This document shows, piece after piece, positions 1-64,000 of a DNA stretch of 64,000 nt. Location of the stretch: contig CAVYTA010000005.1 in the NCBI GenBank assembly GCA_963771355.1, positions 896,001 through 960,000 on the forward strand. Direction: 5' to 3'. How positions within the stretch are numbered: the first letter of the stretch is position 1; the number at the start of each line of letters is the position of its first letter. The notes beneath the pieces are model-generated. The model searched no databases, had not been told where the DNA came from, and was given only the letters and a program-made list of their open reading frames with translations. Source of the stretch: an uncultured Candidatus Rokubacteria bacterium. GTDB lineage: Bacteria; Methylomirabilota; Methylomirabilia; Rokubacteriales; CSP1-6. Both the position numbers and the translations under genes were made by a program.

Positions 1-1391
1 CCGAAGATGTAGGTGCCATCTCCCATGCAGGAGATCACGGTCTTGCCCGGCGCGGCAAGCCGGGCCCCGAGCGCGGCGCCCAGCGCCCAGCCGAGGCCGC
101 CCGCCGGTGAGGAGCCGAAGTAGGACCCGGGCACCCGCATGCGCGTTTGCGAGGAGTCGAGATCGTACTCGTTCACGACGATCGTATTGTCGTCGATGCA
201 GTCGGCCACGCAGCGCGAGGCCCAGGCCATGTCGATGGGGGAGTCACCGCTCACCGCGCGGGCGCGGGTGGCGACGGCGTCGCGCTGCTCCACGGCCTCG
301 GCCTCCCACTTCCGGCGCCGCTCGGCGACGACCTTCCCGTCCACGAGCGGCTTCAGCGCGGCGGCCAGCGCGGCCAGGGTGAGCCGCGGGGCGCCGGCGA
401 GGGCGCCGTCGGTGGGGAAGCCGCGCACCGGATAGCGCGAGTAGAGCGGGTCCATCCCGATCTGGATGATGCGCGCCTCGGCCGACGGCGTTCTCAGCGC
501 GGGGAACCACGGCGCGTCCGCCTCGACGACGACCACCGCGTCCGCGGTGGCGAGATGCGGGCCCGCGTCGAAGCCGGCGTGCAGGGGATGGTCCTGAGGG
601 AAGTTGAGATAGGTGCGGGCGGGATCCTCGAAGACGGGGGCGCCGAGGGTCTCCGCGAGCGCGACCAGGGCCGGCACCGCGCGCGGGTCGCGGCCGGCCG
701 CCTTGCTGAGGATGATCGGGTTGCCCGAGTCGGCGAGCAGGCGTGCCGTCGCCGCGATCTCGTCGGGTCCGGCCACGGTGGGGCCGTTCGGCGCCAGGCG
801 CGGCGGATCGGCATACTCGAAGGTCTCGTGCGGCTCGGCCAGCACTTCGCGGGGCAGCGTGAGATAGACGGGCCCCGCGGGCTCGCTGCGCGCGATGGCC
901 AGCGCCCGATCCACCACCGTCTCGAGTTGAAGGAAATTTCGCAGCTCGTAGTCCCACTTGACGAACTCGCGCGCCAGGCCGCCCTGGTCGAAGGCCTCCT
1001 GCGCCCAGTGAATGGGGCGGTCGCGGCTGCCGAGCAGCCCGCTCTCGGTGATGGGCGTGCGCCCCGCGGTGAAGAGGATGGGCACCTGCGATCGCGCGGC
1101 GTTGATGAGGCCACCCAGCGCATTGGCGGCGCCCACGATCACGTGGACCATCACCGCCTGCGGCTTGCCCGAGACCATGGCGTAGCCATGGGCCATGGCG
1201 ACCGCGGGGATCTCGTGCGGCACCGTGATGGGCGTGGGGCAGGCGAGCCCATTGGCCTGGCGGCGGGCATAGGCCTCGATCAGCGGCGCGAAGTCGGTCC
1301 CCGCATTGGCGAAGAGGTAGTCGACCCCGCGCGCGGCGAGGAGCTCGAGATAGGCGTCGGCGGTGCTCTCGATGGTGGCGGTCTTCTTCAT
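1..1391 (-). CDS. Thiamine-diphosphate-dependent enzyme (acetolactate synthase/benzoylformate decarboxylase-like), 3' end beyond window
   Basis: Hand translation: MKKTATIESTADAYLELLAARGVDYLFANAGTDFAPLIEA... and, in the same frame, ThDP-binding VISCMGDGTYIFG at the window edge. ATGA overlap with the upstream gene. Absent from the ORF track because there is no stop in the window. Confidence 0.9.
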   Translation of the reverse strand, partial: MKKTATIESTADAYLELLAARGVDYLFANAGTDFAPLIEAYARRQANGLACPTPITVPHEIPAVAMAHGYAMVSGKPQAVMVHVIVGAANALGGLINAARSQVPILFTAGRTPITESGLLGSRDRPIHWAQEAFDQGGLAREFVKWDYELRNFLQLETVVDRALAIARSEPAGPVYLTLPREVLAEPHETFEYADPPRLAPNGPTVAGPDEIAATARLLADSGNPIILSKAAGRDPRAVPALVALAETLGAPVFEDPARTYLNFPQDHPLHAGFDAGPHLATADAVVVVEADAPWFPALRTPSAEARIIQIGMDPLYSRYPVRGFPTDGALAGAPRLTLAALAAALKPLVDGKVVAERRRKWEAEAVEQRDAVATRARAVSGDSPIDMAWASRCVADCIDDNTIVVNEYDLDSSQTRMRVPGSYFGSSPAGGLGWALGAALGARLAAPGKTVISCMGDGTYIF

Positions 1392-3316
1392 GCTGGGATC
1401 CTCACACGTTTCGGGGAAGTGGCGGCCCACTCGACGAGGAGCATGGATGCTCCCAGGGCGAGGCCGATCGCGTCGGCGGCCAGCTCGGGCAGGCCGGGCA
1501 CGGGGGGCAGGATGAAGAAGAGCGCGGCGGCGGCCGCCCACCCGCGCCGACCCCAGCCCAGCGGCCGGAACAGGTAACCCGCGCAGGCGATGCCGAGCAG
1601 GACGACCCCCATCGACGCGGTGACCACCGCGCCGACGATCTCACCCAGAGGAGCGTGCCCGATGAGGGCCGGGTGATAGACGAAGAGGAACGGCACGATA
1701 TAGGCGACGATGCCCAGCCGCATGCCGGCCCAGCCCGTCTTCCAGAAGTCGGCCTTGGCGATGGCGGCCGCCGCATAGGTGGCGAGGCAGTCCGGCGGCG
1801 TGATGAGAGAGAGCATGCCGAAATAGAAGAGGAAGAGGTGCGCGGCCAGCGGCACGATCCCGAGCTGAGCCAGCGCGGGGCCCACCAGCACGGCGAGGGT
1901 GACGTAGACCACCGTGGTCGGCAGCGACATGCCGAGGACGATGCTCACCAGCGCGGTGAGGACGAGCAGCAGGAACAGATGCCCGCCCGCCATGGAGATC
2001 AGCAGCAGGGGCAGCTTGGAGACGAAGCCGGAGAGCTGGAGCGCGCCGATCACGAGGCCGGCCATGGTGGTGATGGCGACGAGGTCCAGCATGGTGCGCC
2101 CGGTGGACTCGAGGCAGTCGAGCACGCCCGCCCAGGAGGGCCGCGTCTCCTTCTGGAGCATGCCGACGAGGAAGGTCGCGCCCACCGCGAGCATGCCCGC
2201 CTGTCCCGCGTTCCACGACGCGACCATGAGCGTATAGACCAGCACGCCGAGCGGGACCAGGAAGACCCAGCCGCGCCGCATGATGACCCGCAGCCGCGGC
2301 AGGTCGGCGCGGGGCAGCCCCCCGAGCCCGCGCTTGGCCGCCTCGAGGTCCACCTGGACGAACAGCGCCAGGTAGTAGAGCGCGGCGGGAATGGCGGCGG
2401 CGAGCGCGACCTGACCATAGGGGATGGACAGGTACTCGGCGATGAGGAAGGCCGCCGCGCCCATCACCGGCGGCATGATCTGGCCGCCATTGGAGGACAC
2501 CGCCTCGATGGCGGCCGCGAGGTGGGGCGGATAGCCGGCGCGCTTCATCATCGGGATGGTGATGGCACCGTCCACCACCACGTTGGCGACGGCGCTACCC
2601 GAGACGGTGCCGTAGAGGCTCGAGGACACCACCGCCATCTTGGCCGGCCCGCCGCGATAGCGGCCCATCGCCACCAGGGCGAGACCGGTGAGGAACTTGT
2701 CGCCGCCCACCGCGGTGAGCGCCTGGCCGAAGAAGATGTAGGCGACCACGATGCTCGCGGTGACCGCCAGGGGCAGCCCGAAGAGGCCGTTGCTGTCGAG
2801 GTAGAGGTAGACCGCGATGCGGTCCCAGCCAGAGCCCTTGGCATGGAAGAGTCCGGGGAACAGATAGGCGAACTTCGCGTAGAGGATGCAGGCAAGCGCG
2901 ATCCACATGAGCGCCCAGCCCGCCAGGCGCCGCACCGCCTCGAGGACCAGGCCGATGGCGAGCGCGCCCAGCAGCACCTTGTCCCAGGAGGCGATGCCCA
3001 GCGTGTAGGCGATACGCGGGTAGAGGAAGAAGACGTAGAGGCCGGCGGCGAGGCCGCCCGCGGCCAGCAGCCAGTCGTACCAGGGGGCGCGGTGCGAGGG
3101 AGCGCGCGGGCCCGCGCGGGAGGCCAGGAAGACGGGCGCGATCCCGAGCGCGAAGAAGAGGCCGAGGAACTGCTCGTTGAAGAGCGCCCATGGCAGCCAG
3201 TGGTGAAGCCCCAGCGCCCACGCCGCCCCCACCACGGTGAGGACGATGAGCAGCGCGCGCTCGACCCGCCGGGCGACGCCGTCGAGCTGCCGGTACTTCG
3301 GCAGGAGATCGGTCAT
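1388..3316 (-). CDS. TRAP transporter fused 4TM/12TM permease (TAXI type)
   Basis: 642-aa hydrophobic ORF with GTVSGSAVANV, EAVSSNGGQIMPPVMGAAAF and ITPP motifs; next to a TAXI binding protein. Confidence 0.93.
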   Translation of the reverse strand: MTDLLPKYRQLDGVARRVERALLIVLTVVGAAWALGLHHWLPWALFNEQFLGLFFALGIAPVFLASRAGPRAPSHRAPWYDWLLAAGGLAAGLYVFFLYPRIAYTLGIASWDKVLLGALAIGLVLEAVRRLAGWALMWIALACILYAKFAYLFPGLFHAKGSGWDRIAVYLYLDSNGLFGLPLAVTASIVVAYIFFGQALTAVGGDKFLTGLALVAMGRYRGGPAKMAVVSSSLYGTVSGSAVANVVVDGAITIPMMKRAGYPPHLAAAIEAVSSNGGQIMPPVMGAAAFLIAEYLSIPYGQVALAAAIPAALYYLALFVQVDLEAAKRGLGGLPRADLPRLRVIMRRGWVFLVPLGVLVYTLMVASWNAGQAGMLAVGATFLVGMLQKETRPSWAGVLDCLESTGRTMLDLVAITTMAGLVIGALQLSGFVSKLPLLLISMAGGHLFLLLVLTALVSIVLGMSLPTTVVYVTLAVLVGPALAQLGIVPLAAHLFLFYFGMLSLITPPDCLATYAAAAIAKADFWKTGWAGMRLGIVAYIVPFLFVYHPALIGHAPLGEIVGAVVTASMGVVLLGIACAGYLFRPLGWGRRGWAAAAALFFILPPVPGLPELAADAIGLALGASMLLVEWAATSPKRVRIPA

Positions 3317-3319
3317 GCG

Positions 3320-4345
3320 CTACCGGCTGATGTTCATGAGCTTCTGCTGCGCCTGCTCCATGGCGGGGGTCCAGACGCCGCGCTCCTTGTAGAAGCGCAC
3401 CGCGCCCGGGTGATAGGGAATGGTCGCGTCCGGGTCGACCGCCCGCTCGCGCGTCCACTCGTTGAACACGGTGTGGATGGGCTTGAGCTTGTCCACGCCC
3501 TCCCAGATCCCGCGCGCCACCGCCTCCACCACCGCGTCGGGCGCGTTCTTGCCCGCCGCCACGTAGAGGTCGTAGGCGATGACGCAGATGTCCTCGAGGA
3601 CGCCGGTGGCCGTGCCCGCCTTGATCCAGCGCGGGTAGTAACCGGGCACCGCGGCGCGCAGGCGCTTCTCGCCCTCGGGGGAGCAGTCGATCGAGACATG
3701 GCGCACGCCCACCGCCGCGTCGGCTTCCTTCACCTTCGCCCCGTTCAGGGAGAACTCGGTGACGTCGGCGCGCCCCTGCACGAGAGCGTCCACGCCCTCG
3801 TTCACGGCGGGCACGGGCACCACGCGCACGTCGTTCCAGGTGAGCCCGGCGCTGGCGAGATGGCCGAACATGTTGTACCAGACGGCCAGGTGCGCGGGGT
3901 ACTCGCCGGTCATGCGCTTGCCCTTCACGTCGTGCACGCTCTTGATGGGCGAGTCCTTCTTCACCAGGAGCGCGACCAGGAAAGGCGAGCCGCGCATGAC
4001 GAGCCGCACGTTGGGCGCGCTGGGGAAGGGGTTGCGCCCGCCGACCTTGAAGTCCGGCCCGCGATAGGCGAGCGCCATGTCCACCGCGTTGACCACGCCG
4101 AACTCCATCTCCCCGGTGTTCAGCAGCGGGAGGAAGGTGCTCGAGCCGGAGTAGGGCTGGACGACCAGCTTCAGCGGGCCGCCGCCCTCGGCGAGCACCT
4201 TGGCGAGCCCGCTGCCGACCGCATAGAACACCGAGCCCGGCGGGTTGGTGCCGATGGTCACGCTCTGGGCGGCGGCGATGGCCGGCAGCGCGAGCCCCCC
4301 GGCGAGCAGGAGCAGGGAGGCGGCAGCGCGAGCGAATCCCCTCAT
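3320..4345 (-). CDS. TAXI family TRAP solute-binding protein
   Basis: Signal peptide, IGTNPPGSVFY N-terminus, PYHPGAVRFYKE C-terminal motif; AGGAG RBS. Confidence 0.9.
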   Translation of the reverse strand: MRGFARAAASLLLLAGGLALPAIAAAQSVTIGTNPPGSVFYAVGSGLAKVLAEGGGPLKLVVQPYSGSSTFLPLLNTGEMEFGVVNAVDMALAYRGPDFKVGGRNPFPSAPNVRLVMRGSPFLVALLVKKDSPIKSVHDVKGKRMTGEYPAHLAVWYNMFGHLASAGLTWNDVRVVPVPAVNEGVDALVQGRADVTEFSLNGAKVKEADAAVGVRHVSIDCSPEGEKRLRAAVPGYYPRWIKAGTATGVLEDICVIAYDLYVAAGKNAPDAVVEAVARGIWEGVDKLKPIHTVFNEWTRERAVDPDATIPYHPGAVRFYKERGVWTPAMEQAQQKLMNISR

Positions 4346-4422
4346 CGAGATCTCCTCCTTGAGCAGGGTGGGCGCTAACTTAGCGCGCCCCCGCCGCCGG
4401 GCGCAAGGGCGGCGCGGCGCCT

Positions 4423-5226
4423 CTACTTGCCCGTCCAGCGCGGCTTGCGCTTCTCGATGAAGGCGGCCGCGCCCTCGCGGAAGTCCGCGCTGGTGTAGGT
4501 CCGGGCGATGAGGTCGTCGCCGTCGGGGAGGCCGCGATGGTCGCGGATCCGGCGCAGCGATTCCTTGGTGACCTGGAGGGTGATGGGGGCGTGGTCGGCG
4601 ATCTCCAGGGCGATGGCCTTGACGCGGGCCTCGATCTCCTCCGGCGCCACGATCTCGTGGACGTAGCCGGCGGCGAGCGCCTCCTGGGCGGTGAGGAAGC
4701 GGGCCCGGAAGATCACGTCCTTCACGAGGGAGGTTCCGAGCAGATCCACGAAGCGCGCGTAGGCGTCCATGGAGAGGCAGTTGCCGAGGGTGCGTGCGAT
4801 GGGCGCCCCGAACTTGGCGTCGGGGGTGGCGATGCGGATGTCGCAGCAGGCGGTGATGCCGAAGCCGCCACCCACCGCGAAGCCCTGGATCTGCGCGATC
4901 ACGGGCTTCTTCACGCGCTCGAGCCGGGCGGAGCGCGCGGCGCCGTCGCGCTCGTAGGCGAGCCCGTCCTCGGCGGTCTCGAACACCTTGAACTGGCTGA
5001 TGTCGGTGCCGGCGACGAAGGCCTTGCCGCCCGCGCCACGGAGGACGAGGACGCGCACCGAGTCGTCGGCATCCACCTCCTCGCAGACCTGGAGCAGCCG
5101 CTCGTACATGGCCCAGGTCATCGCGTTGCGGGTCTGGGGGCGATTGAACGTCAGCGTCATGATCGGTCCGTCACGAGTGACGAGCGCGTCCGGGGTATTC
5201 ACGGGTGTTTCCAAGGGTGCCTCCAC
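4423..5226 (-). CDS. Enoyl-CoA hydratase/isomerase family protein
   Basis: NRPQTRNAM, AFVAGTDI, GFAVGGG and DFREGAAAF crotonase motifs. Confidence 0.92.
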   Translation of the reverse strand: MEAPLETPVNTPDALVTRDGPIMTLTFNRPQTRNAMTWAMYERLLQVCEEVDADDSVRVLVLRGAGGKAFVAGTDISQFKVFETAEDGLAYERDGAARSARLERVKKPVIAQIQGFAVGGGFGITACCDIRIATPDAKFGAPIARTLGNCLSMDAYARFVDLLGTSLVKDVIFRARFLTAQEALAAGYVHEIVAPEEIEARVKAIALEIADHAPITLQVTKESLRRIRDHRGLPDGDDLIARTYTSADFREGAAAFIEKRKPRWTGK

Positions 5227-5256
5227 GGGTGCCTCCTCGCGGGAATTTGTGGGCGG

Positions 5257-5290
5257 AGGATACCATCCGCTCGAGGAATCGTGCTAGCCT
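5257..5290. promoter_or_regulatory. Divergent promoter region with two extended -10-like boxes
   Basis: Minus-strand TGGTATCCT (5257-5265) ahead of the crotonase gene; plus-strand TGCTAGCCT (5282-5290) 9 nt before the ATG at 5300. Confidence 0.45.
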
Positions 5291-5299
5291 AACCCCCCT

Positions 5300-6583
5300 A
5301 TGGCGGGCGCCCTCGACGGCATTCGCATTGTCGATCAGACCCAGGTGATGGCCGGGCCCTTCGCGAGCATGCTCCTCGCCGACATGGGGGCCGAGGTGAT
5401 CAAGGTGGAGCCGCCCGACGGCGAGCACTCGCGCCATGTCGGGCTGCAGGCCGCGCCGGGCGTCGCCGCCTCGTTTCTCGCCGTCAACCGCGGGAAGAAG
5501 GGGCTCACCCTCGACCTCAAGCAACCCGAGGGCGTGGCGGTGCTCAAGCGCCTGGTCGAGACGGCGGACGTGCTGGTGGAGAACTACCGGCCTGGGGTGG
5601 CGAAGCGGCTCGGCGTGGACTGGGAGACGCTCGCCGCCATCAACCCGCGGCTCATCTACTGCTCCGTCTCCGGCTTCGGCCAGACCGGACCGTACGCCGC
5701 GCGCGGCGGCTACGATCTCATCGCCCAGGGCATGTCGGGCATCATGAGCGCCACCGGCAGCGAGGACGGGCCACCGGTGAAGGTGGGCGTGCCCATCGCC
5801 GATCTGGGCGCCGGCCTCTTCGCCGTGCTGGGCATTCTCTGCGCGCTGCGGGCGCGCCGGCTCACCGGGCGCGGCCAGCAGGTGGACACCTCGCTCTACG
5901 AGGCGGCGCTGGCGCTCTCCGCCTGGGAGGCGACCGAGTACTGGTACACGGGGCAGATCCCCAAGCGGCTCGGCACCGCCCACCGGCTGAACGCGCCCTA
6001 TCAGGCCTTCCGGGCCAGCGACGGGTTCTTCACCGTGGGCGCCTCCAACGAGAAGCTCTGGCCCATGTTCGCGCGCCTGCTGGGGCTCGAGCACCTCACC
6101 CAGGATCCCCGCTTCAAGGGCGTGGGGAGCCGCGTGAAGAACCGGGCCGCGCTCGAGGCCGAGCTCGAAAAGGTGACGAGCACGGAGACGCGCGCCCACT
6201 GGCTGGCCAAGTGCGAGGAAGCGGGCATTCCCGCCGGCCCCATCTATACGGTGCCGGAGGCGCACGCCGATCCGCACGCGCAGGCGCGCCGCATGGTGGA
6301 GACGCTGGAGCACCCGCAGGCGGGCCGGGTGAAGGTGCTGGGCAACCCGGTGAAGCTCTCGCGCTCGCCGGCCGTCCTGCGCTCGGCCGCGCCCGTGCTC
6401 GGCGCCGACACCGACGCCGTGCTGGCCGGCATCGGCTACATCGACTCCGAGATCGCCGCGCTTCGCGCGCGGAAGGTGCTTGGCGAGGTGCAGCCGAAGG
6501 CGAGCCGAGCGGATATGGAAATGCTTCCCGAGCGGAGCGAGGGGGGCGAGGCGCAGCCGAAGGCGAGCCGAGCGGATACATGA
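5300..6583 (+). CDS. Family III CoA-transferase (CaiB/BaiF) with repeat-derived C-terminal tail
   Basis: LADMGAEVIKVEPP, NRGKK, ENYRPG and GYDLIAQ (catalytic Asp). The last ~32 aa (2x QPKASRAD) are encoded by repeat family A. Confidence 0.93.
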   Translation: MAGALDGIRIVDQTQVMAGPFASMLLADMGAEVIKVEPPDGEHSRHVGLQAAPGVAASFLAVNRGKKGLTLDLKQPEGVAVLKRLVETADVLVENYRPGVAKRLGVDWETLAAINPRLIYCSVSGFGQTGPYAARGGYDLIAQGMSGIMSATGSEDGPPVKVGVPIADLGAGLFAVLGILCALRARRLTGRGQQVDTSLYEAALALSAWEATEYWYTGQIPKRLGTAHRLNAPYQAFRASDGFFTVGASNEKLWPMFARLLGLEHLTQDPRFKGVGSRVKNRAALEAELEKVTSTETRAHWLAKCEEAGIPAGPIYTVPEAHADPHAQARRMVETLEHPQAGRVKVLGNPVKLSRSPAVLRSAAPVLGADTDAVLAGIGYIDSEIAALRARKVLGEVQPKASRADMEMLPERSEGGEAQPKASRADT

Positions 6584-6606
6584 TGGGTTCGCGAGCGGAG
6601 CGAGCG
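6483..6606 (+). repeat. Repeat family A, two imperfect copies with 63-bp period
   Basis: GCGAGG(T/C)GCAGCCGAAGGCGAGCCGAGCGGATA at 6483 and 6546, each followed by a variable linker and C(C/G)CGAGCGGAGCGAG(G/C)G. Confidence 0.9.
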
Positions 6607-6623
6607 CAGTTGTTCGGACGCGC

Positions 6624-7187
6624 ATGATCCGCTCGGTGCCCGGCCGCACGCCCACGGTGCATCCCGGCGCCTTCGTGGACATCGCGGCCCAGGTGATCGG
6701 CGACGTGACCATCGAGGAGGGCGCCAGCGTGTGGCCCTTCAGCATCCTGCGCGGCGACCAGGACAACTACGTGCGCCTGGGGCGTAACTCCAACGTGCAG
6801 GACAACTCCGTGCTCCACGTCACGCCCGAGTTCCCGTGCATCGTGGGCGCGGGCGTGACCATCGGCCACCGCTGCGTGGTGCACGCCTGCACCATCATGG
6901 ACAACGTGCGCATCGGCATCGGGGCGGTGGTGCTCACCGGTGCGGTGGTGGAGGAGTACGCGCAGGTCGGCGCGGGCGCCCTGGTGCCGCAGGGCAAGGT
7001 GGTCCCCGCGGGCTGGCTGGTCATGGGCGTGCCCGCCAAGCCCGTCCGCAAGATGTCGGACGACGAGCTCGAGGACATCCGCCGCAACGCCACCGACTAC
7101 CTCGACCTCTGGCATCGCGACTACCGAGGCACGTGGGACACCAGGGACCAGCAACCGACGAGAGGTGGCAGTGGCTTGGCGAGGTAA
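6624..7187 (+). CDS. Gamma carbonic anhydrase family (YrdA/PaaY/CaiE-like) protein
   Basis: Hexapeptide repeats, LRGD, SNVQDNSVLH and IGHRCVVH (three His ligands). Start placed at ATG 6624. Confidence 0.9.
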   Translation: MIRSVPGRTPTVHPGAFVDIAAQVIGDVTIEEGASVWPFSILRGDQDNYVRLGRNSNVQDNSVLHVTPEFPCIVGAGVTIGHRCVVHACTIMDNVRIGIGAVVLTGAVVEEYAQVGAGALVPQGKVVPAGWLVMGVPAKPVRKMSDDELEDIRRNATDYLDLWHRDYRGTWDTRDQQPTRGGSGLAR

Positions 7188-7218
7188 GCCGCGTCGAGCG
7201 GCGAGCCGAGCGGATACA
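7179..7218 (+). repeat. Repeat family A variant copy
   Basis: GCGAGGTAA-GCCGC-GTCGA-GCGGC-GAGCCGAGCGGATACA; the inner GCC-GAA-GGC hairpin is replaced by a longer one. Contains the upstream gene's TAA. Confidence 0.75.
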
Positions 7219-7241
7219 TAATCAAGGGCGATAGAAATCAC

Positions 7242-8459
7242 ATGAAACCATTGAGCGGCACGCGCGTCATCGACTTCACTCAGGCCATGGCGGCGCCCTA
7301 TTGCACGATGAACCTGGCCGACATGGGCGCGGACGTGATCAAGCTCGAGCCGCCGGGCGAAGGCGAGCCCACGCGCCAGCTCGGCTCCGCCCACAAGCGA
7401 GGCCACAGCGCGACCTTCATGACCATGAACCGCGGCAAGCGCGGCCTGGCGGTGGACCTCAAGCAGCCCGAGGGCGTGGAGATCGTCAAGCGGCTGACGA
7501 AGACCGCCGACGTGTTCGTCCAGAACTACCGCCCCGGCGTGGCCGAGCGGCTCGGGCTGGGCTGGGACGCGCTATCCCGGGTGAACCCGCGGCTGGTGTA
7601 CTGCGCGGTGTCCGGCTTCGGCGGCACCGGCCCCTACGCGCCCCGCGGCGGCTACGACCTCATCGCGCAGGGCATGTCGGGCATCATGAGCGTGACCGGC
7701 GACGAGGACGGCGCCCCCGCGAAATCCGGCGTGCCGCTCTCCGATCTCTCGGCGGGGCTCTTCTCCGCCTACGGGATCCTCTGCGCATTGGAGCATCGCG
7801 ACCGCACCGGCGAGGGCCAGCTCGTGGACACCTCGCTCCTGGAGGCGGCCATGGCGCTGACCATCTGGGAATCGGCCGAGTACTGGGTGACGGGCGAGGC
7901 GCCACGCGCGCTGGGCTCCGCCCATCGCCTCTCCGCGCCCTACCAGGCGCTGCGCGCCGCCGACGGCTACTTCACGGTGGGCGCCAATAATGACCGGCTC
8001 TTCGAGGGGCTCTGCCGCGCCATCGGCCGGTCCGATCTCGCCGCGGACACGCGCTTCGCCGCCGGCAAGACGAGGCAGGAGAACCGGAAGACGCTCATCG
8101 CCGAGCTCGAGCGCACCACCGCCACCGAGGGGCGCGCCTTCTGGCTGGAGCGCCTCGACAAGGAAGGCGTCCCCGCGGGACCCATCAATAACTACGCCGA
8201 GGCCCTCGCCGACCCGCACACGCTGGCGCGGAAGATGGTGGTGGACCTGGTGCACCCGGGGGCGGGCCCCATCAAGGCGCTCGGCGTGCCGGTGAAGCTC
8301 TCGGAGACGCCGGGAGCGGTCGATCGCGCGGCGCCGCTCCTCGGCCAGCACACCGAGGAGATCCTGGTCGAGCTGGGCTATTCCGAGACCGAGCGCCGCG
8401 CGCTCGAGGCCAAGGACATCATTCAACGCTGGCCGAAGCCAGGAGGAACGGCTCCATGA
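7242..8459 (+). CDS. Family III CoA-transferase (CaiB/BaiF), paralogue
   Basis: LADMGADVIKLEPP, NRGKR, QNYRPG, GYDLIAQ. Confidence 0.93.
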   Translation: MKPLSGTRVIDFTQAMAAPYCTMNLADMGADVIKLEPPGEGEPTRQLGSAHKRGHSATFMTMNRGKRGLAVDLKQPEGVEIVKRLTKTADVFVQNYRPGVAERLGLGWDALSRVNPRLVYCAVSGFGGTGPYAPRGGYDLIAQGMSGIMSVTGDEDGAPAKSGVPLSDLSAGLFSAYGILCALEHRDRTGEGQLVDTSLLEAAMALTIWESAEYWVTGEAPRALGSAHRLSAPYQALRAADGYFTVGANNDRLFEGLCRAIGRSDLAADTRFAAGKTRQENRKTLIAELERTTATEGRAFWLERLDKEGVPAGPINNYAEALADPHTLARKMVVDLVHPGAGPIKALGVPVKLSETPGAVDRAAPLLGQHTEEILVELGYSETERRALEAKDIIQRWPKPGGTAP

Positions 8460-9439
8460 AGACCCGTACGCTCGCCCTGCTATGCACCCTCGCCGTGCTC
8501 GTCCCCGGGCTCGCCGCTCTCGCGCTCGCCCAGGCCAAGTACCCGTCGAAGACCATCGAGGTGGTCGTGCCCTTCGCGCCCGGCGGCGGCACCGATAACC
8601 TCATGCGGATGATCACCGGCATCATCGAGGAGAACAAGTGGTCGCCGGTCGCGATGAACGTCAACAACCGCACCGGCGGCAGCGGCGCCGTCGGCTACTC
8701 CTACCTGATCGGCAAGAAGGGTGACTCCCACGTGGTGGCAGGCGCCACGCCCATGGTCGTGTCCGGGAAGCTGGAAGGGCGTCTCCCCGGCGATCACCAT
8801 GACGTCATGACGATCCTCATGATCGTGGCCATCGACGACCTCATGCTCTCGGTGCGGACGGAATCGCCCTTCAAGACGGTCGACGACTTCGTCAAGGCCG
8901 CGCGCGAGAAGCCGGGCGTGCTCACCGTCGGCGGCACCGGGACCAATACCGAGGACCACATCTTCCACTACCTCTTCGAGCAGGCGGCCAAGATCAAGGT
9001 GAAGTACGTGCCCTTCAACTCGGGCGGTGAGGTGACCACCGCGCTGATGGGCGGGCACATCGACGCCGCGGTGGAGAACCCCAACGAGATCGTGGCGCAG
9101 GTCGAGGCCAAGAAGGCGCGCAATCTCGCGGTGGCTTCCCGCAAGCGGCTCACCGACGCGCCCGACGTGCCCACCTTCGCGGAGCGGGGCTACGAGTTCT
9201 TCTGGGAGCAGATGCGCGGCGTGGTGGGGCCGGCGGGCATGAGCCCCGAGGCCGTGAAGTGGTGGCAGGACACGCTCAAGAAGGTGACCGAAAACAAGAA
9301 GTGGCAGGAGTCGTACATCAAGCGCAATCTCCTGACCCCCACCGCGTGGTCGGGGGATGAAGCCAACAAGTATCTCGACGGACTCACCGCCAAGTACGAG
9401 AAGGCGCTCGGGGACCTGGGCGCGCTGAAGAAGAAGTAG
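8456..9439 (+). CDS. tctC: Tripartite tricarboxylate transporter substrate-binding protein
   Basis: Signal peptide, YPSKTIEVVVPFAPGGGTD, DVPTFAE. Confidence 0.92.
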   Translation: MKTRTLALLCTLAVLVPGLAALALAQAKYPSKTIEVVVPFAPGGGTDNLMRMITGIIEENKWSPVAMNVNNRTGGSGAVGYSYLIGKKGDSHVVAGATPMVVSGKLEGRLPGDHHDVMTILMIVAIDDLMLSVRTESPFKTVDDFVKAAREKPGVLTVGGTGTNTEDHIFHYLFEQAAKIKVKYVPFNSGGEVTTALMGGHIDAAVENPNEIVAQVEAKKARNLAVASRKRLTDAPDVPTFAERGYEFFWEQMRGVVGPAGMSPEAVKWWQDTLKKVTENKKWQESYIKRNLLTPTAWSGDEANKYLDGLTAKYEKALGDLGALKKK

Positions 9440-9444
9440 CGCGC

Positions 9445-9900
9445 GTGCGGCGCGCGGACCAGATCGCCGGGGCCGGGCTGCTCCTGCTCGGGGTGGCTTT
9501 CTCGGGGATGGCTGTCTGGAAGTACACGTACTGGGGGCCCACCGGTCCCGGCTCGGGCTTCCTGCCCTTCTGGCTGGGGCTCACCATGGCGGTGCTCGCC
9601 GCCGGGCTCCTGCTCGGGACCCGGCGCGCCCGCGAGCCCGGCGCCCGCTGGCTCCCGGAAGGCGCCGGGCTGCGCCGCCTGGCGATCGTGCTCGGCGTGA
9701 CGGCGGGACTGGTCGCGCTGCTCAAGGTCGTCGGGATGGCGGTGGGGACCGTGCTCTTCCTGGTCGTGATCCTCCGGATGGTGGAGGGGATGGCGTGGCG
9801 GACCGTGCTCGCCATTTCCCTCGGGGCGGCCGCGTTCAACTATCTCGTCTTCACCTACTGGCTGCGCGTCCCGTTCCCGGTCGGCGTCCTGGGCTTCTGA
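9445..9900 (+). CDS. tctB: Tripartite tricarboxylate transporter small membrane subunit
   Basis: Small hydrophobic protein with GPGSGFLP and LRVPFP, lying between tctC and tctA. Confidence 0.88.
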   Translation: MRRADQIAGAGLLLLGVAFSGMAVWKYTYWGPTGPGSGFLPFWLGLTMAVLAAGLLLGTRRAREPGARWLPEGAGLRRLAIVLGVTAGLVALLKVVGMAVGTVLFLVVILRMVEGMAWRTVLAISLGAAAFNYLVFTYWLRVPFPVGVLGF

Positions 9901-11414
9901 TGGATTTCCTCGCCAACCTCCAGCTCGGGTTCAGCATCGCCTTCACACCGTTCAACCTCGTCATGGCGGCGGCGGGGGTGACGGTGGGCACGCTCATCGG
10001 CGCCCTGCCCGGCATCGGCCCGGTCTCCGGGGTGGCGCTCCTCCTGCCGCTCACCTTCGGCATGGAACCCGTCTCCGGGATCATCATGCTCGCGTCCCTG
10101 TACGCCGGATCCATGTACGGCGGCACCATCACCTCGGTGCTGATCAATACCCCGGGCGAGTCCGCGTCGGTGGTGACCTGCATCGACGGCTATCAGATGG
10201 CGCTGCAGGGACGGGCGGGGCCCGCGCTGGGCGTCGCCGCCATCGGCTCCTTCGTGGCGGGCACCGTGGGCGTGGTGCTCCTCATGCTGATGTCGCCGCT
10301 GCTCGCGCGCTGGGCGCTCTCCTTCGGTCCACCGGAGACCTTCGCCCTCATGCTGCTGGGCCTCACCACCGTGACCGGGCTCACCGGGGACAACGCGCTC
10401 AAGGGCTACATCAGCATGGTGTTCGGTCTCATGCTGGCCATGGTGGGCTTCGACATCATCTCGGGCGACGCCCGCTATGCCTTCGGCTTCAACGAGCTGC
10501 TGGACGGCGTCGAGTTCCTGCCCGTGGCCATCGGCCTCTTCGGGCTGGGCGAGGTCCTCGTGGGAGCGGAGCAGGTCGCCGACATGCGCATCCTCCGCGC
10601 CCGCTTCGGCATCCGCGACGTCATGCTCACCGCCACGGACTGGGCGCGGAGCCGCGCGGCCATCGCCCGCGGCACCGTGATCGGGTTCCTCATCGGCGTG
10701 CTGCCCGGGGCCGGACCGACCATCGCGTCCTTCCTGGCCTACACGCTGGAGAAGAAGGTCTCGAAGCACCCCGAGGAGTTCGGACACGGCGCCATCGAGG
10801 GCGTGGCGGCGCCCGAGTCGGCGAACAATGCCGCCTCCTCGGCGGCCTTCGTGCCCATGCTCACGCTGGGCATCCCGGGCTCCGCCACCACCGCGGTGAT
10901 GCTGGGCGGGCTCATGATGTGGGGGCTCCGGCCGGGTCCGCTGCTCTTCGAGAAGAACCCGGACTTCGTCTGGGGCCTCATCGCGTCGCTCTACATCGCC
11001 AATGTGATGCTCCTCGTGCTGAACATCGGGTTCATCCCCATGTTCGTGCGGGCGCTTCGCATCCCGTACGGCGTCCTCATGCCGCTCATCATCATCTTCT
11101 GCGTCACCGGCGCCTACTCGCTGAACAACAAGGTCTGGGACGTGGGCGTGATGCTCATCTTCGGGGTGCTCGGCTACGTGATGAAGAAGCTCGACTATTC
11201 CCCGGCGGCCCTCACCCTGGCCCTGGTCATCGGCCCCCTCGCCGAGCGGGCGCTGCGCCAGTCGCTGATCATCTCGGACTCGGGGGCCGCGATCTTCTTC
11301 ATGCGGCCCATCGCGGCGGTGCTGACCCTGCTCGCGCTGTCCGCCATCGCCGTGCCCGCCGTGCGCGCGCTCCGGCAGGCGGTGCGCGGCCGTCCCCGCG
11401 TCCCCGTGGCCTGA
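9900..11414 (+). CDS. tctA: Tripartite tricarboxylate transporter large membrane subunit
   Basis: GALPGIG, YGGTITSVLINTPG, APESANNA and TLGIPG motifs; ATG overlaps the tctB stop. Confidence 0.94.
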   Translation: MDFLANLQLGFSIAFTPFNLVMAAAGVTVGTLIGALPGIGPVSGVALLLPLTFGMEPVSGIIMLASLYAGSMYGGTITSVLINTPGESASVVTCIDGYQMALQGRAGPALGVAAIGSFVAGTVGVVLLMLMSPLLARWALSFGPPETFALMLLGLTTVTGLTGDNALKGYISMVFGLMLAMVGFDIISGDARYAFGFNELLDGVEFLPVAIGLFGLGEVLVGAEQVADMRILRARFGIRDVMLTATDWARSRAAIARGTVIGFLIGVLPGAGPTIASFLAYTLEKKVSKHPEEFGHGAIEGVAAPESANNAASSAAFVPMLTLGIPGSATTAVMLGGLMMWGLRPGPLLFEKNPDFVWGLIASLYIANVMLLVLNIGFIPMFVRALRIPYGVLMPLIIIFCVTGAYSLNNKVWDVGVMLIFGVLGYVMKKLDYSPAALTLALVIGPLAERALRQSLIISDSGAAIFFMRPIAAVLTLLALSAIAVPAVRALRQAVRGRPRVPVA

Positions 11415-11447
11415 ATCAAGACCCGCGGCAAGCGGGGGAGATCGGCG

Positions 11448-12767
11448 ATGCGCGAAGATCGGTATGGCCTTCCCCTCAGCTCCCCGTCCGACCGCGCGGT
11501 CGCGGCGTACCGCGAGGGCGTGGACCACATCCTCTGCGCCACCCCGGGCGCCGATCGCGCGTTCACCGAGGCGCTGGCCGCGGACCCCGGCTTCGCCCTG
11601 GCCGCCGCCGGGCTCGCCCGCACCCAGCAGATCCACGGGCGCATACCGGAAGCGAAGGCCGCGATCGCGCAGGCGCGCGCCCGCGCGGGCGGGGTGTCGC
11701 GGCGAGAGCGGCAGCACGTGGAGGCGATCGGCCTCCTCCTCGATGGCAATGCGGCGGGCGCGCTGGCCGCCGTCCGCGCGCATACGGCCGAGTTCCCTCG
11801 CGACGCTCTCGTCCTGAGCCTGGCCGTGGGCGCCTTCGGTCTCATCGCCTTCAGCGGTCGGCTCGATCACGACGCGCTGCTGCTGGAGCTCCTCGACGGG
11901 CTGGCGCCGCACTATGCCGGCGACTGGTGGTTCCCCTTCGCCCACGGCTGGGCGCACAACGAGGCGCGCCGCCATCCCGAGGCCCGGCGGCTCATGGAGC
12001 AGGCGCGGGAGCGGCAGCCGCGCAGCGCCAATGTCGCGCACGGCCTCGCCCATATCGCCTACGAAACGGGCGACATCGAGGGGGGCGCGCGCTACCTCGA
12101 AGGCTGGCTTCCCGCGTACGAGCGGGCGTCCGCGCTGCACTGCCACCTCTCCTGGCATCTGGCCCTCTTCGAGCTGGGGCGGGGGCGGACGGACGCCGCG
12201 CTCCGCATCTACGAGGACAGCATCGCGCCGGGCGCCTCGGTAGCACCGCCGCTCAACACGCTCTCCGACTCCGCCGCCTTTCTCTGGCGGCTCGGTCTCT
12301 ATGGGGAAGCAGGGGCCGCGGAGCGGTGGACCCCGGTGCGCGACTTCGCCCGGCAGGCCTTCCCGCGCCCGGGCTTTGCGTTTGCCGACATCCACTGCGC
12401 GCTGACGTATGCCGGCGTGGGCGATCTCGAGGCCCACGCGTCGCTGGTGGGCGCCTTCCGGGAGGCCGACCGCGCCGGGCGCTTGCCGGCTGGGCCGGGG
12501 GTGGCGGAGCTCGCGGAGGGACTTCGGGCCTTCGCGGCCGGTGACTATGAAGGGGCGATTCTCCGCATCGAGCCGGTGGCGGGCGAGGTGACCCGGCTGG
12601 GGGGCAGCCATGCCCAGCGCGACATCTTCGAGGAAACTCTCATCCAGGCCTACTTGCGCACCAATCGCGGGGCAAAGGCGGCGGCGATCCTGCGCCGGCG
12701 GCTGGATCGACGGCCCTCGGCCAGGGACCGAGACTGGCTGGGTCGGGCTGACGGCTTGGGCGCGTAA
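11448..12767 (+). CDS. Tetratricopeptide repeat protein (TTC38-like)
   Basis: AHGLAHIAYE, HCHLSWHLALFEL and GGSHAQRDIFE motifs typical of TTC38-like proteins. Confidence 0.8.
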   Translation: MREDRYGLPLSSPSDRAVAAYREGVDHILCATPGADRAFTEALAADPGFALAAAGLARTQQIHGRIPEAKAAIAQARARAGGVSRRERQHVEAIGLLLDGNAAGALAAVRAHTAEFPRDALVLSLAVGAFGLIAFSGRLDHDALLLELLDGLAPHYAGDWWFPFAHGWAHNEARRHPEARRLMEQARERQPRSANVAHGLAHIAYETGDIEGGARYLEGWLPAYERASALHCHLSWHLALFELGRGRTDAALRIYEDSIAPGASVAPPLNTLSDSAAFLWRLGLYGEAGAAERWTPVRDFARQAFPRPGFAFADIHCALTYAGVGDLEAHASLVGAFREADRAGRLPAGPGVAELAEGLRAFAAGDYEGAILRIEPVAGEVTRLGGSHAQRDIFEETLIQAYLRTNRGAKAAAILRRRLDRRPSARDRDWLGRADGLGA

Positions 12768-12791
12768 ACCCTTATTAAACCGACCAAAGCC

Positions 12792-12820
12792 TTGACAGTC
12801 CCGGGGGCCTCGGCTAGACT
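12792..12820 (+). promoter_or_regulatory. Sigma70-type promoter for the acyl-CoA synthetase/ABC operon
   Basis: TTGACA (12792-12797), 17-bp spacer, TAGACT (12815-12820) in intergenic DNA. Confidence 0.75.
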
Positions 12821-12909
12821 CACGCAACTTCGACAGTCTGGCTGACACGCGCCTCACGGTGCCCACGGGTGAAGGAAACGCTCTCCAACGGCGTAGACGG
12901 AAGACAGGC

Positions 12910-14880
12910 GTGACGACCGTGGGCCCACGCCCGGCCGACGCGCTTGACCCCGCCCGGGACACTTTCCCCAAGCTGGTCGCTTCCAACGCCACGCGCCTTG
13001 CCGGCAAGGTCGCGATCCGCGAGAAGCAGCTCGGCATCTGGCAGGCCCATACGTGGAGCGAGTACCTGGCCGAGTCCCGACTGATCGCGCTGGGCCTGGC
13101 CGCGCTGGGCTTCGCCCGGGGCGATCGGACCGCGGTGATCGGCGACAATCGCCCGCCGCTGTACTGGGCCATGCTGGCCACCCAGGCGCTGGGCGGCGTG
13201 CCGGTGCCGCTGTACCAGGACTCCATCGAGAAGGAGATGCAGTTCATCCTGGACCACGCCGAGGCCCGCTTCGCGGTGGTGGAGGACCAGGAGCAGGTGG
13301 ACAAGCTCCTGCACGTGCGCGCGGAGTGCCCGCGGCTCGAGTACATCGTCTACGACGATCCCCGGGGCCTGCGGCACTACCAGGAGCCGTTCCTCCTGAG
13401 TCTCGCCGAGCTCAAGGAGCGCGGCGCCAAGTTCGCCGCCGACAATCCCGGCTGGTTCGAGGCGGAGGTGGCCAAGGGCACCGGGGACGACCTCGCGGTG
13501 ATCTGCTATACCTCCGGCACCACCGGCCAGCCCAAGGGCGCCATGCTCTCCCACCGGAACCTCATCGTCACCGCGCGCAACGCGATCGAGCGCGAGGGCC
13601 TGCGCGAGTCCGACGAGGTGGTGGCGTACCTCCCCATGGCCTGGGTGGGCGACCACATGTTCTCCTTCAGCCAGTCGGTGGTGGCGGGCTTCGCCACCAA
13701 CTGCCCGGAGAGCGCGGCCACGGTGCTCTCCGACCTCAAGGAGATCGGCCCCACCTACTTCTTCGCGCCGCCCCGCATCTGGGAGAACATCCTCACCGCG
13801 GTGATGATCCGCGTGGACGACGCGTGGGCGCCGAAGCGGGCCATGATCCGCTACTTCCTGGATCTGGCGCGCCGTACCGAGCGCGCGCGGCTCGCGCACC
13901 GGACCCCCGCCCTGGGCGATCGCCTCCTCTACGCGCTGGGGCGCGTGCTGGTGTACGGCCCCCTGCGCGACAACCTGGGAATGGGGCGCATCCGCCTGGC
14001 CTATACCGCGGGGGAGGCCATCGGGCCCGAGCTCTTCGAGTTCTACCGCTCGCTCGGCATCAACGTGAAGCAGCTCTACGGGATGACGGAGTCGAGCGCG
14101 CTGATCTGCATCCAGAAGGACGGCGACGTGAAGCTGGACACCGTCGGCACCCCGCTCCCCGAGGTGGAGGTGCGCATCACCGAGGGCGGCGAAGTGGTCG
14201 TTCGCAGCCCGGGCGTCTTCCTCGGCTACTACAAGAACCCCGAGGCCACGCGGGAGACGCTGGAGGATGGCTGGATCCGCACCGGCGACGCCGGCGTGTT
14301 CGACCGCGACGGGCACCTCAAGATCATCGACCGCGCCCGCGACGTGGGCCGGCTCTCCGACGGCACCCTCTTCGCCCCCAAGTACCTCGAGAACAAGGTC
14401 AAGTTCTCGCCCTTCGTGAAGGAGGCGGTGTGCGTGGGGGACGGGCGGCCGCACGTGGTCGCGCTCCTCAACATCGACCTCGCCGCGGTGGGCAGCTGGG
14501 CCGAGCGGCGCAACATCGCCTACACGTCCTACGCCGACCTGGCCCAGAAGCCGGAGGTCTACGACCTGGTCCGGCACGAGGTCAACCGCGTGAACCGGAG
14601 CCTGGTGACGGAGGGCGACCTGGCCGGCACCCAGATCCGGAAGTTCCTGCTCCTGCACAAGGAGCTGGATGCGGACGATCAGGAGATCACCCGCACGCGC
14701 AAGGTGCGGCGGGGTTTCGTGGCCCAGAAGTACGCGCCCCTCATCGAGGGGCTCTACGGCGGCGTGGATCACGTGAACGTGGAGGCCCAGGTCACGTACG
14801 AGGACGGCCGGGTGGGCATGATGCGGGCGGACATCCGCATCGCGGAGGCCGAGATCGCGGGCGCAGGGACGGCACCATGA
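12910..14880 (+). CDS. Long-chain fatty acid--CoA ligase (AMP-binding), module 1
   Basis: YTSGTTGQPKG, YGMTE, TGDAG and EITRTRKVRR motifs. Start uncertain (GTG 12859 or 12910). Confidence 0.92.
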   Translation: MTTVGPRPADALDPARDTFPKLVASNATRLAGKVAIREKQLGIWQAHTWSEYLAESRLIALGLAALGFARGDRTAVIGDNRPPLYWAMLATQALGGVPVPLYQDSIEKEMQFILDHAEARFAVVEDQEQVDKLLHVRAECPRLEYIVYDDPRGLRHYQEPFLLSLAELKERGAKFAADNPGWFEAEVAKGTGDDLAVICYTSGTTGQPKGAMLSHRNLIVTARNAIEREGLRESDEVVAYLPMAWVGDHMFSFSQSVVAGFATNCPESAATVLSDLKEIGPTYFFAPPRIWENILTAVMIRVDDAWAPKRAMIRYFLDLARRTERARLAHRTPALGDRLLYALGRVLVYGPLRDNLGMGRIRLAYTAGEAIGPELFEFYRSLGINVKQLYGMTESSALICIQKDGDVKLDTVGTPLPEVEVRITEGGEVVVRSPGVFLGYYKNPEATRETLEDGWIRTGDAGVFDRDGHLKIIDRARDVGRLSDGTLFAPKYLENKVKFSPFVKEAVCVGDGRPHVVALLNIDLAAVGSWAERRNIAYTSYADLAQKPEVYDLVRHEVNRVNRSLVTEGDLAGTQIRKFLLLHKELDADDQEITRTRKVRRGFVAQKYAPLIEGLYGGVDHVNVEAQVTYEDGRVGMMRADIRIAEAEIAGAGTAP

Positions 14881-15665
14881 GCGATGCCGGGCGGCCCACT
14901 CCACTGCTCGAAGTGGACGGGATCGGCGTGCGCTTCGGCGCGGTGCAGGCGCTCGATGGGGTGAGTCTCGAGATCGCGCGCGGGGAGATCGCCGCCATCA
15001 TCGGCCCCAACGGGGCCGGGAAGACCACGCTGCTCAACGTGATCAGCGGCTTCTATCACCCCAACGAGGGCGCCATCCGCTTCGCGGGCGCGGATCGCAC
15101 CCACCTCAAGCCCTACGAGGTGGCCACCCTCGGGATCGCCCGGACCTTCCAGAACGTGGCGCTCTTCAAGGGCATGAGCGTGCTCGACAACATCATGACC
15201 GGGCGGCTCCTCAAGATGCACGGGTCGTTCCTGCTGGAGGCGTTGTACTGGGGGCCGGCCCGCCGTCAGGAGCTCGAGCACCGGGCCTTCGTGGAGCGCG
15301 TCATCGACTTCCTCGAGATCCAGGCCATCCGCAAGATGCCCGCCGGGCGCCTGCCCTACGGCCTGCAGAAGCGGGTGGAGCTGGCGCGGGCGCTGGCCGC
15401 CGAGCCCACCCTCCTCCTCCTCGACGAGCCCATGGCGGGCATGAACGTCGAGGAGAAGGAGGACATGTGCCGGTTCATCCTGGGGGTGAACGACGAGTTC
15501 GGGACCACCATCGCCCTCATCGAGCACGACATGAGCGTGGTGATGGACATCTCCGGGCACGTGGTGGCGCTGGACTACGGGCGCAAGATCGCCGACGGGA
15601 CGCCGGACCAGGTGCGGGCCGATCCGGCGGTCATCGACGCCTACCTGGGGGTGGCGCATGCTTAG
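14877..15665 (+). CDS. ABC transporter ATP-binding protein (LivG-like), module 1
   Basis: GPNGAGKT, LPYGLQKR, LLLDEP; ATGA overlap at 14877. Confidence 0.93.
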   Translation: MSDAGRPTPLLEVDGIGVRFGAVQALDGVSLEIARGEIAAIIGPNGAGKTTLLNVISGFYHPNEGAIRFAGADRTHLKPYEVATLGIARTFQNVALFKGMSVLDNIMTGRLLKMHGSFLLEALYWGPARRQELEHRAFVERVIDFLEIQAIRKMPAGRLPYGLQKRVELARALAAEPTLLLLDEPMAGMNVEEKEDMCRFILGVNDEFGTTIALIEHDMSVVMDISGHVVALDYGRKIADGTPDQVRADPAVIDAYLGVAHA

Positions 15666-16596
15666 CCTCCTCCACGCGGTGTTCGTGGCGCCCCTCCTCG
15701 ACATGGCGGGGTCGCCGACCTTTCTCGCCGAGGTGCTGATCGGCGGCATCGCGGCCGGGCTCATGTACTCGCTGGTGGCGCTGGGCTTCGTCCTCATCTT
15801 CAAGGCCTCGGGGGTGTTCAACTTCGCCCAGGGCGTGATGGTGCTGTTCGCCGCCCTCACGCTGGTGGGGCTCATGGAGATGGGGCTGCCGGTGGCGGTG
15901 GCGCTCCTGGCCACGGTCGCGGTCATGGTGGCGCTGGCCTTCGGCATCGAGCGCGTGGTGCTGCGGCCGCTCGTGAACCAGGCGCCCATCATCCTCTTCA
16001 TGGCCACCATCGGGCTCAACTTCTTCCTGGAGGGCTTCGGCGAGATGGTGTGGGGCGCCAACGTCAAGAAGCTCGACGTGGGCATCCCCGACGAGTCCTT
16101 CAAGGTGGCGGGCATCCTGCTGAACAAGCTCGAGCTGACGGCGGCCGGCACCGCCGCGGTCCTGGTGGCGGTGCTGGCGGTGTTCTTCCAGCGCACGCGT
16201 ATCGGCCGCGCGCTCCGCGCGGTGGCCGACGACCATGAGGCCGCGCTGTCCATCGGCATCCCGCTCAAGACCATCTGGGTGGTGGTGTGGGCGGTGGCGG
16301 GGCTGGTGGCCATCGTCACCGGCATCATGTGGGGGGCGAAGAGCGGCGTCCAGTTCAGCCTCTCCCTCATCGCGCTCAAGGCGCTGCCGGTCCTCATCCT
16401 GGGCGGCTTCACCTCGGTGCCGGGAGCCATCGTGGGCGGGCTCATCGTGGGCACGGGAGAGAAGCTCGGCGAGGTGTACTGGGGCCCGCTGGTGGGCGGG
16501 GCCATCGAGAACTGGTTCGCCTACATGCTGGCCCTCGTCTTCCTCGTCTTCCGGCCTCAGGGCCTGTTCGGCGAGCGGATAATCGAGCGCGTGTAG
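15658..16596 (+). CDS. Branched-chain amino acid-type ABC permease (LivH-like), module 1
   Basis: YSLVALGFVLIFKASGVFNFAQG, GRALRAVADD, RPQGLFG. Confidence 0.92.
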   Translation: MLSLLHAVFVAPLLDMAGSPTFLAEVLIGGIAAGLMYSLVALGFVLIFKASGVFNFAQGVMVLFAALTLVGLMEMGLPVAVALLATVAVMVALAFGIERVVLRPLVNQAPIILFMATIGLNFFLEGFGEMVWGANVKKLDVGIPDESFKVAGILLNKLELTAAGTAAVLVAVLAVFFQRTRIGRALRAVADDHEAALSIGIPLKTIWVVVWAVAGLVAIVTGIMWGAKSGVQFSLSLIALKALPVLILGGFTSVPGAIVGGLIVGTGEKLGEVYWGPLVGGAIENWFAYMLALVFLVFRPQGLFGERIIERV

Positions 16597-16786
16597 TGCG
16601 AGGCGCAGCCGAAGGCGAGACGAGCGAAATCTGAGAATGCTTGCGCGAGCGGACAGTAGTGCGAGGCGCAGCCGAAGGCGAGACGAGCGAAATCTGAGAA
16701 TGCTTGCGCGAGCGGACAGTAGTGCGAGGCGCAGCCGAAGGCGAGACGAGCGAAATCTGAGAATGCTTGCGCGAGCGGAGCGAGCG
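16593..16786 (+). repeat. Repeat family A, 3x 63-bp tandem array
   Basis: Unit GTAGTGCGAGGCGCAGCCGAAGGCGAGACGAGCGAAATCTGAGAATGCTTGCGCGAGCGGACA at 16593, 16656 and 16719; the last copy ends in CGCGAGCGGAGCGAGCG. Confidence 0.97.
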
Positions 16787-16788
16787 AC

Positions 16789-17865
16789 GTGATCTACAGG
16801 GAAGCGGGGCAGTTCAAGAGCAGCTACGCCAGCGACCAGGCGATCTTCCCCATCGTCCAGGACCGGTGGGTGGTGCTGGTGCTGATCGCGGCTGCGGTGG
16901 TGGTGCCCACCGCGCTCGGCAGCGACTACTGGCTGCAGGCCGTCCTGATCCCGTTCCTCATCTACGCGCTGGCCACGCTGGGACTCAACGTCCTCACCGG
17001 CTACGCGGGCCAGCTCTCCCTCGGCACCGGCGGCTTCATGGCGGTGGGCGGCTACGCCGCCTTCAAGCTCGCCACCGCGTTTCCCGGGCTCAATATCCTC
17101 GTGGTCTTCGTCCTGTCCGGCCTCGCCGCCGCCGCGGTGGGGCTGGTCTTCGGCATCCCGAGCCTCAGGATCAAGGGGTTCTATCTCGCGGTGGCGACGC
17201 TGGCCTCGCAGTTCTTCCTGATCTGGCTCTTCAACAAGGTGGCGTGGTTCTCCGACTACGCGCCCTCGGGCACCATCACCGCTCCGGCGCGCACCGTGCT
17301 GGGCGTGATGGTGACGGGCCCCAACGCGACGCCCGGTGCCCGCTACCTGGTGGCCATCGGTGTGGCCATCGTCTTCGGGCTCCTGGTCAAGAACCTCGTC
17401 CGGGGCCGGGTGGGACGGGCGTGGATGGCCATCCGGGACCGCGACATCGCCGCCGAGATCATCGGGGTGCGGCCGCTCCGCACCAAGCTGCTCGCCTTCG
17501 GGATCTCCTCGTTCCTCTGCGGCATCGCCGGCGCCGAGTACGTGTTCCTCTATCTCGGTAGCGCGGAGACCCAGGCCTTCGACATCAACCTCTCGTTCCT
17601 CGTGCTGTTCATGGTCATCATCGGCGGGCTGGGCAGCGTGCTCGGCTCGTTCCTGGGGGCGGCCTTCATCGTCATGGTCCCCATCTTCCTGGCCAACGCG
17701 CCGCACGCGCTGGGGCTCCACATGCCGGTGGCGCTACAGAAGCAGCTCGAGCTCATGGTCTTCGGCGGCCTCATCCTCTTCTTCCTGATCGTGGAGCCCA
17801 ACGGCCTCGCGCGGCTCTGGCAGATCACGAAGGAGAAGCTGCGGCTCTGGCCGTTCCCGCACTAA
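16789..17865 (+). CDS. ABC permease (LivM-like), module 1
   Basis: GLNVLTGYAGQLSLG, LRIKGFYLAVATLA, GRAWMAIRD. Confidence 0.92.
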   Translation: MIYREAGQFKSSYASDQAIFPIVQDRWVVLVLIAAAVVVPTALGSDYWLQAVLIPFLIYALATLGLNVLTGYAGQLSLGTGGFMAVGGYAAFKLATAFPGLNILVVFVLSGLAAAAVGLVFGIPSLRIKGFYLAVATLASQFFLIWLFNKVAWFSDYAPSGTITAPARTVLGVMVTGPNATPGARYLVAIGVAIVFGLLVKNLVRGRVGRAWMAIRDRDIAAEIIGVRPLRTKLLAFGISSFLCGIAGAEYVFLYLGSAETQAFDINLSFLVLFMVIIGGLGSVLGSFLGAAFIVMVPIFLANAPHALGLHMPVALQKQLELMVFGGLILFFLIVEPNGLARLWQITKEKLRLWPFPH

Positions 17866-17883
17866 CCCAGAGGAGAAATCACT

Positions 17884-19203
17884 ATGCGGAACCGGATTTT
17901 GCTGATCTTCGCCCTGGCCGCCGTCATCGCCGTCGGCCCCCTGGCGGGCGTCTTGCTCGCCCAGGGCGGAAGCATCTTCATCCCGCTGCTCGTCTACCGC
18001 ACCGGTCCCTACGCGCCGAGCGGCATCCCCATCGCCAACGGCTTCGTCGACTACTTCACCCTCGTCAACGAGCGGGACGGCGGCATCAACGGGGTCAAGA
18101 TCGCCTGGGAGGAGTGCGAGACCCAGTACGACACCAAGCAGGGCGTTGAGTGCTACGAGCGCCTGAAGGGCAAGAGCCCCGTCCTGGTGAATCCGTACTC
18201 CACCGGCATCACCTATCAGCTCGTCCCCAAGGCCCCGGTGGACAAGGTGGTGGTCTTCTCCATGGGCTACGGCATGACCGCCGCCGCCGACGGCCGCTGG
18301 TTCCCCTGGGTGTTCGGCTTCCCCACCACGTACTGGAGCCAGGCCTCCGCGGTGATCCGCTATATCGGCACGCAGGAGGGCGGGCTCGACAAGCTGAAGG
18401 GGAAGAAGATCGCCCACATCTTCCACAACAGCCCCTACGGCAAGGAGGCGAACCCGACGCTGGAAGAGCTGGCGAAGAAGTACGGCTTCGAGCTCACCCA
18501 GCTCGCGGTGGACCATCCGGGCCAGGAGCAGAAGTCCACCTGGCTCCAGGTGCGCCGGCTCAATCCCGACTGGATCTTCATGTCCGGCTGGGGCGTGATG
18601 AACCAGGTGGCGGTGAAGGAAGCGGCCGCCATCGGCTTCAAGATGGATCGGTTCATCGGCAACTGGTGGTCAGCGAACGACTCCGACGTGGTCCCCGCCG
18701 GCGACGGCGCCAAGGGCTACAAGGGCGCCACCTTCCACGCCCCCGGCAGCAACTTCAAGGTGCATGCCGAGGTCGTGAAGCACGTCTACGACAAGGGGAA
18801 GGGCGCGGGCAAGAAGGAAGCCATGGGCGAGCCGCTCTACAACCGGGGCATCGTCAACGCGATGTTCGCGGCGGAAGCCATCCGCACCGCCATGGGGAAG
18901 CACGGCAACAAGGTGCTCACCGCGGAGCAGGTGCGCTGGGGCTTCGAGAACCTGAACCTCACCGAGCAGCGGCTGGACCAGCTGGGGATGAAGGGCTTCA
19001 CCCACCCGGTGAAGGTGACCTGCGAGGATCACGAGGGCAATGGCCCCGTCCTCATCCAGCAGTGGGACGGCAAGAAGTGGGCGCTGGTGTCCGACTGGGT
19101 GGCGCCGATGCGCGACGTGGTCCGGCCCAAGCTCGAGGAGGCAGCGATAGTCGAGGGCAAGAAGCTGAACTACACCATGCGGGACTGCGCGGCGGAGAAG
19201 TAG
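17884..19203 (+). CDS. ABC substrate-binding protein (LivK-like), module 1
   Basis: Signal peptide, YRTGPYAPSG, DGGINGVKI, VTCEDHEG; GAGGAG RBS. Confidence 0.9.
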   Translation: MRNRILLIFALAAVIAVGPLAGVLLAQGGSIFIPLLVYRTGPYAPSGIPIANGFVDYFTLVNERDGGINGVKIAWEECETQYDTKQGVECYERLKGKSPVLVNPYSTGITYQLVPKAPVDKVVVFSMGYGMTAAADGRWFPWVFGFPTTYWSQASAVIRYIGTQEGGLDKLKGKKIAHIFHNSPYGKEANPTLEELAKKYGFELTQLAVDHPGQEQKSTWLQVRRLNPDWIFMSGWGVMNQVAVKEAAAIGFKMDRFIGNWWSANDSDVVPAGDGAKGYKGATFHAPGSNFKVHAEVVKHVYDKGKGAGKKEAMGEPLYNRGIVNAMFAAEAIRTAMGKHGNKVLTAEQVRWGFENLNLTEQRLDQLGMKGFTHPVKVTCEDHEGNGPVLIQQWDGKKWALVSDWVAPMRDVVRPKLEEAAIVEGKKLNYTMRDCAAEK

Positions 19204-19214
19204 GGGAGCCGCGT

Positions 19215-20048
19215 TTGAGCGTCGCCCGTCCCCTGGTGGAGAGAGCCCGGCCGCTGCTGGCGGTCAACAACATCGAGGTGATCTACGATCACGTCATCCT
19301 CGTGCTGAAGGGCGTCTCGCTGGAGGTTCCCGAGGAGGGCATCGTCGCCCTCCTCGGGGCCAACGGCGCGGGCAAGAGCACCACCCTCAAGGCGATCTCC
19401 GGGCTGCTCCGGACGGAGCGAGGCGAGGTCACGAAGGGCGGGATCGAGCTGGACGGTGAGGCCATCCATCGCCACGACCCCGCGGACGTCGTGCGCCGCG
19501 GGGTGGTCCAGGTGATGGAAGGCCGCCACGTGTTCGAGCATCTGAGCGTGGAAGAGAACCTGCTCGTGGGCGCCTATACCCGGCGCAACGGGCGGGAGGT
19601 GAAGCAGGCCCTCGATCGCGTGTATACCTATTTCCCACGGCTCGTCGCGCGGCGGGGCGTGAGCGCGGGGTATATCTCGGGAGGCGAGCAGCAGATGCTG
19701 GCCATCGGGCGCGCCCTCATGGCGCATCCCCGGCTCATGCTGCTGGACGAGCCGTCCATGGGGCTGGCCCCCATGCTGGTGGCCGAGATCTATGAGATCG
19801 TGGCGCGGCTGAACCGCGAAGAGCGGGTGGCGGTGCTCCTGGCGGAGCAGAATGCGTCGATGGCGCTCCGGGTGGCGCGCTACGCCTACGTGATGGAGAA
19901 CGGACGCGTCGTGCTGGACGGCGACCGCGGTACCATCAGCGAGAACGAGGACATCAAGGAGTTCTACTTGGGCCTTTCCGGGGTCGGCCAGCGTCGCAGC
20001 TACCGGGATGTGAAGTCCTACCGCCGGCGGAAGCGGTGGCTGTCATGA
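19215..20048 (+). CDS. ABC ATP-binding protein (LivF-like), module 1
   Basis: GANGAGKS, ISGGEQQM, LLDEPSMG. TTG start inferred after GGGGAG. Confidence 0.92.
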   Translation: MSVARPLVERARPLLAVNNIEVIYDHVILVLKGVSLEVPEEGIVALLGANGAGKSTTLKAISGLLRTERGEVTKGGIELDGEAIHRHDPADVVRRGVVQVMEGRHVFEHLSVEENLLVGAYTRRNGREVKQALDRVYTYFPRLVARRGVSAGYISGGEQQMLAIGRALMAHPRLMLLDEPSMGLAPMLVAEIYEIVARLNREERVAVLLAEQNASMALRVARYAYVMENGRVVLDGDRGTISENEDIKEFYLGLSGVGQRRSYRDVKSYRRRKRWLS

Positions 20049-20833
20049 GCGCCCAGCTCGAGGTCCGCGACGTCTCCAAGTCGTTCGGCGGCGTGCAGGC
20101 CGTCACCACGGTGAGCCTCGATGTCCAGCAGGGCGAGCTGCTCTCCGTGATCGGCCCCAACGGGGCCGGGAAGACCTCGCTGCTCAACATGATCAGCGGC
20201 TTCTACCATCCCAACTCGGGCCGCATCGTGCTGGAGGGCACCGACGTCACCGACTTCGCGCCCTCCCGCATCGCCTCTCTCGGGGTGGCGCGGACCTTCC
20301 AGAACATCGCGCTGTTCCGGGGCATGACGGTGCTCGACAACCTCATGCTCGGCCGCCACGTCCACATGCGCTCCGGCGTGCTCGCCTCCTTCATCTACTG
20401 GGGCCTCGCCCAGAAGGAGGAGGTCGCGCACCGGCGCGCGGTGGAGGACATCATCGACTTCCTCAAGATCCAGGACCTGCGCCGGCGGCCCACCGGCTCC
20501 CTCCCCTACGGGCTCCAGAAGCGGGTGGAGCTGGGCCGGGCCCTCGCGCTGCAGCCCAAGGTGCTGTTGCTCGACGAGCCCATGGGCGGCATGAACCAGG
20601 AGGAGAAGGAAGATATGGCGCGCTTCATCCTCGACGTGAACGAGGAGTGGGGCACGACAGTTATCTTGATTGAGCACGACATGGGCGTGGTCATGGATAT
20701 CTCGGACCGGGTGGCCGTCCTCGACATGGGGCAGAAGATCGCCGACGGCACGCCGGACGAGGTCCGCGCCAACCCGCGCGTCATCAAGGCCTACCTCGGC
20801 GAGACCAAGGCGCCGCGCCCCGGAGGGCGCTGA
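20045..20833 (+). CDS. ABC ATP-binding protein (LivG-like), module 2
   Basis: GPNGAGKT, LPYGLQKR, LLLDEP. Confidence 0.93.
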   Translation: MSAQLEVRDVSKSFGGVQAVTTVSLDVQQGELLSVIGPNGAGKTSLLNMISGFYHPNSGRIVLEGTDVTDFAPSRIASLGVARTFQNIALFRGMTVLDNLMLGRHVHMRSGVLASFIYWGLAQKEEVAHRRAVEDIIDFLKIQDLRRRPTGSLPYGLQKRVELGRALALQPKVLLLDEPMGGMNQEEKEDMARFILDVNEEWGTTVILIEHDMGVVMDISDRVAVLDMGQKIADGTPDEVRANPRVIKAYLGETKAPRPGGR

Positions 20834-20834
20834 C

Positions 20835-22754
20835 ATGGCCGACTTCCCATCCACCCTGCCGCGCCTCATGCAGCGCAATGCCCGCGAGCTCGCCGACCGC
20901 CCGGCCCTGCGCGAGAAGGATCGGGGCATCTGGCAGACGTACCGCTGGCGCGACTACCACGATCAGGTGCGTGACCTCGCCCTCGGCCTGGCCGCCCTCG
21001 GCTTCGCGCGCGGCGACGCGCTCAGCGTGATCGGCGACAACCGGCCCCGGCTGTACTGGGCGCAGATGGCGGCCATGAGCCTCGGGGGCCGCTCCGTGCC
21101 TGTCTACCAGGATGCCATCGCGAAGGAGCTGGCCTTCGTCCTCGATCACGCCGAGGTCACGGTGGTGGTGGCCGAGGACCAGGAGCAGGTGGACAAGATC
21201 CTCGCCCTCAAGGATCGGCTGCCGAAGCTCCGGCTCATGGTCTACGACGATCCGCGGGGGATGGTCCACTACAAGGCGGACTGGGTGAAGTCGTTCGCGG
21301 AGGTGCAGGCCCTGGGTCGGGAGCGTGTGGCCCGTGAGCCGGCCGCCTTCGAAGCCGAGGTGGAGCGCGGTCGGCCGGAGGATGTGGCCCTGATCTGCTA
21401 CACCTCGGGCACCACCGGCAACCCCAAGGGCGCCATGCTCACCCACGCCAACGTGATCGCCGTCGCGCGCTCGTTCGTGAGCGTGGAGAAGATCATCGCC
21501 TCCGACGACTATCTCGCCTATCTGCCCATGGCCTGGGTGGGGGACGCCCTGTACAGCATGGTGCTGAGCCTGGTGGTGGGCTTTTGCATGAACTGTCCGG
21601 AAAGCCCGGAAACGGTGCAGCGCGACCTGCGCGAGCTCGGGCCCACCGCGCTCCTGGCCCCGCCGCGCATCTGGGAGAACATGCTGACGGCGGTCCAGGT
21701 TCGCGCCGCCGACGCCACTCCGCTCAAGCGGCGCGTGTTCGACTACTTCCGACGGGTTGCGGAGGCGGCGGAGATTATTCGGGCCGAGGGCAAGCCGCTG
21801 CCGCTCGGGCTCCGGCTCAAGCACGCGCTCGGCGAGTTCTTCGTCTACCGGCCGGTGCGCGACCAGCTCGGCCTTCTCCGGGCCCGGTGGTGCCTCACCG
21901 GCGGGGCGCCGCTCGGGCCGGATACCTTCCGCTTCTTCCGGGCCTTCGGCGTGAACCTCAAGCAGATCTATGGCTCCACCGAGACCACCGGATTGGCCTC
22001 GCTGCAACCGGATGGGGAAGCCGATCCCAATACCGCGGGTCGGCCCTGCCCCGGGATCGAGGTCCGCATCGGGGACCGGGGCGAGGTGCTCGTCAAGAGC
22101 CCGGGGATCTTCAAGGGGTACTTCAAGGCGGAAGAAGCCACCCACGAGGTCATCGATCGTGAGGGCTGGTTCCACACCGGCGACGCCGGCTTCATCGACC
22201 CGCGCGGCCACCTCGTCATCATCGATCGCGCCAAGGATGTCGGGGCCATGCAGGACGGTACCCCCTTCGCCCCGCAGTTCATCGAGAACAAGCTCAAGTA
22301 CAGCCCGTTCATCCGCGAGGCGGTGTGTTTCGGCAACGAGCGGCCCTACGTCGTCGCCATGGTCGCCATCGACATGAACACGGCTGGGAACTGGGCAGAG
22401 CGGCGGGGGCTCCCTTACACGAGCTACATGGACCTTGCCCAGAAGGCGGAGGTCCGGCGCCTTCTCGTGGAAGAGATCGCCAAGGCCAACGCCACGCTGC
22501 CGGAGTCCACTCGCATCCGCCGCCTGCTCCTCCTCACCAAGGACCTCGAGGCCGACGACGCCGAGATGACCCGGACCCGAAAAGTCCGCCGGCGGTTCGT
22601 GGCCGAGAAGTACGCGCCGGTGATCGAGGCCTTTTACGGCGGCGCGGGCGAGGTGGAGCTATCGACGAGCATCACCTACGAGGACGGCCGGCAGGCTGTC
22701 GTTCGATCGCGCGTCCACATCGAGGACGTGGAGAGAGAGCCCGCCCATGTCTGA
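20835..22754 (+). CDS. Long-chain fatty acid--CoA ligase, module 2
   Basis: YTSGTTGNPKG, YGSTE, TGDAG, EMTRTRKVRR; paralogue of 12910..14880. Confidence 0.92.
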   Translation: MADFPSTLPRLMQRNARELADRPALREKDRGIWQTYRWRDYHDQVRDLALGLAALGFARGDALSVIGDNRPRLYWAQMAAMSLGGRSVPVYQDAIAKELAFVLDHAEVTVVVAEDQEQVDKILALKDRLPKLRLMVYDDPRGMVHYKADWVKSFAEVQALGRERVAREPAAFEAEVERGRPEDVALICYTSGTTGNPKGAMLTHANVIAVARSFVSVEKIIASDDYLAYLPMAWVGDALYSMVLSLVVGFCMNCPESPETVQRDLRELGPTALLAPPRIWENMLTAVQVRAADATPLKRRVFDYFRRVAEAAEIIRAEGKPLPLGLRLKHALGEFFVYRPVRDQLGLLRARWCLTGGAPLGPDTFRFFRAFGVNLKQIYGSTETTGLASLQPDGEADPNTAGRPCPGIEVRIGDRGEVLVKSPGIFKGYFKAEEATHEVIDREGWFHTGDAGFIDPRGHLVIIDRAKDVGAMQDGTPFAPQFIENKLKYSPFIREAVCFGNERPYVVAMVAIDMNTAGNWAERRGLPYTSYMDLAQKAEVRRLLVEEIAKANATLPESTRIRRLLLLTKDLEADDAEMTRTRKVRRRFVAEKYAPVIEAFYGGAGEVELSTSITYEDGRQAVVRSRVHIEDVEREPAHV

Positions 22755-23643
22755 CGCGCTCGCCTTCTTCTTTCTGCTCATGTCCAACGGCGTGATGATC
22801 GGCCTGATGTACTCGCTGGTCGCGCTGGGCTTCGTCCTCGTCTACAAGGCCACCGACGCGGTCAACTTCGCCCAGGGCGAGTTCGTCATGATCGCGGCTC
22901 TCGCCGTCGCCCTGAGCATGCTCGCCGCCGGGGCGCCCCTCTGGGTGGCGGTCATCGTCGGGATCGCGGGGATGATCGCCTTCGGCTTCGCGCTGGAGCG
23001 GGTCGTCCTCCGCAAGCTCATCGGGCGCCCGGTGATTGCCGTGGTCATGGCCACCATTGGCCTGGCCGCCATCCTACGTGGCGTCGGGCCCACCTTCTTC
23101 GGAGCGGGCACCAAGAACCTGCCGCTCCCCATCAGCGACGAGCCTTTCATGCTCGGCCCGCTCTTCATCCCGCCCATCCAGGTGCTCGGCGCCGCGGTCA
23201 GCGTGATTTTCATCGGCGGCTTCGGCTGGTTCTTCCTCAAGTCCCGCAAGGGGATCGCGATGCGCGCGGTGGCCGACAACCAGCAGGTGGCCATGGCGAT
23301 GGGCATCAACGTCCAGCGCTACTTCGGCCTCGCCTGGGCCATGACGGGGATCGTCTCGGCGCTGGGCGGCATCATCTGGGGCAACATGCTCGGGGTCGAC
23401 GTGAACCTCTCGCTCGTCGGCTTCAAGGTGTTCCCGGTGGTGATCCTGGGCGGACTCGACTCCATCCCGGGCGCCATCGTCGGAGGGCTCATCGTGGGCC
23501 TCGTGGAGAACGTGGCCGCCGGCTACGTGGACCCCTACGTGGGCGGGGGCACCAAGGACTTCGCGCCGTACGTGCTGATGATCCTCGCCCTCATGATCCG
23601 GCCCTACGGCATCTTCGGCAAGCGCATCATCGAGAGGATATAG
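22747..23643 (+). CDS. ABC permease (LivH-like), module 2
   Basis: YSLVALGFVLVYKATDAVNFAQG, RPYGIFG. Confidence 0.92.
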   Translation: MSDALAFFFLLMSNGVMIGLMYSLVALGFVLVYKATDAVNFAQGEFVMIAALAVALSMLAAGAPLWVAVIVGIAGMIAFGFALERVVLRKLIGRPVIAVVMATIGLAAILRGVGPTFFGAGTKNLPLPISDEPFMLGPLFIPPIQVLGAAVSVIFIGGFGWFFLKSRKGIAMRAVADNQQVAMAMGINVQRYFGLAWAMTGIVSALGGIIWGNMLGVDVNLSLVGFKVFPVVILGGLDSIPGAIVGGLIVGLVENVAAGYVDPYVGGGTKDFAPYVLMILALMIRPYGIFGKRIIERI

Positions 23644-23765
23644 AGCGATGATAAGAGCCCATCTGCTTCGTTGGCGCCCTCGGCCACACGCTCAACGTAC
23701 CAGGGGTACGCCTCGCGTGCGGCCGTCGGGCGCCGCCTCGCATCTGGGCCCTTCTCATCGCTCTA
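23641..23765. repeat. Repeat family B, ~125-bp imperfect palindrome (MITE/REP-like)
   Basis: Terminal IR TAGAGCGATGA/TCATCGCTCTA; internal CTTCGTT...CTCAACGTAC-N5-GTACGCCTCG...GCCTCG shared with 59025..59151. Confidence 0.8.
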
Positions 23766-23796
23766 CAGGGGCCCGGCTGGTGGGGGGAGGCGGCGC

Positions 23797-24864
23797 GTGA
23801 TCCATCGCGAGTGCGGCGTCCTCAAGACCAGCTACGAGGCGGACATGGCGCTGTACCCCCTGCCCATCGCGCGGTGGACGGTGGGGGTCCTCGCGGTGCT
23901 GTTCTTCGCCGTCCTCCCCTTGACGCTCCACGAGTACTACCTCTCGATCGGCAACCTCGTCTGGATCGCGGTCATCGGCGCGCTGGGCCTCAACATCCTC
24001 GTGGGCTATACCGGGCAAGTCTCCATCGGCCACGGGGCCTTCATGTCGGTGGGCGCCTACACCGCCGCCAACCTGGCCACGCGGCTCGACTCGCCGTGGC
24101 CGGTGAACATCCTCGCGGGCGGCCTCATGGCGGCGGCGGTGGGGGCGGTGGTGGGCATTCCCTCCCTGCGCATCAAGGGGCTCTACCTGGCCATCGCGAC
24201 GCTGGCCGGTCAGCTCATCATCGAGTGGATCATCAACCACGTGACCTTCATCAGCGGGGGGGTGCAGGCCTCCATCGAGGTGCCGCGCCCGCGTCTGGGC
24301 ACCATCCCGCTCGCCAGCCAGCGTCAGCTGTACTTCTTCCTCCTGGCCTTCGTGGTGCTCGCCATCATCGCCACCCTCAATCTCGTGCGCAGCCGGGTGG
24401 GACGGGCCTTCATCGCCATCCGCGATCAGGACATCGCCGCGGAGATCATCGGCATCGACATCTTTCGCTACAAGCTCCTCGCCTTCGCGATCTCGTCGTT
24501 CTATGCCGGCGTCACCGGCGTGCTCTACACCTACTTCCTCGGCATCGCCAACTACGAGCAGTTCCAGATCAACGTGTCCATCGACTACCTCGCCATGATC
24601 ATCGTGGGAGGGCTGGGTTCGATTCTGGGCTCGGTCCTCGGCGCCATGTTCATCACCCTGCTCCCCATCGTCATCCGTCTGAGCATGGAGGCCTTCGGGG
24701 GCATGTTCCTCGAGCCCCAGACCGTGCTGAACCTCATCCCCAACCTGCGTCTCATGATGTTCGGCGCCCTCATCATCTTCTTTCTCGTCGTCGAGCCGGA
24801 AGGGTTGAATCGGCTCTGGCGGAACATCCGGAACTATTTCCGGATCTGGCCATTCGCGTACTGA
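23797..24864 (+). CDS. ABC permease (LivM-like), module 2
   Basis: GLNILVGYTGQVSIG, LRIKGLYLAIATLA. GTG start after GGAGG, matching the start of the module 1 paralogue. Confidence 0.92.
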   Translation: MIHRECGVLKTSYEADMALYPLPIARWTVGVLAVLFFAVLPLTLHEYYLSIGNLVWIAVIGALGLNILVGYTGQVSIGHGAFMSVGAYTAANLATRLDSPWPVNILAGGLMAAAVGAVVGIPSLRIKGLYLAIATLAGQLIIEWIINHVTFISGGVQASIEVPRPRLGTIPLASQRQLYFFLLAFVVLAIIATLNLVRSRVGRAFIAIRDQDIAAEIIGIDIFRYKLLAFAISSFYAGVTGVLYTYFLGIANYEQFQINVSIDYLAMIIVGGLGSILGSVLGAMFITLLPIVIRLSMEAFGGMFLEPQTVLNLIPNLRLMMFGALIIFFLVVEPEGLNRLWRNIRNYFRIWPFAY

Positions 24865-24889
24865 GGTACGCGAGGAAAGGAGAACTATC

Positions 24890-26135
24890 ATGCGACTTCG
24901 ACTGATCGTTCTGCTGGTTTTGATTGGCGTGACGGGGCTGCTCGCGGGGCCGTCGCCGGTGGCGGCGAGCCACGAGATCGTGATCGGCATGCAATGCGAT
25001 CGCACGGGGGCGACCCAGATCGTGGGTACCGTCCTCTGCCCGGGCAAGCACGACTACATCGCTCTCGTGAACAGCAAGGGCGGCGTGGAGGGCCACAAGA
25101 TCAAGGCCCTCGAGGTCGATCACGAGTACAAGGTGCCGCCGGGGGTGGAGTCCTACGAGCGCCACAAGAAGGAAGGCGCGGTGTCCATCGACGTCTACGG
25201 CACCCCGCACATCTATGCGCTCGCCGCCAAGCTGACGGAGGATCGCATCCCGGGCACCTCCCCGGGCTTCGGCAGCGCCGCCGCCGCCGACGGCATCCGG
25301 TACCCTTACATCTTCCCCATCGCCGCCACCTACTGGTCGCAGGGCACCGCGTCGGTGGACTTCGCGAAGAAGCAGCTGGGCGGCAGTCTCAAGGGAAAGA
25401 AGATCGCGTACATCTTCTATGACAACCCCGCCGGGCGCGAGCCGATCGAGGTGCTCGAGGACCTCGCGACCCTCGAGGGCTTCCAGCTCAGGGACGTTCG
25501 CGGTGCCGCCTCCCGGCGTGGAGATGGGCGCCCAGGTGCTCGACATCGCGCAGCGGTTCCGCGCCGACTTCGTGATCGCCCATCTGTTCGGCGGCGCGCC
25601 CGCGGTGTCGATCAAGGAGCTCAAGCGCGTGGGGTATCCGCTGCGCAAGGTCATCGCGTTCGTGTGGGGCTCGGCGGAGGCCAATATCGAGGCGGCGGGC
25701 GGCTTCGCCGTCGCCGAGGGCTACTACACCATGCAGTTCGCCGGCGTGGGCCAGGACTACCCGGTGCTGAACGAGATCCGCGAGATGTACAAGAAGCAGG
25801 GGAAGCCGGCGCCGAAGGAGATGGCGTCCACCGTCTTCTACAACCGCGGCGTCCTCATCGCGGCGGTCCACGTGGAGGCGATCCGCCACGCCCTCAAGGC
25901 CAAGCCGGACGGGAAGATCACCGGAGTGGACGTGAAGGCGGGCTTCGAGAAGATCTCCAACTTCACCCTGGGCGGACTGGTGCCGCCGCTCAAGATCACG
26001 CCGACCGACCACGAGGGCGGCGGGCTCGTCCAGATCTGGCAGGTGAAGGGCGGCAAGTTCGAGAAGACCACGGAGTGGTTCTCGGCGTATCCCGACGTGT
26101 TGGCCAAGCACATCAAGGCCGCGGGCTCGAAGTAG
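24890..26135 (+). CDS. ABC substrate-binding protein (LivK-like), module 2; frameshift at ~25490
   Basis: N-half in ORF 24890 (signal peptide, DRTGATQIVG), C-half in ORF 25419..26135 (TFAVPPPG...TDHEGG). Removing one G from AGGG (25490-25493) joins them. Confidence 0.85.
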
Positions 26136-26159
26136 CCGCGCGGAGAACGGAGATGCGCG

Positions 26160-26183
26160 GGAGGGGGCTCCGACGCCCCCTCC
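26160..26183. repeat. GC-rich intergenic hairpin
   Basis: GGAGGGGGC-TCCGAC-GCCCCCTCC (9-bp stem) between the binding protein and ATPase genes; no U-tract. Confidence 0.6.
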
Positions 26184-26197
26184 GACGCGACATCGCG

Positions 26198-26992
26198 ATG
26201 CTGAGTCTCAACAACGTCGAGGTCATCTACGACAGTGTCATCCTCGTCCTCAAGGGGGTGTCCATCGCCTGCGAGGACGGGCGCATCACCACCCTGCTCG
26301 GGGCCAATGGGGCGGGAAAGACGACCACCCTCAAGGCCATCTCCGGGGTGCTGCGCACCGAGCGGGGCGAGGTGACCAAGGGCTCGGTCGAGCTCAACGG
26401 ACAGCGCATCGACCGGTTGCCGCCCTACGACGTGGTTCGGCGCGGTGTGGTCCAGGTCTTCGAGGGCCGCCGCGTGTTCGAGCACCTCACCACCGAGGAG
26501 AATCTCGTGGCGGGCGCCCACACCCAGCCCGACCGCGTCAAGGTCGCCGCGGGCATCGAGCGCGTGTACCAGTACTTCCCGCGGCTGAAGGAGCGGCGCC
26601 ACGTCCAGTCGGGATACCTTTCGGGGGGCGAGCAGCAGATGCTCGTCATCGGGCGCGCCCTGATGTCGACGCCCAAGGTCATGCTCCTCGACGAGCCCTC
26701 GCTCGGGCTGGCGCCGATGCTCGTCGAAGAGATATTCGCGATCGTCCAGCGCCTCAACCAGCAGGAGAAGCTCACCGTGCTGCTCGTCGAGCAGAATGCC
26801 ACCATGGCGCTCAGCATCGCCGACCACGGCTACGTCATGGAGAACGGCCGGATCGTGCTGGAGGGCACGGGCGACTCGCTCCGCGAGAACCCGGACATCA
26901 AGGAGTTCTATCTCGGCCTCACCGAGGTGGGCGCGCGGAAGTCGTACCGCGACGTCAAGCACTACAAGCGCCGCAAGCGCTGGCTGAGCTAG
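26198..26992 (+). CDS. ABC ATP-binding protein (LivF-like), module 2
   Basis: MLSLNNVEVIYD, GANGAGKT, LSGGEQQM. Confidence 0.93.
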   Translation: MLSLNNVEVIYDSVILVLKGVSIACEDGRITTLLGANGAGKTTTLKAISGVLRTERGEVTKGSVELNGQRIDRLPPYDVVRRGVVQVFEGRRVFEHLTTEENLVAGAHTQPDRVKVAAGIERVYQYFPRLKERRHVQSGYLSGGEQQMLVIGRALMSTPKVMLLDEPSLGLAPMLVEEIFAIVQRLNQQEKLTVLLVEQNATMALSIADHGYVMENGRIVLEGTGDSLRENPDIKEFYLGLTEVGARKSYRDVKHYKRRKRWLS

Positions 26993-26995
26993 CCC

Positions 26996-28519
26996 GTGGC
27001 CGCGCAGGACCTCACCGTCTACGACATCTTCGCGCGCGGCGCCGCCTTGTACGGCGCGGCGCCCGCGGTGTTCCAGGGTGAGAGGGAGCTGACGTTCGAC
27101 GCGCTCCGGCGGCGCGTGGATGCCCTCGCGGGCGGGCTGGCCGCCCAGGGGCTGGTCAAGGGCGACCGGATCTGCGTGCTGGCCCAGAACGACCTCGCCT
27201 ACCTCGAGCTCTACGGCGCCTGCGCGCGGCAGGGCATCATCGCCTATCCCATCAACTGGCGGCTCACCGGCGAGGAAGTGGAGCGCGTGCTGGAGCGCGC
27301 CGCGCCGAGGATGATGGTGGTGGATGCCTCCACCCTGAGCGTGGTGGGGGCGTGGCCCGGCACGAAGCCGGCCATCCCGCACTGGTATCAGCTCGGCGAG
27401 ACGCCGGCCGCCGGCTTCAAGGCCTTCGCCGCGCTGTACCGGGAGGGCCCCGCGCCCGAGCCGGCGGCGGTGGGTGACGACGACGTGTTCGCGGTGATCT
27501 CCACCGCGGCGATGGACTTGACCCCGCGCGGGGCCGCGCTCACCCACGCCAACGTCATCGCGGCCAACCTCACCATCATGGCCGCCAGTGGCCTCGGTCC
27601 GTCGGACCGCTATCTGGTGGCCTTGCCGCTCTTCCACATCACGGCGCTGGGCTGGGCCCTGGCCGTGCTCCACGCGGGCGGCGCCAGCGTGGTGATGACG
27701 CGCTTCGACGGGGACGAGGCGGTGCGGCTCATCGATCGCCATCGGGTCACCCATCTCTCCGATTTTCCGCCCGTGCTCGCCACCGTGCTCGATGCCGCCG
27801 AGAAGCAGGGGAGCCGGCTGGCAAGCCTCACGCACGTCTCGGGTCTCGACGCCCCCCCGACCATCCAGCGGCTGCACGAGAAGACGGGCGCGAAGTTCTG
27901 GACCGGCTTCGGGCAATCGGAGACCAGCGGGTTCGTGTCCATCGTCCGCGTGCTCGACAAGCCGGGCTCGGCGGGGAAGCCGGTGCCGGCGGCCCAGGTG
28001 CGCCTGGTCGACGACTACGACCGCGAGGTGCCGGTGGGGACCCCGGGAGAGATCACCGTGCGGGGCCCGCTCGTCTTCCAGGGCTACTACGCGCAGCCCG
28101 ACGTCACCGCCTACACGCTCCGGAACGGCTGGCATCACACGGGCGACGTGGGGCGCTTCGACGCCGACGGGTATCTCTATTACGTCAAGCGGAAGCCGGA
28201 GAAGGAGCTGATCAAGCCGGGCGGCGAGAACGTCTATCCGGCCGAGGTGGAGACGGTGATCATGGAGATGGCGGGGGTGAGCGGGGTGTGCGTCTACGGC
28301 ATCCCCGACCCGCGCTGGGGCGAGGCGGTCAAGGCGGTGGTGGAGGTGAAAGCGCCGGCTACCTACACCGGCCCGGCGGTGACGGACTTCGTGGGGTCCC
28401 GGATCGCCCGCTTCAAGCGGCCGCACGTGGTGGTGTTCACCGACGCGCTGCCGCGCAATGCCGAGGGCGCGGTGGATCGGGACGCGGTCAAGGCCAAGTG
28501 GGGAGAGGGCGCAGCGTGA
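26996..28519 (+). CDS. AMP-binding (ANL family) protein with non-canonical P-loop
   Basis: LPLFH, GFGQSET, TGDVG and GGENVYPAEVE present; P-loop reads ISTAAMDLTPRG. Confidence 0.85.
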   Translation: MAAQDLTVYDIFARGAALYGAAPAVFQGERELTFDALRRRVDALAGGLAAQGLVKGDRICVLAQNDLAYLELYGACARQGIIAYPINWRLTGEEVERVLERAAPRMMVVDASTLSVVGAWPGTKPAIPHWYQLGETPAAGFKAFAALYREGPAPEPAAVGDDDVFAVISTAAMDLTPRGAALTHANVIAANLTIMAASGLGPSDRYLVALPLFHITALGWALAVLHAGGASVVMTRFDGDEAVRLIDRHRVTHLSDFPPVLATVLDAAEKQGSRLASLTHVSGLDAPPTIQRLHEKTGAKFWTGFGQSETSGFVSIVRVLDKPGSAGKPVPAAQVRLVDDYDREVPVGTPGEITVRGPLVFQGYYAQPDVTAYTLRNGWHHTGDVGRFDADGYLYYVKRKPEKELIKPGGENVYPAEVETVIMEMAGVSGVCVYGIPDPRWGEAVKAVVEVKAPATYTGPAVTDFVGSRIARFKRPHVVVFTDALPRNAEGAVDRDAVKAKWGEGAA

Positions 28520-29720
28520 AGGTGTTCAACGAGCAGCACGACATGTTCCGGCAGGCGGTGCGGTCCTTCGTGGACAAGGAGGTCGCGCCCCACATCGAGG
28601 AGTGGGAGGAAGCGGGCCAGATTCCCCGATCCATCTGGCCGCGCATGGGCGAGCTGGGCTTTCTCGGCGTGGAGTACGACGAGAAGTACGGCGGGGCCGG
28701 CGCGGATTTCCTCACCTCCGCGGTGCTCCACGAGGAGATGGCGCGCTCGCGCTCCGGCTCCCTCGCCATGGCGGTGGGCGTGCAGAACGACATGGCCTCA
28801 CCGCATCTGTACTGGACGGGGAGCGAGGCCCTGAAGGAAAAGTATCTCCCCGGCGTCTGCACGGGCCGGTACCTCTGCGCGATCGCGGTGACCGAGCCGG
28901 GCGGCGGCTCCGACGTGGCCGCCATCAAGACTCGCGCGGTGCGTGACGGCGACCATTACGTCCTCAACGGCTCCAAGATGTTCATCACCAACGGCGCCAT
29001 GGCGGATCTCTACTTCGTCGCCGCGAGAATCCAGACTGCAGGGTCAGTTGGGCGAGGCGCAGCCGAAGGCGAGACGAGCAAAAATACGAAAGATGGAAGA
29101 GCGCCCGTCGCCACCAGGGCATCTCCATGTTCCTGGTGGAGCGTCCCACGCCGGGCTTCACCGTGAGCCGCAAGCTGGACAAGATGGGCATGCGCGCCTC
29201 GGACACCGCCGAGCTGGCCTTCCAGGACGTGCGCGTACCCGCCGAGAACCTCCTGGGCCAGGAAGGTGGAGGCTTCTACGAGGTCATGCGCATCTTCCAG
29301 CGCGAGCGCCTGGTGGCGGGGCTGCACGCGACGGCGGGCTGCCAGCGCGCCCTCGAGGACACCATCGCCTATGTTCAGGGGCGCCACGCCTTCGAGGGCC
29401 CGCTGTCCGAGAAGCAGGTGGTGCGACACAAGCTGGCCGAGCTGGCCACCCTCATCGAGGCCGGCCGCTGGCTCACCTATGCCGCCTGCCTCAAGTATCG
29501 GGATCACGAGGACGCGGTGCGCGAGATCTCCATGGTGAAGCTCTTCACCGCGGACATGGCGCAACGGGTGGCCTATGACTGCGTCCAGCTTCACGGCGGC
29601 TACGGCTACATGCGCGAATACCCCATCGAGCGCTTCTTCCGCGACTACCGGCTCATGACCATCGGCGGCGGCACCTCCGAGATCATGAAGGAGATCATCG
29701 CCAAGCAGATGCGGCTGTGA
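28516..29720 (+). CDS. Acyl-CoA dehydrogenase; internal repeat-A insertion and frameshift at ~29080-29105
   Basis: AVTEPGGGSDV and NGSKMFITNG in the first frame; GISMFLVE, KMGMRASDTAEL, QLHGGYGY and GGTSEI in the frame of 29127. Confidence 0.88.
29052..29079 (+). repeat. Repeat family A copy inside the acyl-CoA dehydrogenase gene
   Basis: GCGAGGCGCAGCCGAAGGCGAGACGAGC, identical to 16598-16625. Confidence 0.93.
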
Positions 29721-30643
29721 GAGGTCGCTCCGCCGCGCTGCTGGCGGCGGGTCTGCTCACGGCCGGTTGCGCGGCCGGCTCCGGGGCGCTACCGGCGCCC
29801 GCCCTGACGGCGCCGCTGCCGGACCGCGACGGCCCCATCGAGTTCCTCTCGGGGCAGCAGCGGCTCAGCGCGCAGCTTTCCCTCCCGGATGGGCCCGGGC
29901 CCTTTCCCGCGATGATCCTCATGCACGGCTGTGCCGGGGTGGGCCGGGCCGAGCGCGGGTGGGCGGGCGCCCTGGTCTCCTGGGGCTATGCCGCCTTCGT
30001 GGTGGATAGCTTCACCGGCCGCGGCCTCCGCGAGGTGTGCACCCAGGCCCGCACGCTCGTGGGTACCCAGCGGGTGCCCGATGCCTACGACGCGCTGGCG
30101 GCGGTCGGGCGCCATCCCCGCGTGAACGGTACCCGTATCGGCCTCATGGGCTTCTCGCACGGCGGCGGTACCACGCTGGGCGCGGCCACCCGCTGGTCGC
30201 GCGAGTTCTATCTTGGGCGCGGGGGCGCCGGCTTCCGTGGCTTCTGGCCCTTCTATCCCGGCTGCAACGTGGACTATCCGGAGCTGGCGCAGCTCTCCGC
30301 CCCCCTGCGCATCCATATTGGTGCCGCGGACGACTGGACGCGCGCCGCCCCCTGCGAGAGTCTGGCCGCGTCGCTGCGGGCCGGCGGCCAGGACGTGGTC
30401 ATCACGGTGTATCCTGGGGCCCATCACAGCTTCGACAGCGTGGGCCGTGCGGTGACGCGCCTGCCGAACGTGGACAACGGCTCCGCGTGTTACTGGCGGC
30501 TCGCGAGCATGACCGGCCCCACGCTCAACCCGGCGGAGATCCTGGGCTGCCGGAGCAAGGGCGCGACGGTGGGCTATAGCGCCGAGGCGACCCAGGCCGC
30601 CCGCGAGCGGGTGCGGGACGAGCTGGCCGCCATTCTCAAGTGA
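29717..30643 (+). CDS. Dienelactone hydrolase-family alpha/beta hydrolase, putative lipoprotein
   Basis: LTAGC lipobox, HGCAG, GFSHGG nucleophile, GAADDW, YPGAHHSFD. Confidence 0.85.
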   Translation: MRGRSAALLAAGLLTAGCAAGSGALPAPALTAPLPDRDGPIEFLSGQQRLSAQLSLPDGPGPFPAMILMHGCAGVGRAERGWAGALVSWGYAAFVVDSFTGRGLREVCTQARTLVGTQRVPDAYDALAAVGRHPRVNGTRIGLMGFSHGGGTTLGAATRWSREFYLGRGGAGFRGFWPFYPGCNVDYPELAQLSAPLRIHIGAADDWTRAAPCESLAASLRAGGQDVVITVYPGAHHSFDSVGRAVTRLPNVDNGSACYWRLASMTGPTLNPAEILGCRSKGATVGYSAEATQAARERVRDELAAILK

Positions 30644-30686
30644 GCCTGAGCGACGTGATCCTGAGATGCGTGACCTTGAGGTGACC

Positions 30687-31439
30687 ATGCGACTTCCGGA
30701 CAAGGTGGCGATCGTGACCGGCGGGGCCAGCGGGCTCGGCCGCGGTATCGCGCTGGCGCTGGCGCGCGAGGGCGCGCGGGTGGCGGTGGTGGATCTCAAC
30801 GAGGCGGGCGCGCGCGACACCGTGGCGGCCATCGCCAAGGACGGCGGGCAGGCCGCGGCCTGGCGCGCCGACATCAGCGACAAGGCGCGCATCGATCAGG
30901 TAGTAGCGGAGATTATTTCGCGCTGGGGGACGGTGGACATCCTCGTCAACAACGCGGGGCTCGATCGGGTGGGGCCGTTCGTGAGCTCCAGCGAGGCGGA
31001 GTGGGACCTGATCCTCCGCGTGAACCTCAAGGGCCCCATCGTCTGCACCCGCGCGGTGCTGGACGAGATGACCCGCAAGGGCTACGGCAAGATCGTCAAT
31101 ATCGCTTCCGACGCGGGGCGCGTGGGCTCCACCGGCGAGGCCGTCTACTCCGCGGCCAAGGGCGGCATCATCGCCTTCACCAAGACCATCGCCCGCGAGA
31201 CGGCACGCCACCGCCTCAACGTGAACTGCGTGTGCCCGGGTCCGTCGGACACGCCGCTTTTCCAGGAGGTGGCGGCGGGCAATCCCAAGCTCGCCGAGAG
31301 CCTCAAGCGGGTGATTCCCTTCGGCCGCCTGGGCACCGCCGAGGACCTCGCTCCCGCTGTCGTCTTCCTCGCCTCCGATGAGTCGGGCTTCGTGACCGGG
31401 CAGACGCTCTCCGTGTCCGGCGGCCTGACCATGCTCTGA
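30687..31439 (+). CDS. Short-chain dehydrogenase/reductase (BadH/2-hydroxycyclohexanecarboxyl-CoA dehydrogenase-like)
   Basis: TGGASGLG, NNAG, ASDAGRVGSTGEAVYSAAKGG, SVSGGLTM. Confidence 0.9.
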   Translation: MRLPDKVAIVTGGASGLGRGIALALAREGARVAVVDLNEAGARDTVAAIAKDGGQAAAWRADISDKARIDQVVAEIISRWGTVDILVNNAGLDRVGPFVSSSEAEWDLILRVNLKGPIVCTRAVLDEMTRKGYGKIVNIASDAGRVGSTGEAVYSAAKGGIIAFTKTIARETARHRLNVNCVCPGPSDTPLFQEVAAGNPKLAESLKRVIPFGRLGTAEDLAPAVVFLASDESGFVTGQTLSVSGGLTML

Positions 31440-32299
31440 GCGGCGTAGCCGGCGCCCCGCCCGATCTGGTCGTCGTGGGGCACCTCACCCTCGACGTCAC
31501 CGCGAGCGGGACGCGCCCCGGGGGCGCCGCCTACTACGCCGCCCTCACCGCCCACCGACTCGGCCTGCGCGTCGGACTCCTCACCTCCTTCGGCGAGGAC
31601 AACCCGGCCGATACCTTGCCGGGCGGGATCGTGCTGGCGCGGGTACCCGCCCCCCAGACCACGGTGTTCCGTCTGGTGGAGTCGGGGGCGGGGCGCACCC
31701 TGACGCTCGTCTCCCGTGCCGACGATCTGGAGGTCGATGATCTTCCCCCGGGCTGGGACGGGGCTCCGCTGGCGATGCTTTGCCCGGTGATCAACGAGGT
31801 GGATCCGGGCCTCGCGGAGGCCCTGGGTGCCGCCTCCCTGGGTGTCCTGCCCCAGGGCTGGATGCGCCGCCGCGCCCAAGGCGGCCTCATCGTCCCCCAG
31901 CTCTGGGAGGGCGCGCCCGCAGTACTGGCGTGGGCGCAGCTCATGGTGGCGAGCGAGGAGGATGTGGCAGGCTTCCGGGAGGACGCGGTGGAGTGGTTGC
32001 AGCGCGTGCCCCTGGGCGCATTGACCGCCGGGCGCCGCGGCGCCGAGCTCTTCGTCAACGGCGAGCCGTATCACGTGGCGCCGGACCAGGCCCAGGAGGT
32101 GGACGAGACCGGGGCGGGGGACGTCTTCGCCACCGCGCTCCTGATCGAGTACGACCGGAGCGGGGATCCCTGGGAGGCCGCGGCGGTGGCGGCCTGCGCG
32201 GGTGCCGCGTCGGTCGAGGGACCCGGCGCCTTCGCGGTTCCCGATCGCGCCGGCCTCAGCGCCCGCCTCGCGGCCTACCGCAAGCGGCGCGGCGGCTAG
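31436..32299 (+). CDS. PfkB family carbohydrate kinase
   Basis: DLVVVGHLTLD, PGGAAYY and DETGAGDVF motifs. Start uncertain (CTG 31436 overlapping the upstream stop, or GTG 31475). Confidence 0.85.
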   Translation: MSGVAGAPPDLVVVGHLTLDVTASGTRPGGAAYYAALTAHRLGLRVGLLTSFGEDNPADTLPGGIVLARVPAPQTTVFRLVESGAGRTLTLVSRADDLEVDDLPPGWDGAPLAMLCPVINEVDPGLAEALGAASLGVLPQGWMRRRAQGGLIVPQLWEGAPAVLAWAQLMVASEEDVAGFREDAVEWLQRVPLGALTAGRRGAELFVNGEPYHVAPDQAQEVDETGAGDVFATALLIEYDRSGDPWEAAAVAACAGAASVEGPGAFAVPDRAGLSARLAAYRKRRGG

Positions 32300-32346
32300 G
32301 GGACGAGCTCCCAGACAGTGTTCCAATCTCCACAATGGGGGGAGTC

Positions 32347-32961
32347 ATGAATAGGCGAGCCTATCTGAAAAAGGCTGGCGCCCTATCCGTGTCGCTGATT
32401 CTTGCGCTCCATGCGAGCCCCGGTGGCGCCGCAGATCCCCCGTCAACGAAGGTGCTCGTCACCTACCACTCGGTGACCGGCAATACCGAGAAGATGGCCC
32501 AGGGAGTGGCGGCGGGGGCCGGAGCGGTCCCAGCGACCAGTGTTGTCTTGAAGCGAATCGGTGAAGTGACCGGCGACGACCTCCTGTCCGCCCATGCGGT
32601 CATCGTCGGCTCGCCGGTGTATTTCGGCAACATGTCGGGGGAGGTCAAAACCTTCTTTGACAGCTGGAATCTCAAGTTCGGGTTCCAGGTTCGAGACCGG
32701 AAGATGCGCAACAAGGTTGGCGGCGCGTTCGCGACGGGTGCGTCGGCTTCGAACGGCAAGGAGCTCACGATGATTACCATCCTCGGGGCGATGCTACTCA
32801 ACCAGATGATCGTCGTCAGCGGTGGAGGAGGATTTGGCGCCAGCGCGTCCACGGGACCGGACTCGCCCGGGATCGACGAGAAGGAGCTGACCGAGGCTCG
32901 CGACCTGGGCAAGCGCGTCGCGGAAATCGCGGCGGTAGTCAAACGGGGATCCGGCCAGTAA
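32347..32961 (+). CDS. WrbA-like flavodoxin/NAD(P)H:quinone oxidoreductase with Tat-like signal
   Basis: MNRRAYLK followed by a hydrophobic stretch; YHSVTGNTEKMA, GSPVYFG, KVGGAFATG. Confidence 0.85.
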   Translation: MNRRAYLKKAGALSVSLILALHASPGGAADPPSTKVLVTYHSVTGNTEKMAQGVAAGAGAVPATSVVLKRIGEVTGDDLLSAHAVIVGSPVYFGNMSGEVKTFFDSWNLKFGFQVRDRKMRNKVGGAFATGASASNGKELTMITILGAMLLNQMIVVSGGGGFGASASTGPDSPGIDEKELTEARDLGKRVAEIAAVVKRGSGQ

Positions 32962-32986
32962 TAGCGATGGTACACTGACGCCGAAC

Positions 32987-33361
32987 ATGGCGGAGCGGCG
33001 CATCCGGATCACGGCAGGCACCATCGCGGCCGAGGCCGTGCTCGACCAGTCGAACACCGCGCAGGCGGTGTGGGATGCGTTACCGCTATCGGTCCCCGGC
33101 GACACCTGGGGCGACGAGATCTACTTCGGCATCCCCGTGAAGGCCAAGGCCGAGAATCCCGCCGAGACCGTCGAGATGGGTGATCTCGCCTACTGGCCGC
33201 CCGGCTCGGCGTTCTGCATCTTCTTCGGCCCCACGCCGGCCAGCCGCGGCGCGGAGATCCGCCCCGCGAGCCCGGTGAACGTCTTCGGTCGCGTGACCGG
33301 CGATCCGACCGTCTTCAAGAAGGTACGCGCGGGCACTCCCATTCGCATCGAGCGCGCGTGA
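32987..33361 (+). CDS. Cyclophilin-like fold protein (TM1367-like)
   Basis: [36 protein letters not shown]. Confidence 0.85.
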
Positions 33362-33392
33362 GGCCCCGTCCGGCCCACGCGCAGGAGGCAGC

Positions 33393-34043
33393 ATGAAGAT
33401 CTTTCTCGATTCCGCCAACGTGAACGAGCTGAAGGAAGGCGTGGCCATGGGCCTCGTCGACGGCTGCACCACCAACCCCTCGCTCATCGCCAAGGAGAAG
33501 CGGCCCTTCCGGCCGCTGGTGGAGGAGATCTGCGCCATCGTGCCGGGCGACGTGAGCCTGGAGGTGGTGGCCACCGACTTCGACGGCATGGTGAAGGAGG
33601 GCAAGGAGCTGGCCCAGGTGGCCTCGAACGTGGTGGTCAAGTGCCCCCTCACCAAGGATGGGCTCAAGGCGGTGAAGCATCTGAGCGGGCTGGGCATCCG
33701 CGTCAACCAGACGCTCTGCTTCTCGGCCCCCCAGGCGCTGCTCTCGGCCAAGGCCGGTGCCACCTATATCAGCCCATTCCTGGGGCGCCTGGACGACATC
33801 GGCGCGGTGGGCATGGACCTCATCCGCGACATCTGCCAGATCTACTCGAATTACGGCTACAAGACCCAGGTGCTGGCGGCCTCCATCCGCAATCCCATCC
33901 ACGTGGTGGACGCCGCCAAGGCGGGGGCGCACGTGGCCACCATGCCCTTCAGCGTGCTCGAGATGCTGATGAAGCACCCCCTCACGGATATCGGGCTCAA
34001 GAAGTTCCTGGACGACTGGAACAAGTCCGGCTCAAAGATCTAG
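33393..34043 (+). CDS. tal: Transaldolase (TalC/FSA-type short form)
   Basis: [21 protein letters not shown] (Schiff-base Lys), [16 protein letters not shown]. Confidence 0.92.
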
Positions 34044-34084
34044 TTCCACCCGTCCGGCCCTCCTCGCCCGTATACCTCAGCGAG

Positions 34085-34618
34085 ATGGAGAGCGAACGAG
34101 GGCTGATGCGGCGGGTAGCGCGGGGAGACGAGGCGGCCTTCACCGAGCTGGTGGAGGGCTACGGGCCAAAGCTCCTCGCGGTGGCCCGCCGGCTGCTGGG
34201 GTCCCGGGCGGACGCGGAGGACGCGGTCCAGCGCGCGCTGCTCCAGTGCTATCAGGGCGCGGCGGGCTACGAGCCGCGGTGGGCCGTCTCCACCTGGCTC
34301 TACCGCATCCTCACCAATATCTGCGTGGACGAGCTGCGCCGCCGCACGGTGCGCCACGCCTACGCCGCCGCCCCGCCCGCGGAGTCCCTGTCCCCCTTCG
34401 ACGCGCCCGGCGACGCCGGCCGGCGCATCGACGTGGCCCGGGCCCTCGCGCGCGTGCCCCGCGAGGCGCGCGTGCTCCTCGCGCTCCACTACGTCAACGG
34501 GCTCGGCAATGCCGAGCTCGCGCGCATCCGCGGCATCTCGATCAATACCGTGAAGAGCCAGCTCGCGCGCGGCAAGGGCATTCTGCGCGCCGCGCTGGCC
34601 GAAGGAGACCCCGCATGA
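34085..34618 (+). CDS. ECF RNA polymerase sigma factor
   Basis: GDEAAFTEL, DAEDAVQ and TWLYRILTNICVD (region 2); ISINTVKSQLARG (region 4). Confidence 0.9.
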   Translation: MESERGLMRRVARGDEAAFTELVEGYGPKLLAVARRLLGSRADAEDAVQRALLQCYQGAAGYEPRWAVSTWLYRILTNICVDELRRRTVRHAYAAAPPAESLSPFDAPGDAGRRIDVARALARVPREARVLLALHYVNGLGNAELARIRGISINTVKSQLARGKGILRAALAEGDPA

Positions 34619-35328
34619 AGACCGATCTCGATCGTCTGCTCGTCGACTATTTCCAGCCGGAGCCGCCCGCCGCGGGACTGGCCCGGCGCGTCCTCCGAGA
34701 GGCCACCGTGGCCGGGCGCGAGGCCGAGGACCTGGTGGACCGGCTCGCCATCGCGGCGACGCCGCAAGGCATCAGCCTGATCCGTCCGGGCCGTCAGGCG
34801 CGGGTGGAGACCGCGGCCGGGCGCCGGCTGGTGGACCGGGCGCGCGAGGAGCTGCACCAGTACTTCCAGGGACAGCGCGCCTTCTTCTCGGTGCCGGTGG
34901 ACCTCTCGGCGGCGCCCGACTTCCAGACCAAGGTGCTCCAGGCCGCGGGCGCAATCCCCTTCGGCCAGGCCCGTCCCTATGCGTGGGTGGCGAAGCGCAT
35001 CGGCCATCCGCGCGCGGTGCGGGCGGTGGGCACCGCGCTGGGGAAAAATCCGGTGCCGCTCATCGTGCCCTGCCACCGCGTGCTCAAGAGCGACGGCGGA
35101 GTCGGCGGCTACATCTTCGGAACCTCCGTGAAGCAGCGCCTCCTCCGGCTCGAGCGGGTGACCCCGGTGCTCGAGGGATGCACCAGCACCCATATCGTCT
35201 GCCGGCTGGGGTGCCCCCAGCTCCGGCGCGCCAAGCCGAGCAATCGCGTGGTCTTCGCCTCCGTGGAGGACGCGCGCTCGGTCGGCTACCGGCCCTGCCG
35301 CGTCTGCCGGCCCTCGCAGGCGGCATGA
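34615..35328 (+). CDS. Methylated-DNA--protein-cysteine methyltransferase with C-terminal Ada-type Zn-binding domain
   Basis: RAVGTALGKNPVPLIVPCHRV; C-terminal IVCRLGC...GYRPCRVCRP. Confidence 0.9.
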   Translation: MKTDLDRLLVDYFQPEPPAAGLARRVLREATVAGREAEDLVDRLAIAATPQGISLIRPGRQARVETAAGRRLVDRAREELHQYFQGQRAFFSVPVDLSAAPDFQTKVLQAAGAIPFGQARPYAWVAKRIGHPRAVRAVGTALGKNPVPLIVPCHRVLKSDGGVGGYIFGTSVKQRLLRLERVTPVLEGCTSTHIVCRLGCPQLRRAKPSNRVVFASVEDARSVGYRPCRVCRPSQAA

Positions 35329-36038
35329 GCGATCTGGCCGCCCGCGTCGCCGGCCTTGCCCTGGGAGGCCATCGGGGCCGAGCTGGACGCGCGCGGCTTC
35401 GCCACCACTGGACCCGCTGCTCGACGCGGCGGAGTGCGCCGAGCTGGCCGCGCTGCTATGGCGAGGAGCGCCGCTTCCGGAGCCGCGTGGACATGGCGCG
35501 CTTTCGCTTCGGAGTGGGCGAGTACAAGTACTTCGCCGCTCCGCTCCCCGAGCCGGTGGCGACACTCCGCGAGCGCCTCTACCCGCGCCTGGCGCCCATC
35601 GCCAACCGCTGGATGGAGCGGCTCGGCACGCGCGAGCGCTACCCGGACGCTCTGGACGGGCTCGCCCGCCTCTGCGCCCGTCATGGCCAGACCAAGCCCA
35701 CGCCGCTCCTGCTGCACTACACCGCCGGCGGCTATAACTGCCTGCACCAGGATCTCTACGGGGCGGTGGCGTTTCCGCTCCAGGCCACCGTGCTGCTGAG
35801 CGACCCGGCGGCGGATTTCACCGGGGGCGAGTTCCTGCTGGTGGAGCAGCGCCCCCGCGCCCAGTCGGCCGGGCACGTGGTCCCGCTGCGACAGGGGGAA
35901 GCGGTGCTGTTCGCCACGCGCCACCGGCCCGCCCGGGGCGCCCGCGGCTGGTATCGCGCCCAGCTCCGCCACGGCGTGAGCGAGGTACGGTCGGGCGAGC
36001 GCTACACGCTCGGCGTCATCTTCCACGACGCGGAGTGA
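35325..36038 (+). CDS. 2OG-Fe(II) oxygenase (DUF2086-like); three compensating indels near the 5' end
   Basis: GEYKYF, YNCLHQDLYG, GGEFLLVEQRPR, RHGVS, GVIFHDA. Confidence 0.88.
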   Translation: MSDLAARVAGLALGGHRGRAGRARLRHHWTRCSTRRSAPSWPRCYGEERRFRSRVDMARFRFGVGEYKYFAAPLPEPVATLRERLYPRLAPIANRWMERLGTRERYPDALDGLARLCARHGQTKPTPLLLHYTAGGYNCLHQDLYGAVAFPLQATVLLSDPAADFTGGEFLLVEQRPRAQSAGHVVPLRQGEAVLFATRHRPARGARGWYRAQLRHGVSEVRSGERYTLGVIFHDAE

Positions 36039-36054
36039 GCCGCCGGAGGCGCCG

Positions 36055-36828
36055 TCACTCCTTGTAGTCGAGCCCGGCGGCGGCGAACTTCGGCTTCACC
36101 GACGGAGCGGTGAGGAACGTCACGAAGGCACGCGCTACTTCGGGCGCGGTGGCCTTGGTCGCGATCCCCGCGGAGTAGACGGTCACCTTCTGCACGTCCT
36201 TGGGCAGGGGCCCCACCAGGGTCACGCCCTTCACGGGCACGATCTCGCTGATCTGGTGCACGACCATCGCGACCTCGCCCTTGGCCACCAGCTCGGCCGG
36301 GTACCCGCCGGGCACGAGGGTCGTCTTCGCCTTCATCGCGTCGGCGATGCCGAGCTGCTGGAGGACGCCGGCGAGATGAATGCCGCTGGTCGCGCCCTGG
36401 GCCGGATCGACGTAGGTGATGGACTTCGCCGCCAGCAGCGCCTGCTTGAAAGCCTCCGACGTCGAGATGTCGGGCGCGGGCGTGCCTTCACGCACGCCTA
36501 CCCCCATGCCGGTGCGGGCGATATCGGTGCGGCTGCCGGAGACGATGCGGTCCTGCTTGATCGACTCGTCGATGGCGACGTCGCTCATGATGACGACGTC
36601 CGCGGGGTCGGCGGCGAGCCGCTGGCGCGTGACCCCGACGGTCCCGAACGCCAGCGAGACCTTGTGGCCGGTCTCCTTCTCGAACGCCTGCGCCAGCTCG
36701 GTCACGATCGCCCGGACCGCGCCCGCGCTCAGCACCTGGATCTCGGCGGCCTCGGCCCGCCCGGTCCCCACCAGCGCCGCCACCGCGAGCAGGGTGGCGC
36801 CCAGCCTCCGCGTCGTCGCTCCGCTCAT
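36055..36828 (-). CDS. ModA-like substrate-binding protein
   Basis: Signal peptide, IQVLSAGAV, DPAQGATSG, QISEI, VGPLP. Lies at the C-terminal end of the chimeric 1744-aa ORF. Confidence 0.85.
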   Translation of the reverse strand: MSGATTRRLGATLLAVAALVGTGRAEAAEIQVLSAGAVRAIVTELAQAFEKETGHKVSLAFGTVGVTRQRLAADPADVVIMSDVAIDESIKQDRIVSGSRTDIARTGMGVGVREGTPAPDISTSEAFKQALLAAKSITYVDPAQGATSGIHLAGVLQQLGIADAMKAKTTLVPGGYPAELVAKGEVAMVVHQISEIVPVKGVTLVGPLPKDVQKVTVYSAGIATKATAPEVARAFVTFLTAPSVKPKFAAAGLDYKE

Positions 36829-37958
36829 CGTTCGCCTCCGTTTTTTAGTGCGTAGAAGCCCATGGCTCCACCGGCCAGGATCTGGCGCTTCGCCTCCGCC
36901 GACAGGCCCGGCCGCCGGGCGATCATCGCCGGCGCCCCGGGGAAGAAGCCGTCGGGGTGCGGGTAGTCGGTGGCCCAGAGGATCTTGTGCGGGCCGATGT
37001 ACTCGGCGAGGACGCTCAGGCTGCCCTCCACCGGCTCGAACGAGATCCAGCAATTGCGCTGGAACAGCTCGCTGGGGCGCATGGAGAGGCCGGAGTCGTT
37101 GAAGCCCGCGTCGTCGAAGTGCCGGTCCATGCGATCGAGCCAGGGCGCGATCCAGCCGCCACCGGACTCCAGGAAGGCGACGCGCAGCCGGGGATGGCGA
37201 TCGCAGACTCCGCCCCAGATCATGCTCATCGCGGCCAGCATCATCTCCATGGTGTGCGAGATGATGTGCCGCGCCCCGCGCGTCTCGAAGCGATCGACGC
37301 CCACCTGAGGCATGCCGCCGCTGGCCCCCTCGTGCAGCCCGATGGCGAAGTCGAGCTCCTGGGCCTCGCGCCAGAAGGGCTCGTTGTCCGGATGGTGCAG
37401 GGGGCGGCCCGCGTACGGGTTCGGGCGGAGGAAGCCGCCCCGCATGCCGAGCTCGCGCCGCGCGTAGCGCATCTCGGCGATGGCCGCGTCCACGGACTGC
37501 ATCGGCAGCATGGCCACGCCGAAGAGGCGATCGGGGTAGGGGCGACAGTAGTCGGCCAGCCAGCGGTTGTAGGCGCGGCACACCGCGGCGGAGAGCCCGG
37601 GATCCTGGATCGCTCCCGCGAAGAGGCCGAGGCTCGGATACAGGAACGCCGCGTCGATCCCGTCCAGGTCCATGTCGGGGATGCGGGCGTGCGGGTCGAA
37701 GCCGCCCTTGCGACCCTGGAGATACGTCATGGTGTCGTCGGCGACCACGCCCTGGCGCGCGCCGATGCCCCCGACCACCCCCAGGCCCTTCGAGCTGCCG
37801 AGCACCTGGCTCTCGATGAGCAAGCGCTCCTTGCCGTCGGTGTCGATCACGAGCCGGGGCGCCCGATCGCGGTAGGCCGGGTCCATGTAGGTGGTCCATA
37901 GATCCAGCGGCTCGAGGATGTGCCCGTCGGCGTCGATGATGTCGTAGGTGCGTCCCAT
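36825..37958 (-). CDS. Amidohydrolase-2 family metalloenzyme (ACMSD/LigI-like)
   Basis: IDADGHILEP, DMDLDGID, LESGGGW, ILWATDYPHPD; AAGGAG RBS. Confidence 0.9.
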   Translation of the reverse strand: MGRTYDIIDADGHILEPLDLWTTYMDPAYRDRAPRLVIDTDGKERLLIESQVLGSSKGLGVVGGIGARQGVVADDTMTYLQGRKGGFDPHARIPDMDLDGIDAAFLYPSLGLFAGAIQDPGLSAAVCRAYNRWLADYCRPYPDRLFGVAMLPMQSVDAAIAEMRYARRELGMRGGFLRPNPYAGRPLHHPDNEPFWREAQELDFAIGLHEGASGGMPQVGVDRFETRGARHIISHTMEMMLAAMSMIWGGVCDRHPRLRVAFLESGGGWIAPWLDRMDRHFDDAGFNDSGLSMRPSELFQRNCWISFEPVEGSLSVLAEYIGPHKILWATDYPHPDGFFPGAPAMIARRPGLSAEAKRQILAGGAMGFYALKNGGER

Positions 37959-37969
37959 GGCCGGTCTCC

Positions 37970-40023
37970 TTACGGACGCACGCAGTTGATGTAGGTCCAG
38001 CAGCAGCGGAACGCGTCCCGGCCGCCGAACAGCGTGTCCATCGCGTGGCGGATGAGGGCCAGCCGGTCGGCGACGGCTTCCCCCGCGGGCGCCTTGCCGT
38101 CGATCTTGGCGGAGCCGCCCACCCAGCCCAGCACCGCCTCGTGGTAGGCGCTGAGGAATTCGAACCAGTCGGCGACTTGGGCCTCGATGGAGCGCGCCCG
38201 ACGTCCTCCACCGCGAAGCCGGCTTGCTCGAGTTCGCGCAGGTAGAAGTCCAGCGGGCGCACCGGCAGGAACACCTGATCGCGGTGGGCGAGGTGCGCCT
38301 GGATGCGGGGCGCGTCGTCGAGCAGGGGCCGGTAGGCAGCATAGCGCGCTTCGTTGCGGACCAGACCGGTCGCGACCTCGTGGATGGCCCAAACCGTCTC
38401 GTCCAGGAGCCATTCACTGGGCCCGGCGTGGGGATTGCGGATATTGCCCGACTGTACGAAGGCGCGCCCGCCCGGCCGCAGCACGCGGGCCCAGGAGCCG
38501 AGGGTGTCGGCGAGGTCCCGGTACAGATGGATGGCGTTGGTGGAGGCGAGCACGTCCGCCTTGCGCGCCAGCAGCTCCGGCCCCATCACCTCCTCGAGGA
38601 GCTCGAGCCGCCGCGCCTCCTTGAGCCAGCGCAGGAGCCGGAAGCCGATGCGCTCCTCGCCGCCGAACTTGTCGAGGGCGACGCGGAGGAACTTGGGGGA
38701 GCTGTCCACGATCAGCGTCCCGACGTGGCGGTCGAAGATTCTCAGGTTGAGCCGATCGAGGAGGATCCCGGTGCCCCCCGAGTAGTCGATGAGGAGCTGG
38801 CCATCTTCGAGGTGGCGCGCCAGGTCCTCGACCGTCGGATCGAGGTTCCGGTACCAGCCGTGGTTCTCGACGGTGTCGTACCGGAGGCCGAAGGTGTCCA
38901 TGGGCTGCTGGACCCAGTCCTGCTCGGGAATGCGCGCGAAGCCGGAGGGCCACTGGAAGCGCCTCCGCGGCCCGCGCGCCGACTGGATGGGGGCGCTGAC
39001 GGCGGCGTGGATGCGCAGAAGATCCGGGATGGTGGCGGCCGGCCGCCGGCCCCAGCCGCACTCGGTGGCGACCCCGAATCCGGACACGAAGCGGTGGGCC
39101 GTCTCGATGCGGCGGCGCGTGCCCTCGACGCCGTCGGTGTGGTGCAGCAGACCCAGGTAGAGCTCGGTCTCGGCGCGCAGGCGGAGATCCCGCAGCGGCG
39201 CATAGTAAGCCTCGTCGAGCCGCTCCCGCGGGACGGGCAGGTGGATCCAGGTGAGGGGCCGCCCCAGGCTCGCCGCCAGCGCATTGGCGACCTCGACGAG
39301 CTTGCCCGCGTCGGCCGGCTCCTTGAAGTGGCGATGCTGGACGTCGCCGTAGCAGAGGTGATAGCCGAGCTGGACGTCCGGGGGCACGTGGCGCGAGATC
39401 CGGAGCAGCCGCTCCAGGATGCCGCCCTTGACGTCGCCGAACCAGACCGGGAACACCCCCTCCAGCATCCCGAGCTCGAAATTGGTATCCCACTGGATGG
39501 CGAGCTGATCGTGCGGCAATTCCTGGAGGATGGTCCGGAGCTCGCCGAGCACCTGCTCCTCGTAGACGGGCTCGAGGAGCTCCTGATGCTCGGGCACCAC
39601 GAAGGCGCTGATGGGGGCGAGCGGGGTGGGCAGACAGACCTGGAAGCGACAGGCCACCGGCACCACGCCGTCACGCTTGAGGCGCGCGAAGACCCGATAG
39701 GAGGACAGTGCCGCGTCCGCATACCCGAGGGCGCCAAAGGTCACGCTCTCCGCGCGCGCGCCGGCGGCCAGGCGGACGCGGGGCAACGGCCGCCAGCTGT
39801 CGGCGCCGGGCGGCACCACCTCGAGCTGGCGCTGGGTGGTGAAGACGGGCAGCTGCCACACGATCCAGTCGGACCGGGGGCCGGTCTCGCCGTCAGGGAT
39901 GCGGCGGAGGCGGTCGCCGATCTCATCGGCGACGGTGCGGAACACGGCCTCCGAGCTGGCCAGCGGCACGCTGCCGACCAGATGGGCGCCGGATGCCGCG
40001 AGATCGGGGGAGACGTTGCTCAT
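37970..40023 (-). CDS. Fusion of MetE/UROD-like Zn domain and class I SAM-dependent methyltransferase; frameshift at ~38200
   Basis: HLVGSVP, PDGETG, YHLCYGD and TECGWGR, then in-frame IDYSGGTG, VDSS, NAIHLY, RVLRPGG. The C-terminal tail continues in ORF 37970..38413. Confidence 0.8.
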
Positions 40024-40106
40024 GACGGCTCCGAGCATCTGCCCAAAGCCAACCAGGGTCAAGACGGGCCAACGCAGCTCAAGGCGGCGCCGCGTCGCCG
40101 TCGCGC

Positions 40107-41615
40107 TCAGGCGTTGATGTTGGCCTCGAGGATTGCCGGCGACACCTTCCAGGCGGCGGCCGGCTCCGCCTCCAGCCGTCGCTGCAAGGCCTCCAGCTCC
40201 CGCTTGAACAGGCCGAACGCCTCGGCTCCCGCGGCGTCCAGCGCGAGATAGCCGAAGTCCTGGAGCAGCGGCGCCCGACGCACGTGCAGGTTGAAGTTCG
40301 CGTTGACCAGTCGCTGATACACGTCGAGGGGCTCGCGCTGGCCGCTCCGGTAGACCCGCACCGGCTGGACGTGGGTCCACATCTGATAGTTCCAGAGGCC
40401 CGTGCCGAGGATCTCGTGCTCCACCGTCCCCATGTAGATGAACGCGGCGACCAGCCGCGCCAGGGAGAGCACCGTGAGCACGTCGCCGATCAGCGGCCGG
40501 ATCCCGCCGGGCACAGTGCGCTCGAGGGTCTCCGCCCAGGCCGCCACCGCGTGATCGCCGCGCAACGCCGCGTCGGACGCGTAGTAGAGCGCCAGGTAGC
40601 GCCGCGCGTGCGCGTGCATCACGTCGAAGTGCGCGGCGCGGTTCGCCAGGGCGGGCGTGTCGAAGCCGGCCCCGGCGATGCCCCGGCGCTCCGCGTCGCG
40701 GTGGGGGTCGAGCCCGGTGATGTCGTAGGCCGGCCAGGTCTCCGTGAAGAGCCCGCACATCCCGCGGTGGGTGAAGCTGAAGATCGAGTCGAACTCGCCC
40801 CCCGGGGACATCTGGCCCTTGGTCACGAGCTCGTTGCTGAACTGGGTCCCGAACATGTGGGGCCAGAGCAGGCGCCGCAGCGGGTGGGCGGCCGGCAGGC
40901 AGCTCCGGGTCGCGATGGCGAGGAGCCCCCCCGCGGCGAGGTGCACCCAGTTGAAGTGCCGCACCAGGGAGACATCGGTGGTGGCCGCGCAGAGCGCGAG
41001 CCGCGTCGCCAGCGACCAGCTCGCGTCCCCGGGCACGTTCGTCCCGAGCTCGCTCTCGATCCGCGCCGCCTCCAGGCGGCGGGCCCCCGCGTTCACGTTG
41101 AACAGCACCCGCACGCCCAGGGAGCGCAGGCCTTGATGGTGCTCGTGGCGGGCGAGCCGCCGCAGGTCCCACTGGAAGCCGCCCTCCGGCGCCCGCTCCA
41201 CGTAGCAGGCGTAGGGCCCCGCGACGGCGAGCGACCCCAGGTCCACGGGCCCCTGGTACTCGGGCGGCAGCACGGGAGCGGGAAGGCACTTACGGTGGGC
41301 GGGGGTGTAGGCCTCGTCCAGGGCCTTGTGCGGATCCGCGTCGATGGCGGGCAGTCCCGGCTCCATGGGCGAGAGTCCACCATAGAGACCCACCTGCAAG
41401 TCGTAGAAGCGGGACTTGATCGCGGACGCCTCGTCGTCGGGCACATGGTCGCCGACGAGAACGTTCGCCACCGGGATTCGCGGGAACTGACTGGCGAGGC
41501 TCACCGCCCCGAGCGTTCGCCCGTCGTCCTGCGGCACCGGGATCCGCACCGGCTTGTTCGCGCCGAGCTTCAGGACTGCGAGCTTGTTCCAGACCGCCTT
41601 GCGGACCGTCCACAT
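40107..41615 (-). CDS. Lipoxygenase family protein (catalytic domain only)
   Basis: HFNWVHL (HxxxxH), LPAAHPLRRLLWPH, YYASDAALRGD..VAAWA, TVEHE, C-terminal ANINA. Confidence 0.85.
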   Translation of the reverse strand: MWTVRKAVWNKLAVLKLGANKPVRIPVPQDDGRTLGAVSLASQFPRIPVANVLVGDHVPDDEASAIKSRFYDLQVGLYGGLSPMEPGLPAIDADPHKALDEAYTPAHRKCLPAPVLPPEYQGPVDLGSLAVAGPYACYVERAPEGGFQWDLRRLARHEHHQGLRSLGVRVLFNVNAGARRLEAARIESELGTNVPGDASWSLATRLALCAATTDVSLVRHFNWVHLAAGGLLAIATRSCLPAAHPLRRLLWPHMFGTQFSNELVTKGQMSPGGEFDSIFSFTHRGMCGLFTETWPAYDITGLDPHRDAERRGIAGAGFDTPALANRAAHFDVMHAHARRYLALYYASDAALRGDHAVAAWAETLERTVPGGIRPLIGDVLTVLSLARLVAAFIYMGTVEHEILGTGLWNYQMWTHVQPVRVYRSGQREPLDVYQRLVNANFNLHVRRAPLLQDFGYLALDAAGAEAFGLFKRELEALQRRLEAEPAAAWKVSPAILEANINA

Positions 41616-41625
41616 GGGGCGTGAC

Positions 41626-44430
41626 CTATCGCGCTTCCTTGAAGGCGCCGTCCGACTCGGCGCCGCGGCGCGGCTTCCACTCGAGCGAGTAGTATTCCCC
41701 GCGGTCACGGGCCCAGGGGTCGAACGCGTTGACCACGTGGTCCAGCTCCGGCGCCAGCTCGGGGATGGCCCGGAGCAGCACCCGCTTCAGCGGCGAGACC
41801 TCCATCTCGTGACCGTTGGGCTGGCCCTTCTCCATGCGCGAGTCGGGGCCGTTCTGGTTCACCCACTGCACGCCGAGGTGGGTGTAGAACTCCGGCCGGA
41901 AGCTGGAGGTGAAGAACCGGTCGCTGAACAGCCGGCGCGAGGCGTTGAGGATGAACACCTGGAACTGCGTCTCGGAGATGGCGAAGCCGTGGGGCCGGGG
42001 GAACTCCGCCAGCCAGCCGACCACGGTGTCGACGTCCTCGACGTTGTCGACGAGCGAGCCGTCGGGATGGCCGAGGCAATCGGTGATCCGGCTGCCGTCG
42101 GCGTTGACCTGCGCGTCGGTGATGACCTTGGACGCGTCGCACCGGTGCTGCCCGTAGACTTGCCGCAGCAGGCCCACCAGCCGCTCCTGCTCCAGCCGCT
42201 CGGGCGAGCCCTTGGCCAGGCGCGTGTCGACGAAGTCGTCGAAACGGGTGAGCTGGCGCAGCCCGTACTGCCGCCGGAACTCGTTGAAGCGCGGGACGCC
42301 GCGCTCGCGGTCCCGGATCAGGTCCAGCGCGGCGACGTCGATCTTGCCCGTCGCGCTCTGCAGCCGCGGCAGCTCGAGGTTCTGGAGGAACTGCGGGTGG
42401 TTCTGCAGGGTGAGGGCGCCCAGGCGCTGCCGGCCCATCGAGAGCGCCCAGCTCGCGAGCCCGCGCTCGCGCATCGCCTGGGTGGCGCGCCCGCGGAACG
42501 ACTCGACCACGGGGACCTTCATGCGCACCAGGTTGGGATCGGCGTCCCACTGCCGGTACTCGATCAGGTCGGGGACGAGGGCATGCAGGCGATAGACGGT
42601 GACGAACTCCTCCGGGAAGTTGAACGGCGAGCCGAAGTGGTTGACCCCGCCGTTGACGTGCTCCGGGTTGGCCAGGCTCCAGGGGGCGCCGTCGGTCGTC
42701 TTGCCGCTGCCCAGGCCGAAGATTCCGGGCCCGGACGCGAAGACCGAGTACCACTGCGTGGTGGCCTTCTCGTCCGTCGAGGTCCCGAGGCGGGCGGTGA
42801 TGCGCTCGAGCGCCCGCTCGACGAGCTCGCGGCCGCGGAAGAGCCCGTGCCAGTTGGCGTTCATGCCCAGGTAGAGTGGCTCGTCATAGAGGAGCTGCGG
42901 TGTCCATTCGGTGGTGTGGATCTTGGCGATCCCCGCCGAGACCACGAGCCGCGCGACCTCGAAGAGCTCGTCGGCGGTGATGTCCCGATAGCGGATGACC
43001 AGGGCCGGCCGGTCGGGGTGGCGGAGCCCGGAGTCGGCATCAGGCGTCGCCGCCGCCTGCGTGCGGAAGGCGTCGACGAAGAGGTTGTGCTCGCGGGCGA
43101 ACACCGTGTGGTAGAAGCTCATCCCGATCGTCCAGTTGTCCGGGAAGCCGGTGGCCTCCTGGCCCGCCCACTGCGGCAGCATGGGATCGGACGGCTCGAG
43201 CAGCGGCAGGTAGCCCTGCCGCTCACCCGCGCCCGCCCGCTGGCCGAGGGAGACCAGCAGGAGCTTCGCGGCATCGCTGGGCGCGCGCTTCACGCGGCGG
43301 CGGGATGTCTCGTCGTGGCCGTAGATCTGCGAGGCGTCCCACCACGCGGTCACGTTGTTGTGCGTGGTCCGGTATGGCCGCGCCAGGTGCTCCTTGCCGC
43401 CGTGGCTGAAGGTCGCCGGGTCGCCGCTCTCGGCGATGAGCGCGGGGTCCACGCGGTCGCCCGGGCGACACCCCTGCGACGCCGCCGCGCAGCCGACCGC
43501 CATCGTCCCCGGCCCGTTCCGTCCCTCCTGCAGGTGGGAGAACCAGTCGTGCGTCATGAACTGGATCCAGAACGCGGCAAGCACGTTGAAGAACGGCGCC
43601 TTCTTGTAGTCGCAGTGGGCGTCCGCCGGCGCGCCCGGCAGGCCGTGGCCCTCGCGGCAGCGCTCCGGCTGCGACTGCGCCCGCGTGAAGAGCGTGCGGC
43701 TGATCACCTGCGGGTCCGGCGTGAGCAGACCCAGCCGATCGCCGTGGCGGTTGCGGGCGAGCGCGTCCTTGCCCAGCTCGGGGAACGTCGCCTCGAACTG
43801 CACGTTGCGGGCGAACGGCTGCTGCGACGATCCCATCAGCGGGTTCGTGATGTCGTTGCAGAGGCCGGTCAGGTGGCGGAAGCGGATCTGCTCACTTCGG
43901 CACACTTGCGTCCCGTCGCCGCCCACCGCCTCGTAGAGCGCGTGCCCCTTGGGAAGCCGCATCGCGGGCCAGACTTTCAGCGCCCGCCCGGCCACACCGT
44001 CGCGCCCGCGCACATAGTCCGGGTACGTGCCGCTGCTGTCGAACAGGTTGAACTTGATCAGCTCGATGCGCTGATACTCGAGATCGAGGAGCGCGCCGTC
44101 GATGCCCCGGCCGTCGGCGTCGAGGTGACCGGTCCCCGATCCGGGGAAGCGGCTGCCCGCGTCACCCGTTGCCCAGTAGCTCTGCCAGTCGAGCCAGGGC
44201 ACGCCGCGCCACGCCACCGCCCGCTCGCCGCCCCGGCAGCGCGCGGTGTCCTCCTGGACCTTTCCGAGGAATCGCTCGGCGCGCTCCTCGCCGATGGGAC
44301 GAAGCCCGCCCAGCGCCAGCCCGAGGCAGGCATCGATGGTTTCCCGCTTGGCGGCACAGCCTGCGAGGGTTACGGCGACGGTGAGGGTCGCCACGAGGCC
44401 GGCGACGGCGGGCGAGCTGGACAGGAGCAT
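41626..44430 (-). CDS. Heme peroxidase-cyclooxygenase superfamily protein (alpha-dioxygenase-like), putative lipoprotein
   Basis: LAGC lipobox; WIQFMTHDW, WWDASQIYG, KIHTTEWTP, EEFVTVYRLH, DRERGVPRFNEFRR, SRRLFSDRFFT; AGGAGGT RBS. Confidence 0.9.
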   Translation of the reverse strand: MLLSSSPAVAGLVATLTVAVTLAGCAAKRETIDACLGLALGGLRPIGEERAERFLGKVQEDTARCRGGERAVAWRGVPWLDWQSYWATGDAGSRFPGSGTGHLDADGRGIDGALLDLEYQRIELIKFNLFDSSGTYPDYVRGRDGVAGRALKVWPAMRLPKGHALYEAVGGDGTQVCRSEQIRFRHLTGLCNDITNPLMGSSQQPFARNVQFEATFPELGKDALARNRHGDRLGLLTPDPQVISRTLFTRAQSQPERCREGHGLPGAPADAHCDYKKAPFFNVLAAFWIQFMTHDWFSHLQEGRNGPGTMAVGCAAASQGCRPGDRVDPALIAESGDPATFSHGGKEHLARPYRTTHNNVTAWWDASQIYGHDETSRRRVKRAPSDAAKLLLVSLGQRAGAGERQGYLPLLEPSDPMLPQWAGQEATGFPDNWTIGMSFYHTVFAREHNLFVDAFRTQAAATPDADSGLRHPDRPALVIRYRDITADELFEVARLVVSAGIAKIHTTEWTPQLLYDEPLYLGMNANWHGLFRGRELVERALERITARLGTSTDEKATTQWYSVFASGPGIFGLGSGKTTDGAPWSLANPEHVNGGVNHFGSPFNFPEEFVTVYRLHALVPDLIEYRQWDADPNLVRMKVPVVESFRGRATQAMRERGLASWALSMGRQRLGALTLQNHPQFLQNLELPRLQSATGKIDVAALDLIRDRERGVPRFNEFRRQYGLRQLTRFDDFVDTRLAKGSPERLEQERLVGLLRQVYGQHRCDASKVITDAQVNADGSRITDCLGHPDGSLVDNVEDVDTVVGWLAEFPRPHGFAISETQFQVFILNASRRLFSDRFFTSSFRPEFYTHLGVQWVNQNGPDSRMEKGQPNGHEMEVSPLKRVLLRAIPELAPELDHVVNAFDPWARDRGEYYSLEWKPRRGAESDGAFKEAR

Positions 44431-44467
44431 GGGGCACCTCCTACTTCGGGTCGGAGCGGCTGCGGAG

Positions 44468-44546
44468 ATTCTATACTCGGGCGGAGGAAAGCGTGTCATC
44501 GCCGGTCGAACTTCGGGCGCTCGACCCCGCCCGGGTGCGCTAGGAT
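44468..44546. promoter_or_regulatory. Divergent promoter region
   Basis: Minus-strand TAGAAT (44468-44473) upstream of the dioxygenase RBS; plus-strand TAGGAT (44541-44546) 6 nt before the TauD ATG. Confidence 0.5.
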
Positions 44547-44552
44547 CGCCCC

Positions 44553-45404
44553 ATGGTCGAGGTGCGGCGACTGGGTCCCCAGGTCGGGGCCGAGGTGCGG
44601 GGCGTCGACGTCCGGACGCTCGACGACGCCGGGTTCGCGGCGGTCTACCGCGCGTGGCTCGACTGCAACGTCCTCGTGATCCCGGAGCAGGACCTCGCGA
44701 TCGAGGACTTCCTGCGCTACAGCCGCCGCTTCGGGGTGATCCACCCGCACCCCTCGAAGATGACTCGACACCCCGAGCATCCCGAGATCACCCTGCTCGG
44801 GGTGGACAAGTTCGGGCCCGACGGCGCGCTCGACATGGCGATCTACCGGCGGGGCGCCGAGGGCTGGCACACCGACGGCGCCTACGACGAAGAGCCGTTC
44901 AAGGCCACCCAGCTCTACGCCCTTGCGGTGCCGAGCCGGGGCGGCGACACGCACTTCGCCAGCATGTACGCGGCGTACGACGCGCTGCCCGCGCCGCTGA
45001 AGGCGCGCCTCGAGGGCCGGCGCGGGGCCTTCACCTACGGCGGCCGTAAGAAGGCCACCGCCCTGCTCGACCAGGAGGACCGTGAGTGGACACCGGTCCA
45101 CCACCCGATCGTCCGGACGCACCCGGAGACCGGGCGGAAGGCGCTCTACTTCGATCCCGGCAAGATCCTGCGCATCGAGGGGGTGGAGGCGGCCGAGAGC
45201 GACGCGCTCATCGAGGAGCTCACCGAGCGCATGATCCAGCCCGGCGGCGAGTACACCCACCGCTGGCGCAAGGGAGACGTCGTCATCTGGGACAACCGCT
45301 GCTCCTACCACAAGGCGGCGGGCGACTACCCGCCCGAGGAAGACCGCATCCACTGGCGCGTGTCCATCAAGGAAAGCCCGGGCCCCTCGAGCGCAGCCGC
45401 CTGA
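44553..45404 (+). CDS. TauD/TfdA family 2OG-dependent dioxygenase
   Basis: WHTDG, GGDTHFA, HPIVRTHPETG, WDNRCSYH. Confidence 0.92.
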   Translation: MVEVRRLGPQVGAEVRGVDVRTLDDAGFAAVYRAWLDCNVLVIPEQDLAIEDFLRYSRRFGVIHPHPSKMTRHPEHPEITLLGVDKFGPDGALDMAIYRRGAEGWHTDGAYDEEPFKATQLYALAVPSRGGDTHFASMYAAYDALPAPLKARLEGRRGAFTYGGRKKATALLDQEDREWTPVHHPIVRTHPETGRKALYFDPGKILRIEGVEAAESDALIEELTERMIQPGGEYTHRWRKGDVVIWDNRCSYHKAAGDYPPEEDRIHWRVSIKESPGPSSAAA

Positions 45405-45408
45405 TCCC

Positions 45409-47145
45409 TCATCCGCGGCATCCGCCCGGCACCCCGAGCGGCTGCCGTCCCCCTGGTCGTATCCACACCTGCCCGTTCCGGTACCGGTTGATGGTCCAGT
45501 CATCGACGACGCAGACAAACCCCGCCCGGCGCGCGTAGTCGATCAGCGCGGCGTCCATGGGCGGGTTCCAGTGGAAGCGAAAGGGACCGAAGCCGCCCAC
45601 GATCGCGGCGGGAGGCGAGACGGCGAACAATGTGTCGAGCGTGGCCGGCCCCACCCCGCGCAGCTTCGCTACCCGTTCCGCGGAATAGGCGTCCGCGCTG
45701 CGAAAGAAGAAGGGGCCCGCGGCGAATTCCGGGAGCACGCGATTCACGTCCATGACGACGATGGGAAACAGCGTGGCGACGTGCCCCGCCACGCCGTGCT
45801 GCGCGAGGATCTGCGCAATCCAGACGGCGCTGCGGTGAGTCTGGATGCCCGTCCAGTGATCCAGGTCCGCACTCCGCACGAGCAGGCGACCGTAACTCTG
45901 GAAAGCCGGGACGGCGGGCGCGAGACTGACGATCAGCAGCGCCGCCGCCAGCCATCGAGGAAGGCCGGGTCGGGCCGCGGCATAGGCGCGTCCCGCCAGC
46001 AAGGTGCCGAGCGCCGCCACCGGCGCGAAATACATCGCAAACGGGCCGACCAAGGTGGCGAACGTCAGGGCGCCTCCGAACAATCCCGCCAGCGCGATCG
46101 TTCGCGCGTCCCAGTGGCGTGGACGCCAGTGCTCCCGAAACCCGCGGCGGGCCAGAACGATCGCGGAAAAGGCGAAGATGCAGAGGATGGTGGCGTTGCC
46201 GTGGCGGATCATTTGTCCCGGCAAGGACCTCACCTTGCGCTCGAGGGTCAGCAAATCGCCAATACCTTGCGCGCGATACCAGTCATACCCCGCGGTCAGG
46301 TGAAACTGCAGCGTCAAGAACACGAAGCGGTCCTGGTGGACCACCAGGTAATAGATCAGCGGGAGTATGGCCAGGGTGGCTCCGGCCAGGAACGATCCGG
46401 TGCGCGGGGCGCGAAAGGGCCGATTCGCTTCGCGGCGGACGTACTCGTCGTACAGGAAGGTGGCGGCCAGCACCGGGGCGGCAAAGAGATACGTATACTT
46501 TGTCGCCGCCGCCAGCGCCACGAAGAAGCCCCCCGACATCGTCCGGGCGGCGCTCTGCGAGATCGCGCCATCCGCGCCGAGACAGAGCCGCAGTCCCACC
46601 AGCAAGAAGACCAGCGGCATGATGTCATTCCGGGAGTAGACCAGGGGACCCTTGGTGAACGGAGACGTCGCGAACGCGAGGACCAGCGCCAAGGCGCCGA
46701 CTCGACCGGTCCCGCAGGAGCGCAGCAGGGAAAAGAGTAGCGCACAGGAGCCGAACGCCAAGAGCCAGGTCACCACACGCGCGGCCAGCAGGTACCAGCC
46801 GTCGAGCGCGTCGAAGACCACGCCCAGGATCCAGGTGTAAAGCGGGGGTTGAAAGGAGATGAAGTCGCGATACACGGACAGCCCCCGCGCAAAATATGCG
46901 CCCGCCACGTACTGCTCCTCGTCGTAGTTCAACCGTGTCGTCATGGCGGCCGCGAACAGGACCACGGCAAGGGCGACGAAGGCAGCGGTGAGCGCGAGGC
47001 GGGTGGCGAGTCGACTCTTACCCCACTTAAGCGTTACGCGGATCCATTCCGACCACCGGGAATCAAGAAAATCAATGCCAGTGGCGGCCAGACGCGGGAG
47101 AAACACGAACCCCACTATACTCCGCGATCTGCCGGCGCCCATCAA
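45409..47145 (-). CDS. GT-C fold membrane glycosyltransferase-like protein (ArnT/PMT-like); start uncertain
   Basis: Multi-TM protein; NYDEEQY after the first TM, YRDF..FQPPLY, AAATKY. Confidence 0.65.
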   Translation of the reverse strand: MMGAGRSRSIVGFVFLPRLAATGIDFLDSRWSEWIRVTLKWGKSRLATRLALTAAFVALAVVLFAAAMTTRLNYDEEQYVAGAYFARGLSVYRDFISFQPPLYTWILGVVFDALDGWYLLAARVVTWLLAFGSCALLFSLLRSCGTGRVGALALVLAFATSPFTKGPLVYSRNDIMPLVFLLVGLRLCLGADGAISQSAARTMSGGFFVALAAATKYTYLFAAPVLAATFLYDEYVRREANRPFRAPRTGSFLAGATLAILPLIYYLVVHQDRFVFLTLQFHLTAGYDWYRAQGIGDLLTLERKVRSLPGQMIRHGNATILCIFAFSAIVLARRGFREHWRPRHWDARTIALAGLFGGALTFATLVGPFAMYFAPVAALGTLLAGRAYAAARPGLPRWLAAALLIVSLAPAVPAFQSYGRLLVRSADLDHWTGIQTHRSAVWIAQILAQHGVAGHVATLFPIVVMDVNRVLPEFAAGPFFFRSADAYSAERVAKLRGVGPATLDTLFAVSPPAAIVGGFGPFRFHWNPPMDAALIDYARRAGFVCVVDDWTINRYRNGQVWIRPGGRQPLGVPGGCRG

Positions 47146-47181
47146 AGTGGGCGTCGTGGAGCGCGTGAACCGCCCCGGCGA

Positions 47182-48534
47182 CTACCCCAGGAAGTCGCGG
47201 CAGAGCTCTTCCCACATCATGGCGGACAGGCGCAGGCTCTCCGTGTCCACACGCTCGTTGTGCCCGTGGAACATGATCGGGTACTCGGTGTAGGGGATAC
47301 GCGTGGAGTGCAGGCCGAAGCCGTAGGCGGGGATGCCCTTCCAGCGAAAGAAGCGCGCATCGGTGCCACCGGTGGTCATGGCCGGCACCACCGTGCTGCC
47401 GGGCATGAGCGTGCCGGCCACGCGCGACATGGCCCGCATGATCGGCGTGTCGAGGGAGGAGAGTGAGCCGCCGCGCCGCCGGTTGGGCGGGGTGTCGATG
47501 GTCACGCGGTCGGCGAGATCGCCCATCGCCTCTTTCAACATGGCCTCCACCTCGTCCGACGTGATCCCGGGCAGGGCGCGGATGTCCACCTGGATCTCGA
47601 CTCGATCGGGAATCACGTTCACCTTGCTGCCCCCGTGCGCCACGTTGGGCGAGAACGTGGTGTGGGTGCAGGCATGGGCCTCGCGAGCGAGGGTGGCGTT
47701 GTCCATGTCGCGCGCGGCCTTCCACACCCGATCGGGATCGACGAGGGCGGCGGTGAGGTCGGGGTCCAGCTCCAGCGCGGTGATGTAGTTCTTCCACGCA
47801 TCCAGGATGCGCGCGGCCGGCCGGTAGTCGGCGATGCGCTGGATGATGATGGCCGCGGTGACCAGCGCATTGTCGGTGCGGAACGGACGCGAGCCATGCC
47901 CCGGGGTGCCGTGGACGACCAGGCGGCGCCAGTTGCCGCCCTTCTCGCCCACCGACACGCGCAGCTTGTACCCCGAGGGTGTCGGGATGGGCACGCCGCC
48001 GCTCTCGGTCACCACGTAGTCGCACTTCACCGCGTCGAACTCGTGCTCGACCAGGTGCTCGGCGCCGTAGACGCCGCCCGCCTCCTCGTCCGCGACCGCG
48101 AGATAGATGAGCGTCCCGCGGGGCCGCCAGCCGGTGGTGCGCAGCCGGCGCGTCGCCACCGCCATGGTCGAGGTGAGGTTGAGCATGTCGATGGCCCCGC
48201 GCCCCCACACCACGCCGTCCACCAGCTCGGCGGCGAAGGGATCGCGCTTCCAGCCCGACGGGCTCACCGGGACCACGTCGGTATGCCCCATGAGGAGCAG
48301 GGTGGCGGCCTTGGGGTCACTGCCCTGGATGCGCGTGATGAGGCTCATGCGCCCCGGGGAGGATGTGTAGCGCTCGCAGGACAGCCCCGACCCCGCGAAG
48401 TAGCTCTCCAGCGCATCGCAGCTCCGCGACTCGCCCCCCGACGATTCCTCGCCGGTATTCACGCAGGCGTTGCGGATCAGCGTGCGGAGCAGCTCGGTGG
48501 ACTCGGTCTCGATGGTGGCTTCGGTGGTGGGCAT
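47182..48534 (-). CDS. M20 family metallo-hydrolase (ArgE/DapE-like peptidase/amidohydrolase)
   Basis: GHTDVV, WGRGAIDM, ADEEAGG, GHGS, GGTDA, HGHNERV. Confidence 0.9.
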   Translation of the reverse strand: MPTTEATIETESTELLRTLIRNACVNTGEESSGGESRSCDALESYFAGSGLSCERYTSSPGRMSLITRIQGSDPKAATLLLMGHTDVVPVSPSGWKRDPFAAELVDGVVWGRGAIDMLNLTSTMAVATRRLRTTGWRPRGTLIYLAVADEEAGGVYGAEHLVEHEFDAVKCDYVVTESGGVPIPTPSGYKLRVSVGEKGGNWRRLVVHGTPGHGSRPFRTDNALVTAAIIIQRIADYRPAARILDAWKNYITALELDPDLTAALVDPDRVWKAARDMDNATLAREAHACTHTTFSPNVAHGGSKVNVIPDRVEIQVDIRALPGITSDEVEAMLKEAMGDLADRVTIDTPPNRRRGGSLSSLDTPIMRAMSRVAGTLMPGSTVVPAMTTGGTDARFFRWKGIPAYGFGLHSTRIPYTEYPIMFHGHNERVDTESLRLSAMMWEELCRDFLG

Positions 48535-48535
48535 G

Positions 48536-49489
48536 CTAGGTCCTCCGGGGGCTGGCGTCGACGGCGGGGCGGATCTCGCGGGCGAAGCGTTCGAAGATCG
48601 CCACCATGTCGTCGAGGTCGCGGTAGCGGGCTTCCAGGAGGAAGGAGCCGACCCCGAGCTCCCGGTAGCGTCGGATGTCGGCGACGATCTGGTCGGGCGT
48701 GCCCTGCAGCGGCTTGCGGTCGGCGCCGCCGGGCGTGTCGCGGAAGGAGAGCCCCACGCGGAGTGTGATGGCGAGGTCCGCGAATTCCCGGTTGCGCTTC
48801 GCGCACTCCTCGCGGAGCCGCGCGATGTCGCGCTCGAAGGCATCCGGCGGCGTGAACGCGGCGTGCCAGCCGTCCCCCAGCTCGGCCACCCGGCGGAGCG
48901 CGCGTGGGGTATGGCCGCCCACCCAGATGGGGATGGCCTTGCGCGGCGGCGGGGGCACCACGCCGATCTCGTCGAAGGAGAAGAATTCCCCCTGATAGCG
49001 CGCGCGCTCTTCCGACCAGCAGGCGCGCATGATGCGGATGGCCTCGTCGGACCAGGCGCCCCGCCGGTCGTAGTTGCCGCCGAGGATCTCGATCTCCTCC
49101 CGCATCCAGCCCACCCCCACCCCGAGGATGACCCGGCCCTCGGCCAGGTGGTCGAGCGTGGCCAGCATCTTCGCGGCGAGCACGGGATGCCGGTGCGGGA
49201 GCACCAGGACGGTGGTGCCGAGCTGCGCGCGCTCGGTCACGCCGGCCACCAGCGCCAGGGTGGTCAGCGGCTCGAGGAACGCGGCGGTCGGCGGCAGGGG
49301 GAACTGGCCGCTGGGATTGTAGGGATACTTCGACTTGATGGTGTAGGGGAGCACCACGTGATCGCTGGCCCAGAGCGACTCGTAGCCCAGCGCTTCCATC
49401 TTCCGCGCGAAGGCCAGGACATTGCCGCGGGTGGCGATGGGGCCGAATACCGGCAGGTGGCAGCCGAAGGTCAGCGGGGCGGCGGGCAT
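48536..49489 (-). CDS. LLM-class (probably F420-dependent) oxidoreductase
   Basis: GYESLWASDHVV, AKMLATLD, GVGVGWMREE, PIWVGG, GDGWH. Confidence 0.88.
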   Translation of the reverse strand: MPAAPLTFGCHLPVFGPIATRGNVLAFARKMEALGYESLWASDHVVLPYTIKSKYPYNPSGQFPLPPTAAFLEPLTTLALVAGVTERAQLGTTVLVLPHRHPVLAAKMLATLDHLAEGRVILGVGVGWMREEIEILGGNYDRRGAWSDEAIRIMRACWSEERARYQGEFFSFDEIGVVPPPPRKAIPIWVGGHTPRALRRVAELGDGWHAAFTPPDAFERDIARLREECAKRNREFADLAITLRVGLSFRDTPGGADRKPLQGTPDQIVADIRRYRELGVGSFLLEARYRDLDDMVAIFERFAREIRPAVDASPRRT

Positions 49490-49495
49490 GGGAGA

Positions 49496-51088
<1,593 letters not shown>

Positions 51089-51182
51089 GCCGGGTATCCG
51101 GGGGACGGTCCCGCTGGGTTTCGCGTCGCGGCGATCATGGGAGGCGGCCCATTCTAGCGGATCGCGGCGGCCCCGGAAAGCG

Positions 51183-51884
51183 TCACCGTTCGATGACGAT
51201 GTGGTCGAAGGTCTCCGCGTACGCATAACCTTTCGGCTTGCCCAGCTCGGCGTTCCGCTCGCGTACGCGCTTCTCGACGGCGGCGAAGTCCTTGAACTGG
51301 CTCGCGTGACAGGCCAGCGCCTTGAGCTTGAGATCCATGGTCTCGGTGATGTCCACCACGATCTCGGGCGTGTCCCACCACATGAGATAGACCTCCTTCA
51401 CCTTGTGGGGCTCGAGGCCCTGGGCGAGGAGCTCGGGGAAGGCCATGTGGTCGCGGGCGAGGGGATAGACGCAGTCCAGCGCGATCCCGGCGGCGGCGCG
51501 ATGGTCGCGGTGAGAGGCGCCGAGATTCTTGGTGCGGTGGGGATTCTGGACGATGAGGAGATCGGGCCGATGCCGGCGGATCTGGGCGGTAACCGCCATG
51601 CGGCTCGCGCGCGTGTTCTCGAGCTCGCAGTCGGGAAAGCCGAGGAACTCCACGGTCTCCACCCCGAGGACCCGCGCGGCATTCTGCTGCTCCTCCTCGC
51701 GGATCTCCGCGAGGCGCTCGGGGGTCATGGTGCGGTCGCCGGAGCCCTTGTTGCCGTTGGTGACGATGCAGTAGGTGACGTGCTTGCCCTCCCGGACCAG
51801 CCGGGCCACCGTCCCGCCCGCGCCGAACTCGGAATCGTCCGGATGGGCGGTCACCACCATCACGCGCTGGATACGCTCGGTCAT
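51183..51884 (-). CDS. PIG-L/LmbE family Zn deacetylase
   Basis: AHPDDSE, HRDH, ACHASQ, YAETF. Confidence 0.9.
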   Translation of the reverse strand: MTERIQRVMVVTAHPDDSEFGAGGTVARLVREGKHVTYCIVTNGNKGSGDRTMTPERLAEIREEEQQNAARVLGVETVEFLGFPDCELENTRASRMAVTAQIRRHRPDLLIVQNPHRTKNLGASHRDHRAAAGIALDCVYPLARDHMAFPELLAQGLEPHKVKEVYLMWWDTPEIVVDITETMDLKLKALACHASQFKDFAAVEKRVRERNAELGKPKGYAYAETFDHIVIER

Positions 51885-51917
51885 GGATTCTCCTTTCCCC
51901 GCCTTATAATGCGGGCC

Positions 51918-52121
51918 GTGGCGAAGAAATCAAGCAGTCTCTTGCTGCTCGCCGTCCTCGTGGTCTTCGCCATCATCGGAGCCCTGCCCGGCGAGGTGGC
52001 GCAGATCCGGGTCGGCCCGCTCTCGCTGCTCTGGTGGTGGGGCGGCGTGCTCGGACCGCTGGTCGCCGTGCTGGCGGCTCTGGTCCCGGCGGGCACGCGC
52101 GACGAGCCCAGCGCCGAATGA
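51918..52121 (+). CDS. Small 2-TM membrane protein (possibly DUF485/YjcH-like)
   Basis: Two hydrophobic segments; TATAAT 7 nt upstream; ATGA overlap with the next gene. Confidence 0.55.
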   Translation: MAKKSSSLLLLAVLVVFAIIGALPGEVAQIRVGPLSLLWWWGGVLGPLVAVLAALVPAGTRDEPSAE

Positions 52122-53611
52122 CCGGTGCCGGCGGGATCCTCGCCGTCTGGCTCTCGCCCGCGGTCTGGCTCACTCTGCCCGCACTGTTCCTTGCGCACGG
52201 CGCGGGCGCGCTGTGGCCCGGTCTGCTTCTGGTGGCGGCCCCGCTACTCGCGCTCGCGGTTCGGCGCGCTCCATCGGACCCGCGGCAGCGCGCGCCGGTG
52301 CCGCTGATCCACATCGTCATTCTCTTTCTTGCCGTGGGCGTGCTCATCTGGGCGGGACTCATCATGGCGGGCGACGTGGCGCTGCGGCTCGGGGGCCCGC
52401 GCTGGCACGGTATCGCCCTGGCCGCCTGCGGCGGGCTCCTCCTCACCGCCTGGCGGGGAGCCGGCCGCGCGCTCCCGGCGCTGCTGCTGATCGCGGCCCT
52501 CGGCCTGGGCCTGCCGCTGGTGCTGCTGGCGCGCGTTGCCGGCGTGGGCCCGCTGGATGCCTGGCGGGTGGTGGCCACCCGCCCGGCCTTCACCTTTCCC
52601 CCCGGGAGCCCGTGGGTGGCGGAGGGCCGCGATCTCCGTTTCGCCCAGGGTCACCGGGCCCTGCACTTCCAGGAGGAGCACCGGCTCACCGCGGCGGGCG
52701 AGGCGGCGCTGCGCCTCGGCACCCGCGACGGGCGGCAGACGACGGAGCGCGCGATCTCGCTGGCCGCGGGCCAGTCCCTGACGGTGCGTCCCGGCGACCG
52801 GCTCGAGGCCACGCCCGGCGCGCGCCTGCGCTTCGAGACGGGCCGTCGCGTGCCCGGCGCTCCCGACACGGGCGTGGCCTGGGCCGCCGGCGCGGCGGGC
52901 GGCACGCGCGCCGGATTCCTCCAGCGCCTGGGGCTGGCGGTCACCGTGCTGGGCGGTGGCATCGCGCTGCTCGGGCCCCCGCTCGTCGGGCGTCCCTCGC
53001 GCCGCGCGCTCGCGGTGGTGGGGGTGGCGCTGGTCGGCGTGCTCTGGCTCGCGCAGGGCTGGGCGGTGTACACGGCGCTGCGCGCACCGGAAGTGTTCCT
53101 CGGCGGCATCTCGCCGGAATGGCTGCTCGACGTGCCGGCGCTCGTGCTCACCAGCCGGACCAGCGCGTGGCGGGCGCAGACGATGCTCGTCATCGCGGTG
53201 GCGGCGGGCTTTCTCGCGTCCACGGTGGCGCTGCGCGCGCGGCTGTCGGCCGCGGACACCACCGGCGGCGGCGAGATCGGCAGCGATCTCGGCCTCTGGA
53301 GCATGGTCTTCGGCGTGGCCGCGCTGGCGAGCCTCTGGGCGGTGGATCCGTGGCGGCTCGCGCTGGCGGCGCTCGGCGCGGCGGCGGCGGTGCTGGTGCC
53401 GGCCGCCCTGCTTCCCGGCGCGGCCTCGCGGCCGGTGGTGGCGACGGCGGCGGGCCTCGCGGGTCTCACCGTGTTCGCGCTGCTCCTGCTCGCCGGCCGC
53501 CTGGGGGGCGGAGGCTCGTGGCTGGACCCGGTATACGAGCAGCCCGCGCTGGCCGCCGTGCCCGCCGGCATTGTCGTGCTGTGGCTCGGCGCGCGGCGCG
53601 CGGGCGCCTGA
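52118..53611 (+). CDS. Membrane protein, possibly a highly diverged sodium:solute symporter (ActP-like)
   Basis: Many TM segments, AVWLSPA, AGFLAS, a central soluble insert, and an upstream small membrane partner. Confidence 0.5.
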   Translation: MTGAGGILAVWLSPAVWLTLPALFLAHGAGALWPGLLLVAAPLLALAVRRAPSDPRQRAPVPLIHIVILFLAVGVLIWAGLIMAGDVALRLGGPRWHGIALAACGGLLLTAWRGAGRALPALLLIAALGLGLPLVLLARVAGVGPLDAWRVVATRPAFTFPPGSPWVAEGRDLRFAQGHRALHFQEEHRLTAAGEAALRLGTRDGRQTTERAISLAAGQSLTVRPGDRLEATPGARLRFETGRRVPGAPDTGVAWAAGAAGGTRAGFLQRLGLAVTVLGGGIALLGPPLVGRPSRRALAVVGVALVGVLWLAQGWAVYTALRAPEVFLGGISPEWLLDVPALVLTSRTSAWRAQTMLVIAVAAGFLASTVALRARLSAADTTGGGEIGSDLGLWSMVFGVAALASLWAVDPWRLALAALGAAAAVLVPAALLPGAASRPVVATAAGLAGLTVFALLLLAGRLGGGGSWLDPVYEQPALAAVPAGIVVLWLGARRAGA

Positions 53612-53615
53612 TCCG

Positions 53616-54815
53616 ATGGCCGCCGCGCCGGACGACAAGGGGGCGCTGTACACGCGCGCCCTCCTGGCCGCGATCGCGATCACCATCGCCATCCACGTGG
53701 CGACCTATTTGCTCCAGGCCGTGCTGCCCTTTCACGCGACCGCGCTGGGCGCGACCGGCACCCAGGTGGGCTTTCTCTTCTCGATGAACGCGGGAGTGGC
53801 CATGTTCCTCCGTCCCGCGGTCGGAGGCTGGGTGGACCGCTACGGGGTGCGCGTGGTGCTCGTGCCGGGCGTGCTGGTGCTCGCCCTCACCTCGCTGGCC
53901 TTTCACGCGGCGGCGTCGCCGGTCGCGCTCATCGCGCTGATGGCCGGCATCGGGCTGTCCAACGGGCTGGTCTCCACCGCGGCGGGCGTGCTGGCGGCGC
54001 AGGCGACGGTGCCGGCGCGCCGCGGGGAGGCCCTCGGTGTCTACTACGTGGCGACGTCGCTGGCGGTGACGATGGCGGCGCCGGGCGGCATCGCGCTCTA
54101 CCGCTGGGGCGGCATACGGCCCGCCTACGTGGTGGTCACCGTGCTGGCCGTCACCATCGCGGCGCTCACGTTCCTCATGACGCCGGCGGGCCCGTCCGGC
54201 CCGCCCGCCGCCTCGGCACGGTTCCGGTTCTGGAGCCGGCACGCGCTGGGGCCGGCCGCGGTGATGGTGCTGGTGACCCTGGGCTGGAGCTCGATCGTCG
54301 GGTTCGTGCCCCTGCATGCCGTGCGCCACGGCCTCGACGCCGTGCTGCCATGGTTCTTCGGCATCTACTCGGGCTGGCTGCTGCTCTGCCGGGTCCTCCT
54401 GCGCGGCCTCTCCGATCAGATCGGGCGCGCGCGCGTGCTCGTGCCCGCCATGGCCGCCTCCGCGCTGGGCTTCCTGCTCCTGGCCCTGACGCCGCCCAGC
54501 GCGATGGTGCTGCTCGTCGCGGCCTTTCTCCTCGGCACCGGCGCCTCGCTGACGTATCCGACCATGGTGGCGCTGCTGGTGGACCGCACCCCGGACCGCG
54601 AGCGCGGGCTCGCCATGGGCACGCTGTCCGCCTCCTGGGATGTGGGCGTCGTGGTGGGCTCGGCACTGGTGGGCGCCGTCATCGAGCGCGCCTCCTTCGG
54701 CACGGGCTTCGGCGTGGGCGCGGCGGGCGCCTGCGCGGCGGTGGCCCTCTTTCTCGCGTTGGAGCGTCGCCTCGATCGGGCGCCCGCTTACTCTCGGCCA
54801 GCGGCCGGGGTATGA
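53616..54815 (+). CDS. MFS transporter
   Basis: GGWVDRYGVR, RRGEALG, GLSDQIGR, ERGLAMG. Confidence 0.9.
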   Translation: MAAAPDDKGALYTRALLAAIAITIAIHVATYLLQAVLPFHATALGATGTQVGFLFSMNAGVAMFLRPAVGGWVDRYGVRVVLVPGVLVLALTSLAFHAAASPVALIALMAGIGLSNGLVSTAAGVLAAQATVPARRGEALGVYYVATSLAVTMAAPGGIALYRWGGIRPAYVVVTVLAVTIAALTFLMTPAGPSGPPAASARFRFWSRHALGPAAVMVLVTLGWSSIVGFVPLHAVRHGLDAVLPWFFGIYSGWLLLCRVLLRGLSDQIGRARVLVPAMAASALGFLLLALTPPSAMVLLVAAFLLGTGASLTYPTMVALLVDRTPDRERGLAMGTLSASWDVGVVVGSALVGAVIERASFGTGFGVGAAGACAAVALFLALERRLDRAPAYSRPAAGV

Positions 54816-54824
54816 TCGGGGATC

Positions 54825-57598
<2,774 letters not shown>

Positions 57599-57602
<4 letters not shown>

Positions 57603-59026
57603 GGCGCACCAAGATCGTCTGCACCATCGGACCGGCTTCCTCGAGCCGCGAGATGCTGGACCGGCTCGTGGCCGCCGGGATGGACGTGGCCCGGCTCAAC
57701 TTCTCGCACGGCACCCACGAGGAGCACGCGGAGGTGATGCGGTCCATCCGCGAGGGCGAGGCCACCTGGGGCCACCCCGTCACCATCGTGCAGGACCTCC
57801 AGGGCCCGAAGGTGCGGCTCGGCCGCTTCGTGGGCGGGCAGGCGCTCCTGCTCAACGGCGAGACCTTCACGCTGTCGGCCAAGAACATCATGGGTACCGA
57901 CACGCGGGCCACGCTGTCGCATCCCGAGTTCCTCCCCGTGCTCAAGAAGGGCGATCAGGTGTGGATGGACGACGGGATGATCCAGCTCGTGGTGGAGTCG
58001 GCGTCCGCGGAGGAGGCGGTGTGCCGGGTGACGGCGGGTGGGGTGGTGTCCGATCACAAGGGCATCTCGCTACCGCGCATTCCGGTGCCGGTGGCCTCGC
58101 TCACCGAGAAGGACCGCGAGGACCTGCGCTTCGGCATCGCCCAGGGCGTGGACTACGTGGCGGTGTCCTTCGTGCGCAACGTCGCCGACATCCAGGAGGT
58201 GCGGAAGTTCATCCACGCCCAGGGGGCGGATCTTCCCATCATCGCCAAGCTCGAGCGCGCCGAGGTGATGGGCAACCTGCCCGGCATCCTCCCGCTGGTG
58301 GACGCGGTGATGGTGGCGCGCGGCGACCTCGGCGTGGAGGTACCGCTGGAGGACGTGCCGGTGATCCAGAAGGAGATCATCCGGCAGGCGCGGCTGGCCA
58401 AGGTGCCGGTGATCGTCGCCACCCAGATGCTCGAGTCCATGGTGCGCCACATCCGCCCCACGCGCGCCGAGGTGACCGACGTGGCCACCGCCATCTTCGA
58501 CGGTGCCGACGCCACCATGCTCTCGGCGGAGACGGCGACCGGGCGTTTCCCCGCGGAGACGGTGCGGGTGATGGCGCGCATCGCGGAGCGCGCGGAACAG
58601 GCGTTGTCCAAGAACCCCGCGGACCAGCGCCGCGGGGAGCGCGGGGAGGCCTACGGCTTCCCGGAGGCCACCTCGCAGGCGGCCTGCCACGCCGCGCGGG
58701 TGCTGCACGCCAAGGCCATCGTGGCCTTCACCCAGTCGGGGTTCACCGCGCGTCTCATCTCGGAGGAGCGGCCGGACGTGCCCATCCTCGCGCTGACGCC
58801 CTTCCCCGAGGTGCAGCGGCGGCTCGGCCTCTACTGGGGAGTCGTCTCGCGCCTGATCCGGAAGGTGGAGACCACCGACGAGATGGTCGACGAGATCGAG
58901 TCCACCCTGCTGTCCGACGGGACCGTGCGCAACAACGACGTGCTCGTCATCATCTCGGGCGCGCCGATGTGGGTGACCGGGACCACCAATCTGCTGAAGT
59001 TCCACCGCGTCGGCGAGCGCCGCTAG
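57599..59026 (+). CDS. pyk: Pyruvate kinase
   Basis: [43 protein letters not shown]. Confidence 0.97.
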
Positions 59027-59151
59027 TGCCGGGCCAATTGACTTCGCCATACTTCGTTCTCGGTCGGCGCCGCCCCTCGACGTACAACCACGTACGCCTC
59101 GGGCCGTCGCCTCCCTCGGGCCTCGTCTGGCTCGCCACTTGGCCCGGCACT
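59025..59151. repeat. Repeat family B, second copy (~127-bp imperfect palindrome)
   Basis: Terminal IR AGTGCCGGGCCAA/TTGGCCCGGCACT; core CTTCGTT...CTCGACGTAC-N6-GTACGCCTCG...GCCTCG. Confidence 0.8.
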
Positions 59152-59168
59152 GTTCCAGGGAGACCGTG

Positions 59169-59957
59169 ATGGCCTACCAGACGCTCGGATACGAGGTGAA
59201 GGACGCGATCGCCACCCTCACCCTCAACCGTCCCGACGCCTACAACGCGCTCAACCTCACCCTCGGGCGGGATCTCTTCCACGCCACGCTGGAGGCGGAC
59301 GAGGATCCCGGGGTCCGGTGCATCGTGGTGACGGGGGCGGGGAAGGCCTTCTGCGCGGGCGGCGACGTCAAGGACTTCGCGGAGGCGGGCGACCGCGTGG
59401 GGGTGGTGATCAAGGAGCTGACGACCTATCTCCACGGCGCGGTGTCGCGCCTGGCGCGGACCGCCAAGCCGGTGATCATGGGCATCAATGGCATCGCCGC
59501 CGGCGGCGGGATGAGCTTCGCCCTCGCCGGTGATCTCGTGGTGGCGGCGGAGTCGGCGAAGTTCACCATGGCGTATTCTCGGATTGCGGCCTCCCCCGAC
59601 GGCTCCTCGTCGTATTTCCTGCCGCGCCTGATCGGGCTGCGCCGGGCGCTGGAGCTGCACTACACCAACCGTGTCCTCACCGCCCGCGAGGCACTGGACT
59701 GGGGGCTGGTGAATCGCGTGCATCCGGACGCGGAGTTTCCGGGCGCCCTGGCCGGGCTGGCCCGCGAGCTGGCGGCGGGGCCCACCCTGGCCTTCGGCCG
59801 CGCCAAGCAGCTCTTCCACCAGTCCACGCAGGAAAGCCTGGAGACCCAGATGGAGCTCGAGGCGCAGGCCATCGCCGCCAGCGGCCATACCGCGGACTTC
59901 CAGGCGGGCGTGAAAGCCTTCGCCGCCAAGCAGCCGGTCAGCTTCCGGGGACGCTGA
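59169..59957 (+). CDS. Enoyl-CoA hydratase/isomerase (PaaG-like)
   Basis: LNRPDAYNAL, AFCAGGDV, GIAAGGG, SPDGSSSYFLPRLIG. Confidence 0.9.
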   Translation: MAYQTLGYEVKDAIATLTLNRPDAYNALNLTLGRDLFHATLEADEDPGVRCIVVTGAGKAFCAGGDVKDFAEAGDRVGVVIKELTTYLHGAVSRLARTAKPVIMGINGIAAGGGMSFALAGDLVVAAESAKFTMAYSRIAASPDGSSSYFLPRLIGLRRALELHYTNRVLTAREALDWGLVNRVHPDAEFPGALAGLARELAAGPTLAFGRAKQLFHQSTQESLETQMELEAQAIAASGHTADFQAGVKAFAAKQPVSFRGR

Positions 59958-59961
59958 CCGC

Positions 59962-60555
59962 TTGGCCTCGGGAAGCTGGGAAGACGTGGCGCGCGGCTAT
60001 CGGCGCTACCGGCAGCTGCCGGTGTGGGCGGGGCAGAAGGCGATGCCGAATAATCAAGGACTTCTGTCGCGTGAGCTGATCCGGGACATGAAGGCGCGCG
60101 GCGCCAAGGCGGCCGCGGACGTGGAGGCCGCGCTGGCGCGCCTGGTCGGTGAGGCCGCGCTACCAGAGACCCCCCGCACGCTCGAGCAGCGTCACGTGGA
60201 CGGCCTCGCCGCGAAGCGGCGGCTGGGACGGGAGACGCTCGAGGCCCTCTGGGAGGCCATCGTGTTCGACCGGGGCGGCTACACCTGCGCCTACTGCGGC
60301 CGGACGCCGGAGAGCGTCTCCCACGCGGAGGGCCGGCGGCGCGGGCTGCTCCTGGTGGTGGACCACTTCAGCGCCCGCTCGACGCTGGCCGAGCGGCACC
60401 GCCTCGACAATAGCGTCACGTCCTGCGCGTCCTGCCGTGCGGTGAAGGCCGACCTGCCGCGCGATCCCTTCCTCGACGAGCTGCGCTCGCAGGCGAGCGC
60501 GGTGGCGGCGCGGCACGCGCGCTCGGAAGGCGCGCGCGGGGAGGCCGCCGGCTGA
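59962..60555 (+). CDS. HNH-like Zn-finger nuclease domain protein
   Basis: DRGGYTCAYCG...VVDH...DNSVTSCASC; the final Asn/His is replaced by Arg. Confidence 0.7.
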   Translation: MASGSWEDVARGYRRYRQLPVWAGQKAMPNNQGLLSRELIRDMKARGAKAAADVEAALARLVGEAALPETPRTLEQRHVDGLAAKRRLGRETLEALWEAIVFDRGGYTCAYCGRTPESVSHAEGRRRGLLLVVDHFSARSTLAERHRLDNSVTSCASCRAVKADLPRDPFLDELRSQASAVAARHARSEGARGEAAG

Positions 60556-61924
60556 TGAAGCGCGGCCGCGCGGCGCAGGCCGCGCTCCTGCTCTCCCCCT
60601 TCCTGATTTCCCTCCTGCTGTTCCCGCCCGCCCCGTTTTCGGCTGGTCGCTCTCCGTCGGCTCCACCACCGGCAATCGTGTGGCCGCCGGGCGCGGCAGC
60701 TTTCCGCGCTTTCACGCGTTCGGCATCGCGACCGAGGTGCCGATGCGCTGGGTGGTCCTGCTGGACCCGACGCGGCTCGCCACCGTGGATCGCGAGGGCA
60801 CGATGTGGATCCTCGACGCCTCCCGCAGCGGACTCGGCGTGGCGGCGCGCTACGGCGAGGTGGTGAACCCGGAGGCGCCGCCCGCGGTGGTGGCGCTGGA
60901 CGAAGACCAGGTGGGCCTGGCCCTGATCGGCCGCGACGGCCGCCTCATGCTCTGGAGCGATGAGGCCCTGCGGAGCTACGACGTGGGGGCGCCGCTCTCT
61001 CAGCTCGCCGTTCCCACCCCGGTGCGGCTGACCGGCCAGCACTGGGATGATCTGCTCGCGGTGGCGGCGGACGGCGCGGTGGTGCTCATCGGCGGCCTGC
61101 CCTCGGGGCCCCGCATCGTGTCGCGGGTCGAGGTCCGGGCCTTGCCGGACGCGCGCATCACGCTGGCCGACCTCGACGGCGACGGCATGCCGGAGGCGGT
61201 GATCCTGACCGACCCCACGGAGCGGTACTCGCAGGGCTTGCTGGGGGACCGCGCCGAGGCGGCGAGCGTCACCGTGATCGGCGTCACGCCCTTCGGCCTG
61301 TCGCTGCGGGGGCGGCACGCGCTGCCCACCGCCGTCTTCGAGGATCTCGTTCCCGTGCTCGCGCCGCTCGGTCCGGGGAGCCGCCCCGCGGTGCTGATGG
61401 CGCGGAGCACGGCCCAGCAGGGAACGGTGGTCAGCGCGCTGGGCTGGCGGGACGGGGCACTGGTGGCCCTGGCCGAGAGTCCGCCCGCGGACCAGGCCGA
61501 TCGCTGGATCCACGTGGTGGGGGTGGCCGATCTGTCGCGTGACGGCTCACCCGAGGTGGTGGCGGTGCGCACTCCCCATCTGGGCGGCGTGCTGACCGCC
61601 TATCGCCGCAAGGGGGCCGCGCTCAACGTGGCCGCCCAGGTGGTCGGCTTCGCCTCCCACACCGCGGGCTCGCGCAACGCGGACCAGGCCCTCATCGCGG
61701 ACCTCGACGGGAACGGACGGCTGGAGGTGATCGTGTCCCGCCCGTCGCGGGAGACCCTGGTGGGGCTGGAGCGCAACGGCTCCCGCTTCGTGGAGCGGTG
61801 GAACATCCACCTCCGCGCCGCCATCGAGTCCAACCTGCTCGCCGCCGACGTGGACGGCGACGGGCTGCTCGATCTGGTGGTCGCGGATCGGCGGGCGCTC
61901 TACGTGTTCTTCAGCGTAAGATAG
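60555..61924 (+). CDS. Secreted FG-GAP/VCBS repeat protein; frameshift at ~60620-60670
   Basis: Signal peptide in ORF 60555; ADLDGDG, ADLSRDG, ADLDGNG and ADVDGDG repeats in ORF 60680..61924. Confidence 0.75.
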
Positions 61925-61929
61925 CGGGC

Positions 61930-62670
61930 ATGCGCCCCCGACTCTTCTATCGCCCCGGCTGAAGCAGCTGCGCCAAGACGAAGGAGCTCCTCACGTCTTG
62001 GGGGGTCGAGTTCGACCCGGTGAACGTCGAAGGAAATCCCGCCGGCCTGGAGGAGCTGCATGCGGCCGGCGTGCCGCTCGTTCCCGCGGTGGTGGTGGAT
62101 GGGCGCGCCGTGCACGGCTGGAATCCGCCCGGCTATGCCGCGCTGCTCGGCGTCGAGTATCACCCGGCGGTGCAGCTCTCGCCCCGTACGCTGGCCACGC
62201 GCCTCGACCACATCCTCGCCTGCACCGGGCGGCTGGTAGCGGCGTTGCCGGCCACCGCGCTCGCCTACAAGCCGCCGGAGCGCGACCGCGACCTGCGCAA
62301 TCTCGGCTTCCACGTGTTCCGCCTGGCGCTGGCCTTCGCCGACGGCATGGACCGGGGCGAGTTCCCCGAAGGTTGGCTGCAGGAAAAGGCGCCCGCCGAC
62401 CTGGTCGACGGACCGTCCATCGCGCGCTACGGCGCGCTGGTGCGCGGCCGCCTGGCCGGCTGGTTCGAGGGGGCGGGGGATGGGGAGTTTGCCCGCACCA
62501 TCGCGGTCTACTACGGGCCGCAGTCCGGGCATGATCTCCTCGAGCGCACGACCTGGCATGCCGCCCAGCATCTCCGCCAGCTCCATGTGATGACGGAGGG
62601 GCTGGGCCTGCGACCGCCGGACCCGCTGCCCGACTTCACCGGCCTGCCCTTGCCCGCGAGTCTCTGGTGA
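61930..62670 (+). CDS. Putative selenoprotein: glutaredoxin-like (UxxC) domain fused to a DinB-like domain
   Basis: ATG 61930 reads MRPRLFYRPG-TGA(61960)-SSCAKTKELLTSWGVEFDPVNV in frame with ORF 62020..62670; LVPAV cis-Pro motif; DinB-type LGFHVF and WHAAQHLRQL. Confidence 0.85.
61973..62001 (+). promoter_or_regulatory. Candidate bacterial SECIS element
   Basis: CCAAGACG-AAGGAGCTCCTCA-CGTCTTGG stem-loop starting 10 nt after the in-frame TGA. Confidence 0.6.
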
Positions 62671-62686
62671 GGGGAGGAGGCGTCCG

Positions 62687-63802
62687 GTGAGCCTGATCTC
62701 GAAGTCGGAGTTCGTGGGGCTGGATGGCGTGACGCATCTCTGCACCGGCGGCGAGGCGCCGTGGCTCCGGTCCCACGACGCCGCTTGTGCGCGCTTCGGT
62801 GAGCTCAAGAGCGCGGGCATGGCCGGGCGCGAGGCGATCTTCGGCGTCTACGGGCGTGCCAAGTCGCGCGTGGCGCGCCGGCTCGGCGTGTCCCCCGAGC
62901 GGGTCGCCTTCCTCGCCCATTCCTCCGAGGGCCTGAACCAGGCGGTGCGGGCGGTGGACTGGCGTCGGGGCGACAATGCCGTGTTCGCGGACCTCGAGTA
63001 TCCCTCGCTGGTCTTTCCCGTCGCGGGGCTGGCCGACCGCGGGGTCGAGCCGCGCGTGGTGCGGACGCTGGGCCATCACCTCTCCATGGATGCCCTCGCC
63101 GCCGCGGTGGATGCGCGCACGCGCCTGGTGCTGGTGAGCCAGGTGAGCTATCTCACCGGGCAGCGCCTCGACCTCGCCCGCTGCGCCGAGCTGGCGCGGC
63201 GACGCGGCGCCTGGCTCGCGGTGGACGCGACCCATGCCCTGGGGGTGGTGCCGGTGCCCGGCGACGTCTGCGACTTCGTGGTGTCGTCCTGCTACAAGTG
63301 GCTGCTCGCCACCCACGGGGTGGGCATCTTCGCCTACAGCGCGGAGCGGGTGGGGGAGCTCGCGCCCGCCACCATCGGCTGGCATAGCGTGGAGGGTCGC
63401 GGAGGCTTCGAGGATCCCCTGGCCATGCCGCTCCGTCGGACGGCGGCGCGGCTCGAGGCGGGCAACCCGTCGCTGCTGCCGCTGTTCGTGCTCGACAATG
63501 CGCTCGAGCGCACCGAGGGACTCGACCTCGGCACGGTCGAGCGTCATGCCCAGGCGCTGGGCGCGCGCCTCATCGAGGGGCTCACCGCGCGCGGGCGCAA
63601 GGTGATCACCCCCGAGGCGCCCGCCGAGCGGGCGGGGAATGTCTGTTTCCTCGCCGACGACGCGCGGGGGTTGGCCGACCGCCTCGCCACGCGAAAGGTG
63701 CTCGTCTGGGGGGGCGACGGCCGCATCCGCGTCTCCGCCCACCTCTACAACGATGGGGAGGACGTGGCCGCCTTCTTCGCGGCGATGGACGCGGTCGGCT
63801 AG
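62687..63802 (+). CDS. Aminotransferase class V PLP enzyme (cysteine desulfurase/selenocysteine lyase/C-S lyase-like)
   Basis: SSEGLN, LEYPS, VDATHALG, SCYKWLL (PLP Lys), RVSAHLYN. Confidence 0.88.
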   Translation: MSLISKSEFVGLDGVTHLCTGGEAPWLRSHDAACARFGELKSAGMAGREAIFGVYGRAKSRVARRLGVSPERVAFLAHSSEGLNQAVRAVDWRRGDNAVFADLEYPSLVFPVAGLADRGVEPRVVRTLGHHLSMDALAAAVDARTRLVLVSQVSYLTGQRLDLARCAELARRRGAWLAVDATHALGVVPVPGDVCDFVVSSCYKWLLATHGVGIFAYSAERVGELAPATIGWHSVEGRGGFEDPLAMPLRRTAARLEAGNPSLLPLFVLDNALERTEGLDLGTVERHAQALGARLIEGLTARGRKVITPEAPAERAGNVCFLADDARGLADRLATRKVLVWGGDGRIRVSAHLYNDGEDVAAFFAAMDAVG

Positions 63803-63806
63803 ATCC

Positions 63807-64000
63807 TTACGGCAGGAGATCCGCCACGCGGATCCGCGCAGCGGGCGCGGCGACCGGCGCGACGGTCTCGTCGCGTCCGAGGGAATGGACTTCCTGGTAA
63901 CGCCATCCCGCCGCCGTCTCGGGCGTCGCCACGGGCTCGCGGTGCACCTCCAGGGTTCCCTCGACCAGGTTGACGATCCAGTAATCCCGAATGCCCGCCC
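63807..64000 (-). CDS. Uma2 family (PD-(D/E)XK) endonuclease, 3' part
   Basis: Hand translation ...AGIRDYWIVNLVEGTLEVHREP...IRVADLLP*. Confidence 0.85.
   Translation of the reverse strand, partial: AGIRDYWIVNLVEGTLEVHREPVATPETAAGWRYQEVHSLGRDETVAPVAAPAARIRVADLLP

Follow-up and report, generated by a model that had tools for sequence, protein, structure and literature searches.

The alpha-dioxygenases of fatty acids (alpha-DOX) yield 2R-hydroperoxy fatty acids together with Cn-1 aldehydes, and lipoxygenases, in which C-terminal iron ligation goes through the carboxylate, dioxygenate cis,cis-1,4-pentadiene fatty acids. Several described oxylipin systems join a hydroperoxide-making dioxygenase to a second metal enzyme that converts the product, including the Nostoc 10S-DOX with its catalase-related lyase and the fungal DOX-P450 fusions (PMC13049297) and the PA2077/PA2078 diol synthase operon of Pseudomonas aeruginosa, to which the RoxA-like Pfam family is related (PMC4496055). 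These systems oxygenate mid-chain carbons, their partners are catalase, P450 or di-haem proteins, and in none of them is an alpha-DOX combined with a lipoxygenase-fold protein. The mammalian epidermal lipoxygenase-3 (ALOXE3) has the lipoxygenase fold and mainly isomerises hydroperoxides (PMC3840004). The paper describing CalDOX and LepDOX reports alpha-DOX sequences in five bacterial phyla, and the word lipoxygenase never appears in its text (PMC8720084).

Locus organisation

In the window (the whole 64,000-nucleotide stretch of DNA analysed here), five genes are closely packed on the minus strand, with the spacing that a first-pass annotation had described. Gene 1 (44430-41626) encodes an alpha-dioxygenase-type haem enzyme of 934 aa, gene 2 (41615-40107) a lipoxygenase-fold protein of 502 aa comprising the catalytic domain only and ending in ...ANINA, gene 3 (40023-37970) a fusion of a MetE-like part with a SAM-methyltransferase (684 aa in relatives), gene 4 (37958-36825) an amidohydrolase-2 protein and gene 5 (36828-36055) a ModA-like solute-binding protein. 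The gaps between genes 1 and 2, 2 and 3, and 3 and 4 are 10, 83 and 11 bp, and genes 4 and 5 overlap by 4 bp (ATGA). Pfam searches place gene 1 in PF03098 (E 1e-65), gene 2 in PF00305 (E 2e-7, barely above the cut-off), the methyltransferase part of gene 3 in PF08241 (E 3e-4), gene 4 in PF04909 (E 3e-31) and gene 5 in PF13531 (E 8e-37). The family labels given earlier are thus confirmed except for the MetE-like part of gene 3, which has no Pfam match; an NCBIfam search returned no name for any of genes 1-4.

The annotation had read all five genes as one unit. The comparisons below show that the real unit is the alpha-dioxygenase and lipoxygenase-like pair, which recurs in many unrelated bacteria as adjacent or fused genes. 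A recent horizontal arrival of the pair is unsupported, GC3 being 0.94 in both core genes and 0.92-0.95 in their neighbours. DNA contigs of runs X1 (39865-41916) and X6 (39152-41926) span the junction of genes 2 and 3, which rules out that the cassette was misassembled into this position.

An alpha-dioxygenase-type haem enzyme

Gene 1 had been assigned to the haem peroxidase-cyclooxygenase family with a role in fatty-acid dioxygenation. Family PF03098 stands, but its closest kinship is with alpha-DOX and not with cyclooxygenase. The best solved relatives in a PDB sequence search are the alpha-DOX of rice and Arabidopsis (E 1e-56; the family ranked next reaches 2e-6), and a Foldseek search with the predicted model (mean pLDDT 67) returned alpha-DOX at ranks 1-4 (E 5e-22 or better) and cyclooxygenases near 1e-6. 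With alpha-DOX first in both rankings, a cyclooxygenase-type identity is rejected and, judged by sequence and predicted fold, gene 1 is specifically alpha-dioxygenase-like. Residues H294, H505, W509, T510 and F609 align with rice H157, H311, W315, T316 and F375, and Y613, H616, F826 and R833 with rice Y379, H382, F552 and R559. The catalytic Tyr and the proximal and distal His are retained (Y613, H616, H294), the column of Y613 being the site that differs in the Y379F mutant chain 4KVL, and the carboxylate clamp of the rice enzyme (His311, Thr316, Arg559) is matched by H505, T510 and R833. Among 67 aligned alpha-DOX partners, H505, W509, T510, F609, Y613, H616, F826 and R833 are invariant; the distal His is substituted in 28 and kept by gene 1 of the window.

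The fold, the Tyr, both His, the Phe pair and the His/Thr/Arg clamp are shared with the rice (4KVJ/4KVL), Arabidopsis (4HHR), CalDOX and LepDOX enzymes. Unlike the plant and cyanobacterial proteins (about 620-650 aa), gene 1 (934 aa) has a predicted lipoprotein signal (lipobox LAGC, residues 22-25, in agreement with its earlier lipoprotein label), large insertions, conserved Cys pairs (ten Cys columns conserved across the long subtype in the alignment) and a lipoxygenase-fold partner gene. Because the protein is alpha-dioxygenase-like, its first step would be expected to be oxidation at C2 and not the formation of a hydroperoxide or epoxide in mid-chain.

A lipoxygenase fold with a near-canonical iron site

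The predicted model of gene 2 (pLDDT 95.8) matches 12 lipoxygenase chains at Z 26-32, the next row being at Z 5.2, and superposes on 4G32 with Z 32.1 and rmsd 3.0 across 453 residues; its top Foldseek match is the active mini-lipoxygenase CspLOX2. With CspLOX2 (Cyanothece, 5MED), Enhygromyxa 8X8F and Pseudomonas 4G32 it shares the catalytic fold, HxxxxH plus a third His, and a C-terminus at the position of the metal site. It differs from these bacterial mini-lipoxygenases in structural identity (16-20%), in having HEILG where the others have H-x-x-x-N/H, in its terminal Ala, in its length of 502 aa and in its almost constant association with an alpha-DOX. No signal peptide was seen in gene 2, either by eye or from hydropathy. 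Val is found in 75 of 80 homologues at the column that we take, from the alignment and residue numbering, to be the Coffa Ala/Gly site.

The iron-ligand histidines H220, H225 and H400 occur in 80/80 homologues and align with the ligands of solved enzymes. At the fourth-ligand position, G404, there are 75 Gly and 5 Asp among the 80, and lipoxygenases are known with His, Asn, Ser or Gly at this position (PMC3840004), a range that includes Gly404. This weakens an altered metal site as a strong case for novelty. In 75 of the 80 the protein ends in Ala, outside the Ile/Val set of the same source; in the predicted model this last residue superposes on that of solved lipoxygenase chains. As the iron site is near-canonical, the sequence does not force isomerase over dioxygenase chemistry.

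The pair in other bacteria

The loci surveyed were the 80 best-scoring of 97 confirmed genome matches and the 80 best-scoring of 197 confirmed metagenome matches to the lipoxygenase-like gene. An alpha-DOX gene lies inside the fetched flanks in 72 of the 80 genome loci, representing eight phyla, and in 69 of those 72 the two genes share a strand and lie within 500 bp of each other; some 30 of the 80 are close actinobacterial kin, so these counts overstate independence. In the metagenome set 56 of the 80 loci have an alpha-DOX, and 15 of the 24 misses are on short flanks. Eight genome loci have no adjoining alpha-DOX: two carry one on the same strand but 12 kb upstream, one has no upstream flank, and in all five whose genomes were searched one is present at another place. 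In Nitrospira sp. NFB02 the two domains are fused in one ORF, with about eight hydropathy segments between them, a count too rough to indicate sidedness. Cultured carriers of the pair include Sorangium cellulosum So0157-2, Pseudonocardia acaciae DSM 45401, Geodermatophilus maliterrae and Sulfitobacter sp. EhC04.

Across 159 family genomes, alpha-DOX matches were found in 19 and the lipoxygenase-like family in seven, all of which also carry a long alpha-DOX; by its score an eighth match (G119) belongs with the ordinary lipoxygenases, and it stands alone. An alpha-DOX match is present in 18 other family genomes, and 11 of these yielded no member of the lipoxygenase-like family with the queries used. 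Dependence in these genomes runs one way, from the lipoxygenase-like family to the alpha-DOX. The protein also retains an alpha-DOX partner while the partner subtype varies between long, short and TPR-bearing forms, a quick tree giving nine changes over four labels including 'none', and in G098 a second lipoxygenase-like lineage (27% identity) follows the same alpha-DOX. At four family loci where an alpha-DOX gene stands without gene 2, no catalase or P450 partner was found in the 33 of 65 listed ORFs that were scanned. In RNA run X15 a contig spans the junction of genes 1 and 2, and none listed spans that of genes 2 and 3; such contigs cannot prove a transcript.

These observations bear out the proposed link between the haem enzyme and the lipoxygenase, and genes 1 and 2 are very probably a functionally linked two-gene cassette. 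A literature search that covered few subscription journals found no paper on the pair, in keeping with the earlier remark that no pathway with this combination had been described.

Other genes also occur near the pair. A RoxA-like c-haem gene follows it in 16 of the 80 best-scoring genome loci, in some Proteobacteria and a Nitrospira, and cyclase-STAND proteins are among its neighbours.

Resident neighbours downstream

Genes 3-5 had been proposed as tailoring enzymes, a role that is not upheld by their neighbourhoods. The annotation had itself named a lack of co-occurrence elsewhere as refuting its model, and genes 3-5 show that lack. Among the 80 best-scoring genome and 80 best-scoring metagenome loci, a MetE/methyltransferase gene lies near the pair in none and one, respectively, a ModA-like gene in none and two, and an amidohydrolase in one (27%, on the opposite strand and unrelated) and none. 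The fusion gene occupies the same site in 7/7 same-genus genomes without the lipoxygenase-like gene, neither oxygenase lies within 1.5 kb at any of 27 other fusion-gene loci, and among six other family genomes with the lipoxygenase-like gene a full-length fusion gene is present in one, where it lies on a different contig. Gene 4 is one of 19 tblastn matches in its genome, and a 98% identical orthologue follows the fusion gene in G110 and G113, both without the pair. The ModA-like gene is upstream of the fusion gene in four same-genus genomes and further downstream in G110, and it is missing from those parts of G108 and G113 that were read; gene 5 itself scores 44.4 bits against the ModA equivalog TIGR01256, under the cut-off of 62.5. 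Two metagenome contigs come closer to the arrangement in the window: L174 carries the alpha-DOX, the lipoxygenase-like gene and an intact MetE/methyltransferase gene in a row with a ModA-like gene upstream, and L177 has a ModA-like gene directly after gene 2. Since L174 shares the entire resident gene order, it represents kin synteny. Genes 3-5 are thus resident neighbours outside the two-gene module.

The MetE-like label of gene 3 comes from the name of an Atlas cluster, from a lead to PF01717 (0.81) and from an HxC...C motif that we take to be MetE-like; searching the PDB with an intact orthologue of the fusion returned chance matches only. In the window the gene is frameshifted near 38198, one base short compared with 5/5 relatives. 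The extra base is present in contigs of 4/4 public runs, which makes the frameshift an assembly error and the fusion real, and excludes a pseudogene.

The annotation had also placed all five genes behind one -10 box, which is not confirmed. TAGAAT (44473-44468) and AGGAGG (44442-44437) are indeed present on the minus strand before gene 1 as a possible promoter and ribosome site; TATAGAAT is retained before the gene 1 orthologue in L174, and TAGAAT is retained at the empty site of G110. However, a sigma-70 scan passed no site in 35500-45600, an extended -10 search at the locus found none, and gene 3 appears to have its own conserved promoter-like element, TTGACC-17 nt-GATGCT (40062-40034, minus strand), in the 83-bp gap, where it aligns in relatives without the pair. 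A loose version of this pattern, set after the alignment had been inspected, precedes 12 of 28 fusion-gene orthologues (window included), compared with 0.5% of random genome windows.

Possible chemistry of the pair

The pair likely makes an undescribed oxidised lipid. Our tentative first choice among the routes is that a 2-hydroperoxy fatty acid would be made by the alpha-dioxygenase and then converted by the lipoxygenase-fold protein, genes 3-5 being bystanders. The biological role may lie in signalling, defence or detoxification. Complete residue conservation with characterised enzymes suggests that a Tyr613 radical would take the C2 hydrogen from a fatty acid held by H505, T510 and R833, and that O2 would add at carbon 2 to give the 2-hydroperoxy acid. 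For the second step it is the gene context that points to gene 2, whose non-haem iron, with H220, H225, H400 and the C-terminal carboxylate as its predicted ligands, may act on the unstable hydroperoxide to yield a 2-oxo or 2-hydroxy acid or a chain-shortened aldehyde. This conversion would be like that of the hydroperoxide isomerase ALOXE3, a functional and inferred likeness with no special sequence kinship, ALOXE3 itself acting on mid-chain HpETEs. Described oxylipin pairs consist of a hydroperoxide maker and a converter (PMC13049297, PMC4496055, PMC3840004), which favours this route. However, gene 1 looks exported (lipobox, paired cysteines) and gene 2 has no visible signal peptide, which would require a short-lived hydroperoxide to pass through a membrane. 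The frequent occurrence of alpha-DOX without the partner family and the replaced distal His in many partners also count against it, as does the activity of alpha-DOX enzymes expressed alone (PMC8720084).

It is possible, though rather unlikely, that gene 2 is an ordinary lipoxygenase and that the two enzymes oxygenate one and the same polyunsaturated fatty acid at different carbons. The product would be an oxylipin oxygenated twice or else an oxygenated C17 aldehyde, from a substrate probably scavenged from plants or algae. The complete fold and iron site of gene 2 and its match to CspLOX2 agree with this, the window's DNA is present in soil and rhizosphere sequencing runs, and coupled 9-LOX and alpha-DOX action in plants was reportedly described by Hamberg in 2003. 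The compartment mismatch would also matter less if the lipids were stable. By itself, however, dual oxygenation leaves the rarity of the family without alpha-DOX unexplained, as other bacterial lipoxygenases stand alone (e.g. G119), and the Val at the Coffa-aligned site and the terminal Ala depart from characterised enzymes.

It is improbable that gene 2 acts first or as a helper, with small amounts of lipid hydroperoxide oxidising the haem and starting the tyrosyl radical, or with gene 2 supplying a preferred oxygenated substrate. The alpha-DOX radical does start by peroxide oxidation of haem (PMC13049297), and the one-way dependence and the loss of the distal His in 28 of 67 partners suit a helper, but the window's gene 1 keeps this His and cyanobacterial alpha-DOX enzymes are active alone in E. 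coli (PMC8720084). Tight spacing on a single strand, possible read-through transcription and the gene orders of L174 and L177 notwithstanding, one dedicated pathway in which all five genes make and tailor an oxylipin is highly improbable and is rejected on co-occurrence and synteny, with genes 3-5 nearly absent from the 160 surveyed loci and L174 being no independent association.

Implications

Bacterial alpha-dioxygenases are known almost solely as biocatalysts, the literature examined describes no native pathway for them, and lipoxygenases are considered rare in bacteria; here a lipoxygenase-fold family of several hundred members accompanies alpha-dioxygenases across eight phyla. More speculatively, and with considerable doubt, this family, instead of being a dioxygenase, could be the first enzyme with 2-hydroperoxy fatty acids as its dedicated substrates, in the making of a new class of C2-oxidised bacterial lipid signals, where the RoxA-like protein would be a third enzyme extending the pathway in some Proteobacteria and a Nitrospira and the cyclase-STAND neighbours would tie it to signalling or defence. 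Experiments can drop the three bystander genes, and the pair offers a direct handle on how bacteria use fatty-acid alpha-oxidation.

Gene content and conservation of the pair

Five minus-strand genes (44430-41626, 41615-40107, 40023-37970, 37958-36825 and 36828-36055) are arranged in the window as the first-pass annotation described, with gaps of 10, 83 and 11 bp followed by a 4-bp overlap. The families it assigned agree with Pfam matches to An_peroxidase, Lipoxygenase, a methyltransferase domain, Amidohydro_2 and SBP_bac_11 for genes 1-5, respectively, except that the MetE-like part of the gene 3 fusion has no Pfam match and is based on an Atlas lead. Its reading of the whole as an oxylipin operon survives as a two-enzyme oxygenase pair (genes 1 and 2), to which genes 3-5 do not belong.

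An alpha-dioxygenase (alpha-DOX) gene is found near the lipoxygenase-like gene, always on the same strand, in 72/80 genome loci (the best 80 of 97; the labelled loci cover 8 phyla, about 30 being close actinobacterial kin and four repeating family genomes). It lies directly upstream within 500 bp in 64, downstream within 500 bp in 5 and within 3 kb in 3. In Nitrospira sp. NFB02 (L113:6167-11488) a single 1758-aa ORF comprises alpha-DOX, a membrane region and a lipoxygenase-like domain; the membrane region is glycine-rich and multi-pass, and a RoxA-like gene is next after the ORF. Two of the 8 genome loci without a nearby alpha-DOX have one 12 kb upstream and one has no upstream flank, and alpha-DOX occurs elsewhere in the genome in 5/5 searched. 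At L121:2200-14570 (genome G063) and L122 (G066), the 12 kb splitting the pair holds an FAD oxidoreductase, an ABC transporter and a beta-propeller protein. Among metagenome loci (best 80 of 197), alpha-DOX is nearby in 56/80; 15 of the 24 loci without it have short flanks. Partner forms, grouped from length and identity, are long, short and TPR-bearing, and a quick tree built from the lipoxygenase-like protein shows several switches between them.

Several variations on this arrangement were observed. A RoxA-like c-haem gene directly follows the lipoxygenase-like gene as a third member in 16/80 genome and 12/80 metagenome loci, mostly in Proteobacteria (loci L063-L089 and others). Adenylate-cyclase and AAA-ATPase (STAND-like) genes lie close upstream of alpha-DOX in loci L082-L119 and L063-L089. 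Loose tblastn matches to them occur in 52/80 genome loci; actinobacterial loci have them divergent and Burkholderiales on the same strand, and alpha-DOX there has a TPR-like N-terminus. One genome has a broken alpha-DOX fragment (G160:C105:3480-3873) after one lipoxygenase-like gene and a second pair on another contig.

The two enzymes

The closest solved structures to gene 1 (44430-41626) are the rice and Arabidopsis alpha-dioxygenases (E 1e-56; 2e-6 for the family ranked next), which also rank first for its predicted model (moderate confidence, pLDDT 67). Residues H294, H505, W509, T510, F609, Y613, H616, F826 and R833 correspond to the rice haem ligands, catalytic Tyr and carboxylate clamp, mapped with a chain offset of three from the rice residue list in the available portion of PMC8720084. 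Among 67 aligned partners (the 72 minus 5 broken or short), eight alpha-DOX residues are invariant in 67/67 and the distal His is retained in 39/67. Besides a lipobox, the protein carries ten more cysteines, of which eight are kept in 11/11 long-type homologues and two in 10/11; this suggests export.

The predicted model of gene 2 (41615-40107; pLDDT 95.8) has a lipoxygenase fold, its final residue aligning with that of solved chains. H220, H225 and H400 are kept in all 80 homologues; 75/80 have Gly at the position of the fourth ligand, and 75/80 end in Ala. According to the part of PMC3840004 consulted, the fourth lipoxygenase ligand is one of His, Asn, Ser and Gly, with Ile or Val at the terminus, so the terminal Ala is the one departure from these sets. 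Of 7996 proteins scored in the homologue search, 944 passed at E ≤0.001, a count that pools subfamilies; the best 120 all share at least 63% identity, and family members are annotated in databases as lipoxygenase family proteins. A second lipoxygenase-like lineage in genome G098 (L014:9197-10975), 27% identical to gene 2 and with HDVLN and a C-terminal Asn, directly follows a long alpha-DOX.

Proposed mechanism

Gene 1 would dioxygenate a fatty acid at C2, as expected from the known chemistry of alpha-DOX and the complete conservation of its residues, and gene 2 would then convert the product. Among family genomes (n=159, including two flagged unpublished, G148 and G149), 19 have an alpha-DOX match and 7 a gene 2 family member, all 7 with long alpha-DOX; this one-way dependence suggests that the gene 2 substrate is made by alpha-DOX. 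In the two-enzyme oxylipin systems that have been described, one enzyme forms a hydroperoxide and the other converts it (excerpts of PMC13049297 and PMC4496055), and ALOXE3 is a lipoxygenase fold able to act as a hydroperoxide converter (PMC3840004, in part). That gene 2 acts on the alpha-DOX product is thus the leading reading, plausible if somewhat short of probable; the main difficulty is that gene 1 is predicted to be exported and gene 2 is not. It is rather unlikely that gene 2 is an ordinary lipoxygenase using the same polyunsaturated acid as gene 1. Two fatty-acid desaturase-family matches occur in the window's genome. A priming role of gene 2 for gene 1 appears doubtful. The proposal that all five genes serve one pathway is highly improbable: metagenome contig L174 carries alpha-DOX, lipoxygenase-like and fusion genes in a row, but MetE/methyltransferase, ModA-like and amidohydrolase genes are nearly absent from the 160 lipoxygenase-like loci (80 genome, 80 metagenome), and the fusion gene is resident without the pair in 7/7 genus genomes.

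Genes 3-5 as neighbours

Genes 3-5 are not part of the alpha-DOX/lipoxygenase-like module. Near the lipoxygenase-like gene, MetE/methyltransferase was found in 0/80 genome and 1/80 metagenome loci, ModA-like in 0/80 and 2/80, and amidohydrolase in 1/80 (27%, opposite strand) and 0/80, with at least 1 kb downstream available in 77/80 genome and 56/80 metagenome loci. The lipoxygenase-like gene itself occurs in 0/7 same-genus genomes (67-100% complete) and 9/251 phylum genomes (including the same two flagged unpublished), one of the nine being an ordinary lipoxygenase. None of the conclusions draws on sequence from those two unpublished genomes.

In the seven genus genomes the fusion gene occupies the same site, between a peptidase/luciferase-like/AMP-binding block and a convergent 2OG-oxygenase, alkyltransferase, sigma and transaldolase block (working names read from sequence). 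Only in 2/7 is it followed by the amidohydrolase, and the position of the ModA-like gene shifts. In genome G110 (L157:2480-5787) three ORFs separate these two genes, by eye a carrier/thioesterase protein, an AMP-binding enzyme and a methyltransferase.

Gene 3 as assembled lacks one base near 38198 relative to 5/5 relatives; contigs of 4/4 public runs carry the base, which makes the break an error of assembly, and the intact gene encodes a 684-aa fusion. This fusion (37970-40023) represents an unnamed family, resident in the genus and many family members, and a stand-alone MetE-like paralogue (44% identity) is present in the same genome. At 37971-37975, a contig of run X1 has roughly 1.26 kb more DNA between genes 3 and 4, hence gene content differs among close strains. 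Also missing from this site in 7/7 same-genus genomes are two genes at 44553-47145, one of the TauD family and one for a membrane protein that matches no Pfam family; the GC3 of the latter (0.84) is below that of its neighbours.

Within the 83-bp gap lies TTGACC-17 nt-GATGCT, which relatives that lack the pair also conserve; a loose pattern of the element, defined post hoc, matches 12/28 orthologue loci vs 0.5% background. Two points count against a separate gene 3: L174, with its three genes in a row, lacks this element, and read-through transcription may occur. Since L174 has the resident gene order, it shows that more than one lineage of the genus has carried the cassette here, which is not proof of joint function. 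The empty site in G110 retains a TAGAAT element, which would fit cassette loss there.

Relation to known systems

No description of an alpha-DOX and lipoxygenase-fold pair was found in searches of an open-access literature library, nor in the accessible portions of PMC9305512, PMC9524268, PMC6612559 and PMC4490225. Alpha-DOX sequences are reported from five bacterial phyla in PMC8720084, where lipoxygenase goes unmentioned. The single PF00305 match of Pseudonocardia acaciae is a member of the gene 2 family, and the description of this species is cited in preprint 10.1101/2022.06.21.497025, as seen in part; the family may therefore already be counted in lipoxygenase surveys. The words 'dioxygenase' and 'peroxidase' occur 0 times in the preprint text available. 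What remains of the five-gene operon is thus a two-gene cassette, a variant of known two-enzyme oxylipin systems in which the partners are an alpha-dioxygenase and a lipoxygenase-fold protein, and which is widespread and apparently uncharacterised.

Follow-up and report, generated by a model that had tools for sequence, protein, structure and literature searches.

A predicted selenoprotein that joins a glutaredoxin-like Sec-Ser-Ser-Cys domain to a DinB four-helix bundle in Candidatus Rokubacteria

In this study, we analysed a stretch of 64,000 nucleotides (the window, 70% GC) from a 99.8% complete genome of an uncultured Candidatus Rokubacteria bacterium, and describe within it a gene that public annotation shortens but that is strongly supported as a real, recoded gene. 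Its 246-aa product is very probably a selenoprotein in which a redoxin domain carrying Sec-Ser-Ser-Cys is followed by a DinB bundle predicted to bind metal through three invariant histidines. That degree of confidence covers a selenoprotein with a redox domain and a metal-site domain; a reaction step shared by the selenol and the metal site is a separate proposal, graded on its own below. Sec at the UxxC motif of glutaredoxins is well known, and Table 1 of PMC13188914 counts a selenoprotein glutaredoxin (Grx, PF00462, UxxC) among the experimentally verified families; the surprise here is the fusion, not the recoding. The features of the gene are collected in Table 1.

Table 1. Features of the fusion gene and its surroundings, in window coordinates.
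Feature	Position	Strand	Basis or remark
TAAGAT, unproven candidate for the -10 box of a leaderless start	61917..61922	+	Shares bases with the last codons and stop of the upstream gene
Full gene, 246 aa, glutaredoxin-like(USSC)-DinB fusion	61930..62670	+	ATG 61930, terminal TGA 62668-62670
NrdH/YruB-like redoxin domain, about residues 5-75	61942..62154	+	Invariant Pro52, G63-W64-x-P66; PF00462; fold
In-frame UGA, inferred Sec11, position 1 of U-S-S-C	61960..61962	+	TGA in relatives, Cys in homologues
Cys14, predicted resolving cysteine	61969..61971	+	Invariant in both alignments examined
SECIS-like hairpin	61973..62001	+	Conserved core pairs 61977-61984 with 61990-61997; loop from 61985
216-aa shortened ORF as given by a table-11 caller	62020..62670	+	ORF scan; database entries of the same form
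DinB/YfiT four-helix bundle, about residues 80-232	62167..62625	+	Fold; His128, His210, His214 predicted metal site

A sequence-only reading of the window had proposed that the ORF called from 62020 extends upstream through one TGA to an ATG, and all coordinates of that proposal check: a single 246-codon frame contains one internal TGA, and reading through it gives the N-terminus MRPRLFYRPG-U-SSCAKTKE. The start assigned to the table-11 ORF in an ORF scan is a GTG. That gene callers shorten the gene is borne out by the databases, where 116 of the best 120 of 1440 matches cover just 65-94% of the protein; four of these best 120 are full-length, three with CSSC and one with SSSS at the motif. 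Similarly, 58 of 154 aligned rows in the best 150 of 2609 representatives begin right after the Sec position, the expected sign of a cut gene, and some of them may be other fragments. The same reading had raised the prospect of TGC or TGT in the raw reads. Contigs, rather than raw reads, from three public DNA runs (records 18, 23 and 1, of which record 23 may itself be the source of this DNA) span the codon and show TGA, with no other letter at any of its three positions. The contigs agree, and assembly error is excluded as the origin of the TGA. Contigs from one RNA run (62042-62382 and 62365-62940) leave transcription unproven, as none of this strain lies over the TGA.

The genome encodes the machinery for Sec decoding. 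A search for selA, selB, selC and selD found all four: a gene for tRNA-Sec(UCA) lies at C7:111447-111544, adjoined by selA and selB, and selD is on contig C4, with selA (555 bits), selB (367) and selD (266) all above curated cut-offs. Among 61 related genomes, selB scores above its cut-off in 50 and is without a match in 11, three of these being little contaminated and at least 90% complete. More frames of the genome end in TGA than in any other stop (1722 of 2934 long coding-like frames), and the gene itself uses TGG for Trp, which together rule out genetic code 4 (TGA as Trp). Since TGA is the main stop, site-specific recoding is indicated instead of an altered code: SelB would bind the hairpin downstream of the UGA and tRNA-Sec would decode it, and the codon is, judging from the sequence, very likely read as Sec.

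The in-frame TGA is retained across a broad set of relatives. In 80 related loci, taken as one genome per species and spanning 46-89% identity, the codon is TGA in 76 and TGC in one, and three loci do not cover it; another set, of 29 loci, was drawn from the same collection and is left out of this count. Three of the 76 TGA loci have shorter frames, at least partly because of contig ends, and were left out of later counts. The loci are from Rokubacteria/Methylomirabilota, with a handful of records under the titles Binatia, Acidobacteria, Thermodesulfobacteriota and SAR324, and the close relatives are labelled Candidatus Rokubacteria or Methylomirabilota. Of 151 genomes in the phylum, 93 gave a match to a profile (a tally that takes in three genomes flagged unpublished, G016, G030 and G136, on which none of the conclusions rests), with the matches concentrated in two families of the order (79/93 and 11/11) and none in two other families of the phylum (0/18 and 0/12). 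TGA is also kept in two relatives at 31% and 26% identity, with U-F-T-C and U-T-N-C motifs, and conserved codons flank it on both sides down to 26% protein identity.

Where the codon is not TGA, it is usually Cys. The sequence-only reading had placed the TGA at the CxxC site of glutaredoxins and called for homologues with Cys there, and such homologues are plentiful. The TGA is the first position of U-S-S-C, and among the best 150 of 2609 representatives (50% identity), 50 distant relatives are full-length, 48 with CxxC, one with SxxG and one with SxxS. When 35 Cys proteins were used as queries, 80 metagenome loci were recovered, of which 73 have TGC or TGT and seven have TGA. None of the three observations that the reading had named as fatal to a Sec-dependent gene was made, whether in the Sec machinery, the public assemblies or the Cys homologues.

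The proposed 8-bp stem-loop downstream of the TGA is present; its stem, CCAAGACG (61973-61980), pairs with 61994-62001 and begins 10 nt past the TGA, and four constraints of the bacterial SECIS model hold for it. As set out in the legend to Fig. 2 of PMC13188914, the bSECIS model has a loop of 3-9 nt, a stem of 4-16 bp, a G in loop position 1-2, a distance of 16-37 nt from the UGA and an MFE <= -7.5; the hairpin here agrees, with a loop of 4-5 nt whose second base is G, a distance of 22 nt from the UGA and an energy of -11.4 to -17.3 kcal/mol. The loop of this gene, AGCU, has C after the G and departs from the optional G[G|U] pattern of the model. Most bacterial SECIS loops have G or U in that place, as do 23 of 50 relatives with U, and mismatches occupy two of the eight core pairs in the present gene. 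Folding energy alone makes an unconvincing case, since the z-scores in four windows (-0.42, -2.02, -0.38 and -2.71) are unremarkable in 70% GC sequence; the hairpin stands out from chance because it is conserved and covarying.

In support of this, the codons that build the hairpin are constrained beyond what they encode. In the 50 genes left when 73 full-length TGA genes were dereplicated at 85%, codon 17 is ACG throughout, codon 22 ends in CG in every gene although the residue may be Ser, Ala or Thr, and codon 23 reads TCN without exception. G is thus the third base of codons 17 and 22 in 50/50, and outside codons 11-30 none of 142 four-fold sites is invariant. With an 8-pair stem and a 5-nt loop, 92.2% of cells pair across 48 distinct sequences, versus 38-60% in slid controls. 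Double-sided changes number 24 and fall at two pairs (A-U to C-G in 10 sequences and A-U/G-C in 14), one of which is unpaired in 18/48 sequences, and RNAalifold recovered seven of the stem's pairs unaided. The pairing also follows the codon: each of the 76 TGA genes can form 6-8 of the eight core pairs, whereas the mean is 3.0 in 55 TGC genes and 2.4 in 18 TGT genes, a contrast in which clade and codon are partly confounded. Seven TGA genes nested among Cys forms have 4-7 of the eight pairs, and the lone recent TGC copy within the Sec clade retains most of the stem. We gave the codon contrast more weight than the shuffle control because kin sequences can beat shuffles without structure. The hairpin core, ACGAAAGAG..CTTTCGT, recurs unchanged in the relatives at 31% and 26% identity. 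That the UGA is instead a true stop, a sequencing error or a codon read as Trp or Cys, leaving a pseudogene or the 216-aa product that gene callers annotate, is barely credible against the genome's use of TGA as its main stop and the gene's use of TGG for Trp, the persistence of TGA between conserved codons to 26% identity, a hairpin that accompanies TGA and is lost with TGY, and concordant public assemblies.

Pfam and fold comparison together support the proposed glutaredoxin-DinB fusion. Residues 5-60 belong to Glutaredoxin PF00462 (45.5 bits against a cut-off of 22.9), and residues 101-218 score 23.4 bits with DinB_2 PF12867, just below the cut-off of 24.8 (E 8.5e-5); DinB_2 is also the annotation of most close homologues among the best 120 of 1440 database matches. 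In an AlphaFold2 model built from a 32-row alignment (pLDDT 92.6, pTM 0.88), residues 1-75 resemble small redoxins (3zij, Z 13.6; 1h75 and 7c10, Z 11.8), and Pro52, opposite the motif, is invariant in the two alignments examined. Residues 80-232 match 6iz2 with Z 16.8 and rmsd 2.1 over 143 aligned residues (Foldseek TMt 0.85), followed by YfiT (Z 14.2), 8f5v and 2nsg (both Z 13.2) and BstA (Z 10.3). The Sec alignments show no variation at His128, His210 or His214, and the 50 distant full-length relatives (among the best 150 of 2609) have HHH in 47 cases and QHH in three. From their place on the modelled bundle, the three histidines would lie close together in space, and a passage of PMC10693628 gives such a triad as a shared feature of the DinB superfamily.

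The two halves appear to have been kept together. Every one of 153 full-length genes tested from the Sec and Cys clades preserves both motifs of the DinB half, [YF][YWF]G and WHxxQHxRQ (73/73 Sec, 73/73 Cys-clade and 7/7 Sec genes of the second set). Ten close relatives have lost either Sec (L080, P0012, P0056, P0065 and P0094) or the whole redoxin domain (L205-L209), and judged by eye the Y-Y-G motif is eroded in nine of them; the helix-4 histidines are missing in two of the five DinB-only derivatives. Because the DinB motifs are intact alongside the redoxin and mostly eroded once Sec or the redoxin is lost, the pattern suggests that the two halves serve one function, with the proviso that the ten relatives are not independent and that some may be decaying genes.

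The thiol complement of the host bears directly on what that function could be. Genes for gshB, gshA (two families, PF04107 and PF04262), bshC and mshC were not found in the genome, an mshC-like match being a cysteine-tRNA ligase (CysRS), and gshB was found in 0 of 61 related genomes. The genome does have trxB (thioredoxin reductase) above its cut-off, as well as egtD and an EgtB/OvoA-like gene, so the cell may have ergothioneine or another free thiol at its disposal. NrdH-redoxins are recycled by thioredoxin reductase, and the redoxin half is more likely NrdH-like than a glutathione enzyme. By analogy, U11 and C14 would cycle through a selenenylsulfide that is probably recycled by thioredoxin reductase or a thioredoxin-like protein, a route suggested because trxB is present and no glutathione genes were found.

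For the protein as a whole, we tentatively favour a reading in which both domains serve one reaction. The tethered selenol would be an intrinsic nucleophile or reductant for a small molecule bound at the predicted DinB metal site, attacking an electrophile that is then released through C14, and would thereby stand in for the mycothiol or bacillithiol used by DinB-fold thiol transferases and isomerases. If true, this would account for electrophile handling in Rokubacteria in which no glutathione, mycothiol or bacillithiol genes were found. The sequence-only reading had suggested a Sec-dependent redox or thiol-transferase fusion; its first half, a Sec redox fusion, is supported, and its second half is still conjecture, with a classical GST, MST or BST role less likely because the genome has no glutathione, mycothiol or bacillithiol genes.

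A somewhat unlikely alternative is that the selenoprotein is a conventional thiol S-transferase. Its DinB site would then activate a low-molecular-weight thiol in free form, be it ergothioneine, cysteine, CoA or, in Cys forms from proteobacteria, glutathione, while the redoxin would do no more than maintain this thiol, or mixed disulfides of it, in the reduced state. The fold matches to the mycothiol S-transferase 8f5v (Z 13.2) and BstA 5wk0 (Z 10.3) point this way, as do the egtD and EgtB/OvoA-like genes and the occurrence of Cys forms in Pseudomonadota, whereas the failure to find genes for glutathione, mycothiol or bacillithiol synthesis in the host does not, and the best structural matches are DinB proteins with no assigned activity, which score as well as the transferases or better. 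The hosts of the Cys clade include many Pseudomonadota, which usually make glutathione, and the family is therefore not limited to glutathione-free cells.

We consider it unlikely that the halves are only loosely coupled, with the redoxin reducing protein disulfides in general or serving as a redox switch, and the DinB half being a metal-dependent hydrolase or isomerase in a catabolic pathway under its control. Extradiol dioxygenases, a muconate cycloisomerase-like gene, a CoA transferase, an amidase and an isochorismatase-family gene lie beside relatives, one relative is fused to an MmgE/PrpD domain, and DinB-only derivatives do occur; yet the catabolic neighbours do not recur across clades, and those derivatives mostly have eroded motifs, two of the five lacking the helix-4 histidines. 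Very unlikely is a selenoprotein for handling metals or metalloids (As, Hg, Se or Cu), whose selenol/thiol pair would reduce or bind an ion and whose His site would receive it: a UxxC pair does sit alongside a His triad and the Cys forms are weakly profile-like to Spx/ArsC-like families, but the neighbourhoods scanned show no recurrent operon for resistance or transport.

Operon context gave no clue to the substrate, as there is no conserved partner and neighbours vary by clade. The upstream block of uvrA, (pyruvate kinase) and enoyl-CoA hydratase has a relative in 56/80 loci, 53 of them at 66-95% identity, and reflects lineage synteny; FG-GAP and class V aminotransferase neighbours occur in only 7/80 loci. 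In the Cys clade no partner recurs, the maximum being 8/80 loci aside from a cluster of antisense artefacts. In 40/80 loci there is a separate FGE-sulfatase gene close by; a split EgtB/SenA arrangement was considered for it but not adopted, as the gene lies on the opposite strand and did not appear next to those distant Sec genes that were scanned.

Comparison with known systems places each half in familiar company and the whole outside it. Selenoprotein glutaredoxins share the thioredoxin fold, Sec in the first position of UxxC and an in-frame UGA with a 3' SECIS; they are small and stand-alone, whereas the present protein adds a 165-residue DinB domain, has USSC and resides in a host in which glutathione synthesis was not found. 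A classical glutathione-dependent glutaredoxin likewise does not suit a host in which glutathione genes were not found. The top PDB sequence match of both the Sec and the Cys clades is 7c10, 'Dithiol cGrx1' (E 2.9e-11 and 2.2e-16), which we take to be Grx1 of Clostridium/Alkaliphilus oremlandii. The Uxx-star families (NF041212, NF041211, NF047338 and the HUGP/GUXX-star fusion NF045501) similarly have a Grx-like domain with G-U near the N-terminus, and match weakly (E 1.9e-6 to 8.8e-3); they differ in that scores fall far short of the cut-offs (28 vs 66, 22 vs 97, 16 vs 100 and 20 vs 325) and all leave the DinB domain uncovered, and no Uxx-star model exceeds its curated cut-off in six Cys forms. 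NrdH-redoxin and YruB (TIGR02194, TIGR02196; 1h75, 3zij) are the best family matches of the N-domain (Z 11.8-13.6), which nonetheless scores below their cut-offs, and those families are Cys-only and stand-alone.

The DinB/YfiT proteins (DR0053 6iz2, YfiT 1rxq, BstA 5wk0, mycothiol S-transferase 8f5v and maleylpyruvate isomerase 2nsg) share the four-helix bundle and histidine triad with the C-terminal half, but identity to the top structural matches is 12-22% and no solved chain spans both domains; for MST and BST, moreover, the thiol co-substrates are not encoded by the present host. EgtB, OvoA and SenA also have a DinB-type N-domain with a metal-binding His triad (Z 10-11). In those enzymes its fusion partner is an FGE-sulfatase domain, and SenA relies on a selenosugar, not Sec; the 246-aa protein lacks the FGE-sulfatase domain and carries a redoxin in its place.

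Set against three catalogues by table or term search, the architecture appears to be unlisted. No DinB domain is among the 119 families in Table 1 of PMC13188914, where 'DinB' occurs 0 times in the text; the term likewise occurs 0 times in the searched text and four supplements of deep-Sep (PMC12013277) and in the text of BSepDB (PMC13326102), where single genes could be filed as glutaredoxins. In NCBIfam of June 2026, no model scores above its cut-off for the present protein or for six Cys forms, and a literature search returned no paper on a selenoprotein glutaredoxin-DinB fusion, a DinB-type selenoprotein or a Rokubacteria selenoprotein. According to a review, Deng et al. 2026 predicted 63 selenoprotein genes in a Methylomirabilota MAG together with novel candidates, and the glutaredoxin-DinB family is possibly already listed among these. 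Doubtful, though conceivable, is a bolder reading: the DinB superfamily would gain its first selenoprotein family, with a novel catalytic design in which a tethered Sec redoxin replaces a free thiol co-substrate, and Sec, perhaps ancestral, may have been repeatedly lost in aerobic Proteobacteria. The architecture is common in an abundant soil lineage, where public annotation reduces it to 'DinB family protein', and it ties selenium chemistry to the poorly understood DinB superfamily.

A tree of the family offers some view of its history. It is a quick, unrooted tree of 78 proteins (130 dereplicated at 75%) with SH-aLRT and no bootstrap, made from residues past the U/C codon only and leaving out the window's own protein. 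It requires five Sec/Cys changes, at least two of them forced by well-supported branches. A hairpin core common to scattered Sec branches would fit Sec being ancestral and repeatedly lost.

Upstream of the gene, TAAGAT was found where the sequence-only reading had put it, 7 nt before the ATG, overlapping the last codons and stop of the upstream gene. It is not a Shine-Dalgarno sequence, and we rejected it as a ribosome-binding site. As the -10 box of a leaderless start it is unproven: TAnnnT lies 5-8 nt before the start in only 7/75 related loci, five of these being the closest relatives, and the genome-wide TAnnnT-ATG peak at 6-7 nt (131 and 162) is modestly over an ATC control (83 and 109). 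A sigma-70 promoter search of positions 59000-64000 gave no match.

The Cys clade, lastly, extends to plasmids. Its relatives occur in 14 plasmid records, from Rhizobium, Caballeronia, Roseomonas, Variovorax and Burkholderia, and in the four Cys-clade loci viewed the genes are intact and annotated. Because cultured Caballeronia, Variovorax, Roseomonas and Rhizobium carry Cys forms naturally, the function of the fusion is testable without Sec machinery.

At 40 of the 80 related loci, the glutaredoxin-DinB gene is followed downstream by a stand-alone FGE-sulfatase gene encoded on the other strand. The sulfoxide and selenoxide synthases EgtB and SenA fuse a DinB-type domain to an FGE-sulfatase domain; here the pair occurs as two separate genes, and their opposite orientation argues against a common operon. 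The FG-GAP, HNH-like and class V aminotransferase neighbours are each confined to 5-7 of the 80 loci. In the five closest relatives, a TAnnnT motif is positioned 6-7 nt 5' of the ATG (window counterpart, 61917-61922); this motif could mark a leaderless transcript, and its signal across the host genome is weak.

The host genome contains 22 DinB_2 matches, 21 of them above the cut-off, yet genes for mycothiol, bacillithiol or glutathione synthesis were not found in it. Its egtD cluster comprises egtD, an EgtB/OvoA-like gene that scores under all three cut-offs, a thioredoxin-reductase-like fusion and a betaine-type ABC transporter; a UGA-containing peroxiredoxin-like gene also lies within it. 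A loose genome-wide scan gave 99 candidates among 622 TGA sites, from which roughly 20 additional redox genes with an in-frame TGA were picked by eye; judging from motifs, these are presumably peroxiredoxin-, AhpD/CMD-, DsbA-, UGSC- and SelW-like. One of these, 6 kb beyond the window end, exceeds the TIGR02187 cut-off upon read-through.

Coordinates of genes and clusters discussed (G000, host genome; C5 and C6, its contigs)
Feature	Location	Strand	Remark
FG-GAP repeat protein	window 60680-61924		neighbour
Small HNH-like protein	window 59962-60555		weak matches only
Class V aminotransferase	window 62687-63802		neighbour
FGE-sulfatase, stand-alone	G000:C5:960451-961098	-	downstream of glutaredoxin-DinB gene
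FGE-sulfatase, stand-alone	L045:7569-8213	-	example among the 40 loci
egtD cluster (L202)	G000:C6:2318000-2325000		
In-frame TGA redox genes	e.g. C5:965963, C6:1429282, C5:576125	+	loose scan, by eye
In-frame TGA redox genes	e.g. C5:239367, C6:636803, C6:2546613	-	loose scan, by eye

Among the relatives, the whole redoxin domain is gone from loci L205-L209 (genomes G081, G083, G096, G153 and G116). These DinB-only derivatives occupy the same syntenic position, 3' of an FG-GAP or enoyl-CoA hydratase gene, and two of them also lack the helix-4 histidines. The 721-aa database protein P0190 carries an MmgE/PrpD-like domain followed by a Cys-form glutaredoxin-DinB unit.
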